Below, one piece after another: positions 1 to 64,000 of a stretch of 64,000 nt of DNA. Under the pieces are notes generated by a model, which saw nothing but the letters and a program-made list of their open reading frames with translations, had not been told where the DNA came from and did not search any database. The DNA lies in the NCBI GenBank assembly GCA_045863335.1, contig BTVY01000006.1:1-64000 (forward strand). Reading direction: 5' to 3'. Every line of letters starts with the position of its first letter. Position 1 is the first letter of the stretch. The stretch is from Candidatus Hydrogenedentota bacterium. Lineage in GTDB: Bacteria > Hydrogenedentota > Hydrogenedentia > Hydrogenedentales > SLHB01. The position numbers and the translations under genes are program-made.

Positions 1-48
1 CCTGTAAGGGACTTGCACCCTCAAGTGAACGCGCCCTGCCGGGCGCAC

Positions 49-87
49 AAAAAAACGGCCCGGCATCGACTTCGATACCGGGCCGTT
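49..87 (-). terminator. Rho-independent terminator of the transketolase gene
   Basis: Minus strand reads AACGGCCCGGTATCG-AAGT-CGATGCCGGGCCG followed by a T-run, about 25 nt after the stop at 113. Confidence 0.85.
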
Positions 88-112
88 GCAAAGAAAGTGT
101 CGAAGTTGCGGC

Positions 113-2017
113 TTACACCGCCAGTTCCTGGATCTTCTTCAGGATGTCGTCCGGCGCGAGGCCCTGGTACGGCACGTGTTCCGGAATGCCGCCGTTACCC
201 GGCCGCACGACGCCCAAGTAGTCGTAGCTGGGCGAGTGGCCCGCGTCGAGCAGCCAGCTTCCAAAGCGGGAACCCAGGCCAGTCTGCCGGTTCTGACCCT
301 CCACGACCAGCACGAAATGGGTCGAGCCAATCCGGTCGATGCAGACTGGATCCGGAAGATTCAGCGTCGGTTTGTTAATCAACCCCACATCGATCCCGAG
401 ATCCCGCGCGCGTTCCACGGCATCCAGCGCCCGGTAGAGCATTTCGCCATAGGACACGACGTAGCCCTGAGAGCCCTCGCGAATCACTTCGTCCTTGCCT
501 GGCACAAATTTGTAGCCGTTCTCTTCGCCAAAGAACTTGGACCGGTTGCCCCGCAGGATGAAGGGGGTCTTCGACCGGTTCGTGAAAACGAACCGGACAC
601 CTGGATCGTCCCAGATGGTTTCGACCATCGCCTTTAATTGCAGCGCATCGGCGGGGAAGTACAGGCGCGTGTGGTCGTCCATCTCTTCGAGGCCGCCATT
701 GGCGAAGAACACGTTAATGCCGTAGTGGCAGGTGTTGTCCGCGATCTCGTCGACACCCGCGTGCGAGAAATGGCAGATGACGTTCGCCTCGTTCAGCCGC
801 GCCATGGTGATTTCGGAAACGACCATTTCGAGGAAGGCGGAGAAGGTGCTGAAAATGCCCTGCTTGCCCTTCGTGAAGCCGAATCCCGCTGCCGCCGAGA
901 AGTTGCCGCGCTCCTGGACGCCGCCGTTAACGCAAACTTCGGGATGCTCCTTGCGAATCGTGTTAAGCCCGGTAGAGCCTTCGAGGTCGCTGTCGATGAC
1001 CAACACACTCGCCACGCGCTCTTCCTCGGACATGCGGTCCAGAATACCGTTGACAATCTTGCCGAACTCCGAGCGGTTGCTCGCCATTTCTTCCGTGGAA
1101 CCCTTGAAGGAAACCTTCGTCTTGGGTGCCGTAACGCTATTGAGATATTCCACGGCCTCGGTCAGCCCGCGCGCCGTCAAGTACTCGATGGCAGGGTCTT
1201 TCTTGATGACGTCGTGACCCGCATGGTTCCCTTCGATGCCGGGAACTCCGGGCGCCATGACCCGTTTGTTGACGACGGCTACCGGGCCTTCGGTGACCAC
1301 GGCTTTCTGCATGCGCGCAAACAGCTTCACAATGTCTTCGCCGTCGCCCGTATCCACGGCCAGACCGTGTCCCTCCAGGGTGCGCGATACATCGTACCCG
1401 GGTAAATAATCAGACGGGTGACCCGAAATGGTGACATTATTATCGTCGACAACGACCTTAACGTTGAGTTTCTGCGCCACGGCGAACCGGGCCGCTTCCG
1501 CGTCATTGCCTTCCTGCTGCGAGCCGTCGCTGCCAAACAGGAAAACGACTTTGTTGGGATTGGCTTTCGCAACGCCGTTGACGAAAGGCCACATGTGACC
1601 CAATCGCCCCGAGCTGAACTTGATGCCCAAATCCGGGTCCAATTCCGGGTGGCCGAAGAGACCGTGTCCATACTCCCGGTAGTGGAGCAGTTTCTCGAAC
1701 GGAATATCACCGTTGAACGCAGCCAGCGCATACTGAATCGCCACGCGATGGCCCGCCTCATCGAAGCATACCGGGTAAACCGTGTCGCTCCCCCGCATGA
1801 AAGCGTCCGCGATGACGACTTCCGGAACGATACTGTACGCGCCGCCCGTGTGCCCGGCCAAACCCTTGATGCCCGCGACGGCAGTGAAAAAAATGATCGT
1901 GTCGCGGTAAAGTTGAATGTTAGCCTTCAAATGCTCCAATTGCTCTTCCGATAATTCCGCCTTCGACGGATCGAGAGAGAGTGGTTTATAGGAACTAACG
2001 TCAATGGGAAAACTCAT
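113..2017 (-). CDS. tkt: Transketolase-family ThDP-dependent enzyme (single chain, ~634 aa)
   Basis: AGHTGG, GHPE, ThDP-binding motif variant GSDGSQQEG...DDNN, DSDLEGST, GVQE, FSAF, C-terminal transketolase_C region. Start moved to ATG 2017 (MSFPIDV) behind GGAAGGGG. Confidence 0.75.
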   Translation of the reverse strand: MSFPIDVSSYKPLSLDPSKAELSEEQLEHLKANIQLYRDTIIFFTAVAGIKGLAGHTGGAYSIVPEVVIADAFMRGSDTVYPVCFDEAGHRVAIQYALAAFNGDIPFEKLLHYREYGHGLFGHPELDPDLGIKFSSGRLGHMWPFVNGVAKANPNKVVFLFGSDGSQQEGNDAEAARFAVAQKLNVKVVVDDNNVTISGHPSDYLPGYDVSRTLEGHGLAVDTGDGEDIVKLFARMQKAVVTEGPVAVVNKRVMAPGVPGIEGNHAGHDVIKKDPAIEYLTARGLTEAVEYLNSVTAPKTKVSFKGSTEEMASNRSEFGKIVNGILDRMSEEERVASVLVIDSDLEGSTGLNTIRKEHPEVCVNGGVQERGNFSAAAGFGFTKGKQGIFSTFSAFLEMVVSEITMARLNEANVICHFSHAGVDEIADNTCHYGINVFFANGGLEEMDDHTRLYFPADALQLKAMVETIWDDPGVRFVFTNRSKTPFILRGNRSKFFGEENGYKFVPGKDEVIREGSQGYVVSYGEMLYRALDAVERARDLGIDVGLINKPTLNLPDPVCIDRIGSTHFVLVVEGQNRQTGLGSRFGSWLLDAGHSPSYDYLGVVRPGNGGIPEHVPYQGLAPDDILKKIQELAV

Positions 2018-2355
2018 GGTACATACCCCTTCCGTATGGATTGCAAAACATCGGGTACGGTAGCACAGGGATGTGGAATGGCGCAACCGATGCGCTTGAC
2101 CAGCGCGTTCGGCCATCCGCTGATTTTGGTGAAATAGGGTTACGCTGTACGCAATGTGTTACACAACTCGTCTGACACCAGATTTTCCTGATCCCGACGG
2201 GGATAAGGCAGCCGAAACCCGAAGGCGTTCAGAAAAAACTGCGAGCCGGAGGCAATAGGCGGCAATCCCGCAAACGGGGTCTTCGGGACGCTTGGAGAGC
2301 CGTTCTCCTCGCAGCAGCCGCCGAGTTCCTTCGCGAAGCGGCCAGCGATCGGAGC

Positions 2356-3363
2356 CTACCTTGCCGACAACCACTCCGGAATCTCGTCGAGCCGCACACA
2401 GGCCGCGGCCTGGCCACGTCCCGCGTCGAGCAGGGGCGGCACGGCTGTTTTGCATTTCTCTTCCGCGTAAGGGCAGCGGGGATGAAACGCACAGCCTGAG
2501 GGGGGATTCATGGGCGATGGCGGATCGCCGCGAAGGAGGATCTCGCGCCGGTCGCGCTTGTGATGCGGCTCCGGTTTGGGAATGGCGCTGATGAGGGCGC
2601 GCGTGTACGGGTGCGCGGGGTCGCGGTAGACCTGTTCGGCGGAGCCCAACTCGACGATGCGACCCAGATACATGACGGCGATGCGGTCGGATAGATGGTG
2701 CACGACCGAGAGATCGTGAGATATCAGAACCAGCGTCAACCCTTCCTCACGACAAAGTTGTCCGATCAGGTTTAAGATTTGCGCCTGCACCGAAACGTCA
2801 AGCGCCGAGACCGGTTCATCGGCGATGATGAGGCGCGGCTCCAGCGCGAGCGCACGGGCGATGGCGATGCGCTGGCGCTGTCCGCCGGAAAACTCATGGG
2901 GATATTTGCGCGCGAAGCGTGCGGCAAGCCCAACGCGTTCCATCAAACTCGAAACCCTCGCGGATACGTCCCGGCGCGGCACGATTCGATGGACGATGAG
3001 TGGTTCCGCCAGGGCATCTTGTATGGTCATGCGTGGATTCAGCGAGGCGTATGGATCCTGGAAGACCATCTGTATGCGTTTCCGCACGTCGCGCAGATCC
3101 ACGCGGGACAGGCGATTCAATTCGCGGCCCTCGAAGATCACGCGACCGCGCGTGAGGGGTGCAGCCTGAAGGATTGTCCGCGCCAGCGTCGATTTACCGC
3201 AGCCCGACTCGCCAACCAGTCCCAAGACTTCGCCCTGTTGCACGCTGAGCGACACGCCTTCCACGGCTTTGACCGTGCCTACCTGACGTTCGATGAGCAT
3301 GCCCTCCCGCACGGGAAAGTGCGTGGATACATCATCCAGCTCAAGTATCGGAGCCGCGCCCAT
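2356..3363 (-). CDS. oppF: Oligopeptide ABC transporter ATP-binding protein (OppF/AppF)
   Basis: Walker A GESGCGKS, FSGGQRQR, DEPVSALD, C-terminal HPYT...GCAFHPRCP. ATG 3363 overlaps the oppD stop (TGATG). Confidence 0.9.
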   Translation of the reverse strand: MGAAPILELDDVSTHFPVREGMLIERQVGTVKAVEGVSLSVQQGEVLGLVGESGCGKSTLARTILQAAPLTRGRVIFEGRELNRLSRVDLRDVRKRIQMVFQDPYASLNPRMTIQDALAEPLIVHRIVPRRDVSARVSSLMERVGLAARFARKYPHEFSGGQRQRIAIARALALEPRLIIADEPVSALDVSVQAQILNLIGQLCREEGLTLVLISHDLSVVHHLSDRIAVMYLGRIVELGSAEQVYRDPAHPYTRALISAIPKPEPHHKRDRREILLRGDPPSPMNPPSGCAFHPRCPYAEEKCKTAVPPLLDAGRGQAAACVRLDEIPEWLSAR

Positions 3364-4337
3364 CACAACTCTCCATCCTGTTCGCGCAGGCACGCGGTCT
3401 TATGCCTGGGGAGCAACTCCTGCAACGCGATGGGCGTCGTGCTGCAACGAGGCACGGCGTGGTCGCAACGCGGTGCGAATGGACAGGCCGCGATCGGCTC
3501 CGTCAAGTCGGGCGGCATGCCCTTGATGCTGTACAACGACTCCCCCTTCTGCCGCGCCGAGGGCAGAGAATCCATCAAGGCGCGCGTATAGGGATGCCTG
3601 GGATGGTCAAACAGGCTCTCGGTCGGGGCGGACTCCACGATACGTCCCGCGTACATGACCAGCACGTGATCGCAAACCTCCGCAATGACGCCGAGATCGT
3701 GGGTCACCAGGATCACCGCCATGCCCATCTCTTCCTGGATGCGCTTGATAAGTTCGAGAATCTGTGCCTGAACGGTGACATCCAGGGCGGTCGTAGGCTC
3801 GTCCGCAATGAGGAGCTTGGGCCGCGTGATGAGCGCCATGGCGATCATGACCCGTTGCCGCATGCCGCCGGAGAACTGGTGCGGATACGCCCGCATGCGG
3901 CGGGACGCGTCCTGGATGCCGACCGTCTTCAACGCGTCGAGTGCGCGATCGTACGCGGCCTTCCTCGAACAGTGCTCGTGAATCCGCAAAGGTTCCATGA
4001 TCTGGTCGCCGACGCGCATGAAGGGGTTCAGCGCGATCATGGGATCCTGAAAGATCATGGAGATGTGTTTGCCGCGCACTTCACGGTGCTGCTTGCGCGA
4101 GCAGTTCAGCAAATCGATCCCGTTAAACTGCGCCGTGCCGCTTTCGATCCGGCCGGGCGGCATGGGAAGCAATCCCATGAGCGAAAGATTCGTCACGGAC
4201 TTGCCGGACCCCGATTCGCCCACGATGCCGAGCGTTTGCCCCGGCTCGACCGAAAACGACACGCCGTCCACCGCCCGCACGACGCCCGCACGGGTGTGGA
4301 AGTAGGTGCGCAAGTTTTCGACGGTCAACAGGGCCAT
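3363..4337 (-). CDS. oppD: Oligopeptide ABC transporter ATP-binding protein (OppD)
   Basis: GESGSGKS, FSGGMRQR, DEPTTALD, HPYT...CPFAPRC. Confidence 0.9.
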   Translation of the reverse strand: MALLTVENLRTYFHTRAGVVRAVDGVSFSVEPGQTLGIVGESGSGKSVTNLSLMGLLPMPPGRIESGTAQFNGIDLLNCSRKQHREVRGKHISMIFQDPMIALNPFMRVGDQIMEPLRIHEHCSRKAAYDRALDALKTVGIQDASRRMRAYPHQFSGGMRQRVMIAMALITRPKLLIADEPTTALDVTVQAQILELIKRIQEEMGMAVILVTHDLGVIAEVCDHVLVMYAGRIVESAPTESLFDHPRHPYTRALMDSLPSARQKGESLYSIKGMPPDLTEPIAACPFAPRCDHAVPRCSTTPIALQELLPRHKTACLREQDGEL

Positions 4338-4340
4338 GGC

Positions 4341-5228
4341 CTAATCCTTGGCAATGCGCGGGTCGAGGGCGTCGCGCAATCCATCGCCCAGGAAGTTCAG
4401 TGAAAACAGGGTAAGCGACAGTGCGATGCTCGGAAAGATGAGCATCCACGGGTACTCTTCCATGGTGTTCGCGCCGTCGTGGATCAGTACGCCCCAACTG
4501 CTCATGGGCGCCTGCACGCCCATTCCGAGGAAACTTACGAAGGCTTCCAGCAGCATGACGGCGGGAATGGTGAGCGTTGTGTATACGATGATGGGGCCGA
4601 GCGCGTTCGGGATAAGATGGCGCAAGATGATGCGGCGGCGATGGAGACCCATGATCTCGGCGGCTTCGATAAACTCCTTCTCGCGCAATGATACCACCTG
4701 CCCGCGCACGATGCGCGCCATGGTCAGCCATTCCACGGCGCCGATGGCCATGAAGAGCAGCACGATGCTTTTGCCAATGTAGACGGTCAGGATGATAACG
4801 ATGACGGTGAACGGCATGGTGTACAGAATGTCGACGATGCGCATCATGATCGCGTCAGTACGGCCTCGTGCGAAGCCGGCGATTGCGCCGTAAAGGACGC
4901 CGATAGACAGCGACACGGCCGTGGCAGCGAATCCCACCATGAGCGAAATGCGGCCGCCGTACAGAATGCGTGTGAACAGATCGCGCCCCAGAGTATCCGT
5001 GCCGAACCAGTGTTGGACGCTGGGACCCACCGCGCCAAGATCGCGGTCCTGGGTTTCGTAGGAGTAGGGCGATAGCCAGGGACCGACGATCACCAACACG
5101 ATCATCGCCGACAAGGTACACATGCCGAAGACAGCGAGGTGGTTTCGGCGGAGACGACGCCACGCGTCCTTCCAGAGGGATGTGCCCTTCTCGACGGGCG
5201 CGGAGGTCTCGACAACGAATTCACCCAT
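4341..5228 (-). CDS. oppC: Oligopeptide ABC transporter permease (OppC)
   Basis: OppC N-terminal SLWKDAWRRL, HWFGTDTLGRD, EAA loop (EFIEAAEIMG), GDGLRDALDP. Confidence 0.92.
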   Translation of the reverse strand: MGEFVVETSAPVEKGTSLWKDAWRRLRRNHLAVFGMCTLSAMIVLVIVGPWLSPYSYETQDRDLGAVGPSVQHWFGTDTLGRDLFTRILYGGRISLMVGFAATAVSLSIGVLYGAIAGFARGRTDAIMMRIVDILYTMPFTVIVIILTVYIGKSIVLLFMAIGAVEWLTMARIVRGQVVSLREKEFIEAAEIMGLHRRRIILRHLIPNALGPIIVYTTLTIPAVMLLEAFVSFLGMGVQAPMSSWGVLIHDGANTMEEYPWMLIFPSIALSLTLFSLNFLGDGLRDALDPRIAKD

Positions 5229-6141
5229 AGCGCACCCTCGGGTCGAGCAGGGCTTGGATCACGTCGACGATGAGGTTGAACACCAGAATCATGGCCGCGT
5301 AAACGAGCACGGCGCCCATGAGCATGGTGTAGTCGCGGTTGAACGCCGCATCAACGAATTGCTTGCCCAGCCCCGGAACCTGGAAGATCTGTTCCACCAC
5401 GAAGGAACCCGTGAGCAACCCCGCGGTCGCGGGCCCAAGGAACGCAAGTACGGGCTGCACACCGCCGCGCAAGGCGTGGCGCAGAACGACGCGAACTTCG
5501 GGAAGACCCTTCGCGCGGGCGGTGCGGATAAAATCCTGCGCAAGCACCTCGAACATCCCCCCCCGGGCGAGGCGTGCCACATAGGCCGCGTACGCTGCGC
5601 CGAGTGTCACGGATGGCAATACCTTCTCCATGGGCCACGTCCACCCGGAAACGGGAAACCAGCCGAGCTTGAGCGAAAAGACCAGTACCAGCACGGGCCC
5701 CAATACGAAGTTGGGGACACAGATGCCGACCATGGCGAATGACATGGGCATGTAGTCAGTGGCTGAATTGGGCTTCAACGCGGCGACCACTCCCGCAAGC
5801 ATTCCCAGCGAAATCGCTACCAGCAGCGCGTAGGCGCCCAGTTCCAGCGACACGGGCAACCGCAAGGCAATCCATTCCGTCACGGAGCGGCTGGGCTGAT
5901 ACATGGAAGGCCCAAGATCGCCCTGCGCCAGATCGGCAAGGTAGTCGAAGTACTGAACGTAGATCGGCGCATTGAGGTTGTAGGTCTCGCGCAATTGTTC
6001 CAGCACTTCCGGGGGCACGTAGCGTTCGCCGCCCTGGAAGGGGCCTCCGGGCGCGAGCCGGATGAGGAAGAACACGAGCGTGACGATGATGAAGAAGACC
6101 GGGATGAAGCTAAGGAGGCGTCTGAGAATGTACTTGGTCAT
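5221..6141 (-). CDS. oppB: Oligopeptide ABC transporter permease (OppB)
   Basis: YILRRL, APGGPF, DFIRTARAKGL, VEQIF..PGLG, NRDY, LDPRVR. Confidence 0.92.
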   Translation of the reverse strand: MTKYILRRLLSFIPVFFIIVTLVFFLIRLAPGGPFQGGERYVPPEVLEQLRETYNLNAPIYVQYFDYLADLAQGDLGPSMYQPSRSVTEWIALRLPVSLELGAYALLVAISLGMLAGVVAALKPNSATDYMPMSFAMVGICVPNFVLGPVLVLVFSLKLGWFPVSGWTWPMEKVLPSVTLGAAYAAYVARLARGGMFEVLAQDFIRTARAKGLPEVRVVLRHALRGGVQPVLAFLGPATAGLLTGSFVVEQIFQVPGLGKQFVDAAFNRDYTMLMGAVLVYAAMILVFNLIVDVIQALLDPRVRYG

Positions 6142-6181
6142 TCGCGGTACTTGTTGATTCGGGAAGCTGCGCTCCGCTCGA

Positions 6182-7837
6182 TCATGAGTCCTGGCCTGCC
6201 AGCGAGAAGTAGCGGTAATTCAAGTAACCCAGGGAATTGGCGCCGGGCCACTGAACTTCAGGCGAAATGAGGAACTTCTGCTTGTACGTATAGATTGGTC
6301 CGACGGGGGCCTCGTTCAGGAGAATGCCCTCGGCTTGCTGCAGCAAGTCATACCGCTTGTCGTGGTCCAGTTCGTACCGCGCCGCTTCGACCAGGCGATC
6401 GAATTCCGGCGAGGACCATCCTGTGCGGTTGTTGCCGCCGTCCGTGACGAAACACTCGTGGTAATTGATGGGGTCGAGAAAATCGGCAATCCACGCGGAA
6501 CGCACGACGTCGTAGTTCAGCGCGTTCATGGACTGCAAATATACTTTCCATTCCTGCTTGTTGGTTAACGCTTCGACGTTGAGATTCTTTTTCCACATAT
6601 CCTGTATGGCTTCGGCGATGCGTTGATGATCTTCGCTTTCGTTGTAGAGGATTTCGATGGGACGCAGTCCCTGGCCATCTGGGTACCCGGCTTCCGCCAG
6701 GAGCGCGCGTGCGGCTTCCACATCGTACGGAATAGACGCCTCTGCGGTGTATCCCGCGAGATCGGGGGGCGTCAACGCGGTGGCAGGCGCGGCCGCGCCG
6801 TACATGATACTGTCGCAGATAGACTGCCGATCGATCGCCATGGCCAGCGCTCGGCGCACGCGGGGATCGTCAAGCGGCGGACGCGTGGTGTTGAACCGGT
6901 AGAAATAGGTGCCAATCAGTGGCTCGATACGCAGTACTTCCGGATTCTCTTTCCGGTAGGTCTGAATCTTGGTCGCCATGAGCGTTTCGATGAGATGGAC
7001 CTTGCCGGACTGAAAGCTGCGCTCCTCCGTCAGCAGGCTGTCCATGGGATAGAATTCGACACCGTCGAGTGCGACGTTCGCCACGTTCCAGTAGTGCTCG
7101 TTGCGCTCGGTCCGGATAATCTGGTCGGGTCGCCATTCGACGAGTTTGAAGGGTCCGTTGGAGACCATGTTGCCCGCAAGGGTCCAGCGTGAGATGCGGT
7201 CGTCGATGGCGCCGAATTCCTCGATGTTCGATTGCAGGACCGGGAACCACGCGTAGTGGATCTGCATGGACAGAAAGTAGGGCGCGGGATATTCCAAGTT
7301 GACCTCTAAGGTCTTTTCGTCGAGGGCTTTTACGCCGACTTCATCGAAATCGGTGATCGCGCCCTCGTTGTAGGCGCGCCCGTTTTTCAGGCACCAGAGC
7401 ATGTACGAGTATTCGCTCGCGAGTTTTGGGGAGAGGTGCCGCTTCCACCCGTAGACAAAATCGTGCGCCGTTACAGGTGTGCCGTTGGACCATTTCGCAT
7501 CGGGATTGATCGTGAATGTGTAGACGAGCCCGTCGTCCGATATTTCCCAGGAGGATGCCGCGCCGGGTTCGACTTCCAAGGTTTTCTGGTGCAGCGTGGT
7601 CAACCCTTCAAAGAGCGACGTGAGGATGCGATGCTCCGTGTGACCGGTGACCATGTGCGGATCCAGCGCGGCGGGTTCCGTGTCCGTCGCGACGCGGAGC
7701 GTATTGCCCCCGCCGCCCCCGCCGGAACATCCGGAAGCGATCAAGAGCAGTGAAACGGAGAGTGCGGCTACAAAGATTCGCGTCACGGGTGATTGGGTTC
7801 CTTTCCGCGCCGATGCTTCGCGGGTTTCAACGGACAT
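6182..7837 (-). CDS. oppA: Oligopeptide ABC transporter substrate-binding lipoprotein (OppA)
   Basis: Lipobox IASGC, LDP, LFEGL, AKWSNGTPVTAHDFVY, SNGPFKL, SAWIADFLDP (SBP family 5). Confidence 0.9.
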   Translation of the reverse strand: MSVETREASARKGTQSPVTRIFVAALSVSLLLIASGCSGGGGGGNTLRVATDTEPAALDPHMVTGHTEHRILTSLFEGLTTLHQKTLEVEPGAASSWEISDDGLVYTFTINPDAKWSNGTPVTAHDFVYGWKRHLSPKLASEYSYMLWCLKNGRAYNEGAITDFDEVGVKALDEKTLEVNLEYPAPYFLSMQIHYAWFPVLQSNIEEFGAIDDRISRWTLAGNMVSNGPFKLVEWRPDQIIRTERNEHYWNVANVALDGVEFYPMDSLLTEERSFQSGKVHLIETLMATKIQTYRKENPEVLRIEPLIGTYFYRFNTTRPPLDDPRVRRALAMAIDRQSICDSIMYGAAAPATALTPPDLAGYTAEASIPYDVEAARALLAEAGYPDGQGLRPIEILYNESEDHQRIAEAIQDMWKKNLNVEALTNKQEWKVYLQSMNALNYDVVRSAWIADFLDPINYHECFVTDGGNNRTGWSSPEFDRLVEAARYELDHDKRYDLLQQAEGILLNEAPVGPIYTYKQKFLISPEVQWPGANSLGYLNYRYFSLAGQDS

Positions 7838-7855
7838 TCAAACCATTGAGTCGCC

Positions 7856-7884
7856 ATTATACCCGTCGCTATTGCCTCTGCCAA
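7856..7884 (-). promoter_or_regulatory. Sigma70-type promoter of the opp operon
   Basis: Minus strand TTGGCA-17 nt-TATAAT, just upstream of oppA. Confidence 0.6.
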
Positions 7885-7892
7885 ACGCGGGC

Positions 7893-7921
7893 TTGCACGT
7901 CCTCGACTGGTAAACCATACT
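7893..7921 (+). promoter_or_regulatory. Divergent sigma70-type promoter for the membrane glycosyltransferase
   Basis: TTGCAC-17 nt-CATACT, back-to-back with the opp promoter. Confidence 0.45.
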
Positions 7922-7940
7922 TGCAAACCGGGTTGGCATC

Positions 7941-9668
7941 TTGGTGAGGAAGGAGAACTTGTTGTCTGAAGCCACTGGAAAACGGGTGAAGGGGCGAATC
8001 GATCGCACCCTCTTGTTTCCCATCCTCGCGCTCGTCTCGGTCACCGTGCTTCTCGTGCCTCCGGCGGGTGACTTTCCCCTGAACGACGATTGGGTCTACG
8101 GGAAGATGGTTCAGCGGCTCGCGGACGAGGGCATGCTGACGGTCCACCCCTACGCTCAGGCCTACGCGCTTGTTCAGACGCTCTGGGCGTGGCCTTTTGT
8201 GGAGGTCTTCGGCTTTTCCTTCACAGTCCTTCGCGCATCGACGTTGGTATTGGCCGTGCTGGCGGTTTGGGGTGTCGCCTTGTGCGCACGGGAATTAGGC
8301 TGCAACCGGAACACCGCGTTGGCCTGCGCGGCAGTCGTTTTCGGTAACCCCCTGTTTCTCAACCTGTCCTACACATTCATGTCCGACGTGCCCTTCGTGT
8401 GCGCGTTGGTCTTTTCCTGTTTGTACTTCCTGCGGGCCATGCGAACGGGGAGCGCATTGCACGTACTTTCAGGGAGTACCCTCGCTGCCATCGGGTTCTT
8501 CAACCGGCAATTCGGCGCGCTCATTCCAATTGCATTCTGTGTAGTGGCGGCCCTGTGGTGGCTCCGGTACCGGCGCGGCGTTCGGATTCCGACGGTCGCC
8601 GCTCTGACGGGGCCCTGGCTTACGGCGTTCGCGCTGGTACTGGGATTACACCTCGCCGGACAACGCATCTACTTACCGCCCCACGCGGCCATGCGAAGTC
8701 TGTGGGACGGCATTGAACCGGGCCGGGCCGCCGTGCTGACCATCTCCATCGCACTCTATATGGGCCTCTTTCTGATCCCCATCGCCGCGGGGATCTTCTG
8801 GTACTGGGTGCGGTCACCCCGGCATCGATTCATGCTACAGACCGCATCCGCGTTTGTGGTCTGCGGACTATTGCTGGCTGGTTTGACACTGGATCGCAGG
8901 CCCTTGCCCCGTTTTCCGAATATCCTGCGGAATCTCGGCGTTGGTCCCATTCTCTTGCGAGACACGTATTCTGTGCGCGATCCGTGGTCTCCCGTGACGC
9001 TCCCGCCGGAAGGTCTATGGGTATTAACGATCTTCGCGCTGCTGTCGGCCGCCATCTGTCTTGCGGCGATAATTGGCTCGATCGTGCGGCCGTGGCGAAC
9101 GCGGGCCACGTCCCGGGCGAAGAGTTTGCGGCGGTCCCAGTATTTGTTTCTGGTATTGCTCGGCGGCTTGCTGTTGCTCGCACCGTATAACCCGCGAACG
9201 GTAGTGTATTTCGACCGGTACCTGCTTCCTGCTATCGTTCCCTTTGTGCTGGTGGCGGCTACCGCACTGCCGAAGATCGCACGGCCGGGCTGGTTCCGGC
9301 CGACCGCGTTTGCAGTCACGCTTCTCTTCGTATTTTCCCTGGCCGGCGTTCAAGACTATCTTGCCTGGAACCGCGCGCGCTGGGAAGCAATCGAATTCAT
9401 GCGTACGGGACTCGGCGCGAAGGACACGCAAATCGATGGCGGCTACGAATTCAACGGTATGTACACGAGCGAGATTCTGTTGAAGCGCAGCGATGCCTCC
9501 GACATCGGCAACCAGGGCGAGAAGGGATGGTGGGTGATCCACGACCGGTACCGGATCGCCATGACGCCGCAGGACCGGTACGAGATCGTGCGCGAGTTTC
9601 CCTACTTCTCGTGGCTTGGATTCGAGACGCGAGAGGTTCTTGCCTTGTCACGTGCGGGCCGGGATTAA
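7941..9668 (+). CDS. GT-C fold (ArnT/PMT-like) polytopic membrane glycosyltransferase
   Basis: First-loop acidic motif FPLNDDWVY, FMSDVP, many TM helices, DRYLLP. True start may be TTG 7959/7962 after AGGAG. Confidence 0.7.
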   Translation: MVRKENLLSEATGKRVKGRIDRTLLFPILALVSVTVLLVPPAGDFPLNDDWVYGKMVQRLADEGMLTVHPYAQAYALVQTLWAWPFVEVFGFSFTVLRASTLVLAVLAVWGVALCARELGCNRNTALACAAVVFGNPLFLNLSYTFMSDVPFVCALVFSCLYFLRAMRTGSALHVLSGSTLAAIGFFNRQFGALIPIAFCVVAALWWLRYRRGVRIPTVAALTGPWLTAFALVLGLHLAGQRIYLPPHAAMRSLWDGIEPGRAAVLTISIALYMGLFLIPIAAGIFWYWVRSPRHRFMLQTASAFVVCGLLLAGLTLDRRPLPRFPNILRNLGVGPILLRDTYSVRDPWSPVTLPPEGLWVLTIFALLSAAICLAAIIGSIVRPWRTRATSRAKSLRRSQYLFLVLLGGLLLLAPYNPRTVVYFDRYLLPAIVPFVLVAATALPKIARPGWFRPTAFAVTLLFVFSLAGVQDYLAWNRARWEAIEFMRTGLGAKDTQIDGGYEFNGMYTSEILLKRSDASDIGNQGEKGWWVIHDRYRIAMTPQDRYEIVREFPYFSWLGFETREVLALSRAGRD

Positions 9669-9680
9669 GCCGGCACACCT

Positions 9681-10790
9681 CTACCGCGTGAGTTCTTGAA
9701 TGTCGAATTGGACTTCCGCCATCTGGCCGCGCCGGTCCACGTGTAGGACTACAGGATCGCCCACGAACAGATCCCATATGGCGAAATCGATATCCGACGC
9801 CGTCTCGACGCGCTGACCATTGATGGACGTAATCACGTCGCCGGGACGAAGGCCCGCGTCGTACGCGGGGGCACCGCGCAGGATGTTGCGAACGACACAC
9901 CCGGCCGTCGCGCGCGTGCCGAGTTCCTGGATGATAGGCGTCGGCAGGCTCTGCAAATCGTCCACCTTGAATCCCGCCCACGGGTCGCGCCGCCGTCCAT
10001 ATTGAATGATCTCTTCCGCAACCCGCCGAGCACGGTTCATCGGAATGGCGAATCCCAGTCCGATACTGCCGCCGCTCTGGCTGAAAATCATCGTATTGAT
10101 GCCGATAGCCTCACCCTTCGCGTTGACCAAAGGGCCGCCACTGTTGCCAGGGTTGATGGCCGCATCGGTTTGAATCATGCCCTGGTACAGGCGCTCGCCT
10201 CCTCCCACGCTCGGGTTGACACGCCGATGGTTGGCGGACACCACCCCCACGCTCACCGTCGGCTGCGGATCGTTCATGAGCGTGCCGAAAGGATTGCCAA
10301 TGGCGATGACCCATTCTCCCGTCAACAGGTCCTCGGAATCCCCCATCGGAATGCTGGGCAGGCGCGTCCCGTCCGCACGCAATACCGCAACGTCCGTCCG
10401 CTCATCGGCGCCCACGAACTTGACCGGCAATTCCCGGCCGTCGGACAGCGTGACGGACACCACCTCGTCTGCCTCCTCGATCACGTGGAAGTTGGTGAGG
10501 ATGTATCCGTCGTTGTTAAAGATGAATCCGCTCCCCACCGAGTCCTGCCGCTGCTTCTGCACGCGGTACGGACTGCTGGGCACGTCGAAGAAGTCCCAGA
10601 AGTCGCGAAACATGGGCGGCAGTTGCCGTTGCGCGCGCACCTGGACGACGTTTACTGAAACGACCGCCGGCGCCGCCCGTTCGATGGCGGTGACGATGGC
10701 GTTGCGGCGCGACTGGTCGACCGCTTCTTGGGCACGAGCGACAGCGGCGAACAAGGCTATCGAAATGATTGTGAGTATTCCGTACCGCAT
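9681..10790 (-). CDS. HtrA/DegP-family serine protease with one PDZ domain
   Basis: Signal peptide, GSGFI, TNFHV, DVAVL, QTDAAINPGNSGGPL, C-terminal PDZ (PAYDAGLRPGDVI). Confidence 0.9.
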   Translation of the reverse strand: MRYGILTIISIALFAAVARAQEAVDQSRRNAIVTAIERAAPAVVSVNVVQVRAQRQLPPMFRDFWDFFDVPSSPYRVQKQRQDSVGSGFIFNNDGYILTNFHVIEEADEVVSVTLSDGRELPVKFVGADERTDVAVLRADGTRLPSIPMGDSEDLLTGEWVIAIGNPFGTLMNDPQPTVSVGVVSANHRRVNPSVGGGERLYQGMIQTDAAINPGNSGGPLVNAKGEAIGINTMIFSQSGGSIGLGFAIPMNRARRVAEEIIQYGRRRDPWAGFKVDDLQSLPTPIIQELGTRATAGCVVRNILRGAPAYDAGLRPGDVITSINGQRVETASDIDFAIWDLFVGDPVVLHVDRRGQMAEVQFDIQELTR

Positions 10791-10914
10791 GGATGAAAGT
10801 CCTCGCGTTCATGTACCGGGAAGCACACTTCGCACATCCCCTCCCTAAACAAGTGCGGGCGGCACCCCAAGTCCTGGTCATGCCGCCCGCTACGGATTGC
10901 CGTTCTAATCGCGT

Positions 10915-13194
10915 CTACGAAGTAGACTCCGCGGCCGGTTGTTCCGTCGCGGCTTCCGGGGCCGGAGCAGCTTCGGGCGCCGGAGCGGCTTCCTCGGGGG
11001 CGGCCTCCGGACTGGAGGATGCTTCCGCCTCAGGTGCCGCCGGAGCCGGTTCAGTCGTTTCAGCAGGGGCGGCAGCTTCGGGCGCTGCTTCTGCCTCGGG
11101 CTGCGCTGTTTCCGCCGCGGGTTCGTCGGCTGCCTCTGCCGGGGCTGCCTCGGGTTCCTCAGGCATCGGCGTTTCCGCCGGCGCTTCCTCCACCGCGGGC
11201 GCTGCACTTTCCTCTACGGGAGCAGGTTCAGCAGGCGCGCTTGGAATAGGAGTCATCGCGGATTCAGCGGGCGCTTCCACCGCCGCGGCTTCCGGCATCA
11301 GCGAATCGCTCGACGGTGTGATCTCCTGCACGTCCAGCGACTCGGCGAGGAAGGTCTGCATCTTCCCCGTGACAGCGACCGGATACTGGCCCTGCTGCTC
11401 CACGCCGATGCGCAGCTCGTGGGACGTGCCGTCGTCCATGATCGCTTGCACGGTGGTGTGCGGTTCGCCGGGCAGCTCGGGCTGACCGAAGTTGATCGCT
11501 GCGATCTGGAAATCCGCCAGCGCCATCGCAAGGTCGTCCGCCGCGTCCGCATCCGCAGGCGCGGTCTGGCCGTTCACCGAAATCGTCCATGCGCCGTTCT
11601 CGCGAGCCAGCGTGAATCCGTCGTTCGCTCGCGACACGTTGATCCGTGAGATGGCCTCTTCGTCGAGGTCCATCACCGCGTGTTGATACAATTCGCTGGG
11701 CGCCACGAAGACGCGGTCGGCGTCGCTCTTGCTCATCACCAGAACCGTACCGTCGCCGTCCAATCGCGCGTATCGCCCGGCGATTCCGGCGGCGTCCGCA
11801 CCCGCTGCGATCGAATGGGATTCGCCGGAACTGGTCGTAAAGGTCACCGTCCGTTCGGGGGTCTCCAGGCCTTTGCCGTCCGCGCTATCGGCGTAATCCG
11901 CGGGCTGCCAGGCGGAGAGGGCCGTCGCAATTGAAGTAATGGTGGTCGTCTGCGGTTCGAGATCGGCGGCCGGACTCGCGATGGTCCAATCCTCACCCGA
12001 CTTGGTGAGCGACACGTTGCCTTCCGGTTGCGCGATGTCGATCTGCGTGATCGCGCTCTTGTCCACGCTCAGCGCGGGCAAGTTCACGATGTCCCGTCCT
12101 TTTGGAAAGACTTTTTCGAAGGTCCACTTCGGCAGCTTGAAGATGACGCTGCTATCCGCCGACGCGACGCGCACGTAACCGTCGCCATCCGGATCGGGAC
12201 GTCCGCCCTCGATGACAACGTCTTCGTCTTTCTCGTCCACGTCGATCACGCAGCGGAAGGACGGATTCTCCAGTCCCCAATCGCCGAGTTTCTCGGGATC
12301 GACGATGTCGGTCGCGGTGAGCGGTGCAAAGGCGCCCGCCAGATTCTCCACACCCGCCTGCTTGACCTCACGTCCCGCGCCGCCTTCGGCAAGGGTCCAA
12401 CTCGTCTCCGTGCGCGTGGCGGGTTCGGCGGGCTCTTCACTCTCGGTTACTTCCTCTGCCGCCTCGCCTTCCACCGCTTCCTCCGATTCCGCCGCGGCCT
12501 CGGGCTCCTCGACCGGGACCTCCTTGGTTTCCTTGGCAATCACGAGGCGCTTGTCGGGCGTCTCCACCGTAACCTTCGAAATGGTGTCTTTCGCGATGTT
12601 GACGACGTCTTTCTTCAGCCACGTCTCGGCCTCAGGCGCGGCGGCCATGTCGTCCGCCATCAGCCCGGCTTCACGACGCAGGTTTTCGTTGACCGTATAA
12701 ACGTCACTCGAATCCGCCGCGCGCATGAACACCTGATTCGATGCCGGGGCTTTACCGACGAGCACCTCGAAGACCGCCTCTTCGCCGCCTTCCTTGAGAC
12801 CTTTCACGTGGAAGGCCGTGTCCGCGCCCAGTTGATACGGCGCGAAACCGCCGTCCTCTTCGACGGTAGCGCGGGGCTCACCCTTTAACTCCAGGATTTT
12901 CTCCACGTACCCGCCAATCTTTTCCGGATCGGCCGGGGCATTGAAATGGGTGGTAACACGCCAAGCCTCGGGATCGGCAGCGATGCGCGTGAGCACGACC
13001 TTCTCTTCGGTGTTCTCACCCGAATACAACTCCAGCACCGCGACATCCCCTTTGGCGACACCCTCCGGCACCAGCGGATCCAGTTGCACCTGGTCCACGA
13101 TCGTCGGCTGATCCTTGGACGTCTGCTTCAAAACGACCAAGCCCGCAAGGATCACGAAGACCACGATCAGGATGATGAGCGACTTCGATTTCAT
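10915..13194 (-). CDS. DUF4340-domain protein (about three repeats) with acidic Ala/Pro/Glu tail
   Basis: N-terminal TM anchor; repeated W...A...L A..... YGL/WGL/KGL..P units; lies after a GldG-like gene as DUF4340 genes usually do; low-complexity C-terminus. Confidence 0.7.
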   Translation of the reverse strand: MKSKSLIILIVVFVILAGLVVLKQTSKDQPTIVDQVQLDPLVPEGVAKGDVAVLELYSGENTEEKVVLTRIAADPEAWRVTTHFNAPADPEKIGGYVEKILELKGEPRATVEEDGGFAPYQLGADTAFHVKGLKEGGEEAVFEVLVGKAPASNQVFMRAADSSDVYTVNENLRREAGLMADDMAAAPEAETWLKKDVVNIAKDTISKVTVETPDKRLVIAKETKEVPVEEPEAAAESEEAVEGEAAEEVTESEEPAEPATRTETSWTLAEGGAGREVKQAGVENLAGAFAPLTATDIVDPEKLGDWGLENPSFRCVIDVDEKDEDVVIEGGRPDPDGDGYVRVASADSSVIFKLPKWTFEKVFPKGRDIVNLPALSVDKSAITQIDIAQPEGNVSLTKSGEDWTIASPAADLEPQTTTITSIATALSAWQPADYADSADGKGLETPERTVTFTTSSGESHSIAAGADAAGIAGRYARLDGDGTVLVMSKSDADRVFVAPSELYQHAVMDLDEEAISRINVSRANDGFTLARENGAWTISVNGQTAPADADAADDLAMALADFQIAAINFGQPELPGEPHTTVQAIMDDGTSHELRIGVEQQGQYPVAVTGKMQTFLAESLDVQEITPSSDSLMPEAAAVEAPAESAMTPIPSAPAEPAPVEESAAPAVEEAPAETPMPEEPEAAPAEAADEPAAETAQPEAEAAPEAAAPAETTEPAPAAPEAEASSSPEAAPEEAAPAPEAAPAPEAATEQPAAESTS

Positions 13195-13302
13195 CAGTCT
13201 CCTCCAAATTCGACGCCCCTTCCGCAGGACGCCGCACGAGTCATTCCAACTCGCCTAGCTACTTTCCGTTGAGGACGTTTGCTCCGGTTGCTTTTCCGAA
13301 GA

Positions 13303-13461
13303 ACATCCCCCTTGATCCCCCTTCAAAGGGGGAACCGTTCCCAACGCTTCGCGTTGTGTCTCGATAGAACTCGAACCCCGGACAAGGCTGCACATCGCCG
13401 TTCTCACCTCTGGATGCGACGGTGGACAATTCCCCCTTTGAAGGGGGATCAAGGGGGATGT
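13303..13461. repeat. MITE/REPIN-like element, copy 1
   Basis: Perfect 32-bp inverted repeats ACATCCCCCTTGATCCCCCTTCAAAGGGGGAA (13303-13334 and 13430-13461) around a 95-bp spacer. Confidence 0.9.
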
Positions 13462-13518
13462 AGAGCGATCGGTGCATCATCTCTTCTCGCAACCCTCATT
13501 GTCCGTCCACAATTACCC

Positions 13519-16062
13519 TTACGCAGCCTTTTTCTGGGCGGCGTTGTGGGCCATGGTGTAGGCGTCGCGTCCGCGCTTGCGGACTGCCCAGACCGTCACA
13601 CCCGCGGCCGCCACAAGGATGTTTACCAGCGCGTAGTTGACGAACTTCCACAGCGTCCGCTGCCGGTCGGTCGGCTTCTCGATGATGCGATCGATGGGTT
13701 TGCGGCCGCGCACGTTGACGATGTCGTCACCCAAAGTGATCGCATCAACGCTGTTCAGGAACAGGTCGAGGTTTCCGGCTTGCAGGAAGTTCTTGTGGAA
13801 CATCTGCGAACCGCCCATGAGCACGAGCTGCGCGGGCGCGGGCGTCACGGGAGCGGGCTCGCCCTCTTCCTCCGCGGGCGGAGGCGGCGGCATACCCGGC
13901 GTCGGCTGTGGCGGCGGCCAGGCCGGACGCGACTGGTCCTTAAACGCGTCGGGGAAGGTCCCCGTGATCTTGGCAAACACGGGGAATGCTTCGCCGTCCG
14001 CCGGCGGCGTGATGGCTTCCTGGCTGATCTGATCGCCTTCCGGAACTTCCCAGGCGCGATCCGTGGTCGTCGCGATGACGTTCGCATCAAGACCGTTCTG
14101 GGCCAACACGTCTTCCTTCAACTCAAGCGCCGTGCCCCAGAGATAGAAGATCGCTGCGAGACGATTCGTGATGGGCGACTCGGGGTTCATGGTCTCGTTG
14201 TTGATCAGCATCTGCATGGGCAGCTTGATTGTCTCGCCGCCGCCCAACAACGCCGCAAGCGGATTCGAGTTGCTGCGGATGGTCAACGAAACCTGATTCA
14301 CATCCATCAAGATGTCGCGCGAAACGCCGAGTCCGTACTTTTCCAGCAGGTCGTTGATCTGGGGGTTCTGGTCTTGCTTGGTCAGGTTGAGCCGGCCCGT
14401 CTGGGTCGTCTGGTAATCCCAGAGATAATTCTGCACGGCTAACACCACCGACTTGCCGGAGATAAGCGCGCGGTTGATTTCCCACTTTTGCCGCTCGTTG
14501 AGGTCGCGCGGATTCACGACAACCAGCGTGTCGTATTCATCCGGAAGCGGGCTGTCCTGGGTCAACTGAACCCGCTCGACTTCATACTTCTCAACTTCCA
14601 GCACGGCCTGGAGATACTCGTAGGGGTCGTCCTGTTCCGGAATGGGTTGTCCAAGCTGCATGTAGATCTGCCGCATCTGCGGCGGAATGTTGACCGATTC
14701 CATCGGCGCTACGAGCGCGACCTTCGGGGCCTCCTCCCGGCTCAGCTTGTAGATGGTATTGACTAGCCGGTATTCCAATTCTGGAATACTCTCCGGCATG
14801 ACTTGCGGAATGATCTCTTCCTTATTTTCCCGGTAGCTGATGCCGATGCTCGAATAGATGGGCTTCTGCGTCAGTTCTTCATCCACCAGAGCCTGCACCA
14901 TGAAGGGCTGTACGCCTTTTTCCAGCATACGTTTTTCGATGGCTTCGGCTTCGCTGGTCTCACCCTCTTCCTCATCTTCCGATTCGGGACTGAGCAGGTC
15001 TTCCTGCGACGCGAGTACATTGGCGGCCTTGAGATAGACCGGTGTGAAACTCAACTTGCCGCCAGACGCCACCCGCATTTCCGCGAGCTTGTCCGTGACA
15101 TCCTGTTCCAGGCTCTTCAACGCCGTCGGCATTTCAGATTCCGGGGTGATGTACACCTTCACATTCACCGGCGACTCGAGTCCGCTAAGGATCTTCTCCG
15201 TCGCCGGGGAAACTGTGTATACCTTATCTTCGGTCAAATCGAATCGGACCAGGCTCTGGTCGGAAACCAGCCAGTTGAAGGCAAGACCGATACCGAAGCA
15301 CAACGTGACGGCCGTCGCAAAGGTCAATCGCGATCCCGGCCGATTACGTCCTTCGATGAAAAGTACGTTGAGCACCAGGAACAGCACCGTCCACGCGACG
15401 AAGTACAGCACATCGGCGAATTCGAGGACGCCGCGGGTAAACGTGCTGTAGTGATCGATCATTCCAAGGAGAGTACCGAGAAGGGATCCAAGCCCCGGTA
15501 CGTAACCGTCGATGTAGGTGGCAATAAAATCCGTGCCCAGCAGAAACACCAGAAAACACGCCAACAGCGTGATGACAAACGCCACAATCTGGTCCCGGCA
15601 GAACCCGGAAAAGAAGATTCCGATAGACAGGAAGAACGCGCCCAGCAAAATCGTGCCGAGATAGCCGCCAAAAATCGCGCCGGGATCGGGATTGCCCAAT
15701 ACCGCGAGCATGATTGGCACCGTCAGCGTGCCGGCCAGCGTGATCAAAAAGAAGATGAAGGTGGCGAGAAATTTGCCGATAACCAGTTCCCACGACTTCA
15801 TCGGGAAGGTCAACAGCATCTCCCACGTGTTCTCTTTACGTTCCTCCGCCCACACGCGCATGGTCACCGCGGGGATGAACACGCACATGAACAGCGGCAA
15901 GTTGCCGAAGTAGGAGCGCATGTCCGCCACGGGGAACGTGAAGAAGGACGTGATGTAGAGTCCCACGCTGATGGTGATAAACACCATGATGAAGATGTAA
16001 CCGATCGGCGAAGTGAAATACGCGCCGAGATCCCGGCGAAGAATTGTCCGTACGTTCCGCAT
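13519..16062 (-). CDS. Fused GldF-like ABC-2 permease + GldG/ABC_transp_aux domain protein
   Basis: YFTSPIGY, PAVTMRVWAEERKENTWEMLLT (GldF-like), RFDLTEDKVYTVS (GldG N-terminus), C-terminal TM. Confidence 0.85.
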   Translation of the reverse strand: MRNVRTILRRDLGAYFTSPIGYIFIMVFITISVGLYITSFFTFPVADMRSYFGNLPLFMCVFIPAVTMRVWAEERKENTWEMLLTFPMKSWELVIGKFLATFIFFLITLAGTLTVPIMLAVLGNPDPGAIFGGYLGTILLGAFFLSIGIFFSGFCRDQIVAFVITLLACFLVFLLGTDFIATYIDGYVPGLGSLLGTLLGMIDHYSTFTRGVLEFADVLYFVAWTVLFLVLNVLFIEGRNRPGSRLTFATAVTLCFGIGLAFNWLVSDQSLVRFDLTEDKVYTVSPATEKILSGLESPVNVKVYITPESEMPTALKSLEQDVTDKLAEMRVASGGKLSFTPVYLKAANVLASQEDLLSPESEDEEEGETSEAEAIEKRMLEKGVQPFMVQALVDEELTQKPIYSSIGISYRENKEEIIPQVMPESIPELEYRLVNTIYKLSREEAPKVALVAPMESVNIPPQMRQIYMQLGQPIPEQDDPYEYLQAVLEVEKYEVERVQLTQDSPLPDEYDTLVVVNPRDLNERQKWEINRALISGKSVVLAVQNYLWDYQTTQTGRLNLTKQDQNPQINDLLEKYGLGVSRDILMDVNQVSLTIRSNSNPLAALLGGGETIKLPMQMLINNETMNPESPITNRLAAIFYLWGTALELKEDVLAQNGLDANVIATTTDRAWEVPEGDQISQEAITPPADGEAFPVFAKITGTFPDAFKDQSRPAWPPPQPTPGMPPPPPAEEEGEPAPVTPAPAQLVLMGGSQMFHKNFLQAGNLDLFLNSVDAITLGDDIVNVRGRKPIDRIIEKPTDRQRTLWKFVNYALVNILVAAAGVTVWAVRKRGRDAYTMAHNAAQKKAA

Positions 16063-17018
16063 TACTCGTCTCCATCCTTTCCAGCGCCTACCGGCTCCGT
16101 CAGTTTCAGGAACGTCTCTTCCAGGGTAAGCGGCCGGTCGGTCAGTTCACGCAGTTCCCAGCTCTTCGTCTTGGCGAGCTTGCCGACTTCGCGCCACAGT
16201 TCCGCGCCGAGCCGCCCGTGAAGCATGAAGGTGTTGTAGCCGTTATCCTCGGCGAGGAATTCCACTTTGCGCGCGCCGTCGAGACCAGAAAGCAGCCGCT
16301 CCAATTCTTCCCGTTGCCCTGCCACGCAAACCCGGGTGCGCTCTTGCTGCTTGGCCTGTTCGCGAAGCTGCTCCAGCGTGCCATCGCCCACGATGCGGCC
16401 CTGGTTGATGATCACGATCCGGTCCGCGGTCGCCTCCACCTCCTGCAGGATGTGCGTGGAGAGGATGACCGTCTTGCCGGCAGCCAGATTCTTGATGAGT
16501 TCGCGGATTTCCACGATCTGATGCGGGTCGAGGCCCGAGGTCGGCTCGTCGAGGATGATAATGTCGGGATCGTGAATCAGCGCCTGGGCCAACGCCGTGC
16601 GCTGCTTGTATCCCTTGGAGAGTTCCCGCACGACCTTGCGGTACATGGGCCGCAATCCGCAGGCGTCAAGCACCACATCGGTCCGCTCGCGCAACCGCGC
16701 GCCGTTCAGCCCGCGCGCCCGTCCCACGAAGCTGAGGTACGACCGGACTTCCATGTCCATGTACAGCGGCAAGATTTCGGGCAGGTACCCGATCACTTTG
16801 CGCACCCCCAGCGGGTTCTGAAGTACGTCGATTCCGCCGACCTTCGCCGTACCTTTTGTGGGATGCAGGTACGAGGTCAGGATCTTCATGGTCGTCGATT
16901 TCCCGGCCCCATTCGGACCGAGCAAACCGACGATCTCTCCCTTGTGGACCTCGAACGACACATTGCGCAAAGCCACCACGGGCCCGTAATGCATCGTCAA
17001 GTTCTCCGCCTTGATCAT
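16062..17018 (-). CDS. ABC-2 ATP-binding protein (GldA-like)
   Basis: GPNGAGKST, LSKGYKQR, DEPTSGLDP, STHIL. Start ATG 17018 (MIKAENL) after AGGAGG. Confidence 0.9.
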   Translation of the reverse strand: MIKAENLTMHYGPVVALRNVSFEVHKGEIVGLLGPNGAGKSTTMKILTSYLHPTKGTAKVGGIDVLQNPLGVRKVIGYLPEILPLYMDMEVRSYLSFVGRARGLNGARLRERTDVVLDACGLRPMYRKVVRELSKGYKQRTALAQALIHDPDIIILDEPTSGLDPHQIVEIRELIKNLAAGKTVILSTHILQEVEATADRIVIINQGRIVGDGTLEQLREQAKQQERTRVCVAGQREELERLLSGLDGARKVEFLAEDNGYNTFMLHGRLGAELWREVGKLAKTKSWELRELTDRPLTLEETFLKLTEPVGAGKDGDE

Positions 17019-17331
17019 GGTTGACCGCCTCCTGAATCTCGTGGTTCTTGGGTTGTGCAGGTGCGGGTACGCAGTGCGCGCACGGTCGATCCGCCACTGC
17101 CGGGGGCAGTGCGGTCCCGGCTGGCTCGCACCGGGACAGTGTCCCTCCCTCCGAAATGTAGCGCGGAGCAAAGATTGTGCCGCTGCCCCGGCGTCCCGCA
17201 AAACCCAGAGCATACCAATCGCCGGCGTTTGGGTTCAACGTGTTATGCGCAAAGCGAACGGAAAGGCGCACTTCGGCAATGATGCCCCATTTCAGGTTCT
17301 GCGCCTCTTTTGGGGCTCCGCAGACCGGCGC

Positions 17332-18090
17332 TTACGTCAGACGGCCATAGTACAGCCGCGTGTCGTATTCAAACGCGACCAGCCCGTCTTGCGCGTTCCG
17401 GTCAAACAGTCCGCGCAGCTTCTCCACAAACGCCCCGTGGCGCTCGTGGCCCGGCCCGGGAATGTAAGACGAGGACATGGCCCGGCCGTAGAGGCCATCC
17501 CAGTCGAAGACCTGCCGGTTCTGAAACTCCTGCACCGCAAAGGGCTCCGCCCCAAAGAAGGCGCCAAGCTGCGCGGCGTCGACGTTGCGATGGTTCACGG
17601 CCGCATAGTCGATCCCCTCCGAAAGCAGGAGGGCTTCGTATTGCTCCAGAAAGGGGGTCGCGTCGATCTTACGGTCATTCCAAACCAGCGCGGCGAATCC
17701 CCCGGGAACCAGAATCCGCTGAAACTCGGTCCGGGCCGCCAGCGCATCGAACCAATGAAAGGCCTGCCCTGCAGCCACGAGGTTTATGGTGCGTCCCTTC
17801 AGCGTCGTCGCTTCCGCCGTCCCGCCAACGGCATGGAACCGGCCATATTCGCGCAGGCATTCGGACCCGGCAAATCGCATGGCCGCGTTGGGCTCCACGC
17901 CGAACACGCGGTTCCCATAGTCGAGAAACAAGCGCGAAAGTAGCCCGGTACCGGATCCTACGTCCGCAACGGTCCACGTCGGCATAAGGCCGATAGCGTC
18001 GTGCAGGAACGGGATCAGCTCGTCCGGGTATCCGGGCCGGTACTTAACGTAGTCCTCCACCCGATCAGAAAAACGTTCGGTCGTATCCAT
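17332..18090 (-). CDS. Class I SAM-dependent methyltransferase
   Basis: YVKYRPGYP, VADVGSGTG, VEPNAAM, AGQAFHWFD. Start ATG 18090. Confidence 0.88.
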   Translation of the reverse strand: MDTTERFSDRVEDYVKYRPGYPDELIPFLHDAIGLMPTWTVADVGSGTGLLSRLFLDYGNRVFGVEPNAAMRFAGSECLREYGRFHAVGGTAEATTLKGRTINLVAAGQAFHWFDALAARTEFQRILVPGGFAALVWNDRKIDATPFLEQYEALLLSEGIDYAAVNHRNVDAAQLGAFFGAEPFAVQEFQNRQVFDWDGLYGRAMSSSYIPGPGHERHGAFVEKLRGLFDRNAQDGLVAFEYDTRLYYGRLT

Positions 18091-18191
18091 GGGTCTATAA
18101 TAAAACACGCACAGGAAGCGCCGCCAGACGCGAGGCACGGTGAACCTTGTTCCGGCCCGGGCGTACTGAAGATCCAGGGAGGCTACTGTCG

Positions 18192-19157
18192 ATGGATCTA
18201 CGACGAGAACGACTCAAATCGGTGGGCCTGTGGATCGCCCTCGTGGGCGTAACGGCGCTGATGGCCGAAACTCTCTGGCGGAACTGGGATGCAGACCGCA
18301 AGGCCCATCGACCCACGGCGTACAAATACGGCTACATCGATTCAACCGGCAATTTCATGGTTCCCCCCGAATTCGACCTCGCGGGAGATTTTTCTGAGGG
18401 CCTTGCGCCGGTACGCATCGGCTTCGAGACCGGATACATCGATCGAGAAGGAAACTTGGCAATCCCCGCGAGGTTTGAAAGTGCAGGCTCCTTTTCCAAC
18501 GGCCTCGCAGCTGCCCAAATCCGTGGACTCGTCGGCTACATCGACCGCACGGGGACCTTTGTGATCCCGCCCCGGTTCTTCCCGGCTGGCGTGTTCTCGC
18601 AGGGTCTGGCGCCGGTTGCGGTTCATGGCGTATATGGATACATCGACCGGAACGGTGAGTTCGTGATCCCCGCGAAATACGACCGCGCGTATCCCTTCAG
18701 CGAAGACCTTGCTGTGGTGACGCTAAACGGTCGTGCCGGATTCATCGATCGAAGCGGAGAGGTTGTAATTCCGTTCGCGTATGAGGCTTGCCTGCCGTTT
18801 CAGCAGGGGTTTGCGTACGTATGTCTCGGCGGCAAGTGGGGCGTCGTAGCCAAGACCGGTTTGGTCGTGCAGGAACCCCGATTCGACGAAGTCGCTCTGG
18901 GAGCCGATGGCATCGCGGCGGTCCGCATGGGTGAGAAATGGGGATTCGCCAAATCCGACGGAACGCCCGTAGGAGAGGTCGAATTCAGTCGCGCGCAAGC
19001 GTTTTCCGAAGGGTTGGCCCCCGCCGCCTCGAACGGCCGATACGGCTACATCGACCAACACGGTGCATGGGCGATCTCTCCACGGTTTCACCGCACCTTT
19101 GCCTTCCACGATGGTCTTGCCCGCGTGCGCGTGGCCTGGGACGAGGAGAGGCGTTAG
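18192..19157 (+). CDS. WG (KWG) repeat-containing exported protein
   Basis: Repeated YGYID..G..VIP..FD.A..FSEGLA.V units after an N-terminal TM segment. Confidence 0.9.
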   Translation: MDLRRERLKSVGLWIALVGVTALMAETLWRNWDADRKAHRPTAYKYGYIDSTGNFMVPPEFDLAGDFSEGLAPVRIGFETGYIDREGNLAIPARFESAGSFSNGLAAAQIRGLVGYIDRTGTFVIPPRFFPAGVFSQGLAPVAVHGVYGYIDRNGEFVIPAKYDRAYPFSEDLAVVTLNGRAGFIDRSGEVVIPFAYEACLPFQQGFAYVCLGGKWGVVAKTGLVVQEPRFDEVALGADGIAAVRMGEKWGFAKSDGTPVGEVEFSRAQAFSEGLAPAASNGRYGYIDQHGAWAISPRFHRTFAFHDGLARVRVAWDEERR

Positions 19158-19522
19158 CCGTCCGCATCCTGCGAGTCGCGCCACTGTAACGCGTTGGCAG
19201 CGCCGTGCCGTTCCGCCCGTTGCGTCGCCTCGGAGATGACCCTCCGGTGCGCCAGCCGCATGGTCCGTGCCGTGCCCGGTACCAGTACCCCCTCCTTTAC
19301 CAGCATCTCGAGCAGTCCCTCGAACGCGTCTTCCGCTTCGGGACGCTCCGCCGTTTCCACTTTCTCGATGAGCCGGTTGAGCCGGACCCGGATGGTGGGG
19401 TAGGTGACGCTGTAGTCCTCTGCCAACTGCTTCAGCGATCCAGAATGGAGCAGAAACCGTTTCAAGAACAGCAAATCATCATCCGCCAAAACTGTAATCC
19501 ACTGTGGAATCGCCTCAGGCAT
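19154..19522 (-). CDS. DUF2089-family HTH protein
   Basis: W..L..DD..F..RFLL.SGSLK.LA..Y.VTYPTIR.RL..LI, the DUF2089 pattern. Confidence 0.8.
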   Translation of the reverse strand: MPEAIPQWITVLADDDLLFLKRFLLHSGSLKQLAEDYSVTYPTIRVRLNRLIEKVETAERPEAEDAFEGLLEMLVKEGVLVPGTARTMRLAHRRVISEATQRAERHGAANALQWRDSQDADG

Positions 19523-19666
19523 TGACCAATTTTCCCCTACTTATTTCGTAATAATAAACTTTTTTTCACAAAAACACAATACTTTGGAACATACTCATTT
19601 TAGTTTTAATAATTAGAATTTATATTATAGTTAAATCTGATGCCCCCGGTACTCTTCATATTCTCG

Positions 19667-19695
19667 TTGCAACCTCCCTCCCAATGGCTTACACT
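19667..19695 (+). promoter_or_regulatory. Sigma70 promoter, probably leaderless, for the TolB-like gene
   Basis: TTGCAA-17 nt-TACACT, then 7 nt to ATG 19703, with no SD sequence. Confidence 0.6.
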
Positions 19696-19702
19696 TGCCC
19701 CC

Positions 19703-20704
19703 ATGGGTTTCATCTTTACAATCGCCCTCGCAGTAGTCGTCGCGCCCGAAGGGCAAATCGCGTTTCTGGCCGCCACGGAACAGGAAGATCAGCAGGTTTG
19801 CGTTCTCACCCTTCCCGGCGGGGCGATCACTCCAATCGGCGCGGGACAGCGAGACGGGGAACCGGTCTGGTCGCCGGATGGCGCGTGGATCGCTTACATC
19901 ACGCAAGCGCCGGAATCGGGTACGGGGCTTCGGTTAGTCCGTCCCGACGGTACAGATGAGCGCATCCTCAAGCACGCGGAGGAGTGGGTCCACGGCCCGC
20001 CCGTGTGGTCACCGGACGGGACGAAACTCGCCTACACGGCGGGCGGTGGATTGGACCAACGCGTCATGGTCTACGACCTGGAATCGGACACCGAGGAGCG
20101 CTGGGGCACCGATACGCAGTCCCTCCTCCGGCCCGCGTGGAATGGCGACGCCCAGATCGTTGCAGTCGGCACGGTCGGCGATCCGGGCGCCTTGTCGACC
20201 GATCTGTTTTGGGTAACAAAGTCCTCGGCGAATCCCGCCATCGAGCTACAGGCGTCTACCGGAATCTACGCGGAGTGGCTGCCAAGACCGTTACCCGGCG
20301 AGGGCGCGGTAGCCTACGAATCGAATGACGGAGGCGACCGCGAGATCTTCGTATTCGCCATGAAACGCGGCGCGACGGATGTGAGCAATCACCGCGCCGC
20401 GGACTGGAATCCGGTATGGTCGCCCAGTGGCGAATGGATTGCCTTCGAGTCGTTTCGCGGCGGCCGCCGGGGCGTCTACCGCGTGAACCCGGTGCAAGTG
20501 CGCGTTTCGCCGATCGCGGCCGCGGAGGATCACGACAACTGGGCGCCCGCCTGGTCGCCGGACGGCCAGTGGGTCGCCTATGTCTCCAATCGCGACGGCC
20601 GTCCTCGCCTCTACGCCACGAATGCGGAAGAGGACGATACACTCCCGCTCACGCAACACGAACTGAATGACTACGCGCCGGCCTGGCGTCCGGAGACGAA
20701 GTGA
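19703..20704 (+). CDS. TolB-like PD40/WD40 beta-propeller protein
   Basis: Repeated P.WSPDG..IA(Y/F) motifs. Start 19703 preferred over 19640 from promoter geometry and the signal-like N-terminus. Confidence 0.82.
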   Translation: MGFIFTIALAVVVAPEGQIAFLAATEQEDQQVCVLTLPGGAITPIGAGQRDGEPVWSPDGAWIAYITQAPESGTGLRLVRPDGTDERILKHAEEWVHGPPVWSPDGTKLAYTAGGGLDQRVMVYDLESDTEERWGTDTQSLLRPAWNGDAQIVAVGTVGDPGALSTDLFWVTKSSANPAIELQASTGIYAEWLPRPLPGEGAVAYESNDGGDREIFVFAMKRGATDVSNHRAADWNPVWSPSGEWIAFESFRGGRRGVYRVNPVQVRVSPIAAAEDHDNWAPAWSPDGQWVAYVSNRDGRPRLYATNAEEDDTLPLTQHELNDYAPAWRPETK

Positions 20705-20769
20705 TGGTTGGGTGGGTTCTGGGCACTGCGATGTTCCATGTTCAACCATGCGCGAAGGCTTCCGCAAAG

Positions 20770-20802
20770 TCCCCCTTTGAAGGGGGATTTAGGGGGATGT
20801 TC
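20770..20802. repeat. Solo arm of the CCCCCTT..AAGGGGG repeat family
   Basis: TCCCCCTTTGAAGGGGGATTTAGGGGGATGTTC, nearly identical to the right arm at 13430-13461. Confidence 0.85.
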
Positions 20803-21882
20803 CGTAGCTCATTTCCTATTCAACCCAAATCTATCGAGAATTCACGATACGAAGTTCTTCGCGTTCTACTACTTGTTCTACTCACCACCTTCTGCAGCGT
20901 ATCCCACGCCCGGGACGCCAACGGCCTGCTCGACATCATCATTACGCCCAACGACGGAATGCCCGCCCTTCTCCTGCCCGGCGAGACCTTTGAGGTTGTC
21001 GCGACGCGTCAGGCGGAACTGTCCCTTTCATCGGAGTCTGGAACGATTTCCCTGGAAGCGGAGTGGACCGGCCTTCCCGGTGAACGGTCAAAGGCAATCT
21101 GCCGCGTTCCTGAAGAAGTGGCGCCTGGTGGCTACGCCTTGCAGGCGGCGGCTGAGGGAGCAACCGACACGAATCTACGGTCCGTCTTCCTCTTCGACGC
21201 GTTCCCCGACCGCTACACCGTCGCCCACGTCACCGACACGCACGTAGGCTCCGGCCGGCACGAGCGGACTTCAGAAGCAATCTTCCAGGACGTAGTGAAC
21301 GCGGTCAATGAAAGCGGCGCCGCCTTTGCCCTCGTTACCGGCGATCTCACGGAAAACGGAGAAGCGGCCCAGTTCAAAAGCTTCATCGAGATCTTGAATA
21401 CCTGCACCTTGCCGACCTTCGTGTGCTCCGGCAACCATGACCGCAAGGAACTCAACTACGAACAGGCCTTCGGTCCGGACACCTACATGTTCTGGTTCGG
21501 CAAGGACGGCTACCTCGGTTTCGATACGAAAGACTTCTACGTCGCCGACGATCTCCGCGGGCAACCGGCCGACTTGCAGGTGTACCGGCGCGCGCTCAAA
21601 CCCGCGCGCTGGGCGATCGGGTTCAGCCACCGGTACGAAGCCGACATGGGTATGCGCGCGCAATTGGCCCTGTTTGTCGACGACCCCCTCGACTGGTTCA
21701 TCTTCGGCCATTGGCATCGGGAGAACACGGAGGCGGAGCAGACGGTGCCGTGGGCCGGTGCGACGCGTCCGACGCCGATTACGGTAACACCGGCGGCTAT
21801 CAACGGCGTCATACGTTTGTTTGAAATTGGACCTGGAGGCATCACACCTGGCCTAGTGCAGACCGTCGCGGAAACGAAGTGA
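20797..21882 (+). CDS. Exported calcineurin-like metallophosphoesterase
   Basis: HVTDTH, VTGDL, SGNHD, FSH, FGHWH motifs; hydrophobic signal segment. Start uncertain (20701-20797). Confidence 0.8.
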   Translation: MFRSSFPIQPKSIENSRYEVLRVLLLVLLTTFCSVSHARDANGLLDIIITPNDGMPALLLPGETFEVVATRQAELSLSSESGTISLEAEWTGLPGERSKAICRVPEEVAPGGYALQAAAEGATDTNLRSVFLFDAFPDRYTVAHVTDTHVGSGRHERTSEAIFQDVVNAVNESGAAFALVTGDLTENGEAAQFKSFIEILNTCTLPTFVCSGNHDRKELNYEQAFGPDTYMFWFGKDGYLGFDTKDFYVADDLRGQPADLQVYRRALKPARWAIGFSHRYEADMGMRAQLALFVDDPLDWFIFGHWHRENTEAEQTVPWAGATRPTPITVTPAAINGVIRLFEIGPGGITPGLVQTVAETK

Positions 21883-21919
21883 CTTGTCCCGGACCGAATT
21901 GAATGCAAAGGGGGATTTT

Positions 21920-23149
21920 ATGCTGCGCTACTTCTGTTTGTTAGTCCTTACGGTCTCGGTCTTCACGGTTCCTGTTCCAGCGCAAAGCGTGGAGCGTTTT
22001 CAACAGGATCGCTTCGCCATCGGGTTCTGGGTGGATCCGCCCGCCGACGATCAAATGGACGAACGCTATGCCGCCATCGCCGATGCCGGATTCACCGTGG
22101 TGCTGGGAGGGTTCGGTGCCAGTGCGCCGGAGTCCATCGAACGCCAGTTAACGCTATGTGAGAAGTTTGATCTGAAGGCATTGGTGTACTCCGTGTCGCG
22201 CGAATTCGATGATCTCCCGGAGCATCCGGCATGCTGGGGCTACATGGTCCGCGACGAACCCAGCGCCGCTTTGTTTCCCGAACTCCGCGCCATCGTGGAC
22301 AAAATCCGCGCCGAGCGGCCGGGACGACTCGCCTACATCAACTTGTTCCCCAACTACGCCAACGAAGATCAACTCGGCACCAAGACTTACGAAGAGCACG
22401 TCCGCCGCTTTATCGATGAAGTAAACGTCGACGTGCTCAGCATGGACCATTACCCGATCTTCAAGCCGGACAAAGACGGACGTGACGCCTATTGCGAGAA
22501 CCTCGCGGTGATGCGGGAAGAATCACTCCGTGCGGAAATTCCATTTTGGAATTTCTTCAACGTCATGCCCTACGGTCCACACACCGATCCCACCGAAGCG
22601 CAGCTTCGCTGGCAAATCTACACATCCCTCGCGTATGGCGCAAAAGGCGTGATGTACTTTTGTTATTGGACTCCAGGCGGTGGCGAGTTCCCCAAAGGCG
22701 GGGCGATACTGCACCGGGACGGACGCCCCTCGCGTCACTACGATCAGGCGAAACGCATTAACACGGCCGTGAAGAATTTTGGTCCGACCCTCATGCAACT
22801 TACCAGCACCCGCGTGTTCCGCATCGCGCCAGACACCGACGTCGCCGCAACGCTCGAAGGATCGCCCATCAAAAGCATCGCGCGGGCCGATGTCGATCCG
22901 CCTCACGATTACTTGATTGGTGTGTTCAAGCATGCCGACGGCCGGGACGCGGTCCTCCTGAACAACTACCGGTTCGCGTACACCGCGTGGCCGACAGTCG
23001 AGTTCGCCCAGCCAGTTGAGAAGGTGCGCGAAATCGATCCGGCCACGGGTCAGGAAATCGCGGTGATCGATGACAGCCCCGCCATGGACGGCATCCAACT
23101 GTCACTCGATTCCGGCGCGGGCCGATTGTTCCTCGTGGCGGCAGAATAG
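21920..23149 (+). CDS. Secreted putative glycoside hydrolase (TIM-barrel, clan GH-A-like)
   Basis: Signal peptide, WGYMVRDEP, YINLFPNY, SMDHYP, QLRWQIYTSLAYGAKGVMYF. Family not determined. Confidence 0.55.
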   Translation: MLRYFCLLVLTVSVFTVPVPAQSVERFQQDRFAIGFWVDPPADDQMDERYAAIADAGFTVVLGGFGASAPESIERQLTLCEKFDLKALVYSVSREFDDLPEHPACWGYMVRDEPSAALFPELRAIVDKIRAERPGRLAYINLFPNYANEDQLGTKTYEEHVRRFIDEVNVDVLSMDHYPIFKPDKDGRDAYCENLAVMREESLRAEIPFWNFFNVMPYGPHTDPTEAQLRWQIYTSLAYGAKGVMYFCYWTPGGGEFPKGGAILHRDGRPSRHYDQAKRINTAVKNFGPTLMQLTSTRVFRIAPDTDVAATLEGSPIKSIARADVDPPHDYLIGVFKHADGRDAVLLNNYRFAYTAWPTVEFAQPVEKVREIDPATGQEIAVIDDSPAMDGIQLSLDSGAGRLFLVAAE

Positions 23150-23166
23150 ACGCGCAAAAAGTTGGG

Positions 23167-24273
23167 CTACCGCACGACCGCTTCCGCGGCCAATTGGAAC
23201 ACGGTATTGAGCGGTTCCGGCTTCTCGGGCATACCGCCGAGCTTGGTGTCGTTCCAGGAAACGACCATGTCGTGGGACGGAAAGACCGCCATTCCGCGCA
23301 TGCCATTCTTGTGGCCAAGGGCGGCGAAGATATCGTGGGGCGCGTCGGGCCAGAGCCGTTCGCCGTCGGCGTTCTCGCCATTGGTCCACCACAGCCAACT
23401 GTAGCTTCCCTCATGCTCGGTCTGGTTGTCGGGGATGCGCTGCGAACCAATCGTGCGCTGGCCAGGGCACATCTCGGCCGCTTCGGCTGCCGTCCGCGGA
23501 ATGGTATTTGGGACCGGGCTGGTCGTAATCTCGGTCACGTGCTCGCGCGAGAGCAGTTGCTGCCCGTTCCACGATCCGCCGTGAAGATAGAGGAGTCCGA
23601 ATCGTGCGAAGTCCCGCGGCGACACGGCCAATCGCCCCGAGTTCGGGACAAAAGATGGATTATCTTCGCATTGCAGGATATCCGTCAGCCGCGGGTGCAG
23701 CACGGTGTCGCTGACTGTTTCCGCGGTCTTGCCAAAAACCTCCAGGAAGAGCGTGTCCCACAGCAGCGCCATCTGCCAATCGTTGTAGTCGAATGCCGTG
23801 CCTGGCGCTTCGCGAACGCCATAGCAGGAGACCTGATTGGCCATATGCCGGAAGGTAATCGCTCGGTCCTTGTAGTCCAGATCCGCGTTGAGATCGTTGA
23901 GGCACGGCGCGTAGTCCACCACGCGCGCGTCCACGCTCGGCAGAAGACCGTCTTCTACTGCGACAAACACAAAGTGCGCGATCCACGGTTTCAACGCGGA
24001 CGCCACGTCGCCCGCCTTCTCGACGTCGCCCCACGAATAGACAAGGTACCCATGGCGAACGACACAGCCCCGTCCCCCCATGAAGTCTCGCATAGCGTCG
24101 AGCTTCGCGACATCCAAACCCACGGCCTCAGGAGTGCGGGACTCCCAGTGCTCGCTTGGGTAGATCGCGTCCGCTGTTTGGGCCAGCGTTGCGGCCAGGA
24201 TTGCTAGAATGACTGTACCGATTGTCCCACCCCCGGTTCTGAAACCAACTTCCGCGAAGAACAGGATCGGCAT
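23167..24273 (-). CDS. Serine hydrolase, beta-lactamase family (AmpC-like)
   Basis: SxxK (ASALK), PGTAFDYND, PRDFARFGLLYL.GG.WNGQQLLS, YSWLWW. Start uncertain. Confidence 0.75.
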   Translation of the reverse strand: MPILFFAEVGFRTGGGTIGTVILAILAATLAQTADAIYPSEHWESRTPEAVGLDVAKLDAMRDFMGGRGCVVRHGYLVYSWGDVEKAGDVASALKPWIAHFVFVAVEDGLLPSVDARVVDYAPCLNDLNADLDYKDRAITFRHMANQVSCYGVREAPGTAFDYNDWQMALLWDTLFLEVFGKTAETVSDTVLHPRLTDILQCEDNPSFVPNSGRLAVSPRDFARFGLLYLHGGSWNGQQLLSREHVTEITTSPVPNTIPRTAAEAAEMCPGQRTIGSQRIPDNQTEHEGSYSWLWWTNGENADGERLWPDAPHDIFAALGHKNGMRGMAVFPSHDMVVSWNDTKLGGMPEKPEPLNTVFQLAAEAVVR

Positions 24274-24297
24274 TGCACAAAGTGGCTCGACCGAATT

Positions 24298-25782
24298 CTA
24301 TGCAATTACGTCATGCACCACGTTCCCCGCCACATCCGTGAGCCGGAAATCGCGGCCGTTGTGGCGGTACGTCAATTTCAGGTGATTCATGCCGAGCATG
24401 TGAAGGATCGTCGCGTGCAAGTCGTTGACGGATACCTTGTTCACGGCGGCTTTGTGTCCGATTTCGTCGGTTTCGCCGTAGTGAACGCCGCCCTTGGCGC
24501 CGCCGCCCGCGAACCAGACCGTGAACGCGTGGGGATTGTGGTCGCGTCCCGACTGGCCGCCGCCGGGAGCGCGTTGCACGAGGGGCAAGCGGCCAAACTC
24601 GCCGCCCCAGATGACGAGCGTGGAATCGAGGAGGCCGCGCTGTTTCAGATCGGTGAGCAGCCCGGCGATAGGAATGTCGGTTTCCGACGCGAATCCGCGA
24701 TGGTTGCTTTCGATATCGAGATGCCCGTCCCAGCTCTTCTCGTTTTCTTCGCCGCCGCTGTAGATCTGCACGAAGCGCACGCCTCGTTCGACCATGCGCC
24801 GCGCCATGAGACATTGCTTGGCGAAGTGCGTGCACTGCTCGTTGTCGAGGCCGTAGAGCTGCTGGATGTGCTTCGGTTCCGAGTAAACGTCCATCGCATC
24901 GGGCGCAGCCATCTGCATGCGATAGGCCAACTCAAAACTCTCAATACGCGTGGCGAGTTCCGGGTCGCCCGCGTTCGCGGTTTCGTGGCGTTTGTTCAAC
25001 GACGCAAGCAGATCGAGTTGCCTCCGTTGCTGCGCGTCGTTCATGGTTTCCGGGCGCTTCAGATTGTCGATCGGTTCGCCTTGCGCGTTGAGACTGGTGC
25101 CCTGGAAGATGCCGGGCAGAAATCCCGCTCCCCAATTCTGCGAATAGCCTTTCGGCAAGCCGCGCCCAAGCGTGTCGTACATGACGACGAAGCCCGGCAG
25201 GTTCTGATTTTCCGTGCCGAGTCCGTAGGTGACCCAGGAACCGACGCTCGGAAAGCCCATGCGGTTCATTCCGGTATTGATTTGAAATAGCGCGGGAGAA
25301 TGGTTGTTGGTCTCCGTGTGGCACGAGTGAATGAAGGCCATGTCGTCAACATGCTTGGCCATGTTGGGGAAGATGTCGGAAACCCAGGTGCCCGACTCGC
25401 CGTGTTGGCTAAACCCGAAGGGCGATTTCATGAGCGGGCCGACCTGGTCCACGAAGAATCCTGTCGTGTTGTCGAAGCCTTCGAGTTTCTGTCCGTCGCG
25501 TTTCTCGAGTTCGGGTTTGTAATCCCAGGTATCGACCTGGCTCGGGCCGCCATTCATGAACAGCCAGATGACCGCCTTCGCCTTTCCGGGGAAGTGCGAG
25601 GGATGCGAGGCGAGCGGATTCAGCGATTCCTTAGCGGACGCGGTGAGGAGTCCTTGCGATTCGAGGAGACCTGCGAGGGCCAGCGCGCCGAAGCCCTGTC
25701 CCGTGCGGCGCAGAAAATCGCGGCGCGTGCAGAAGCAGGGCGCGGGTTCGGCGATGTAATGGGGTTCCGTCTTGTCGCTCAT
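24298..25782 (-). CDS. DUF1501 (sulfatase-like) protein with Tat signal
   Basis: TRRDFL, LFMNGGPSQVDTWD, ARRMVERGVRFVQ, WDGH, GEFGR, RDHNP. Confidence 0.9.
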   Translation of the reverse strand: MSDKTEPHYIAEPAPCFCTRRDFLRRTGQGFGALALAGLLESQGLLTASAKESLNPLASHPSHFPGKAKAVIWLFMNGGPSQVDTWDYKPELEKRDGQKLEGFDNTTGFFVDQVGPLMKSPFGFSQHGESGTWVSDIFPNMAKHVDDMAFIHSCHTETNNHSPALFQINTGMNRMGFPSVGSWVTYGLGTENQNLPGFVVMYDTLGRGLPKGYSQNWGAGFLPGIFQGTSLNAQGEPIDNLKRPETMNDAQQRRQLDLLASLNKRHETANAGDPELATRIESFELAYRMQMAAPDAMDVYSEPKHIQQLYGLDNEQCTHFAKQCLMARRMVERGVRFVQIYSGGEENEKSWDGHLDIESNHRGFASETDIPIAGLLTDLKQRGLLDSTLVIWGGEFGRLPLVQRAPGGGQSGRDHNPHAFTVWFAGGGAKGGVHYGETDEIGHKAAVNKVSVNDLHATILHMLGMNHLKLTYRHNGRDFRLTDVAGNVVHDVIA

Positions 25783-25804
25783 ACTTCCCTCGTCATGAAA
25801 TCGG

Positions 25805-28969
<3,165 letters not shown>

Positions 28970-29095
28970 AATCCCAAGAGATGCCCCGGAAAGTCAATAA
29001 ATCGGCAGGTTTGCATTGAACGCCACCAACCCATCGGATACAATTCGCGATACTTTATTCCGAGACCGAGTTTCCTTCAGGAGCCAGCCTAAGTT

Positions 29096-30571
29096 ATGAA
29101 TTTGGAACGCTATCGCGATCTGCTGTCGCGCTTTGAGACGGCCCGCGTCTTGGTCGTGGGCGATATCTATCTTGATGAGAACGTCCGGGGGGTGGTGACG
29201 GGGATTAGTCTGGAGGCCCCGATCCCGGTGTACGAGGTGCACGAGCGGCGGTACAACCCCGGCGCGGCGGGAAATGCGGCGTGCAACGTGGCGGCCCTGG
29301 GCGCGAAGACGTACATGGTGGGCTACGTGGGCCAGGATACGAACGCGGACATCGTCCGGCGGGAATTCGAGGTCCGGAACGTGGACACCTCCGGCCTGGT
29401 CGTCCATCCCACGCGCGCGACCAACACCTACGGCAAACTTCGGGCCGGCGGGTTCAACATCCCTACGCAGGAGATCCTCCGCACCGACACGCCGACGCCG
29501 GTGTTCATCGAGGGCGAGGTCGAAGACCAAATCATCGCGAATATCAAAGCCCGAGCGCCGGAAGTGGACGCCATCGTCGTGACCGACCAAGTCTGCTCCG
29601 TAGCGACGGAACGGGTCTTGCGTGAAGTCGTCGAAATCGCGAAGAAACACGGGCTGATTACCGTAGGCGATTCCAGGTCCCGGGCAGGGGCCTTCAAGGA
29701 TTTCGACATCATCGTGCCGAACGACCGCGAAGCGGGGATTGGTGCGGGAATCGACGTGGTCGACGAAAAGACGCTCCACTCGGCAGGAAAGAAACTGCTG
29801 GGCATCTGCAATAACGCCGTTGTGACCCGTGGCGCCCAAGGGATTACCGTGTTCGCGGCGGATGGGAGCATCACCGACGTGCCTATCACAATCGCCCCCG
29901 ACGCTGTCGTGGATGTGACCGGGGCGGGAGACACGGTGACCGCTGCGGTGACGGTGACCATGGTCGCGGGAGGGACTCTTGCCGAGGCAGCCGTGGTCGG
30001 GAACACCGCTGCCGGGGTAGCCGTGGCCCAGGAAGGCGTCGTGACCGTACCGAAAGCCCAGTTGGAGCGCGCGTTGTTCAGCAAAGGCGGGCCTGCCAAG
30101 CTAAAGAATATCAACGAGTTAAAAGAGATTATCACGAAACTCCGCGCGGCTGGCAAGAAGGTCGTCTGGACCAACGGGTGTTTCGATATCGTTCATATCG
30201 GCCATATCACGTATCTCCAAAAGGCGGCTTCGCTTGGGGATGTCCTGATCGTGGGGTTGAACACCGATGATTCTGTGCGCAGCGTGAAAGGACCCGGACG
30301 GCCCATCGTGCCGGAAGCGGAACGGGCGGCGGTACTGGCCGCGCTGGAGTGCGTGGGCTATGTGGTTCTGTTTTCCGAGCCTTCGCCCATGCCATACCTG
30401 GAGGCGCTGCGACCGGATGTCTACGCGAAGGGCGGTGACTACACACTGGATACCATCGTGCAAGAAGAGCGACGGCTTGTCGAGGGTTATGGCGGGGGGA
30501 TTGCAATCCTTCCTGGGGTAGAGGGTCGTTCGACGACCAATATCATCGCGCGCATCACGAATGATGCGTAG
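29096..30571 (+). CDS. hldE: Bifunctional heptose-7-phosphate kinase / heptose-1-phosphate adenylyltransferase
   Basis: VVGDIYLDE, ISLEAPIPV, PfkB DVTGAGDT, then TNGCFDIVHIGH, GLNTDDSV..KG..RP, KGGDY, STTNII. Confidence 0.88.
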   Translation: MNLERYRDLLSRFETARVLVVGDIYLDENVRGVVTGISLEAPIPVYEVHERRYNPGAAGNAACNVAALGAKTYMVGYVGQDTNADIVRREFEVRNVDTSGLVVHPTRATNTYGKLRAGGFNIPTQEILRTDTPTPVFIEGEVEDQIIANIKARAPEVDAIVVTDQVCSVATERVLREVVEIAKKHGLITVGDSRSRAGAFKDFDIIVPNDREAGIGAGIDVVDEKTLHSAGKKLLGICNNAVVTRGAQGITVFAADGSITDVPITIAPDAVVDVTGAGDTVTAAVTVTMVAGGTLAEAAVVGNTAAGVAVAQEGVVTVPKAQLERALFSKGGPAKLKNINELKEIITKLRAAGKKVVWTNGCFDIVHIGHITYLQKAASLGDVLIVGLNTDDSVRSVKGPGRPIVPEAERAAVLAALECVGYVVLFSEPSPMPYLEALRPDVYAKGGDYTLDTIVQEERRLVEGYGGGIAILPGVEGRSTTNIIARITNDA

Positions 30572-30582
30572 GGTAACGGAGT

Positions 30583-30610
30583 TTGCAATTCTTGGGAACT
30601 GTGCTAGACT
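30583..30610 (+). promoter_or_regulatory. Putative sigma70 promoter with extended -10
   Basis: TTGCAA-16 nt-TAGACT with TG at -15/-14, upstream of AGGAG and ATG 30643. Confidence 0.45.
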
Positions 30611-30642
30611 GACGAGCAAAGATTATTGACAGGAGAGGGGCC

Positions 30643-31188
30643 ATGAGCTTGAATCGACGGATATCAACAGGGTTGCTCGCAGCCGTCTTGGCATGCTGCG
30701 GACTTTTCGTGGCGGGCGCGCAGGAAGCCAACAAAGAACTTGTCGATGCTCAGGATCCATTTATCCTGAATCCGCCATCCACATCCTTAGAGCCGGTCGG
30801 CGAGGTGGATTTGCCTCCGGCGAATACGGCCCTGGACGAGCGGCCTCGGGCGGCGCAGGTGACCACTCCAAACGAACCCGACGGGGATACTGCCGACGGT
30901 TCGGCGGTGCGAACGGAACGGCCCGAACGGCCGACGCCCAAGAACGTCACGCGCATCGACAACGATCCCAAGCGTAAACGGAGCGTGCAGCCAACTGCGG
31001 TCATCAAGGCGCAGTTAGCGCCGTGGGGCTATACGCGGCGCTACCTCGAAGGGGACATCGCCGAACCCGAGCATCCGTTTGGTTCGGGCCAGCAGCCCGG
31101 AATTGGCGGGCTGAACAGACCGAACCAGGACCGCGGCCAGATCAGCCTGCGAGGCAACCGCGGCCGCAGGGATCGCGACGAAGATTAG
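30643..31188 (+). CDS. Hypothetical secreted protein
   Basis: AGGAG RBS, signal peptide ending ..AGA-QE, Pro/charged, probably disordered body. Confidence 0.7.
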   Translation: MSLNRRISTGLLAAVLACCGLFVAGAQEANKELVDAQDPFILNPPSTSLEPVGEVDLPPANTALDERPRAAQVTTPNEPDGDTADGSAVRTERPERPTPKNVTRIDNDPKRKRSVQPTAVIKAQLAPWGYTRRYLEGDIAEPEHPFGSGQQPGIGGLNRPNQDRGQISLRGNRGRRDRDED

Positions 31189-31246
31189 TGGCCCCCTACC
31201 GTATCCACAGCTGAAGGTGGCCGCCTCGGCATTACAGCGGCCGTTC

Positions 31247-31780
31247 TTACAGCGTTTCCACGGTGATGTGGCTGTTGGTGTAAATGCAAATGTCAGCGGC
31301 GGTGGCCAGGGCTTCCCGCACGATCCCTTCCGCATCGAGACTGGAATGCTTTACGAGTACCCGCGCTGCGGAAAGGGCGTAGGCACCGCCCGAGCCAATG
31401 GCGATGATGCCATCGTCGGGTTGGATGACTTCCCCGCTCCCGGCCACGATGAGGGACGCTTCTGCGTCGCACACCGCCAGCAGGGCCTCCAAATTGCGTA
31501 GGTATTTGTCGGTTCGCCACTCTTTTCCCAGTTCCACTGCGGCGCGGACGAGATTCTTGTTGAACTCGTTGAGCTTGCCTTCGAATCGTTCGAAGAGCGT
31601 GAAGGCATCGGAAACCGCGCCGGCAAACCCGGCGATGACGCGGCCATCGGCCAGGCGGCGGACCTTGACTGCGTGGTGCTTCATTATGGTGTTGCCGAGG
31701 GTGACTTGTCCGTCCGCCCCGAGGGCAACTTTCCCGTCCTTCCGGACACTGACAACCGTGGTGCCGTGAAAGGCGTTCAT
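31247..31780 (-). CDS. hslV: ATP-dependent protease peptidase subunit HslV
   Basis: HG|[39 protein letters not shown]. Confidence 0.95.
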
Positions 31781-31964
31781 CAGATTTCCTTCATGTTGGC
31801 GTCAGGCGCGGGTATGGTGCGTCTGAAACGTCTGTTTGAGGGCATTCCGGTATCTACTCGCCGCAATGCGCTTGTTTTCGAATGAAATGCTTCTACCATA
31901 CCTCCCGCGCCAAGACCAAGTAACGGATGGCGTCAGGCGCTGAAGGTGAGGACATTCTACGACA

Positions 31965-32462
31965 ATGGATGAAGGCCGATCGACGATACTGGGCTTGCTG
32001 ATTCTCGCAGGCTGCATCGGGCTCATGTGGCTCCGGGGGTACCGCCTGAGGCGCTCGTGGCGCAAGGGTATCGAGGCTCTGGAAGCCGGGGACATGCAAA
32101 CCGCGGCAGCATGGCTACAGTCCTGCGTGAAGCAGTCGCCTTCTTGGGTGCCGGCCCGGCGATTGCTCGGACGGGCCTTGGTCGCGTCGGGCTGTTTCGA
32201 GGAGGCAGAGAAACATCTGCGCTTGGCTGCGCAGTTTGAACCGCGCGACGCGGAGGGGTATCTGGAACTGGCGATGTTTCTGGCCAATTGTCCACCGGTG
32301 CGGTTGGAAGAAGCCATCGATCAGCTTGCTAAGGCGATGGAATATGCCCCGCGATTGCGGCAAGAGGCGGACCGGATGCCGCAATTGGCGCCGTTGCGGG
32401 ATCATCCACGTTGGGCAGAACTCGCCGGTGAAGTGGTGCCGAATCGCGCAAGTTCACAGTAG
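31965..32462 (+). CDS. Membrane-anchored TPR protein
   Basis: N-terminal TM, helical repeats with TPR-like A...LG..L...G..EEA...L..A....P pattern. Confidence 0.7.
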   Translation: MDEGRSTILGLLILAGCIGLMWLRGYRLRRSWRKGIEALEAGDMQTAAAWLQSCVKQSPSWVPARRLLGRALVASGCFEEAEKHLRLAAQFEPRDAEGYLELAMFLANCPPVRLEEAIDQLAKAMEYAPRLRQEADRMPQLAPLRDHPRWAELAGEVVPNRASSQ

Positions 32463-32472
32463 GGCGTCGAGC

Positions 32473-33768
32473 CTACTGGAGGAATTCGAGCAAGACCTCG
32501 ACCGGAATCCCCAACACGCCCGCAACCAGCACCGACGTAAGCGCTTTAAGGACCGTGGTCACACCTAAGTACGCCACGTAGTCGATGAATTCGAACTCGT
32601 AGAGGGCGTGTAGAATAAAATAGGCCGTGATGAGTCCGATACACGGGCAACTAAACAAGACCGACACGCCGACGCCAACCAGACCCGCGCTCACGAAGTC
32701 TTTTAGAAACTCCTCGTTCGGGAGTTTCTTCACAAGCAAGAGAGTCAGATACATGCCGGTTGCCGATTCGAGAAGAAGCAGTACAACGACAATGGCGAGT
32801 TGAGCGATGGTGAACTGGGTAAAGTCGACCATCTCCTCGACCTTGAGGTCCAGGGGCTGAATCGCGTTGTAGAATTCCTGAGCACTGACATAGCCCGATT
32901 GACGGTACACCTCGCCGGTCCAGGAGTCTTCGACGATGGTCGTTGGAACTTCGGTTACTTCATACCATGACGTGTTTTCGGGATCGGCTTCAATATCGAT
33001 CCGCACGCAGGTCCAGCCGTTGACCAAATGGGCGATGCTGGGTTCCTTCCAGGTGTCCTGCATCATTTGGGTCGCGGCTTCGCTCTCGGAGCTGTAGAAA
33101 AAGTACAGGGTAGGCGCGATCTTGTCGTAGGACGCGTTCATGGCGGTGTCATAAAAATTGAACCAATAGATTTCCTGCGGTGCAGCAGCGGGATCGCCCG
33201 CCGTTTGCGTTGCCGTCCCGCCTCCGCTGTCGGTCGATCCGCCGTCTTTACCGAAGAACAAAGGCAGCGCGATAAGCGCCAGGAGCAAGACCCCGCCGGC
33301 CACGCCGAGGCCGATGTAGAGCGGCTTGCGGTTCGGTTCCGCCAACGTCGGGGGAGGGGCCGCGTCCGGCTTCGGTGCGAAGAGATCTCCTAGACCCATG
33401 GGGTCTGCGCCGCCCGTTCCGATCGGGCCCATGCTCAGGTCCATCGGATTGAACGCGACGTCCTGACCGGGGGCGTTCGGGGTGAATACCGGCGGGGGCG
33501 GGACCGGGGATGTGGAAGCCGCGAGTTTCTGCAGGATCTTGTCCGCCCGAGGATCGTTATACATCGACTTGAGCTTCAGGCAGATTTCGTGGGCTTCCTT
33601 GGGACGCCCCAGTTTCATCAGACAAAGCGCCCGCGGATACATGACATTCTTCGCGTCGGGAAACGCCGTGTCGAGCTTATCGAGTACCGTTAACGCTTCG
33701 GTGTAACGCTTGTCGCGGAACAACTCATCCGCGAGCTTGAACTTTCGTTGAGCCTCGCTGGAGTCCAT
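32473..33768 (-). CDS. TPR / Pro-rich / TM / thioredoxin-like / C-terminal membrane-domain protein
   Basis: N-terminal TPR, Pro linker, TM, Trx-like fold without CxxC (LYFFYS...VRIDIE...VPTT), C-terminal hydrophobic helices. Confidence 0.65.
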   Translation of the reverse strand: MDSSEAQRKFKLADELFRDKRYTEALTVLDKLDTAFPDAKNVMYPRALCLMKLGRPKEAHEICLKLKSMYNDPRADKILQKLAASTSPVPPPPVFTPNAPGQDVAFNPMDLSMGPIGTGGADPMGLGDLFAPKPDAAPPPTLAEPNRKPLYIGLGVAGGVLLLALIALPLFFGKDGGSTDSGGGTATQTAGDPAAAPQEIYWFNFYDTAMNASYDKIAPTLYFFYSSESEAATQMMQDTWKEPSIAHLVNGWTCVRIDIEADPENTSWYEVTEVPTTIVEDSWTGEVYRQSGYVSAQEFYNAIQPLDLKVEEMVDFTQFTIAQLAIVVVLLLLESATGMYLTLLLVKKLPNEEFLKDFVSAGLVGVGVSVLFSCPCIGLITAYFILHALYEFEFIDYVAYLGVTTVLKALTSVLVAGVLGIPVEVLLEFLQ

Positions 33769-33908
33769 ACAGGTATCCCCATAACCCCTTGCACTTGCCC
33801 GTTGATTCTAACGGACAAGTGTCGAAATGTCACTTTGCGCTAATTTCGTACCGAAACCGCAGGTTCCTGTGATACATTCAGTCCCGGAGCATCTGGATAC
33901 TGCCCGCT

Positions 33909-36395
33909 ATGAAGTTCCTCAGACGCCTCGCAAAATGGTTCGCGGTAACCGTGGTCCTGCTCGTCACGAGTGGGGCTGTCGCCGTCGTCTATCTCGCGAA
34001 CTCGCGCTTGCCCGAACTGGAGGGGACGGTGATCCACCCGTCCCTGCACGGGGAAGTTCGAGTTGTGCGCGATAGCGTTGGGGTCCCCCACATCGCTGCC
34101 GGGAACGAGCCGGATGCGTACTTCGCCCTTGGGTATTGCATGGCCCAGGACCGGTTGTTCCAGATGGAGTTGATGCGGCGGCTTGCGCGGGGCGAACTGG
34201 CGGAGGTGGCCGGACCGCCCGCGCTGCCGATCGACCGGGCCGTTCGCGCGTTTCGACTGCGGGCGAAAGCCGAAGCGTACTTTGCCGATTCGGGCGCGCA
34301 GCCGCCCGAGTTGACCGCGCTGATGGACGCCTATCTCGCGGGGGTGAACGCCTTCATCGCAGAAGGTCCGATACCATTCGAGTTGATCGTGCTCGGTGTA
34401 GACGTTCGGCCCTTTACGAAAGTCGATTGCCTGGCGGTGGCGGCCATCCTGCCGATAACCTTCGCGGACGGCATCCGCGGCGATCCGTTGGTTACGATGT
34501 TGAAAGCAAAACACCCGGACCTGGATATCGACGCGTTGTTCCCCGGGTACACGCTCGAAACGCCGGTCACCATCATGGAGACCCTCGAGGAAGCGGCCGC
34601 GTATCTGGAGTCCCACCGGGAGGAAGATAAGGCAGACGAGCCGATCCGCTACGAAGCATCGTTGTCCGTTGTGAACGAATGGTTGACGATATTCGGCGCG
34701 ATCTCGCAGCGGTTCGGTCCGGCCATGGGGAGTAATTCCTGGGTGCTGGCGCCGTCGCGTACGCAATCGGGCGAAGCGATTCTCGCCAACGATCCGCACA
34801 TTGCATTTTCCAACCCCAGCATTTTGTATGAAGCGCATCTCAAGTACGGCGACTTCGAGAACTACGGATTTCATTTGCCTCCCATTCCGATTCCCCTGAT
34901 GGGCCACAACCGGCAACGCGCCTGGGCGCTGACCATGACCGCGCAGGACGACACGGACTTCTACCTCGAACGGTTCCACCCCGACGACCCGGACAAGGTG
35001 ATGTACAAAGGCGAATGGGTGGATGTGGAAACGGCGACGGAAACGATTAAGGTTCGTTTCTCCGACAATGTGGAATGCCGGGTGCGGGTCACGCCGCATG
35101 GTCCCGTGCTCAACGATTTCCTCAAAGCGTACCACGGTTACGACGACGCGCCCGTGTCCTTGTCGTGGATCTGGCAACACCTGCCATATACCGACATTAC
35201 CGCGTTCTACCGTATGGGGCACGCGCAGAATTGCGAGAACTTCGGCGAGGCGGTCTCCCTGATCACCTCGCCCGGCATGAATATCAGTTTCGCCGATGCG
35301 GATGGCAACATCGCGTGGTGGGCGACGGGCAAGATTCCGATTCGTCCGGACGGTATGAACAGCAAACAGATTCTCGACGGCGCGTCGGGTAGAGACGAAA
35401 TCCTGGGCTACCTGCCTTTCGACCAGAATCCTCACTTGAAGAACCCCGACTGTGGATTCATCGCGTCGGCGAACAACAAGCCCACCGTCAAGCCGGTCGG
35501 TGCGGTGAAGGACATACAAGGCTATTGGCAACCTACCGATCGCGCGGGACGCATCGAGGAGTTGGTGAGCGCGCGCGCGGACTGGACGGTAGAAGCGCTC
35601 AAGGTCGTGCAGTTTGACGACACGAGCCGGGCAGGTCCGGAAGTGGTGACGCAACTTGTGGATGTCGTAGACGCGCAACGCGTGCTGTTGACGCCCTGGG
35701 AGCAAGACGTGCTCGACCGGTTGAAGGCGTGGGACTTCCGGCACGACGTGGATTCCGTGGGCGCCACGATCTACGAGCATCTCAACGCGGCAATCCTCAA
35801 ACGCGCGTTGACCGACGAGATGGGGGTCGATCTCTTCAAAGTCTACGCCACCCTCGCGGATCACTGGCACTTCTACAAGCACTTCATCGGCGACGAGGCG
35901 TCACCCTTCTGGGATGATGTGACCACGATAGAACGAGAGCAACGCCCCGAGATCGTGCTGGCGGCGTTCAAAGACATGACGCGCAGGCTGACGCGGCATC
36001 TCGGCGGGGACGTGTCGCGCTGGACCTGGGGCCGCGCGCACACGATGGAGTTCAAACACCCCTTCGGCTATCTGCCGGTGCTCGATCGGATCTTTAATGT
36101 GGGACCGTATCCCGCGTCAGGCGGCGCGCAGGTGCTGAATAACATGCTCTACGACTTCGCGCAGGATGAATTCACCGTCATCGCCGGCCCGGCCACGCGA
36201 CGGCTCATCGACTTCGCCTCACCGGAAGACGCACAGGTCATCCTGCCCACCGGCAACTCCGGCAACTTCATGAGCCCCCATTACGGCGACCAAGCCGAAC
36301 GCTTCATGAACGGCGAATACCGCCGCGCCTTGCTGGATGCCGAGGACATCGAGCTGGATAAGGCCCACGAGCTGCGTTTTGTGCCTGGGGAGTGA
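33909..36395 (+). CDS. Penicillin acylase family (S45) Ntn-hydrolase
   Basis: RDSVGVPHI, AQDRLFQM, autoprocessing site G|SNSW, ILANDPH, ASANN, GNSG..SPHY.DQ. Confidence 0.9.
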   Translation: MKFLRRLAKWFAVTVVLLVTSGAVAVVYLANSRLPELEGTVIHPSLHGEVRVVRDSVGVPHIAAGNEPDAYFALGYCMAQDRLFQMELMRRLARGELAEVAGPPALPIDRAVRAFRLRAKAEAYFADSGAQPPELTALMDAYLAGVNAFIAEGPIPFELIVLGVDVRPFTKVDCLAVAAILPITFADGIRGDPLVTMLKAKHPDLDIDALFPGYTLETPVTIMETLEEAAAYLESHREEDKADEPIRYEASLSVVNEWLTIFGAISQRFGPAMGSNSWVLAPSRTQSGEAILANDPHIAFSNPSILYEAHLKYGDFENYGFHLPPIPIPLMGHNRQRAWALTMTAQDDTDFYLERFHPDDPDKVMYKGEWVDVETATETIKVRFSDNVECRVRVTPHGPVLNDFLKAYHGYDDAPVSLSWIWQHLPYTDITAFYRMGHAQNCENFGEAVSLITSPGMNISFADADGNIAWWATGKIPIRPDGMNSKQILDGASGRDEILGYLPFDQNPHLKNPDCGFIASANNKPTVKPVGAVKDIQGYWQPTDRAGRIEELVSARADWTVEALKVVQFDDTSRAGPEVVTQLVDVVDAQRVLLTPWEQDVLDRLKAWDFRHDVDSVGATIYEHLNAAILKRALTDEMGVDLFKVYATLADHWHFYKHFIGDEASPFWDDVTTIEREQRPEIVLAAFKDMTRRLTRHLGGDVSRWTWGRAHTMEFKHPFGYLPVLDRIFNVGPYPASGGAQVLNNMLYDFAQDEFTVIAGPATRRLIDFASPEDAQVILPTGNSGNFMSPHYGDQAERFMNGEYRRALLDAEDIELDKAHELRFVPGE

Positions 36396-36401
36396 TTGAC
36401 G

Positions 36402-36478
36402 AATGTAGCGCAGGCGTCCTCGCCTGCATTCTGAAGGACGTTAACACAAGATGCAGGCGAGGACGCCTGCGCTACATT
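36402..36478. repeat. GTAG-type REP doublet (REPIN), likely bidirectional terminator between convergent genes
   Basis: Perfect 28-bp inverted repeat AATGTAGCGCAGGCGTCCTCGCCTGCAT (36402-36429 / 36451-36478). Each arm is GTAG plus an internal hairpin. Confidence 0.88.
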
Positions 36479-36500
36479 TCAACGTCGGTCCCTCATTCAC

Positions 36501-39500
36501 CTACGGATAGATCGATTCAGGCGGCGCGCCTTCGAATTTCAGCCAAGTGACGCAGTGGTTGCCGGTTTGGCCGGCGCTGGAGAGGTCGCAGACGCGGAGC
36601 GTCGTTCCGTCGGCCATGGGGATGGACATGAGACTCCAGGGCGCGATGGGGCCGTCCCACGTTTCGGGCGTAAAGACCAGCGCCTTCCAGTCCACGGGCG
36701 GCAGCGCCCCGGGGTCGACGTCGTTGTAGCGCGCGTCGTAGGCGTACAAGAGCGGACCGCGGTACACGGAGAGTTTGCCTTCGTAAGCTTCCGCGCCAAC
36801 CCAGTAGCGCGGCGTGAAGTCGAGGGACAATTCGATCCGGTCGCCGGTCTTCCATTCTCGGTTCAAGGCTAGATAGGTGCCCGGCTTGACCCCGCCGACC
36901 GCCTCGCCGTTTACCGTTACCTCTGTGTTTGTCGACCATCCCGGGATGCGCAGGCGCAGCGTGAAAGCTTCCGGCTTCTCCGTGACGACGGCGATCTGAA
37001 CGCGACCGTTGCGCGGATAGTCCGTGTCCTGCGTGAGCGTGATCGTGTTTCCGGAAGGCAGTGTCGCGGCGTAGGCGCCGGGTCCGTAAAAGTTCAGTGC
37101 GAGCCCTTCTGCATGCTGCATGAGCGCCCATTGGCCGATCATGCCGAGGGGCCGGTTCGCGTTCACTGCGCAGCAGTTGAGATCGGGTCCCGCCTTGGGC
37201 GCTTGCCAGGGCAGTTCGACCCCGAAGACGCGGGTGCCGTCCATGGGCACGTTGTAGGCGCAGGCGCGGCCGCTATAGGGAATCGCGCCGAGCGCGCTGT
37301 TCAGCGTGCTCCATTCGATCTCGTCGGCCACGGTGGAATCGCCCGTCATGCGGAGCATGTCGACGGACATGGCGATCCAGGCCACCGTGCAGCAGGTCTC
37401 GATCGCGCCCTGATGATACGGCGTGCCGGTGAAGCCTTCGCCAGAGGTGATGCCGCCGGTGTTGTGGCGGTCGCCCGCGAGGCAACTGTGCCAGATGTGT
37501 TCGAATGCTTTCCGGTACTGTTCGTCGCCGGTGAGCCAATACAACTCGGCGAGGGCCTGCCAATCGTGAATGGCCTCCCAACGGTGTTGCGGAAATTCGA
37601 TGACGGGACGGCCCGCGAGGGCGGATTCAAGGTAGCGCCCCGCACCGGGTTCGTTCCACGCGTCGTGGACGATGTACTTCGCGAGGTCGAGGTACCGCGG
37701 CACGCCGGTCTTCTTGTAGAGCAACACCAGCGCATGGCACACGGCCATGTTCATCTGGCCGCCCGCACCGTCGTTGGTCAAGGTGGGACCGCCTGGACCA
37801 AAGGTTTCGAACAGCAGATCGGCGGCCTTTTCGCAGGCATCTAGCGCGGGCTCGTAGGCGGTGTCTTCGTAATAGAGCATCAATCCGAGCATGCAATGGT
37901 AATGCCCCCACACGTCCCAGTTGCCGCCGATGAGCCGTGACGATTCGGGGAAGGGCCCGAGGTAGCCGTTATCCGCCTGGCACGCAATGAGGTCGGCGAC
38001 GAACGAGTCGATGCGTTCTTTCAGCGCCGGGTCCTGTGTCAGGCGCCACGTGAGCTGCGCGCAGGTCAGGTATTTGCCCGCGAACTCGCCCGCCCACGGC
38101 ACCAGCGGATCGCGCACCGGCGTTTTGTCGCGGTCACGGAAGACTTGCAGGATCGCGGGGCTCGACTCCGGAGTTTCGAGCAAGTACCGTTGAATGGCCT
38201 TGTCGATGCGCGTGCGGAGATACCCTTGCAGGTTGTACTGCGCGGCGGGGATTGAATTGAGCGCAGGCGCGACGGCATCCGCAGGGGGTGCTTGGGCGGG
38301 CGTGTCCCAATCGTAGAAAGTCAACGAACGGCGTACGCCCGCCGGCGCTTCTCCGACCGCGCTCGTCGCCGTAACGGTCCACCACAGGGCCGTGGGTGCG
38401 TCGCTACGGCTCAAGAACATGGAAGTCGCCGTGCCCGCGTCGATCGCGAGGGCAGGTTCGTTCGCGTCCGCGCTCGCGTACAACGCGACTTGATACGACT
38501 CCGCGGCCGCGGATGGCGACCATTGGAGCGTCACGCCGTCGCGGCTCCGCGTCTGGAATCCATCAGCGGGACCGAGCAGCCGGAAACCTCCGGGCGGCGG
38601 ATCGGGTTCGCCATGCGCCTGCGGCGGACCGAGCACCGTGAAGAGCCCGCGTTCGCCGAGGGTGCCGGTCTCCGCGCGAATCCACGCGTCCGAGCGGGCG
38701 GACGTGGCGATGCGGACTTCGTCGATCTCACCGTGGAATTGCCAGGGATCGAAATGCAGCAGACCCCTCCCAATGCGAATCTCGTCTACGTTCAACGCGC
38801 CCGGCAAGGCCGAATCGCGTTCCAGCACAACCCCGTCCACGGCGATGGTGCGTGTATGGTTGGCGGCATCGTAGACCACGGCGGCCGCGTGCCAGGATTC
38901 CGTGTCGATGCTCTCCACGTTGAGTTCCGGCGCGCGCTGGCCGTGGCTCGTCGCGTTGGTGTGGACCGTACCGGGAACTTTCAATCCGAAGTTGAACCAT
39001 TCCTCGGGGCCCTCTGAGCGGTTACCCGAGGCAAGCGTCTGCAAATCCGGGCCCTCCTGCACGCGGAACCGCATCGTGATAGTCACGGCGTCGCCGATTC
39101 CTTTGACGGCGTCAGCGTCGAGTCGGAGATATCCAGTTTCTTGCGAGAACTGCGCGTGGTCCGCAAAACCTACGGAACCCTCCAATTGAGCTTTGGTTGA
39201 GTTCTTGGTGGCGTCGGACTCATCGCCTGCGAGATGGAATACCGCCCGATACGCTTCGTCCCATACGAAACCGCCTCGTTGCGCGGCGGCATCAGCGTTT
39301 CCGTAGTAAAGGTAGAAGTACTGGCCAGGCGCTCGCGCCGCAATGCGCGGCACCCGGACGTGGATCTCCTGCATCGTCGCGTCCCAACGAACGGTCTCGT
39401 AGTCCAGTGCGTAGCCGCGCGGATCGATAATTCGCAAGTCCTTCCCGTTGTCGGCGGCGTGGTCGTGAATCCCGAGATCGGGACCCAGCCGGAGACTCAC

Positions 39501-39647
39501 TGGGAAATCGACGAGATCCGATTCCAGGATCGAGGCGTCGAGATCGACGCGAATGCGATGGCCCCATTGAGCGTCCCACCAATCGGTCGCCGCGGCGGCT
39601 GTCCCGCAGCAGAACGCAAGAACCAGGATCGAAACCGTTGTGCGCAT
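36501..39647 (-). CDS. Secreted multidomain GH127/GH146-like beta-L-arabinofuranosidase with N-terminal DUF2341 and LamG domains
   Basis: Signal peptide; WWDAQW..R, DLR..D, YLYYGN (DUF2341); WHAAAVVYD, FHGEIDEVRI (LamG); GEFAGK, ETCCTVAW, LNCC, TDYP, LRLRIPGW, RGPLLY (GH127-like). Start 39647 or 39662. Confidence 0.8.
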   Translation of the reverse strand: MRTTVSILVLAFCCGTAAAATDWWDAQWGHRIRVDLDASILESDLVDFPVSLRLGPDLGIHDHAADNGKDLRIIDPRGYALDYETVRWDATMQEIHVRVPRIAARAPGQYFYLYYGNADAAAQRGGFVWDEAYRAVFHLAGDESDATKNSTKAQLEGSVGFADHAQFSQETGYLRLDADAVKGIGDAVTITMRFRVQEGPDLQTLASGNRSEGPEEWFNFGLKVPGTVHTNATSHGQRAPELNVESIDTESWHAAAVVYDAANHTRTIAVDGVVLERDSALPGALNVDEIRIGRGLLHFDPWQFHGEIDEVRIATSARSDAWIRAETGTLGERGLFTVLGPPQAHGEPDPPPGGFRLLGPADGFQTRSRDGVTLQWSPSAAAESYQVALYASADANEPALAIDAGTATSMFLSRSDAPTALWWTVTATSAVGEAPAGVRRSLTFYDWDTPAQAPPADAVAPALNSIPAAQYNLQGYLRTRIDKAIQRYLLETPESSPAILQVFRDRDKTPVRDPLVPWAGEFAGKYLTCAQLTWRLTQDPALKERIDSFVADLIACQADNGYLGPFPESSRLIGGNWDVWGHYHCMLGLMLYYEDTAYEPALDACEKAADLLFETFGPGGPTLTNDGAGGQMNMAVCHALVLLYKKTGVPRYLDLAKYIVHDAWNEPGAGRYLESALAGRPVIEFPQHRWEAIHDWQALAELYWLTGDEQYRKAFEHIWHSCLAGDRHNTGGITSGEGFTGTPYHQGAIETCCTVAWIAMSVDMLRMTGDSTVADEIEWSTLNSALGAIPYSGRACAYNVPMDGTRVFGVELPWQAPKAGPDLNCCAVNANRPLGMIGQWALMQHAEGLALNFYGPGAYAATLPSGNTITLTQDTDYPRNGRVQIAVVTEKPEAFTLRLRIPGWSTNTEVTVNGEAVGGVKPGTYLALNREWKTGDRIELSLDFTPRYWVGAEAYEGKLSVYRGPLLYAYDARYNDVDPGALPPVDWKALVFTPETWDGPIAPWSLMSIPMADGTTLRVCDLSSAGQTGNHCVTWLKFEGAPPESIYP

Positions 39648-39762
39648 GCTCGCTCCCCTCACCGTGATTGCCCCGAAGCGACCGAATGGGGCGGCCTGCT
39701 GCCCTACTGCCCGGTACCAACTATAGGCTCGGCCACGTGATGGCGCAAGGAGAACTCGCTTC

Positions 39763-39850
39763 CGTCACCCTCGCGAACGCGGGGGCCCATCTTCAGGTTA
39801 CCGTGGCGACTGCACGTGGACATGAATTCCTGCCTGCACATGGGAATGGC
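39763..39850. repeat. Degenerate inverted pair of CGTC-type REP sequences
   Basis: CGTCACCCTCGCGAACGCGGGGGCCCAT (39763-39790) and TGAATTCCTGCCTGCACATGGGAATGGC (39823-39850). Confidence 0.55.
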
Positions 39851-39876
39851 AGGTCGCGCCAAATCCCGGCCGGCGA

Positions 39877-39903
39877 AGCGGGTTGGAAAACCCGCTCTCC
39901 TAT
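39877..39903. repeat. REP-like palindrome
   Basis: AGCGGGTT-GGAA-AACCCGCT-CTCCTAT; related copy at 52382-52406. Confidence 0.6.
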
Positions 39904-39965
39904 CAGTGCGCATAAACCGGGACACAATGGGTTAGACTGTGGGCAAACGACAGGATACGCTTATA

Positions 39966-39992
39966 CGTCATCCTGAGCGCAGCGAAGGATCT
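39966..39992. repeat. CGTC-type REP (GTCATCCTGAGCGNAGCGAAGGATCT class)
   Basis: CGTCATCCTGAGCGCAGCGAAGGATCT. Confidence 0.7.
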
Positions 39993-40057
39993 CTGACGCG
40001 GTTGTCTGTGCAAAAACAGTCGCGAGTCAATATCGTTATGACTCTACCGTGCCCAAA

Positions 40058-40154
40058 ATCGGTATCGCTATCGGAATCGCTATCGGAATCGGGATCGAAA
40101 ACATCTCACGCGTCCGATACCGGTAGCGATCCCGATAGCGATAGCGATTTCAAT
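40058..40154. repeat. Inverted pair of ATCGNN hexamer tandem arrays
   Basis: 7 x ATCGNN (40058-40099), a 13-nt spacer, then 6-7 x NNCGAT (40113-40154). Confidence 0.85.
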
Positions 40155-40167
40155 GAAAGGCAGTCGC

Positions 40168-41514
40168 ATGCAGACACCGCTTGAGATGGTACCGGGAAAG
40201 ATCATCCGCGATCTGGGGGACGGCTACGTCCTCCGCTGGAGCACGCGGGCCGATGCGGACGCCGTGGGCGAATTGTCGGCTATCGTGTTTCACATCCCCG
40301 ACAGCGACCAGCCGAATCCCCGCGTGCACCGTTGGGCGGCTGACCTTTGCGGACGGCCGCATCCCACCATGGTTGAGGGTTGCGTTACCGTCGTGGAAGA
40401 TACCCGCGCGAAGCGTCTGGTCTCGTCCATGTGCCTCGTGCCGCAGACCTGGTGTTGCGAAGACCTCGCCTTTCCCGTGAGCCGGCCCGAGATCGTGGTC
40501 ACGCGGGAAGACTGCCGGCGGCGTGGGTTCGTGCGCGCCCAGTTCGAGGCCTTCCACGCCTGGAGCAAAGGGCGCGGCGACCGCATGCAGGCCATCACCG
40601 GGATTCCCTGGTACTACCGCCAGTTCGGGTATGAACTCGCCCTCGACCTCGGCGGCGGACGCCGCACACCCGTCGGCCTAATCCCCGCGCCGGACGCGAA
40701 GGCGGAGCGCCCCTACCGCACGCGCCGCGCCATGGCGAAAGACCTGCCCGCTCTCCGCGCCATCTACGAACACAACACGCGCAACCTGCTCTACACGCTC
40801 CAGTACGAGGACGCCGTCTGGCGCTACGACATCGACGGGCGCAGTCCCGACACGGGCGTCGCCAGCAACGTCGTCGAAACGGCGGACGGCGAAGTCATCG
40901 GCTGGTTCGTTCACCCATTCTGGAAATGGGCGGGGCGCATGCACTGCTACACCTTCTGGCTGCTGCCGGGTCATTCGTACCGCGCCGTGGCGCCCTATGT
41001 CGCCGAGGCGCTGCGCCACTTCGGGGAACACGACGCGCAAGGCAACGACGAGCCGGTGAAAACGTTGTTCTGGGAGTTGGGCGAACGGCACCCGCTCTAT
41101 GACGCCTACCCCAGGGAAATGGCCGACACCGTGCCGCCCTTCGCGTGGTACATCCGCGTGCCCGACATCCCCGGCTTCGTCGATTTCCTGCGCCCCGTCC
41201 TCGACCGCCGCCTGGAACAGTCCCCTTTCGCCGGCCACACCGGCACGCTCACCATCAACGGCTTCACCTGGGGTATGCGCCTCACCATCGACCGCGGCCG
41301 CGTCAACGCCGTCGCGCCGCACCTGATCGACGTGAGCAAAGAAGCCGCCGACGCCGACTTCCCCAACCTCACCTTCCTCATGGCCCTCATGGGCCGCCGC
41401 ACCCTCGACGAAATCAAACCCATCTACCCCGACTGCAACGCCAAAGACGAAGCGTATGGATTAATCAGCGCGCTGTTCCCAAAGCGGCCGTCGCGGGTGA
41501 TCGGGGTGGCGTGA
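40168..41514 (+). CDS. Eis-like GNAT acetyltransferase
   Basis: V.T...RRRG.VR (acetyl-CoA motif A), GIPWYYRQFGYE, second GNAT-like region, C-terminal SCP2-like region. Start 40153 or 40168. Confidence 0.8.
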   Translation: MQTPLEMVPGKIIRDLGDGYVLRWSTRADADAVGELSAIVFHIPDSDQPNPRVHRWAADLCGRPHPTMVEGCVTVVEDTRAKRLVSSMCLVPQTWCCEDLAFPVSRPEIVVTREDCRRRGFVRAQFEAFHAWSKGRGDRMQAITGIPWYYRQFGYELALDLGGGRRTPVGLIPAPDAKAERPYRTRRAMAKDLPALRAIYEHNTRNLLYTLQYEDAVWRYDIDGRSPDTGVASNVVETADGEVIGWFVHPFWKWAGRMHCYTFWLLPGHSYRAVAPYVAEALRHFGEHDAQGNDEPVKTLFWELGERHPLYDAYPREMADTVPPFAWYIRVPDIPGFVDFLRPVLDRRLEQSPFAGHTGTLTINGFTWGMRLTIDRGRVNAVAPHLIDVSKEAADADFPNLTFLMALMGRRTLDEIKPIYPDCNAKDEAYGLISALFPKRPSRVIGVA

Positions 41515-41696
41515 AGGGGAAAGTCGAACTCACAACACTATTCCCCATTAAATCGAAAATTGAAACACATGTTTCAGGTACCCCAACTCGACAATGGAAA
41601 ATTTTACAGCTAGAATCCGTCACGCAGTTCATTGGTGAGTACGCAAGCTCTAACCATTACGTTCGAGGGTCCACGCTATTGGGCGTAACATTGCAT

Positions 41697-44600
41697 TCAT
41701 GCGACCTGAATACGGTCCAATAGGGCCAAGGCTGCTCTACGATTCAGGTGGCTAGCTGCGTACTGTCCGGAGAAGTCCAAAATGCAGTCTAAGCAAGCTT
41801 TTCGACAAAGCAAGTCGTGATCGGCATTGACATAAAGAATCTCACGGGCCAAGGCCACCCATTCATTCCCGGCGCTTAGCAGTTCACGGCAATGGCCGGC
41901 CCCTCCAGGTGTTACGTCGTATACCACGATGCCAAGACTGGTATTTTGGAGTGGAATGAGTTCTACACCAAGTTCGCGCTCGTCCAATTCGAGGAGCCGC
42001 GAACCTGCCATGGCTAATGCGCGGCCTAAGGAGTAGACGGCGTCGTATACACCAAAGAGTGCGCCCGGTATCTCTAGTAGGATCATGTCTGTGAGTTCTT
42101 TTGCGGCTAGTACGCGATTCCGCAGAACCGGCGGGTTTGGATCTGTTCTGTCCCAACAAAAGCTGCGTGGATTCGCAGAAAATATTGAGGCATGTCTTTC
42201 AAAGTCCGCGGGCAGGCGCATTCGCCCTTGACCGACTTCGATCTCGCTCATGGAAAAGCCACATCTCGTGCACACAGCAAAACCACAATGATTTCTGCCC
42301 GCGTTCCTAACGAGCAGCTCCGCATCTTCACGATAAGTGATGCGAACTCCCTGCATGCCAGCGAAGTCTTGAATTGCTTCTCCGTCACCGCGTTCTGCGA
42401 ACGCAGTCGGACATACGGATTGTTCACCCACTCGTTCAAGATTGGTGCCCAAAGGCTGATCTTCCCAGCCGGCGGTCGTATATCCGAAACGCGGGAACAC
42501 TAGATGTTCCCTAGCAACCGGCTGACTACCGCATCTTGGACACTCCGCATCTGGAGATTGCCGAAGGTAGACATGGTCCTCCGGGCACCTCAATGCGAAA
42601 TATTGCAATCCCAGCGCCTGGTCCAAATTACTGTCCGTCCAGTGTTTTCTTAGGCCACGAGAAGTGGCAACTCGTCCACCAACCAGTACTTGCGACTCAG
42701 GAACGTATTCCCGCAGCGCAAGCATGGAACTGCGCTCGAGTTTGTACCTTTCGTCAGCTGCCGATTCACGGCTGCCATCGGGAACGGGACGGCGCACACT
42801 AAGGCTCTGGAGATTTATGGGAAATCCATACCTTGGCAAGAACCTGTGATCAGCAAGCCACTCGATGACCGTAATATCGGTGAGTGTTCGTACCATGTAC
42901 CGAATGGAATTTGCCTTAGCCATCTGTCGACCAATTTGACTTGTAGGAGTGGCTGGAATCTCGGACCACGCGTCTCGCAAGTAGTTGACGTCCTGTCGCC
43001 ATTCCGATATCGCAGCCCCGAAGGCGATTCGAGCATTATCCAAGAATTCTCGCCAATTCCGAGGCTCCATCGACGTTGACAAGCCAGTTCCTTCAGCAAG
43101 CCGTTGAAATCGAAATTGGAGTCCTCTGTCGTCGTCCTTCAGCTGATTGAGGAATTCAGCAAACGCCAATGCCACATCGACACCATCGTGTGGCCAACTG
43201 GGCCGTGGATCGGTTCTTCGTTTCCAATATGAAGGGGCATTTACTCCACAGAATTGGCCCATACGACCAAATGCGTGCATTGCTCCGGTTCTATCTGGTT
43301 GTCGAGCGCGCAAATACTCTGCCAACAATACGGCGTGAATATGTCTGCGTATCACTTGATTTCGATCCAAGAATACCGTCGGCTTTCTTAACGGACGCTT
43401 AAGAAAATCGCCAAACCTTAGAAAGACTTCTCTGTCGTATTCTGAATCTCTGGCAAAGGTGACGACTAGGGCGGAACCATCTGAGCGCCGTCCAGCCCGG
43501 CCGGCACGTTGCTTATGATTCGCCGGGCCAGGAGGCACGTTGCTCAGCAGAACCCCGTTTAACCCTCCGATATCAATACCAAGTTCCATGGTCGTAGTCG
43601 AAGAAAGGACGTTGCGGATACCCGCCTTGAACAATTCCTGAAGGCGCTTCGTTTCCTGTGGCGATAACTGGGCCGAGTGCTCCTCTGCCCATAGTCCCAT
43701 GCTAAGTATTGTCGAGTTCTTGTATTCGCGCCGTGCACGACCCCACCTTGGATCATTGTCAAGAAATTCCACATCGACGGGCCGTAAGCCCCCTTGACAC
43801 CCCGCGATCGGAGCCCATCCCAATGCCGAACTTGTCCATACCGTACCGGTCGCTTCGCACCAGAAGAGGGAAGCCGGACTTCTTACACTCAGCCGGTCGG
43901 CGAGGATTTGAACTGCTCTATCTTCTTCGTTGGGGCCGGTCTGATGGTGTTCTTCGCGCTTGAGCCACGAGAAACCGGTTTGCTGCAAAACTCCAAATAG
44001 TTGATCAAAGGCTGCGACCAATCCACGCTCCGAGAGTTGGTTGGCATCCGCCTCGGAACAACCGGCGGCGAGCATGACATTCTTCATGAAAATGCGTCTC
44101 AGTTGACCTCCGGTCGCCCCAACAAAAGCCCTGGCACCCCAACCACCGTGATTTCGAGTCAGCCATCGTCCGAGTAGGAGGTACTGTTCCATCCATTTGC
44201 GACTTGGGTTCTCTTGAGACCAATAGAGACAACCATCCATACGCACGGTATCCAACAACAACGTGAGCATGCTTGGCCAAACAGCCCCCAAAGCCTGTCT
44301 CGCCGAAGAAGGCAATTCCTCTTCCAATCGTGGTGGAAGCTGGAGATTGGAAATACCGGGATACACTACTTCGACTAGACCGACCGATTCCGCCGAGGGC
44401 TGGCGCTTGAGAGGACGCTGCAATTCTTTTGCAACCAACGCCTCTGCCTGGGCGCGCACTGCGTCCCTGTTCCTATTCCAGTCAGACTGCGCATATGATC
44501 TCGCTTGGTGGGATTCAGCTTGGGAACGGTCCAAGAGCTCTGCCAACTCGTCACGGCGAGCTACAAGCGATGCGAAATCCACAAACGGAGTACCGGCCCG

Positions 44601-46901
44601 TGCGTGTTCGAGCTGTTCACGTTTCTGAGTCAGCTCACGCGCCAAGTGCTCCCGTAGACCTGGCTCAATCGCTGTGTTGCGAAGCTGGTCCGTAATCCTT
44701 TCGATGTCGCTCTCAAGATACTGAGAAGTTTCCGTACTAGTTAGTTCGCCAACGCATCGCGCAATGGCGGCTCGAACTACTTGAATTTCGTGCTGTTGCG
44801 TAAGCAGCGGACCAAGCCTGGCCGCTGAAGCGCGAGAATCGCTGAAGCAGAGCAGTCGTCGTCCTCCGCCAGGCTTCCAGTTGCTGGAAGGTCCAGGAAT
44901 TGGGGGAAGACCATGAAGCACGGTTTCCGCGGCTACCGAAAGAGCAAAAGGCCGTCCACCGACCAACGCCCTGCAAGTATGCCGCCATTCTGGTTCCAAG
45001 TCTTCGGCTTCCGGTATGGTCCACTCAGACCCGCAAGTAGGGCACAACTGGGGAGAATGGACGTCCTCTCGGTATGCTTTCCACAAACTGACGCCTTGTG
45101 ATCCATGTCCACGGACTTCTCCAAGATGCGGATCGACAACGACTTCCTCGAGCTCTGAACGTCCGCGGTTCGCCAGCAAGTAATACGTTCGATGGGTGGG
45201 TGAGTCGGCAAAATAGCCGGGCTGCAGAGTCGACGTATCCTGATTCTCATGTGCGGCAAGTGCCCACTCGCCGCAATTATCGCACCGGTGAATAGGCAGC
45301 AATAGATGCTCACAGTAGCGGCATACATCCGCGTATGGCTGAAGACATCCAATCGAATCAATGCGGGTACGTTGAGGTCCTGGGCAGCTAGGATTTAGGC
45401 AGACCGACAGTCCTTCTGGCGCTCGGACAAGTAAGTGGAGACGATGAGGCACCAATGGTAGGTCAGATGCCTGCTCGCGTGCAGCCGCGGAAAGACGAAG
45501 TAAAGCGATGGTGGCTCTTCGTTCCTCTATGCCGTCGTTTCCCTCAAAAAGCCTACGCGCCAGTTCTCCGAGGCTTAGAACATTGGCGTCTTCCTCGGAC
45601 AGTGTCTCGGCTAGCTTCCGAATAAGCGGGGACCGTTGAAGTGTTGCATGAAGGAAGCGTGCTGGACAGGCACTTTGAGACTCTAAGGCGGTTTCGATTA
45701 CAGACCGGGCTACTAGAAGAGATACGAGCCCTTTAAGCCTTTCAACGGAGTTTTCGTCATTCTCAACGAGTTGTTCATCCGAAGCAAGTGTCTCAAAATC
45801 GATGCCCGAGGATCGGGCCAATTGCGGAACGCCATTCGAAGTATCTGGCGGAGCTTCAGGCTCCTCGAAAAGTTGTCTGGCGTAGCGACCCTGAATTACG
45901 TGCGTTTGGCTATGGCTATCGGAGAGAATCTCAGACGCAAACTTCCTCAATTCGCCAACAGAACCGCCAAGTGTCGCCGACGTGGCGATTTGCAGGACAT
46001 CTTCGACTGAAACGCCACACCGCTCGCGCACCCTTCTCAACAGCATTGCGATCTCGGCAGCCAGGGAGCCGCTGTAGAGGTGGGCTTCGTCTAAGATGAC
46101 GCACCGAAGATCGGGCCCGAAGAATCGGCTGTCTTGTGGTCTACACAGCATGTACTCAAGCATTGAGTAGTTAGTTATCAGGATGTCAGGAACCCGACTA
46201 AACGGCGGCGAAGCTATGGGGCGGCCATCAGTGGTCTCATACCCGCGGGCCTGCTGTCGTGTCCGAAGTCGACAAGGCTCCCACTCGGGTTCTCCGCGTT
46301 TGTTGGCTAATCGAACGTCTTCGGGAGTTTCACTCGTGAAGTGAAATACGGTAACGTCGCTCTGGCCTCGTAACCACTGGTAGAGGCGATCGACTTGGTC
46401 GGCGACCAAAGCGTTCATTGGATAGAGAATAAGACAGCGTACGCCGCCTTCGGATTGGCGTTCTGGGGCGCTCCATAAGTCGCCAAGGATAGGAAGAAGA
46501 AAGGCTTCCGTCTTTCCTAAACCCGTTCCTGCAGTAATGACTACAGAAGGGCGAGAAACACTGTCCCTGGACGATAGACGGAGCGCTTCAGCTTGATGAC
46601 TGTAGAGCAACCGGTTGATGGGGAACACGTCGTGGGCTTCGATATGCTCGCATAACGACTTTGGGAAGTATCCGTCTTGAGTTAGGGATTCAAGCGTATC
46701 GGAGCCGACTTCCCCTGAGAAAGCCCCTTCAACCCAGAGTTCGCTTACCAATCCTCCCGATTCTCCGGGGCCGGACCAGACAGATTCAGCGGCATCTGCA
46801 ATTTGGGCATCTCGAAAATGGTTCTCCGCTACGGCAAGTTCGACTAAGCGCGTTCGTACGTCTTTGACCAGCTTTAGCGCATCGACATGACTCAAACCCA
46901 A
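41697..46901 (-). CDS. Large SF2 DEAH-box helicase with C-terminal DUF1998 (DruE-like)
   Basis: Q-motif YSHQ, TAGTGLGKTEAF, LYPMNALVADQ, TNYSMLEYML, DEAH, TSATL, FSDSR, EHSAQL, STTTMELGIDIG, QRAGRAGRR, several CxxC clusters, C-terminal YD..PGGAG...C..AC.DC. Confidence 0.88.
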   Translation of the reverse strand: MGLSHVDALKLVKDVRTRLVELAVAENHFRDAQIADAAESVWSGPGESGGLVSELWVEGAFSGEVGSDTLESLTQDGYFPKSLCEHIEAHDVFPINRLLYSHQAEALRLSSRDSVSRPSVVITAGTGLGKTEAFLLPILGDLWSAPERQSEGGVRCLILYPMNALVADQVDRLYQWLRGQSDVTVFHFTSETPEDVRLANKRGEPEWEPCRLRTRQQARGYETTDGRPIASPPFSRVPDILITNYSMLEYMLCRPQDSRFFGPDLRCVILDEAHLYSGSLAAEIAMLLRRVRERCGVSVEDVLQIATSATLGGSVGELRKFASEILSDSHSQTHVIQGRYARQLFEEPEAPPDTSNGVPQLARSSGIDFETLASDEQLVENDENSVERLKGLVSLLVARSVIETALESQSACPARFLHATLQRSPLIRKLAETLSEEDANVLSLGELARRLFEGNDGIEERRATIALLRLSAAAREQASDLPLVPHRLHLLVRAPEGLSVCLNPSCPGPQRTRIDSIGCLQPYADVCRYCEHLLLPIHRCDNCGEWALAAHENQDTSTLQPGYFADSPTHRTYYLLANRGRSELEEVVVDPHLGEVRGHGSQGVSLWKAYREDVHSPQLCPTCGSEWTIPEAEDLEPEWRHTCRALVGGRPFALSVAAETVLHGLPPIPGPSSNWKPGGGRRLLCFSDSRASAARLGPLLTQQHEIQVVRAAIARCVGELTSTETSQYLESDIERITDQLRNTAIEPGLREHLARELTQKREQLEHARAGTPFVDFASLVARRDELAELLDRSQAESHQARSYAQSDWNRNRDAVRAQAEALVAKELQRPLKRQPSAESVGLVEVVYPGISNLQLPPRLEEELPSSARQALGAVWPSMLTLLLDTVRMDGCLYWSQENPSRKWMEQYLLLGRWLTRNHGGWGARAFVGATGGQLRRIFMKNVMLAAGCSEADANQLSERGLVAAFDQLFGVLQQTGFSWLKREEHHQTGPNEEDRAVQILADRLSVRSPASLFWCEATGTVWTSSALGWAPIAGCQGGLRPVDVEFLDNDPRWGRARREYKNSTILSMGLWAEEHSAQLSPQETKRLQELFKAGIRNVLSSTTTMELGIDIGGLNGVLLSNVPPGPANHKQRAGRAGRRSDGSALVVTFARDSEYDREVFLRFGDFLKRPLRKPTVFLDRNQVIRRHIHAVLLAEYLRARQPDRTGAMHAFGRMGQFCGVNAPSYWKRRTDPRPSWPHDGVDVALAFAEFLNQLKDDDRGLQFRFQRLAEGTGLSTSMEPRNWREFLDNARIAFGAAISEWRQDVNYLRDAWSEIPATPTSQIGRQMAKANSIRYMVRTLTDITVIEWLADHRFLPRYGFPINLQSLSVRRPVPDGSRESAADERYKLERSSMLALREYVPESQVLVGGRVATSRGLRKHWTDSNLDQALGLQYFALRCPEDHVYLRQSPDAECPRCGSQPVAREHLVFPRFGYTTAGWEDQPLGTNLERVGEQSVCPTAFAERGDGEAIQDFAGMQGVRITYREDAELLVRNAGRNHCGFAVCTRCGFSMSEIEVGQGRMRLPADFERHASIFSANPRSFCWDRTDPNPPVLRNRVLAAKELTDMILLEIPGALFGVYDAVYSLGRALAMAGSRLLELDERELGVELIPLQNTSLGIVVYDVTPGGAGHCRELLSAGNEWVALAREILYVNADHDLLCRKACLDCILDFSGQYAASHLNRRAALALLDRIQVA

Positions 46902-49849
46902 ATCCCCTCCTCTCCGCTTAGCGACAACCAGTAGCAGCAGATGCTCGTGGAAATATACTTCCTACCGGACGGAGATTCCCCAACTTTCGAGATGTCATCA
47001 CAATCTTCATCATTGGGCTTCCAAACTTGGTCGCGCATCGATACTGTCCAGGCGCCCACCAAGTCCGACAGATAGTCAGGTTCCAACTGTGCAAATTGTG
47101 CAGCCGCTTCCTCTAGGTATCCGAGTCGTCGTCTGATTTGTTGATTGCTACTGGTTTTGGCAAGCCCCAATCCTGTGCATACGAATGCACGCAGCAAATC
47201 AAGGGTCTTGGTCTTATCGCGTTTCAAAAAGTGCTCGAGACACTTCCACACCAATATGGGGGACACTTTAGAAAGAGTGTCCAATATTCCTATACATCGT
47301 TCCGGGTTGTGCATACTTCCGTCCCAGTTTGTCAGCGCACCAATCGCATCTCTAGCGTGCGCGGCAGGAAAAGTAGTCCAGAGATAGGTTCTGACAACGA
47401 GGTCGATCCCCGAGATATGCTCGTGCTCGTGAAGGCCGGCCGGAAGACTTGAGTTGACAAGCCACGCGCGAAGAAATCGGCACGGAGAGTGGATAACTTT
47501 TGGGGCAAGCATCTTTGCCAGAGTGGGGTGCAACACTGGGGCTCTCAACCATTTCAACATTGCGTGATCAGTCTCTGACAGATCCTGTCGACCCTCTATA
47601 TACTTTCCGATTCCCTCAAGATCCCACCACGCTCCTAGCCAATACCCTTTCCATGTCAATGCAACCGCCATCGGATAATCCGGAAGATCAAGCTTCCATA
47701 CGTGGTTTGTCGAGCTCTTCAGAATGCGGTCAGTTGGTAGCTTCTTTGGGCGCCCGTTGGCCCCGCCCTCAGCTGTCCAATACCACAAACTGTAGCCTTC
47801 ATCGCCCGCCTCGCCGTACTCCTTCGCGATTGATAAGTGCAGGCTAGCAGGACTACCCAACATGGAAGGCTGAAAGTTTGCGACGCACCCCCGGTCGACG
47901 GACCGCACGTCCAATTGATAGATTCTCTCATCCGAGTGCACACTTAATGACTCTCCGAATCCTGAAAGGTCAGAAAGCACCATGCGCCCGTGTCTTGCTC
48001 TTCCGGCGCGATGATGACCTTCGTGCACGTAGGGATTGGGTGTTGCGTCAGGGACCCACACTCGTAGAAGCGAAGTGCCCTCAGAGCGGTTTACCTCTGC
48101 TCCGGGCTTCAGAGGATGCAGTTTCAGATGGCTAGCGTCTTGCCGGTCGTCGGCGCGCAAGATCGCTGCGGCGGCTAGTTTGAATTCCAGCCTCGGCTTG
48201 AGAGCTCTTGAGCTTCCATTGCACATAGTCCTCACTCGAACTGCGCGTTGTCGGCTTGCTAACTCCGGCGTCAAGCTGATTTCGTTGGGCGTTTCCCACA
48301 TCCCGTCCCCAACTGCATGTAGGTCATACGCCTTGTTATGAATGAGGAGACGCACAGAATCCAGATCGGTAGATAGGCCAGAGACAAGTAGTCGCGTCCG
48401 GTCGTTCAAATTAAATGTGGAATTTCCCGGAGTGGAGAGAACCGGTGTAGCCGTCGTCGGCGCATCTTCAACTTGGCGCAAAGGCTGCCAGAGGATGAAT
48501 TCCTCGTAAATTACTGCAACACTATTTTCCAGTGGCGCTGGTAAGCGTATGGCCTTCCGCGCCACCCCTGCTCGCTCGAAAACTTCCAGCGGTTGGCAGC
48601 CTTCAATAACGCACTTTTTGTCACAGATGAGAGCGTAGTGGCGAGCCGGCTCTAACCTCTCCTCTCCGGCGCGCACCAGTGTCTTCTTGTCGAGATCAAA
48701 TACCAAAACTTCACTTGTCAGTCCCGAGTCTGTAAGGTCCCACTCTACGATGTGTTCACCCCTTTTCGACGAAAGCGCCAGCACACTTGGAGACAAGTTA
48801 GGCGTTCTCCCAGCTGACTGAGGTTCCGCGTAGATTTCTTCGTCACCCGTATAGCCGCCGTTCGATTGGCGGAGCCAACGAGCGACTTTTTTCGTGTCCA
48901 CGTACACATCGATCTCTGGAACATCTGTTTGCTCCTGGATGCGGGCTTTGTCGAGGCGAATCTGAATTCTCGGCTCCCCGCCAAGTGGCCAATGAAGCTC
49001 GATATCTGCAATTGGCGTAAACGCTTCGTCGGTATCGCACTCTCCTCCAGTGGTCGATTCGGCATCGCCATGCCAGTCACCGATGCCAAGCGTCTCAATG
49101 CGAGACTTGGCCTCAACCAATAGGGAGTCTATCCAGGACGGTTGGACCCAAGGACTCGATCGCAATACTTGTCGCGCTTCTTCATCTCCGATTAGGCCGC
49201 GCCTATACTGGATGAAGGCTCGCCACATGGACTTGAATGATTCTGAGGCGAGTTCTGGCAGGTCCATTTCGCCATTCAGGTACCGAACCGTGTGGGGTCT
49301 ACCAAGATTCACTAACCATTCTGCTAATCGATTTCTTGCGCCGTGGTACGTAAAGCCGTATTGCAGTTTGATAGTGATAAACCATTGCTGGGTGCCTTCG
49401 ACATCCATAACATGTCGAAGGTTCAATGCTCGAACCGCATCTTCAATCAAGATCTTGGTGGTGGAGGACGGTTGCCCGTTCGAGAGAAACAGTTCTCTCC
49501 TAAGCGCGTGCGAATCGGGTAAAATGCGGCGAACAGCAGGCCATACGGAATCTTCGTTACTCTCACGCCGACATGCTTCGGCACCGGCGCAGATTAGCAG
49601 TCCGCCGAACATCTGTCGGTAGCTTGCGTACGATTCTCCGGTAAACCGCGAAAAGACAACGGACTTTATCCAGTTCGCGGTACTGTCCGGAGTCAGATGC
49701 AGGAACCACTTGTGCAACCAATCAACCTCATGGTCCTCAAGCTGTAGTTCAGCCATAGACCATGGGCGGTTATACTTCATTCCCGCGTCATGCAATTGCC
49801 GAAAGACTTGCTCCAACGTTGCCAATTGGGGACAAAGATCTTGCCACAC
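46892..49849 (-). CDS. Large hypothetical protein (985 aa), DruH-like position and size
   Basis: Long ORF overlapping the helicase start by 10 nt with GAGGAGG upstream; no motif recognised with certainty. Confidence 0.75.
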   Translation of the reverse strand: MWQDLCPQLATLEQVFRQLHDAGMKYNRPWSMAELQLEDHEVDWLHKWFLHLTPDSTANWIKSVVFSRFTGESYASYRQMFGGLLICAGAEACRRESNEDSVWPAVRRILPDSHALRRELFLSNGQPSSTTKILIEDAVRALNLRHVMDVEGTQQWFITIKLQYGFTYHGARNRLAEWLVNLGRPHTVRYLNGEMDLPELASESFKSMWRAFIQYRRGLIGDEEARQVLRSSPWVQPSWIDSLLVEAKSRIETLGIGDWHGDAESTTGGECDTDEAFTPIADIELHWPLGGEPRIQIRLDKARIQEQTDVPEIDVYVDTKKVARWLRQSNGGYTGDEEIYAEPQSAGRTPNLSPSVLALSSKRGEHIVEWDLTDSGLTSEVLVFDLDKKTLVRAGEERLEPARHYALICDKKCVIEGCQPLEVFERAGVARKAIRLPAPLENSVAVIYEEFILWQPLRQVEDAPTTATPVLSTPGNSTFNLNDRTRLLVSGLSTDLDSVRLLIHNKAYDLHAVGDGMWETPNEISLTPELASRQRAVRVRTMCNGSSRALKPRLEFKLAAAAILRADDRQDASHLKLHPLKPGAEVNRSEGTSLLRVWVPDATPNPYVHEGHHRAGRARHGRMVLSDLSGFGESLSVHSDERIYQLDVRSVDRGCVANFQPSMLGSPASLHLSIAKEYGEAGDEGYSLWYWTAEGGANGRPKKLPTDRILKSSTNHVWKLDLPDYPMAVALTWKGYWLGAWWDLEGIGKYIEGRQDLSETDHAMLKWLRAPVLHPTLAKMLAPKVIHSPCRFLRAWLVNSSLPAGLHEHEHISGIDLVVRTYLWTTFPAAHARDAIGALTNWDGSMHNPERCIGILDTLSKVSPILVWKCLEHFLKRDKTKTLDLLRAFVCTGLGLAKTSSNQQIRRRLGYLEEAAAQFAQLEPDYLSDLVGAWTVSMRDQVWKPNDEDCDDISKVGESPSGRKYISTSICCYWLSLSGEEGIWV

Positions 49850-50181
49850 GAGTACTTATCCCGCTAGTCGTTTAATTTCTCCGTCGCTGTATCTCTCTCA
49901 CCTAATCGGTGGACCTCGGCACAGCTCAGGGGAATCTGTACCGTAGTCGGCACGTCAATGGGTTCGTCAATCGACCTTCGCTCGTATCCGATACCGAAAA
50001 TTATCGTCTCCTGACGCGACTGTCCTCTTTTTTGCCATGTGCCTGAATCCTCGACACGTCTGGAGACTGCACATTGAACTCGCTCCCATAATGTCGGCTG
50101 TTCTCGAAGTCCGTTCTCCCACTAGGAGTCTATGAAAAGCGGATATATATGTCAACGCTTGGAGAAACGCCGGCTGCGTCT

Positions 50182-52278
50182 TCACAACACCCCCTCCGCC
50201 TCCTTCGCGCCTCCCTTGTCTACGGTGAAGACCGCGAACTCCCCATCCTCGCCTTGGACGGCCACTCGCGTCTCCTCGCCGACGCGTAGGGAAAACCCCG
50301 GCAGCGACACGGTGGCGCCGGTGTCTTGGATTACGGCGTCGGTGGTTTTGGCGGGGGTGTCGTTTTCGAGGAGGTGGTAGGCGGTGATGAACCAGGCGTC
50401 GCGGCCTTGTTGGCGGCGGAGGAGCATGGGGAGGCGTTCGGGCATGTTGGGTCCGAAGCCTTCGCCGTAGAAGGCGGCGGACGCGTCGAGGAAGCGCAGG
50501 GCGATGCGCGAGTTGCCGCCGGTGTTTAGCGTGGCGGTGTCGAGCCGTTCGGGGTAGCGTTTCGTGTTCTTGAGCAGCGTGTAGGGGCCTTTGTCGCCGA
50601 TGGCGTCGACGGCTTCGCCTTCGGGCAGGCCGGTCAACGTGCCGCGGAAATGGAGGGGCAGATCGAAGGTGGCGTCCTCTTCGGAGGTGCAGTGGACCAC
50701 GTCGAGCAGGACGTTCCCGGCGAGGCAGAGGGCGCGGTCGATCGTGACGCCCTTGTAGGCGCCGTCGCAGGTGGCGCGGACGACGGCGAAATCCTCGGTG
50801 ACGCCGAAGGCCTGGAGTTTGCACGGCACTTTCTTCTGCGAGGTTTCGTTCACGACTACCGTGTTGTGGGCGAGGGTCTGGGTGAACCAGCCGCGGTGCA
50901 AGGGGTTGCCGTAGGGCAGGCGGCCGGGATCGACGAGGCGTTCGTCGCCGTGGGCGTAGAGGATGAGGCCGAGCTTCGCGGGATGGACGTGGCCCGAGGT
51001 GCCGGGACCGTAGTCGAAGAAGACGGCCGTCTGCCCCGACGCGTCGCGGAGCACGGCGAGCCCGTCGGAGGGATCGTTGGTCGAGCGCAGGCGCAGACGC
51101 GTAGGCCGATCCTCCGGCAGGGCATCGACGCCCCAAAGCAGGGCCTGTTCCGAATTGCGCGGACCGAGCAGCGGCAGGTAGGCCGGGTCCTCGAAGCGGC
51201 GGTAGGCGACCTCGTACTGATCGCGCTGTCCCGTGATGGACGAACGCCCGCTGTCGTTCAGCGCAGGATACGTGAGGTCGGGGAAAAGCTGGCGCAGGGG
51301 TCCGTCAAACATCTTCTTCACCGGCGGCAGCGCGTAGAGGTCCATGCCCGCGCGTGCGGCCGCTTCCAACAGGTAGAGGTGCGCCAACATCGCGTACCAG
51401 TGATAACTCGGCGCGGCTTCATACCACATGCCGCTGTCCGTCACGCTTTTCTCCATCTGGAAGACAAAGCCGCTCTTGCCGTTCACGGCCCAATCGGCCA
51501 ATTCCGCGTCACCCATGACGAAGGCCGCCGACGCGACGCCGGCGTTGTGCCAGGACTGCCAGTTCGAGATGCCGGCGTCGTTTCGGCGAATCGTGTCGAT
51601 CAGGGGCCGCAAGAAATGCGTCTCGATTCTCGCGTGATCCTCCGGCGTAAAGCAGGGCGCGTCGTGGACGAAATCGTATCCCCGTGCGATCCGGCACAAT
51701 CCGACCGACTCATCCAGCGTCTGCGCGAAGAGACGTCCGGCCGACTTCGCTTGCTTGCCGTCCTTGTCATGAAGCGGCAGCGATTCGTAGAAGGACGCAT
51801 ATTCGAGCAGGATCGCCTTCGCCCGCTCTGCGTATTCCGGTTGCGGATTCAGCACATACGCGATTCCGAGCGCGTCGAGTTGACTGAAATTGCGGTTGTG
51901 CTGGTAGGTGAATACCACGTCGTCGTACGGCCAGCCTGTGTAGAGCGTGCCGCAGGTCTTGCACACGTGTTCCGTCGGCGACTTCGCTTCCAGACCGCCG
52001 CCGTCCTTCTCGCAAGTGTACCAATGCGACCACTGCCCGCCCTGGTGCGGAATGTCGATGGGCTGCGCGAGCAAGGCGTCCGCCTGGGCGACGATTCGCC
52101 CCGCGACTTCCCTGGCCCAATCCAGATTCGCGGCGCGGTCGCGAACCTGCGCCACCTCCTCCTGGGTAAGAAACGCGCGGGGATGCGGGCCCGCCGCCAC
52201 CTGGGCCGGCACGGGCTCAAAGGGCGCTTGCGCGTGAAGCGTGGACAGGATGACTGCGAGCGATGCGACGAGGTGCAT
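50182..52278 (-). CDS. Secreted alginate-lyase/heparinase II-III domain polysaccharide lyase (PL15/17-like)
   Basis: Signal peptide, HPR, SNWQSWHN, GMWYE..SYHWY, P..NDS, GHVHP.KL, HNTVVVNE. Start 52278 (ATG) or 52290 (GTG). Confidence 0.8.
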   Translation of the reverse strand: MHLVASLAVILSTLHAQAPFEPVPAQVAAGPHPRAFLTQEEVAQVRDRAANLDWAREVAGRIVAQADALLAQPIDIPHQGGQWSHWYTCEKDGGGLEAKSPTEHVCKTCGTLYTGWPYDDVVFTYQHNRNFSQLDALGIAYVLNPQPEYAERAKAILLEYASFYESLPLHDKDGKQAKSAGRLFAQTLDESVGLCRIARGYDFVHDAPCFTPEDHARIETHFLRPLIDTIRRNDAGISNWQSWHNAGVASAAFVMGDAELADWAVNGKSGFVFQMEKSVTDSGMWYEAAPSYHWYAMLAHLYLLEAAARAGMDLYALPPVKKMFDGPLRQLFPDLTYPALNDSGRSSITGQRDQYEVAYRRFEDPAYLPLLGPRNSEQALLWGVDALPEDRPTRLRLRSTNDPSDGLAVLRDASGQTAVFFDYGPGTSGHVHPAKLGLILYAHGDERLVDPGRLPYGNPLHRGWFTQTLAHNTVVVNETSQKKVPCKLQAFGVTEDFAVVRATCDGAYKGVTIDRALCLAGNVLLDVVHCTSEEDATFDLPLHFRGTLTGLPEGEAVDAIGDKGPYTLLKNTKRYPERLDTATLNTGGNSRIALRFLDASAAFYGEGFGPNMPERLPMLLRRQQGRDAWFITAYHLLENDTPAKTTDAVIQDTGATVSLPGFSLRVGEETRVAVQGEDGEFAVFTVDKGGAKEAEGVL

Positions 52279-52381
52279 GAGTAACTCCACGATAACGGTT
52301 GGTTCACGATCTCTTCGTGAAAGGTTCGCAGGGCGGGCCCTGCGGATTCAAGGAAAGACGGGAAATTGGATCCTTGTCGCG

Positions 52382-52406
52382 ACGGGCTGCAAAACCCGCC
52401 CTCCTC
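52382..52406. repeat. REP-like palindrome just downstream of the ATP-grasp gene
   Basis: ACGGGCTGCAAAACCCGCCCTCCTC resembles 39877-39903. Confidence 0.45.
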
Positions 52407-52413
52407 GGAAAAT

Positions 52414-53355
52414 TCAGGGCGAAGTCAGCAGATACTGCGCGAGGGGACCGGCCACGTCTTGACCGGTTTTCTCTTCGAAGACGGCGAACATGGGCGAGGG
52501 ATTGCATTCGAGCACCACAAAGCCGGACGCAGTGCGGATGAGGTCGACGCCGGAGAATCGCATGGAGCAGGCACGGGCGGCGGCCACGGCGGCGCGCCGT
52601 TCGTGTGCCGTCAGCCGGGTCGAAAGGACCGCATCTTCGCCGCGACGGTAGTCGAGTTCCCGGGAATGGATCTCGCCCGCGGCGACGACTTTGTTGCCGA
52701 CCACGTAGACGCGAACGGAGGTTCCTTCGACGAGTTCCTGAAACAACACCGGCGCATAGGCGAGGGCGGCGAGGCGTTCGTCATCGAGATCGCTGGCTTC
52801 GACTTCCTGGACTGTCGCGCCGCCTGCCAGTGGTTTGTAGACGGCGCGTTTCGCGCGGCGAACGAAGGCGCGCACGGCCTTGGGATCGTTGCTGGCCAGA
52901 AACCGGGGCACGGGCAACCCCGCGTCGCGGAGCAGCCGCAACTGGTACGGCTTGCGTCCGTGTTGCGCGTTCACGTCCGGCGGATTGACAAGGCGCGCGC
53001 CGCGGGCTTCGAGCGCCACGACGGCGGACACCATGAGGGCGCCGCATTCGTCCAGCTGGGCCAGCAGACCGTGGGGGCGTTGTTTCAATTCCTTCGCGAG
53101 TTCGGGCACACGGTAGCTGGTCCCGAGCGAGCGGAGATAAACGGACCGCACCTCCGCAGGCAGAGTCTTGCCGTTGACGCGTATCCGGTCCTCGTCGACC
53201 GACACTCGAGCCGACTCAGGGAACGCGACGCTGTCGCACAGAAACGACCGGCCACCCCGGTGGGCGATCTCCGCTCGAACCCGGCGAATCTGCGGGTCGC
53301 CCTTGGCGCCAAAAAGGGCGACCCATGCGCTATGGGTACCCCGCGCCGCGCTCAG
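52414..53355 (-). CDS. RimK-like ATP-grasp ligase, graspetide synthetase (PsnB-like)
   Basis: VNP, KPYQL, PVPRFLASND, VYKPLAGG, LFQELVEG, VRVYVVG, DYR, FSGVDL, LECNPSPMF. The frame stays open 150 nt upstream of the track start (WVALFGAKGDPQIRRV...) up to a CTG overlapping the precursor stop. Confidence 0.85.
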   Translation of the reverse strand: MSAARGTHSAWVALFGAKGDPQIRRVRAEIAHRGGRSFLCDSVAFPESARVSVDEDRIRVNGKTLPAEVRSVYLRSLGTSYRVPELAKELKQRPHGLLAQLDECGALMVSAVVALEARGARLVNPPDVNAQHGRKPYQLRLLRDAGLPVPRFLASNDPKAVRAFVRRAKRAVYKPLAGGATVQEVEASDLDDERLAALAYAPVLFQELVEGTSVRVYVVGNKVVAAGEIHSRELDYRRGEDAVLSTRLTAHERRAAVAAARACSMRFSGVDLIRTASGFVVLECNPSPMFAVFEEKTGQDVAGPLAQYLLTSP

Positions 53356-53513
53356 GCTTCCTCACCCAGCGCCAGGGTGGTCACGCCACCGCCTTTCCAC
53401 CAGGCTTCTTCGCCGACCGCCAGGGTCGTCGCTTTGCCTTTGGCCGCGGGCGCGGGAAGCTCGAGTTCACGGATGAACAGTCTTGGTTTGGTAACGTTTT
53501 TGGTCCGCTTCAC
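53352..53513 (-). CDS. Group 2 (plesiocin-type) graspetide precursor peptide, 53 aa
   Basis: Translated by hand: MKRTKNVTKPRLFIRELELPAPAAKGKATTLAVGEEAWWKGGGVTTLALGEEA*. GTG start 8 nt after GGGAG (alternative ATG 53528). LFIxxL leader plus 2 x TTxxxxEE. Confidence 0.88.
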   Translation of the reverse strand: MKRTKNVTKPRLFIRELELPAPAAKGKATTLAVGEEAWWKGGGVTTLALGEEA

Positions 53514-53740
53514 GACATCTACTCCCATCGTGTTCCATATGCGATCTCAATTCGGGGATAGCTCCTCCAAACTTACCGGCGAAAGGGCTGGGCATTACAG
53601 AATCCGTCCGCCGACTATGCCATGCAAGTGACGGAATGCACGCGTGTTATTTGTTACGATGCACCCTTGGCGAAATGAGTCGTAACGTCTCAAGTCGGAA
53701 CAACGTCTCTCATTTCCACAGTTGTCGGAATTTGTCTCTC

Positions 53741-54577
53741 ATGAAATTGCGCTTCCAGAAACGGTATTTCCTCGCAGGTTGTCTTTCCGCGCTTCTCGGA
53801 ATCGCGGCATTGGCCGCGATCGCCTTTGCCATGGCCATGGGCGACGATGAAGGCATTCCGCGGGCGACAATTGCCGACACTCAGGGTCGTAGTATCAGCT
53901 ACCTACATGCGGGCGAGTCCGCCTCACAACGAATCATCTACGTGCACGGTTCGCCGGGGAATGCGCGCGCGTGGCTGGACTACCTCAAAAACCCAATTTC
54001 CGGATTTCAGTCCATCGCGCTTGATCGACCGGGGTTCGGTCAGACCCTGCCCGCGGGTCCCGCGCCAACACTGCAATCGCAAGCCGCGGCGATCGAGCCC
54101 TTCCTTGTCGAACGTGACGGCAAATGGCCGATCCTGGTGGGGCAATCGTTTGGCGGGACTGTCGTGTGCCAGGCTGCCGCAGACTTTCCGGACAGGGTCG
54201 GGGGGCTTGTGGTCCTTTCGGGCGCGTTAGACCCCGCGCTGGAGCGAAAGCGCTGGTATCAGCAGGTCGGAGAGTTCTGGTTTGTGCCAAACCTGCTGCC
54301 GCGCCCGCTTCGGAATTCCAATCGCGAGTTGATTCCGCTGAAAGGCGAGTTGGAGGAGTTGGCCCCGCGGCTTGCGACGATAACGAGCCCCGCAATCATC
54401 TTGCACGGCACGGAGGACGATCTGGTACCCGTCTCGAACGTGGACTTTCTCCAGAGCCATCTACCCTCGGAATCCATTCGGGAGATCCGGTTGTTCGAGG
54501 GGCGGAATCATCTGATCCCGTGGTCGGAATCAGAGGCCATCCGCGAGGCTATCCAGACGGTGGCGGTTGGTTCATGA
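53741..54577 (+). CDS. Membrane-anchored alpha/beta-hydrolase
   Basis: N-terminal TM, VHGSPG, DRPGFG, nucleophile GQSFGG, HGTEDDLVP, NHLIPW. Confidence 0.85.
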   Translation: MKLRFQKRYFLAGCLSALLGIAALAAIAFAMAMGDDEGIPRATIADTQGRSISYLHAGESASQRIIYVHGSPGNARAWLDYLKNPISGFQSIALDRPGFGQTLPAGPAPTLQSQAAAIEPFLVERDGKWPILVGQSFGGTVVCQAAADFPDRVGGLVVLSGALDPALERKRWYQQVGEFWFVPNLLPRPLRNSNRELIPLKGELEELAPRLATITSPAIILHGTEDDLVPVSNVDFLQSHLPSESIREIRLFEGRNHLIPWSESEAIREAIQTVAVGS

Positions 54578-54595
54578 GGAACGATTCAAGACCGC

Positions 54596-54628
54596 CACCC
54601 CAGCCCTCCCCGTGAACGGGGAGGGAGC
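54596..54628. repeat. REP-like hairpin between convergent genes
   Basis: CACCCCAG-CCCTCCCCG-TGAA-CGGGGAGGG-AGC. Confidence 0.65.
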
Positions 54629-54671
54629 AAGATCTCATTCCCGCGCCACCGATATCAACTCTATTTAGGCG

Positions 54672-55529
54672 CTATTCCAGACTTGCAAGACCATCGAGGA
54701 ACCATCGCTGGGCCGGAAATTGGCCCTCCCTCAGGAATACTACATGGCCGTCCAGGTAGAGCACGTTGATGCCGCCAGGGATGTGGTGCTCCAGGGAGCG
54801 GTCGAACATGATGGGAATCTGGTCGGCCCGAACGGGCAACCCCATGCCCGAGCTGTCCTTCAGCCGCACAAAGTGGTCCGTGCCGGCCGTACCGGCTCCC
54901 GCTGCTGCCACGAGATCGCCTTCGAATCCGCCGCCGCTTTGCTGTTGCTGACGGTAGGCGTCAATAAATGCGCGCGCTTCGGTCTCGTTCGTGACGGCAT
55001 AGCCGAGGTAGAAGTAGCTCTCGTCACCAATGGTCTCCGGTGTTTCCATCACCTGCGTCACATCGGAATCGCTGGGGCAATTGAAGATACTCGGGGTGGC
55101 CAGATACTCCGGGTAGATTGCGCTCGCCGAGGGCGCAAACTCGCCCGGCACATCCGACAGCGGCGGAAGCGCGTGGTCGTGCTCATTCGCCCACATCATG
55201 TAGACGAGGCCCATCTGCTTGAGGTTGTTCTGGCATGACGCCCTGCGCGCCGCCTCGCGCGCCCGCGCGAGAGCCGGGAGCAGGATTGCCGCCAGAATAC
55301 CAACGACGACAAATAACCCGACCACACCCACGGCGCCGAGAATTGCGGCGATCAGGCACCCGTTCTGATTGCCGGAAGTTTTTCTCGGCCTGCCGGGCAA
55401 GGGTGCGCCCACCCGAGGCGGCGGCTGATAGCGCTGGTCTCCGGGGGGAATCGGAGGCTTCGGTGGATTGCTATCCGCCAGAAGGGGAATCGTTCGCTGG
55501 TATCCGGCTTCGGGTGTGCTGTCGGTCAT
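54672..55529 (-). CDS. DUF1559 / H-X9-DG protein lacking a prepilin cleavage site
   Basis: [49 protein letters not shown]; Pro-rich N-terminus plus TM. Start ATG 55529. Confidence 0.85.
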
Positions 55530-55614
55530 GCTGCTTCTCCCTCCATCCGCGACATGCCCCCACGTGTGCTCGTGCACCATGATACCAAATCACCGGGCCG
55601 CAGCGAAGAGGGAA

Positions 55615-55645
55615 GGGGCCGCCACCCGCGTTGGGCGACGACCCC
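55615..55645 (-). terminator. Putative terminator hairpin after the prepilin-like gene
   Basis: Minus strand GGGGTCGTCGCCC-AACGC-GGGTGGCGGCCCC followed by a pyrimidine tract. Confidence 0.45.
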
Positions 55646-55678
55646 GGGAAAAGGGCACTGCAGTTAGGCCGTTGAAGT

Positions 55679-56575
55679 TTAGAATCCGTCGAAGGGTCGG
55701 TTGAAGCGCCCGAAGGTGCGTGCGCTGTCCTCCGTCATGGGGAACTTCTCACTGGGATACCGTAAGAAATTCACGTGACCATCCAGATACAGCACGTTTC
55801 CACCTCCCGGTACGTGGGCGAAGTCCTTCGTAGCCGTCGAGATGTGGTCCCACACGATGGGAATTTCGCTGGATGCCTGGGCGCTGCCCGCGGGATTGTT
55901 GATGTCGGTGATCAGGAAACGTTCCACGCCTTGACGGAGCCGCAGGATAGTATCGCCACCGCCGACCTGAGTACCGGCGTACGTTGACGAGACTTCGAAA
56001 TCCTCGTCGCTGGCTTCACCATTTGTATCGAAATTCTCTTGGGCCAATTCACCCCAAGGAGTATTCATATACTCCGCTTCCGAGAACCGGCCGCCCACAT
56101 CGGAACCCACCGTGCCGACAAGGGGTCCGAGGATGTTGACGTCCTCGGTGATGAGCCAGCCGGTGTAGTCATAGGGCTCCTTGGTGAACTCGCAGGGCTG
56201 CACGATGCCGTCGTCATTTCCTTTCTCCGCGTCGTAGCGCGCAACTGGGTTCGCTTGGGCGCCCCAGGAAGGACACCAGACGACGTTCACGTCCGTAAGG
56301 TACTCCGGATACACGGCAGGCCCGCTGAAGATCATCTCGGGGCTGAGGGCTCCGCTGCAGGTGAAGGTCTGGCGCGGCGGCAGTTTCTGGCCTTTGCTCT
56401 CATTGGAGTACATGGTGAGCACAAGCCCGATCTGTTTCAGGTTGTTCTGGCAGCTCGCGCGACGCGCGGCTTCGCGTGCACGGGCCAGAGCCGGCAACAA
56501 AATCGCCGCCAGAATACCGATGATGGCAATGACGACGAGCAATTCAATGAGGGTAAACCCGAGAGAGCGTTTCAT
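55679..56575 (-). CDS. Prepilin-type N-terminal cleavage/methylation DUF1559 / H-X9-DG protein
   Basis: MKRSLG|[42 protein letters not shown]; [15 protein letters not shown]. Confidence 0.92.
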
Positions 56576-56665
56576 GGCGCACAATCCTTTCAATTCAGTC
56601 AAGACGAAGACAACCCCACGTCGAGCAAGCGCACATAACGCATGTTTTGTATGCTGAACAAAAGG

Positions 56666-56765
56666 ATTATGCAATAAGGTTATGCTCTAAGTCAATATTA
56701 AAATTTTCCCTGCATGAGCATGCGGTCTGTCAACATGACCACTTAAATCAAGTTGTTACGTAACA
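56666..56765 (-). promoter_or_regulatory. Sigma70 promoter with upstream IHF-like site and palindrome
   Basis: Minus strand TTGACT-18-CATAAT (56695-56666); AATCAAGTTGTTA (56746-56758) matches WATCAANNNNTTR; perfect palindrome TGTTACGTAACA (56754-56765). Confidence 0.5.
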
Positions 56766-56806
56766 GCACTTTAGAGGAATGTCCCGGAATGCGCCGAAGG
56801 CTCCGG

Positions 56807-57760
56807 TCAGGTGAAAAGAATTCCAAGCATACCCAGAAGGAATACTTCGAGAAACTTCTCGAATATCCCCGCCACGATGCTTGCCACCGGGAATCGGAAA
56901 AGATCGCCCCATTCGAACCCATAGATGGTGAAGACCAGGATGGCGACAAAGATCCCACCCATAATTGGAACGAACCACAGAAGCGCAGCCGCGACCGCGA
57001 CCGGGGTCAATGCGATGAGATTCAATACGAACGTGTCGTTTGGAAGGCGGTTGCTCCAGCTCAGGAAGAGGTAGAGACCCAGAAAGACGCCGAAAAACTG
57101 GGTGAACGCGTTGACGGCGTAGAATACGTAGCCGGCCACCGGTTGGACCGTGGGGGTATCCGCGGCGGGAGCCTCCCGGCTGGCTTCCGGCACGTCGAAT
57201 CCGGACGTCACGAAGACGAGCGCGGCAAGCACCACGACCGCGATCCCAGCGTAGAGTGCGACCTTTTGCATGGTCTCTTCGGAAGGCCAGTTCTTCTCCA
57301 GCCACGAACGATCGTCTTCTGCGGGTTCCATCGTTGGCGCGGGAAGAGGGTCTTCATTCTTTTCGAGACGCATCGTATCGATTGGCGCCACGAACCCGGA
57401 GGAAGGATCCTCCGGGTCGGCTTGCTGGACGAGATTCACGCAGATGTTGCAGAGAGTGCCGCTGCCCGTTTGGTGGCGATCCCAATCGCCGCGGAACTCG
57501 CGCCCGCAACGGTCGCAGTGGTGTTTGCCCGCGCGCGGCTTGTCGAGTTGGTTTTCACTGAACAGCGAAGCGTCGTGGCGCGCGGCCTCCTCCGAGACCG
57601 GGATGGACGTCGTGGGCGCTTCAGAGTCGAGGGATCGGCTGTTCTGCCACGAAACGCTGAGGGGCTTGCCGCAGACCGGGCAGGTGGTCTTCATGCCGAT
57701 GGCGAACTCGGACATGACCATTTCGTTACCGCAAGGACAACTCACGCGGATGTTTGTCAC
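56807..57760 (-). CDS. Zinc-ribbon membrane protein
   Basis: CPCG/CPVCG and CDRC/CNIC pairs, a TM helix, and a C-terminal multi-TM domain. Confidence 0.75.
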   Translation of the reverse strand: MTNIRVSCPCGNEMVMSEFAIGMKTTCPVCGKPLSVSWQNSRSLDSEAPTTSIPVSEEAARHDASLFSENQLDKPRAGKHHCDRCGREFRGDWDRHQTGSGTLCNICVNLVQQADPEDPSSGFVAPIDTMRLEKNEDPLPAPTMEPAEDDRSWLEKNWPSEETMQKVALYAGIAVVVLAALVFVTSGFDVPEASREAPAADTPTVQPVAGYVFYAVNAFTQFFGVFLGLYLFLSWSNRLPNDTFVLNLIALTPVAVAAALLWFVPIMGGIFVAILVFTIYGFEWGDLFRFPVASIVAGIFEKFLEVFLLGMLGILFT

Positions 57761-57937
57761 GTTAATACCTCGTTACGTTTCGTTTCGCGATCGGCCTGTC
57801 CATGGAAGTCGGGGATCCAAGTCCTTGAATTCTAGGAGGCCGTGGCGGCAGGTTCAAACGAGACATACGGATTTTTGACTTTCGTCCCCGTCCCGTTATC
57901 CAATTGTGAAATCGGTCAATGCAAGGCGGACCAACTC

Positions 57938-58720
57938 ATGACTTCTACGCATACTGAATGCACCCGCGACGTGTACGATCGCGAAGGTTACGTCGTCTTT
58001 CGCGACGTACTCGACCCCGGCCTCATTGCGGAAGCCGACGCCCATGTCGACTGGTTGCGCGCAAAACATCCGGACCTGCGCCCCGAGAATCTCGGGCACT
58101 GGCTCGTAAAGGAAGACCCGTTCTGGGTTCGGCTCGTCAGCGACGACCGTTTGCTCGACATCGCGGAACAATTCATCGGCCCCGACATCGCCCTCTTCGC
58201 CAGCCACTACATCTGCAAGCCGCCGAAAGACGGCATGCCCGTGCTCTGGCACCAGGACGGCAGCTACTGGCCGCTCGAGCCGATGGAAGTGGTCACGCTC
58301 TGGTTGTCCGTATCCGACTCGACGCCGGAGAACGGGTGCATGCGCGTCATTCCGCGCACGCAACACACCGACCTCCAGGAAATGAAGAAGCGCGAAGACA
58401 TCGCCAGCGTGCTCGGTTCCGGGATGGACGAGTCGCTGGTCGACGTGTCACAGGCGGTGGACATCGTCATGCAACCGGGCGATGTGTCGGTTCACCATCC
58501 GAACGTCATCCACGGCTCCGAGGGCAACACCTCCGGCCGCTGGCGCAAAGGCCTCACGATTCGCTATATCCCGACCACGACCCGCATCACCGACGTGAAG
58601 AAACACATCAGTGCGTTCCACCTCCGCGGCAAAGACGCGGGGCTGAACGAATACAACGAGTTCCCAAAGTACGTCGCAGGCGCGCACATGCCCTTCCGTG
58701 GATGCGAGACCTGGGCGTGA
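57938..58720 (+). CDS. Phytanoyl-CoA dioxygenase (PhyH) family Fe(II)/2OG oxygenase
   Basis: WHQDGSYW, TLWL..DSTPENGCM..IP, HH..HGS..N, R. Confidence 0.9.
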   Translation: MTSTHTECTRDVYDREGYVVFRDVLDPGLIAEADAHVDWLRAKHPDLRPENLGHWLVKEDPFWVRLVSDDRLLDIAEQFIGPDIALFASHYICKPPKDGMPVLWHQDGSYWPLEPMEVVTLWLSVSDSTPENGCMRVIPRTQHTDLQEMKKREDIASVLGSGMDESLVDVSQAVDIVMQPGDVSVHHPNVIHGSEGNTSGRWRKGLTIRYIPTTTRITDVKKHISAFHLRGKDAGLNEYNEFPKYVAGAHMPFRGCETWA

Positions 58721-58726
58721 ATTCCA

Positions 58727-58765
58727 ATCAGACTGATCCGACCGATCGGACCGATCCGTCCGATC
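58727..58765. repeat. Degenerate 9-mer tandem repeat
   Basis: ATCAGACTG ATCCGACCG ATCGGACCG ATCCGTCCG ATC. Confidence 0.75.
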
Positions 58766-58788
58766 AACTAGAGGATAGGCTTTAACTC

Positions 58789-59583
58789 ATGGATCATCCC
58801 CACTTCAACCAATTCGCCGAACACGCTGTCGAACGGTACCGCAACGACGGATACTGCAAAACGCCGGTGATCGTGCCGCCAGACCTCGTCGCGCGCGCCG
58901 TGGAGCACATGGATCGCGTGGTGAACGGCGAATACGAGACCGGGCGCGAACCACATGCGCTGCACTTCTCGCCGGAAGACGCGCCGGAAAAGATCCGCAA
59001 GGTTGATCAACCGCATCTCTGCGACAACACGATTCAGGAACTCGTAAACCTCCCGGAGATTGGCCAATATGCGGCAGCCTTGACGGGCGCGAAGATGGTG
59101 CAGGCATTCGCCGTGCAACTCCTGATCAAACCGCCCGGCGGGAGCCGCGCCGGGCACGTCGGCTGGCATCAGGACAAGTTATATTGGCCCTACTGGAAAG
59201 GCACGGAGGGACTGCTGACCGCTTGGGTGGCCTTGAGCGACGTCACCCTGAACTCGGGACCTATCCGGTTCGTGCGCGGATCCCAACGCTGGGGGTTGTG
59301 CGAGGGGGGAGAATTCTTCGAACCCGATCACGAGAACCAGAAGCGCGCCATCAAAGTGCCGCCAGGGGAAGAGTGGGTCGAAGAGCCCTTGCCATTGTCA
59401 CCGGGCGAGGTGAGTTTTCACCATTGCCTCACCTTCCACGCGAGCGGTCCCAACCTGGAGTCCTATCCGCGCCGCAGTTTCGCCCTGCACCTGCGAACGG
59501 ATCAGACGGACGTGGCGCTCGACGAGTACTACACGCAGCACCTCGACGACCCCATTCATGCCCCGATCATCTATCGCGCCTGA
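58789..59583 (+). CDS. Second PhyH-family Fe(II)/2OG oxygenase
   Basis: WHQDKLYW, TAWVALSD...SGP, FHH..TFHASGPN..PRR. Confidence 0.9.
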   Translation: MDHPHFNQFAEHAVERYRNDGYCKTPVIVPPDLVARAVEHMDRVVNGEYETGREPHALHFSPEDAPEKIRKVDQPHLCDNTIQELVNLPEIGQYAAALTGAKMVQAFAVQLLIKPPGGSRAGHVGWHQDKLYWPYWKGTEGLLTAWVALSDVTLNSGPIRFVRGSQRWGLCEGGEFFEPDHENQKRAIKVPPGEEWVEEPLPLSPGEVSFHHCLTFHASGPNLESYPRRSFALHLRTDQTDVALDEYYTQHLDDPIHAPIIYRA

Positions 59584-59653
59584 GCCTTCAGTATGTTTGG
59601 GCGTACATCAAATGGGGAACGCATGATTGTGCTACCGTCGCGGAGCAGAACCA

Positions 59654-59817
59654 AAGAACATCCCCCTGGATCGCCCTTCGAAGGGGGAATGCGCGTATCC
59701 ATTGCGCTCGAGGAAGTTGCGGGTACGTTTCCCAATCGACACATCGGACAGCTCATTCCGCACGCCAACGGTGTGCCAGAATTTCCCCTTCGAAGGGGGA
59801 TCAAGGGGGATGTTCTT
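59654..59817. repeat. MITE/REPIN-like element, copy 2
   Basis: About 37-bp imperfect inverted repeats (59654-59690 / 59781-59817) of the same family as 13303-13461, with a homologous spacer. Confidence 0.88.
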
Positions 59818-59829
59818 CATACAAAAAAC

Positions 59830-61482
59830 TCAACCCCGGTCGTTTTCCGAGTCGCCATCTGACGATGTGCCGTCGGGCAACGCCCTCGTTTCGTGGTCCT
59901 CGTCGACGGCGAGGGCAGGATGCGGCGGGTGGAGCCGGTGGATCACCTCGCTCAACGGCTCGCGCATGAGCTTGGATTCGCTACCGCTCACCTCCCGCAA
60001 CAGGGGCTGCAGGATTTCCTCTTCGCGCAGGGCCGACGGTTCGCGTCCGGATTCGCGCAAGGCGGCGATCACATGGCCAATCGTGATCTTGTCGATAGAT
60101 CGCGATGGTGCGAACCGCACGGGTTCGGTTGCGCAGCGCTGGACCAGATCCGCTTCATCCAGCTGATCGAGTGTCTCATTCAACAGGCGCGTGGGCACTT
60201 TCCACTCTTCCGCCGCCTCGGAGGGCGAGAGCCCCGGCATGCCCGCGTCGAAACGATGGGCGACTTCCACCATGGCGCGGAGCGCAACAGCTTCCCGGTA
60301 GGCCTGGCTCGCGCCCGCGGCGTGGCGTTCCATGACGAAGGTCTTCTCGTTCTGATACGCAAAGGTGAGTTCCGCGCCGAAAAGCAGAATGACCCAACTG
60401 AAGTAGATCCAGATGAGCAGAAATGGAAACAGGGCAAAAGACGAATAGACGACGCTGTTGCGCGCGAGTCCGTACTGCAGTCCGAAATATCCCATCGACA
60501 ACAGCAGCCAAAGCGTTCCCGCCACAAATCCGCCGAGGATGGCATAACGCCATTTCACTTTCGTGTTGGGAACGACCGCATAAAGCGTCGAGAACGCGAA
60601 CCAGATGACCAGGTATTGAATGCCGCGGACGGCCAGGGCGATATACCCGAGCCGATCTGTTACCACCGTACTGCCGAGCGCTGCGGTCAGGCCAATCACG
60701 CCCATGACTACGAAAGGCAACAACAACGTGATCATCATGTAATCGCTGAACATGCGGTACCATGACCTTGTGCTTCGCAATCCCCAGATTGAATTGAAGG
60801 AGGATTCGATGTTGCGCATGAGGCCGAACACCGCCGTCAGGATGAATCCCAGCCCCATCAGGCCAAGCGCCCGAGGGTTCGCGCTCTTGCTGGCCATGTC
60901 GAGGATTAAATCGACGGGATCGATGGGCTCCGCTCCTGCGGCAGGCGGCGGAGGCCCTTCCCGTTCAGGCAGTGCAGCGGAATCCGGCGGCGCCAACCCG
61001 CGCTCGGGCACGAGCGACGGCTCATCACCCGACCCCGAGACGCCGGAAGGGACGCGCTCGCTGCTCATGCTATCTGAAAGCCCCGGGATTACCAGGTTAA
61101 TCAATTCCTTGATCTGTTCGTTGGGATCTTCCGCTCCGCCGCCGTTGCGATTCGCACCGCCTTGAGCGGCGGGTTCACCGCCGGCGAACCCCGCGATCAA
61201 CGAGGTAATTTCCGTGGTCAAATTGAATTGGCTGATTACAAAATACAGAACGGCCACGAAGGGCACGAGCGAAAGCACGGTCGTATACGCCAGCGCCGCG
61301 GCCCGCAGAAGCAGCGCGTCCTGAATCATGTTCTGCACGAGCACAATCAGCACCCGTATCTGCTTCACCACGAAACCGTAAGGGACTTCTTCCCCTTCCC
61401 GGCCCAGGAACCAGATGTCGTGGGTGATGAAGCGTTGCCCGCGGGCAAGGGCGTCGAACAGGCGCTGCAAGTGTTCTCTCAT
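59830..61482 (-). CDS. YihY/BrkB-family membrane protein with C-terminal Rrf2-like wHTH
   Basis: RAAALAYTTVLSLVP, IESSFNSIW, VPNTKV, VYSSFA..P..LIWIYFSW..LLFGAE, C-terminal HTH; Pro/Gly-rich insertion. Confidence 0.88.
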   Translation of the reverse strand: MREHLQRLFDALARGQRFITHDIWFLGREGEEVPYGFVVKQIRVLIVLVQNMIQDALLLRAAALAYTTVLSLVPFVAVLYFVISQFNLTTEITSLIAGFAGGEPAAQGGANRNGGGAEDPNEQIKELINLVIPGLSDSMSSERVPSGVSGSGDEPSLVPERGLAPPDSAALPEREGPPPPAAGAEPIDPVDLILDMASKSANPRALGLMGLGFILTAVFGLMRNIESSFNSIWGLRSTRSWYRMFSDYMMITLLLPFVVMGVIGLTAALGSTVVTDRLGYIALAVRGIQYLVIWFAFSTLYAVVPNTKVKWRYAILGGFVAGTLWLLLSMGYFGLQYGLARNSVVYSSFALFPFLLIWIYFSWVILLFGAELTFAYQNEKTFVMERHAAGASQAYREAVALRAMVEVAHRFDAGMPGLSPSEAAEEWKVPTRLLNETLDQLDEADLVQRCATEPVRFAPSRSIDKITIGHVIAALRESGREPSALREEEILQPLLREVSGSESKLMREPLSEVIHRLHPPHPALAVDEDHETRALPDGTSSDGDSENDRG

Positions 61483-61543
61483 GGTTCTATGCTACACGCT
61501 AATGCCCCGGCTTGGGAAACTGGGTACGCGGCGGATGGCGATG

Positions 61544-62851
61544 CTATCGGCTCGACGCGATTCGCACCGTCGCCCCGATGGGGCAGAATCGAAACAGCTT
61601 CTCCGCGTCCGCGGGCCGCATGCGAATGCACCCCGCACCATGCGCCGCGCCGATGGACTCGGCTTCTTCGGTGGGATGAATGCCGTAGCTGAGCGGGGTG
61701 CCATTGGATGCGAAACCCATCCAACTCTCGCCAAGCGGGTTTCGGGGATGACCGTAGGGCACCGACTCGCCACGGTGGTACCAGTCCGGTCGCGCGATCT
61801 TATTGTGAATTGTGAACTCGCCGGAGGGCGTGGAGCCGTTCTTGCCGAGTCCAACGGGGAACTTCCACAACGAGCGCCCGCCAACGTATACCGTCATCTC
61901 GAACGTATCGCGATCGACTTCCAAATGTACTGGCGGCCCACCGTCTCCCGGAAACGCTTCAGGAGATCCATCTCCCGCGAAATCATTCGCAGTGATTCCG
62001 ATCCCGGGTGCCGTTGACCCGGTAGACGCGAAGGTGATGTCCCCCCTTCCGCTGCCGGGAGATTCCTTCCGTAGCGCGTCGGCGTGCGCCGCGCCGCCGG
62101 GATCGCCCCCCTCCGGGGTCTCGTCGAAGTCCACAAACTCGCCGGGGCCGCCCATGCCGGTCAACTCATCCAATTCTGCGAGCCCCGGCCGGCCACCACC
62201 GAATTCATCATCCCACGCGAGACCACCACGAGCCAGCGACATCGGGATGGTTTCAGGCGGCTTAGCCGAAGGATCGCGCTCTCCGGCCGATGGAGGCAAC
62301 GTTTCCGGCGCGGGCAAGCGGTCTTCCTTCGCAAGACGCTGGTTCGATTGATGGGACGTTGTCGCGCCGGATTCGTCCATGGGCCACCACAGCAGAAAGA
62401 GCAGGATGGCCGCGAGAACCGCGAGCCAGGGCGCGAGTCTCGAACCGCGCCGATCTGGATGCGGCTGCGGCAATTCCGGGACCGCAGCCCTCCGCACGGC
62501 ACGGATGCGGTGGGTTTCGGGCCTCGCCGTGAACGGCGTATGGACCCGGTATTGAATTCCGAGGGCAAACTCGTGCGACCCTGCGGGTTCGCAGCGGACC
62601 ACGTGACCGGAAACGCGAATTAACGAATCGCTCTCGCGATCCGCCCGCGGCGCAATCTCAATGTCGACCGCCGCGCCTTTCGGCAACATCGAATACGTGC
62701 GAATCCCCACGCCGTCACGGCTGATATCGAAGGCCGTGCCGGTGAATAACGGAGTTGCAGCATCCGCGCTGATCACAACCGCCGTCCGATTGGTGGCGGC
62801 ACGATTTGCAGCCCGGCGCTCTCCTCCCGATGGATTCGCAACCCTGACCAT
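61544..62851 (-). CDS. PilZ domain - TM - L,D-transpeptidase (YkuD) fusion protein
   Basis: PilZ RxxxR (ERRAANR) and DxSxxG (DISRDG); TM LAPWLAVLAAILLFLLWW; YkuD FPVGLG..STPSG, NPLG..WM, GIHPT...GCIRM. Start ATG 62851. Confidence 0.82.
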   Translation of the reverse strand: MVRVANPSGGERRAANRAATNRTAVVISADAATPLFTGTAFDISRDGVGIRTYSMLPKGAAVDIEIAPRADRESDSLIRVSGHVVRCEPAGSHEFALGIQYRVHTPFTARPETHRIRAVRRAAVPELPQPHPDRRGSRLAPWLAVLAAILLFLLWWPMDESGATTSHQSNQRLAKEDRLPAPETLPPSAGERDPSAKPPETIPMSLARGGLAWDDEFGGGRPGLAELDELTGMGGPGEFVDFDETPEGGDPGGAAHADALRKESPGSGRGDITFASTGSTAPGIGITANDFAGDGSPEAFPGDGGPPVHLEVDRDTFEMTVYVGGRSLWKFPVGLGKNGSTPSGEFTIHNKIARPDWYHRGESVPYGHPRNPLGESWMGFASNGTPLSYGIHPTEEAESIGAAHGAGCIRMRPADAEKLFRFCPIGATVRIASSR

Positions 62852-63183
62852 CGCAGTTCGCCTGCACCTTAACTTGTTGCGGACTCGCCAATCCGCAATC
62901 CCAAGGCCGCCAGTATAGCACGAAAAGCGGAGTATGCGGGGTGGATTTATGCGATACGGTTCTTCCTTCGAAACTGGAGCATTTGGCTTTGTTTCGGATT
63001 TCCGGGTGGGATGGGTCCTGGCGGTGGCGCGGGCCGGCATTCGCTCCGCAAAATAGGCCTTGACGCTTGTTTCACGGGCACTTACAATCACTACGCGTCG
63101 CAACGGGTCCACCCTACGGAACCTGCGGCCGGCGCGGGGCTGGCGGAAACTACGGTACCAACACTTGGGCTCGGAGGATGATC

Positions 63184-64000
63184 ATGGGTTCCGCAACCGA
63201 CAGTATTTTCGAGCGGCTGGAATCGGCTATCGCGGAGTGGAGCGCCGAAATCAAATCATCGTCCGCGGGCATGGCCGAGAAACTCGCCCGCGCCAAAGAC
63301 CGCTTGGGCGACACCCCGGAAGGCGCCGAATCCGTGGAAGCGCTCACCGCTTCGCTTGATTTCGCACGCGCCGAATTCGCCCGCCTGGAAGTCGCCTTGC
63401 GGGAATGCCTCAGCGCAGCCAAGTCCGCCAACGAACGAGCCGGCGCCGCAGCCGAGGCGACGGACTCCATCCGGGAACAGCAGTCCGCTCTCCGCGACGA
63501 GTTGTCTTCCTTGCGAAACCAGATCGACGAGAAACTCGCTGCATTGTCGGACGCATCGGCTGCGCCGCCGGCCCGTGATGAGGAATTGGCGGCGGATTTG
63601 GATGCCTTGAAAAACCAGCTTCAGGAAGTGCGTGAGCGCATGGAGACTTCCTCATCGGGCGATGCGGACGAGACCCTCGCGGATATCCGCGCAGAACTGG
63701 AGTTGTTGCGGTCCGCCGTGATGGAACTGCAAGACGCCGAACCGCCCGGCCCGGTCGAAGATGATCGCGTGGGCGCCTTCGCCTCCGAACTCAACGCGAT
63801 CAAGGCAGAAGTCGCTTCGTTGCGGGAACGGCAGGACTCGGAATCACCGGCCCTTGCGTCCGCGACAAGCGATGAACTCGTCGAACTGCGCGACGACCTC
63901 TCGCGCCTCCAGGGCGTCTTGGCCGGGTCTGGCGACACGGAACGTCGCATCGAGGAACTGGAAGGACTGCTGGCCGTGGAACGGGAACGGTCGGATCGGC
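63184..64000 (+). CDS. Long acidic coiled-coil protein, truncated by the window end
   Basis: GGAGG RBS; frame MGSATDSIFERLESAIAEW... stays open to the window edge; heptad-rich. Absent from the ORF track because it has no stop. Confidence 0.75.
   Translation, partial: MGSATDSIFERLESAIAEWSAEIKSSSAGMAEKLARAKDRLGDTPEGAESVEALTASLDFARAEFARLEVALRECLSAAKSANERAGAAAEATDSIREQQSALRDELSSLRNQIDEKLAALSDASAAPPARDEELAADLDALKNQLQEVRERMETSSSGDADETLADIRAELELLRSAVMELQDAEPPGPVEDDRVGAFASELNAIKAEVASLRERQDSESPALASATSDELVELRDDLSRLQGVLAGSGDTERRIEELEGLLAVERERSDR

What the first reader, a model, noticed from the sequence alone, without database searches (positions are those of the whole stretch)
52414..53528. Hidden plesiocin-type graspetide (omega-ester RiPP) gene cluster
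Seen: an unannotated 53-aa ORF (53513..53352, minus) reads MKRTKNVTKPR-LFIREL-ELPAPAA-KGKATTLAVGEE-AWW-KGGGVTTLALGEE-A, has a good RBS, and abuts a RimK-like ATP-grasp gene. Known: group 2 graspetides (plesiocin, PsnA2/PsnB from Plesiocystis) have an LFIEDL-type leader recognition motif and repeated TTxxxxEE cores. An ATP-grasp ligase closes these into Thr-Glu ester bicycles, and plesiocin inhibits serine proteases. Inference: this is a minimal two-gene cluster making a new two-core graspetide with an unusual Trp-Trp linker, probably in a lineage with few or no characterised RiPPs. No transporter or leader peptidase is adjacent.
Basis: partly seen in the sequence, partly recalled or inferred. 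Interest (0 to 1): 0.88.

Follow-up and report, generated by a model that had tools for sequence, protein, structure and literature searches.

The report
Plesiocin-type graspetide pair in Hydrogenedentota
A 53-residue peptide gene and the ATP-grasp enzyme gene beside it form a genuine two-gene kit for an ester-cross-linked peptide of the known plesiocin type, found here in an uncultured bacterial phylum, which makes it a solid but not surprising find.

Summary
A 53-aa ORF (53513..53352, minus strand, GTG start, GGGAG 8 nt upstream) carries an LFIRELE leader and two TTLAxGEE cores.

**Ligase.** The adjacent ATP-grasp gene matches PsnB, the plesiocin macrocyclase, far better than any other solved structure (E 5.7e-51; RimK 4.5e-13). 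It keeps PsnB's core-binding Arg72 and Arg213, the D-aromatic-R loop and the leader-Phe pocket.

**Conservation.** The peptide+ligase pair recurs in 27 of 31 related loci, all in Candidatus Hydrogenedentota genomes. No other neighbouring gene is conserved, so this is a minimal two-gene module. The ligases form one clade (SH-aLRT 99). They occur in 35 of 135 genomes of the phylum.

- The ligase is about 313 aa, not the 263 aa of the listed ORF and the public gene call. Its conserved N-terminus has no in-frame ATG/GTG/TTG. It most likely starts at a CTG overlapping the precursor's TGA (CTGA). Eight of 31 loci, from four lineages, lack a usable canonical start.
- The group-2a hallmark Arg101 is Asp here.
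- The core octapeptide is already catalogued from other phyla.

Ester formation and protease inhibition are inferred, not shown. This is a new member of a known kind.

The parts
53352..53513 (-). Precursor peptide gene, 53 aa plus TGA stop, with a GTG start
   Evidence: The start position agrees with 26 orthologues. Five of the 7 publicly called close relatives are 53 aa long.
53522..53526 (-). Shine-Dalgarno-like GGGAG, 8 nt upstream of the precursor GTG
   Evidence: Read directly. Function is inferred.
53460..53480 (-). Leader recognition motif LFIRELE (residues 12-18)
   Evidence: L12, I14, L17 and E18 are invariant in 26 precursors. It corresponds to LFIEDL of PsnA2. The complex model puts leader residues 10-14, 16-17 and 20-23 on the ligase.
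53406..53429 (-). Core 1, TTLAVGEE (residues 29-36)
   Evidence: T29, T30, E35 and E36 are invariant and G34 is at least 90% conserved. It is one of only two genome-wide matches to the pattern.
53397..53402 (-). Trp-Trp of the inter-core linker AWWKGGGV (residues 38-39)
   Evidence: WW occurs in the five genus-level relatives. Other genera have K[FW]xW or GW at the same place.
53358..53381 (-). Core 2, TTLALGEE (residues 45-52)
   Evidence: 21 of 27 precursors have two cores and 6 have one.
53352..53355 (-). CTGA overlap: the proposed CTG start of the ligase (53355..53353) overlaps the precursor's TGA stop (53354..53352)
   Evidence: CTG is the only near-cognate codon in frame upstream of the conserved N-terminus. 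The same geometry is seen in all five genus members and in L033. L032 has ATAG. That this codon is the start is an inference.
52414..53355 (-). PsnB-like ATP-grasp macrocyclase gene, 313 aa if started at the CTG. The conserved protein begins at 53322. The listed and publicly called form is 52414..53205 (263 aa).

Best explanation
This is a two-gene biosynthetic module for a plesiocin-type (group 2) graspetide in a Candidatus Hydrogenedentota bacterium.

**Proposed mechanism.** The 53-aa precursor is bound through its leader. The Phe13 of LFIRELE sits in a hydrophobic pocket of the ATP-grasp ligase. The ligase then phosphorylates the side-chain carboxylates of the paired Glu residues with ATP. 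The paired Thr hydroxyls attack, giving two nested Thr-Glu omega-ester rings per core. By analogy with PsnA2 the rings would be T30-E35 inside T29-E36, and T46-E51 inside T45-E52. That is four water losses in all, 5690.113 to 5618.071 Da monoisotopic with Met1 kept.

**Likely product.** The product is probably a hairpin-shaped serine-protease inhibitor, like the characterised group 2 members.

**Ligase translation.** The ligase is about 313 aa. It is most likely translated from a CTG that overlaps the precursor's stop codon. This would couple its weak translation to that of the precursor.

**Shown here:**
- both genes exist;
- the pair is conserved as a unit;
- the ligase is closest to PsnB and keeps PsnB's functional residues;
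- the leader-ligase interface can be modelled.

**Inferred:** ester formation, ring topology, protease inhibition, the CTG start, and the fate of the leader.
For: **Ligase identity**
- The best solved relative is 7drm_A, E 5.7e-51 over query 3-299 / chain 30-329. I count about 113 identities in 297 aligned positions on the identity line. The next hit is 1.4e-17, RimK is 4.5e-13 and LysX is 8.4e-10.
- With an offset of +20, all 13 residues that the PsnB preprint names fall on the right letters of that chain. So the chain is PsnB.
- Equivalents in the window ligase, numbered from Val at 53322: Arg72=R64, Arg213=R204, DFR233-235=D224-Y225-R226.
- Leader pocket: Tyr171=Y162, Arg192=R183, Ile193=L184, Leu196=L187, Val201=V192, Phe203=F194.
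- R64, R204, D224, Y225 and R226 are invariant in 14 orthologues. R64 is Arg in all 70 relatives aligned. R204 and D224 are kept in 69 of 70, the exception being the frameshifted L043.
- The best NCBIfam model is TIGR04187 'ATP-grasp ribosomal peptide maturase', E 6.8e-31. It aligns over profile positions 15-311 of 312 once the N-terminal extension is included.

**Precursor**
- The leader and cores are conserved in 26 aligned precursors. Invariant positions are L12, I14, L17, E18, P20, T29, T30, E35 and E36.
- A precursor lies adjacent to the ligase in 27 of 31 loci.
- The core pattern is unique in the genome.
- The only ligase-like paralogue in the genome is a RimK-type gene on another contig.

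**Unit of conservation.** Only these two genes are shared across loci.

**Phylogeny.** The 30 Hydrogenedentota-type ligases form one clade (SH-aLRT 99). It is separate from a clade of Actinomycetota, Acidobacteriota, Bacillota, Planctomycetota and others whose neighbours also carry TT[LM]AxGEE repeats.

**Complex model**
- Score 0.72, best of 3 controls 0.00. The mark was reached by 116 of 157 solved complexes and 2 of 215 mismatched pairs.
- The runs agree in at least 35% of contacts. The partner's pLDDT is 45.
- The interface is leader residues 10-14, 16-17 and 20-23 against ligase residues 162-164, 168-170, 172, 178, 183-187, 189-190 and 192.
- A like complex (PsnB with its leader) is solved, so this pass may be from memory. 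It shows likeness, not binding.

**Chemistry of the family, from passages read**
- PsnB makes two Thr-Glu lactones per TTxxxxEE core.
- RcpA/RcpB, also group 2, lose 4-5 waters in E. coli, and the product inhibits human neutrophil elastase at IC50 0.31 uM.

**CTG start**
- There is no in-frame ATG/GTG/TTG in the open frame upstream of the conserved N-terminus in the window, L017, L018, L019, L043 and L033. In L032 and L041 the only in-frame canonical codons lie 78 and 28 codons upstream, inside the precursor gene.
- CTG overlaps the TGA stop in the first six. ATA overlaps TAG in L032. In L041 a CTG lies 1 nt after the TAG.
- Close relatives with canonical starts begin 5-11 codons before the same beta-strand.
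Against: - No experiment has been done. Esterification, ring pattern and bioactivity all rest on analogy.
- The ligase has no canonical start codon, so it could be poorly made or not made at all.
- The Arg101 equivalent is Asp91 in the window and Arg in only 2 of 31 clade members. The PsnB preprint says this residue binds the outer-ring Glu and is conserved in group 2a enzymes. The same text calls it largely dispensable for activity.
- PsnB Arg181, which pairs with leader Asp18, is Gln172 here.
- All NCBIfam scores are far below the curated cut-offs (107.6 against 350).
- No leader peptidase or exporter is nearby, and the precursor has no double-Gly site before core 1. Release and export are therefore unexplained.
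- Four of 31 ligase loci have no recognisable adjacent precursor (L023 has only 238 nt of upstream sequence; L028, L034, L042).
- The complex-model pass may reflect memory of the solved PsnB-leader complex.
Confidence: 0.88

Rival explanations
1. The module is a decaying or silent cluster. The ligase lost its start codon and is no longer made, so the peptide stays unmodified.
For: No in-frame ATG/GTG/TTG lies upstream of the conserved N-terminus. In one genus member (G004/L043) the ligase match is split into two pieces, which suggests a frameshift.
Against: The same start-less arrangement is kept in five genomes of the genus whose ligases have diverged to 68% identity. The frame is intact, the N-terminus is conserved and all catalytic residues are present. 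Similar arrangements arose in three more lineages (L033, L032, L041). The L043 split is in a single MAG and may be a sequencing error.
Confidence: 0.08
2. The ligase really starts at the GTG at 53205, as in the public gene call (263 aa), and works without the first ~50 residues.
For: It is the first canonical start in the frame and the form held in the public protein collection (P0009).
Against: The 48 codons upstream of that GTG are conserved in all 13 orthologues aligned. D9, Q11 and R14 are invariant. This stretch aligns to residues of the solved PsnB chain and to the N-terminal part of the RiPP-maturase profiles. Orthologues with ATG starts begin 2-8 codons before that stretch.
Confidence: 0.03
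3. The enzyme is an ordinary RimK/LysX-type amino-acid ligase, and the small ORF is a chance reading frame.
For: Pfam names only the RimK-like ATP-grasp domain. Public names of relatives are 'glutathione synthase/RimK-type ligase-like' or 'ATP-grasp domain-containing protein'.
Against: PsnB outranks RimK by 38 orders of magnitude. rimK_fam scores 87 against a cut-off of 143.4. The genome has a separate RimK-type paralogue, which sits on a 6.5-unit branch in the tree. The small ORF is conserved at the protein level in 27 of 31 loci.
Confidence: 0.01
4. Precursor and ligase are joined into one protein by a -1 ribosomal frameshift at the end of the precursor gene, since the ligase frame is -1 relative to the precursor frame.
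For: The two frames abut with no gap and no canonical start. The PsnB preprint reports that engineered leader-fused PsnB is functional.
Against: There is no slippery heptamer at GAA GCC TGA (read). The ligase frame has its own TGA 3 codons upstream of the CTG, so the shift would have to occur in a 9-nt window. No conserved RNA structure follows: z-scores run from -1.69 to +0.65 at five junctions. 23 of 31 loci have separate genes with canonical starts.
Confidence: 0.02

Closest known systems
Plesiocin, PsnA2/PsnB (group 2 graspetide; PDB 7DRM-7DRP)
   Same: - A single ATP-grasp ligase, encoded just downstream of the precursor.
- About 38% identity over the full length.
- Arg72, Arg213, the D-aromatic-R loop and the leader-Phe pocket are conserved.
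- The leader is LFI-x-[ED]-L.
- The cores are TTxxxGEE.
- In the window, 11 residues separate leader motif and first core.
   Different: - There are two cores, where plesiocin has four according to the preprint.
- The Arg101 equivalent is Asp and the Arg181 equivalent is Gln.
- The loop has DYR where PsnB has DFR.
- The leader has a basic N-terminus, MKRTKxxTK.
- The ligase lacks a canonical start codon.
- The host phylum is different and uncultured.
RcpA/RcpB of Rheinheimera (group 2 graspetide, characterised 2024, PMC11626197)
   Same: It has a TTxxxxEE core and a single ligase. Co-expression in E. coli gives 4-5 dehydrations, and the product inhibits elastase (passages). It is the best experimental template for testing this module.
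   Different: - Rcp has extra non-canonical motifs (TTxxxED, VTxxxxED).
- It has a GG cleavage site and an associated protease domain (RcpC).
- It sits in a multi-BGC locus.

The window's module has none of these.
TT[LM]AxGEE-repeat precursors next to related ligases in Actinomycetota, Acidobacteriota, Paenibacillus, Planctomycetota, Melainabacteria, Chloroflexota and Thermoplasmatota
   Same: They have the same core octapeptide and an [LF]FIx[DE]L-type leader. Their ligases are 30-48% identical to the window's. The strings TTLAVGEE and TTLAIGEE occur 33 and 9 times in the supplementary precursor lists of Makarova et al. 2022.
   Different: - Their ligases form the sister clade and keep Arg at the PsnB-Arg101 position in 36 of 39 rows.
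- Many have more repeats and acidic linkers (GEEGDD...).
- The Hydrogenedentota leader strings were not found in those supplements.
Microviridin MdnA/MdnB/MdnC (group 1 graspetide)
   Same: It is an ATP-grasp RiPP maturase system with leader-Phe recognition. Arg72, Arg213 and the D(F/W)R loop are conserved across groups.
   Different: Similarity is far weaker: E 1e-8 to 3e-6 in PDB, with MvdC/MvdD models at 62 and 57 bits. It uses two ligases, a TxRxPSDxDE core and a lactam ring.
RimK / LysX alpha-L-glutamate ligases
   Same: They share the ATP-grasp fold and the Pfam RimK domain.
   Different: They score much lower. They add free amino acids to a protein C-terminus and have no adjacent TTxxxxEE peptide. 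The genome has its own RimK-type paralogue elsewhere.

Membership tests
Group 2 (plesiocin-type) graspetide cluster | The ATP-grasp ligase is most similar to PsnB rather than to other ATP-grasp families | tested here: met
   PsnB (7drm_A) at E 5.7e-51 over the full length. The next hit is 1.4e-17, RimK is 4.5e-13 and the MdnB/C type is 1e-8 or weaker.
Group 2 (plesiocin-type) graspetide cluster | The precursor gene is adjacent to the ligase and conserved together with it | tested here: met
   The precursor is on the same strand, directly upstream, and the two genes overlap by CTGA. The pair is conserved in 27 of 31 loci. No other neighbour is conserved.
Group 2 (plesiocin-type) graspetide cluster | Core motif TTxxxxEE, usually repeated | tested here: met
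   The cores are TTLAVGEE and TTLALGEE. T29, T30, E35 and E36 are invariant in 26 precursors.
Group 2 (plesiocin-type) graspetide cluster | Leader with an LFIEDL-type motif whose Phe binds a hydrophobic pocket of the ligase | tested here: met
   The window has LFIRELE, and L12, I14, L17 and E18 are invariant. Of the seven leader-contact residues named in the preprint, five are identical (Y162, R183, L187, V192, F194), one is conservative (Ile193 = L184) and one differs (Arg181 = Q172). The modelled interface is centred on F13 (the pass may be from memory of the solved PsnB complex).
Group 2 (plesiocin-type) graspetide cluster | Graspetide-wide catalytic and core-binding residues: Arg72, Arg213 and the D(F/W)R loop | tested here: met
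   R64 and R204 are present. The loop reads D224-Y225-R226, with Tyr instead of Phe/Trp, so the aromatic character is kept. All are invariant in 14 orthologues and kept in 69-70 of the 70 relatives aligned, L043 being the exception at R204 and D224.
Group 2a subgroup (as named in the PsnB preprint) | Arg101, which binds the outer-ring Glu, is conserved | tested here: not met
   It is Asp91 in the window. It is acidic in 25 of 31 Hydrogenedentota rows and Arg in 2 of 31. Arg is found in 36 of 39 rows of the other lineages. The definition of 2a in Lee et al. 2020 could not be read.
Group 2 (plesiocin-type) graspetide cluster | The enzyme forms two Thr-Glu omega-esters per core (water losses, methanolysis) | not testable with these tools
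   This needs co-expression and mass spectrometry. The expected shift is 5690.113 to 5618.071 Da.
Group 2 (plesiocin-type) graspetide cluster | The product inhibits serine proteases | not testable with these tools
   This is shown for RcpA products. For plesiocin I only recall it. It has not been tested for this peptide.
RimK / LysX family | Score above the family's curated cut-off | tested here: not met
   rimK_fam scores 87.0 against a cut-off of 143.4. LysX_arch scores 54.1 against 275.6. Context with S6 or LysW was not searched for; the neighbours within 3 kb are an alpha/beta hydrolase and a heparinase II/III-like protein.
NCBIfam TIGR04187 (GRASP_SAV_5884 ATP-grasp ribosomal peptide maturase) | Score above the curated cut-off | tested here: not met
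   It is the best-scoring model but reaches only 107.6 bits against 350. The resemblance is at superfamily level only, which explains the generic public names.

The most novel reading that the evidence does not exclude
The Hydrogenedentota module may be a distinct sub-lineage of plesiocin-type graspetides that entered the phylum once and has since been lost repeatedly. It would have two unusual traits.

1. **Non-canonical initiation.** The ligase is repeatedly translated by termination-reinitiation from a near-cognate codon (CTG or ATA) that overlaps or abuts the precursor's stop codon. This has arisen in four separate lineages. It would hard-wire a low enzyme-to-substrate ratio without a canonical start codon.
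2. **Altered outer-ring recognition.** Arg101 is replaced by an acidic residue. This implies a different way of handling the second ring-forming Glu.
Probability: 0.35. Interest if true: 0.5.

Novelty: new member of a known kind. Interest (0 to 1): 0.4.

Why it matters
- **Reach of the family.** It extends a characterised RiPP family to Candidatus Hydrogenedentota. To my recollection (not checked here) this phylum has no cultured members, and my literature searches found no graspetide paper that mentions it.
- **A tractable target.** The substrate/enzyme pair is very small (53 aa plus about 313 aa) and easy to test for graspetide chemistry and protease-inhibitor discovery.
- **An annotation trap.** Gene callers truncate the ligase or over-extend it into the precursor gene, because it has no canonical start. 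They also mostly miss the precursor. Genome-mining pipelines that need a full-length ATP-grasp protein, or an annotated precursor, could therefore skip this clade.
- **A possible model for initiation.** If the CTG/ATA starts at the stop codon are real, the pair is a natural case of non-canonical, coupled initiation that sets enzyme:substrate stoichiometry.

Tried and rejected
1. **Attenuator hairpin between the genes.** A terminator-like stem lies at 53337..53321 (4 sites found against 2.2 expected). Folding five orthologous junctions gave z-scores of -1.69, -0.75, +0.65, -0.13 and +0.47. There is no conserved structure, so I dropped the idea.

2. **Leader-ligase charge covariation.** I compared leader position 15 with ligase position 172, the PsnB Arg181 equivalent. 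Acidic leaders go with Arg in 12 of 14 loci, and basic leaders with Arg in 1 of 7 (L043 was left out because its ligase is frameshifted). The independent-pairs test found only 1 pair on supported branches, so the pattern is suggestive but untestable here.

3. **Accessory genes.** I looked for a peptidase, transporter or tailoring enzyme.
   - An all-against-all comparison of ORFs of at least 90 aa in 31 loci found only the ligase, its antisense shadows and the precursor frame shared widely.
   - The alpha/beta hydrolase at 53636..54577 is shared only with two loci of the same genus.
   - A convergent ferredoxin is shared by 6 loci but is not in the window.

4. **Planctomycetota guess.** My first guess of the host, from the DUF1559/prepilin genes, was wrong. 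Titles of related records point to Hydrogenedentota.

5. **Papers not held.** Ramesh et al. 2021 and Lee et al. 2020, the group definitions and the ~4000-BGC catalogue, are not held. I could not check whether Hydrogenedentota members are already listed there, nor how groups 2a and 2b are defined.

7. **A tree including PsnB itself** was not built. The PDB chain is not available as a stored sequence, and I did not type it.
Full report
**1. The observation**

On the minus strand, the ORF listing gives an ORF at 53528..53352 (58 aa from an ATG). GGGAG sits 8 nt upstream of that GTG.

The GTG is the better start. In 26 orthologous precursors a start codon lies 10-16 codons before the L[FY]I motif, at 10-13 codons in 25 of them. 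All five members of the window's genus have GTG there, and the upstream ATG is missing in three of them.

The next gene on the same strand has a RimK-like ATP-grasp domain (Pfam PF08443, E 2.1e-16).

The core motif is not a chance event. The back-translated pattern for TTLAxGEE matches the 6.75-Mb genome exactly twice, both times in this ORF, with 0 matches for the reversed control.

**2. The ligase is longer than listed**

The listed ORF (52414..53205, 263 aa, GTG) aligned only to positions 65-311 of the 312-position RiPP-maturase profile TIGR04187. The frame stays open upstream to 53361.

The extra stretch, VALFGAKGDPQIRRVRAEIAHRGG..., is conserved in every orthologue. D9, Q11 and R14 are invariant in 14 sequences. 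It aligns to the solved PsnB chain from residue 30. With it, the profile match runs over positions 15-311 of 312.

Yet the open frame holds no in-frame ATG, GTG or TTG upstream of that stretch. The only near-cognate codon is a CTG at 53355..53353, which overlaps the precursor's TGA stop (53354..53352). It is preceded by GAGGA, formed by the Glu-Glu codons (read).

The same C-TGA geometry is present in all five genomes of the genus, whose ligases have diverged to 68% identity, and in L033. L032 has A-TAG, with ATA in the ligase frame. L041 has a CTG 1 nt after the TAG.

In total:
- 8 of 31 ligase genes have no usable canonical start; these fall in four lineages of the tree;
- 9 use GTG or TTG;
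- 14 use ATG.

Close relatives with canonical starts begin 5-11 codons before the same beta-strand (P0014, P0064, P0018).

Public gene calls for the start-less forms are either truncated (263, 289, 288, 260 aa) or run back into the precursor gene (327, 328 aa).

I infer, at about 60%, that the ligase is 313 aa and starts at the CTG, probably by reinitiation of ribosomes terminating on the precursor. That reinitiation tolerates weak start codons is recalled knowledge, not tested here.

No conserved RNA structure marks the junction.

**3. What the ligase is**

Against all PDB sequences the best hit is 7drm_A (E 5.7e-51, query 3-299). The next hits are 1.4e-17, RimK 4.5e-13, LysX 8.4e-10, AMdnB 1.1e-8 and MdnC/B-type 1e-6.

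The PsnB preprint (10.1101/2021.03.09.434688; passages read) contains the code 7DRM. It names Arg72, Arg101, Tyr171, Arg181, Arg192, Ile193, Leu196, Val201, Phe203, Arg213 and Asp233-Phe234-Arg235. With an offset of +20, all of these fall on matching letters of the chain in the alignment, so the chain is PsnB.

In the window ligase the equivalents are as follows.

| PsnB residue | Role given in the preprint | Window ligase |
|---|---|---|
| Arg72 | contacts core Gly36 | R64 |
| Arg101 | binds outer-ring Glu38 | D91 |
| Tyr171 | leader-Phe pocket | Y162 |
| Arg181 | pairs with leader Asp18 | Q172 |
| Arg192 | cation-pi with leader Phe15 | R183 |
| Ile193 | leader-Phe pocket | L184 |
| Leu196 | leader-Phe pocket | L187 |
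| Val201 | leader-Phe pocket | V192 |
| Phe203 | leader-Phe pocket | F194 |
| Arg213 | recognises ring-forming Glu | R204 |
| Asp233-Phe234-Arg235 | DFR loop | D224-Y225-R226 |

So the catalytic and core-binding set and the leader-Phe pocket are kept. Arg101 and Arg181 are not.

The preprint says Arg101 is conserved only in 'group 2a' enzymes and is largely dispensable for activity. Across 70 aligned relatives, this position is acidic in 25 of 31 Hydrogenedentota rows (Arg in 2). It is Arg in 36 of 39 rows from other lineages.

**4. The pair is the conserved unit**

- A whole-genome search of 41 relatives found full-length orthologues (E 1e-78 or better) in 19, counting the window's genome.
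- A scan of 135 genomes of the phylum found the ligase in 35 at E 1e-50 or better. In the window's family it was in 25 of 53, not counting the window's genome.
- A scan of one genome per GTDB species returned 74 loci. Of these, 30 are full-length Hydrogenedentota-type, one is a fragment and 43 are more distant.
- A small ORF with a leader and TTxxxxE[ED] lies 9-46 nt upstream of the ligase match in 26 of the 30. The misses are L023 (only 238 nt upstream available), L028, L034 and L042.
- Of the 27 precursors, counting the window's, 21 have two cores and 6 have one.
- The consensus is MKRTKxxTKxRLFIxELERPA...TTLAVGEE..K.G.VTTLAxGEE.
- The WW of the window is a genus trait. Other genera have K[FW]xW or GW at the same spot.
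- Among ORFs of at least 90 aa in the flanks of 31 loci, nothing but the ligase is widely shared.
- The divergent alpha/beta hydrolase (53636..54577) is shared only within the genus. The downstream heparinase II/III-like gene (50182..52290) is shared with no locus.
- Six loci have a convergent ferredoxin instead.

**5. Wider family and lineage**

Titles of the related records say Candidatus Hydrogenedentota for most. Seven say 'Nitrospiraceae' or 'Nitrospirales', but one of these (L017 = G005) is placed in the same genus as the window by the genome tool.

I built a quick IQ-TREE of 70 ligases, rooted on the genome's own RimK-type paralogue. The frameshifted L043 was left out, as were five partial matches: L062, L080, L087, L089 and L090. 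The 30 Hydrogenedentota-type rows form one clade (SH-aLRT 99). A second clade (SH-aLRT 80) holds Actinomycetota, Acidobacteriota, Bacillota, Planctomycetota, Melainabacteria, Omnitrophota and a Myxococcota row.

Of the 43 distant loci, 28 also have T[TS]xxxxE[ED] ORFs within 700 nt upstream. Most read TT[LM]AxGEE with [LF]FIx[DE]L leaders.

The strings TTLAVGEE and TTLAIGEE occur 33 and 9 times in the supplementary files of Makarova et al. 2022 that are held as text. 'Hydrogenedent' and the Hydrogenedentota leader strings occur 0 times.

Text searches found:
- no paper among the 15 listed of 64 that holds 'hydrogenedent' together with a graspetide term;
- 14 papers with 'hydrogenedent' and 'RiPP', none of the 12 listed being about graspetides, judging by title and abstract start.

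Ramesh et al. 2021 and Lee et al. 2020 are not held, so prior listing in those catalogues cannot be excluded.

**6. Model of the complex**

One complex-prediction job was run, with ligase alignment A1 and precursor alignment A2.

- The score was 0.72, and the best of 3 controls was 0.00. The mark was reached by 116 of 157 solved complexes and 2 of 215 mismatched pairs.
- The runs agree in at least 35% of contacts. The partner's pLDDT is 45.
- The confident interface is leader residues 10-14, 16-17 and 20-23 against ligase residues 162-164, 168-170, 172, 178, 183-187, 189-190 and 192. This overlaps the residues that I mapped independently to the PsnB leader pocket.
- A like complex is solved, so the pass may be from memory. 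It shows likeness, not that this copy binds.

**7. How it most likely works**

Shown:
- the genes and motifs exist;
- the pair is conserved as a unit;
- the ligase is closest to PsnB and keeps its key residues.

Inferred from the PsnB and Rcp work:
- the ligase binds the leader through Phe13;
- it phosphorylates Glu35 and Glu36, then Glu51 and Glu52, with ATP;
- it closes two nested Thr-Glu esters per core, with four water losses (5690.113 to 5618.071 Da);
- the bicyclic hairpins act as serine-protease inhibitors.

Leader removal and export are unexplained. No peptidase or transporter is linked, and there is no double-Gly site before core 1.

**8. Verdict**

It is a new member of a known kind: a plesiocin-type graspetide in an uncultured phylum. 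It has two modest peculiarities, a ligase with no canonical start codon and an acidic residue at the Arg101 position. Interest is moderate (0.4).

Noticed in passing
window 53352-53355; L032:2963-2968; L041:2988-2994; L033 junction: Eight of 31 ligase genes, in four lineages, have no usable canonical start. In the open frame before the conserved N-terminus there is either none at all, or only one 28-78 codons upstream inside the precursor gene. Each has a near-cognate codon (CTG, or ATA in L032) overlapping or abutting the precursor stop. A further 9 of 31 use GTG or TTG. By contrast, 21 of 27 precursor genes start with ATG.
   Followed up: partly
window 52414-53205 compared with 52414-53355: The public protein collection holds the window's ligase only as the 263-aa truncated call (P0009). 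Calls for close relatives are also truncated (260-289 aa) or over-extended into the precursor gene (327-328 aa). Names given by sources are generic, such as 'ATP-grasp domain-containing', 'hypothetical' and 'glutathione synthase/RimK-type'.
   Followed up: yes
ligase residue 91 (window about 53050-53052) across L017-L088: The position equivalent to PsnB Arg101 is acidic in 25 of 31 Hydrogenedentota ligases. It is Arg in 36 of 39 ligases from other lineages that have the same TTxAxGEE cores.
   Followed up: partly
leader residue 15 (window 53469-53471) and ligase residue 172: Leaders with Glu or Asp at LFI-x-ELE go with Arg at ligase position 172 in 12 of 14 loci. Leaders with Lys or Arg go with Gln or His in 6 of 7. 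The complex model puts residue 172 next to leader Ile14. The phylogenetically independent test had no power.
   Followed up: partly
L043 (= G004:C10:373687-374588): In one genus member the ligase match is split into two pieces and spans 902 nt. This suggests a frameshift near residue 200, either a real lesion or an assembly error in that MAG.
   Followed up: no
L017, L025, L031, L033, L035, L042, L044: Seven related records are titled 'Nitrospiraceae' or 'Nitrospirales'. Their ligases sit inside the Hydrogenedentota clade, and one of them (L017 = G005) is placed in the window's genus by the genome tool. The submitter labels look wrong.
   Followed up: partly
window 54672-55580 (-) and 55679-56674 (-): Two paralogous DUF1559 (PF07596) proteins lie here, one of them with a prepilin N-methylation motif. 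I know this type mainly from Planctomycetota, which misled my first guess of the host.
   Followed up: partly
window 46892-49849 (-): This 985-aa ORF has no Pfam family at E 0.01 or better.
   Followed up: no
L017:4107-4487 (-), and L020, L022, L030, L036, L043: A convergent ferredoxin gene (Fer4 + DUF3470) lies just downstream of the ligase in 6 loci. One of them is the 95%-identical relative L017. In the window a heparinase II/III-like gene (50182-52290) sits there instead, so the downstream flank has been rearranged recently.
   Followed up: partly
L061, L083 (Thermoplasmatota); L075, L078, L079 (Paenibacillus); L066, L076, L077 (Planctomycetota): TT[LMQY]AxGEE ORFs lie upstream of related ligases in archaea and several bacterial phyla. 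Some have many repeats, up to about seven visible in L081.
   Followed up: no
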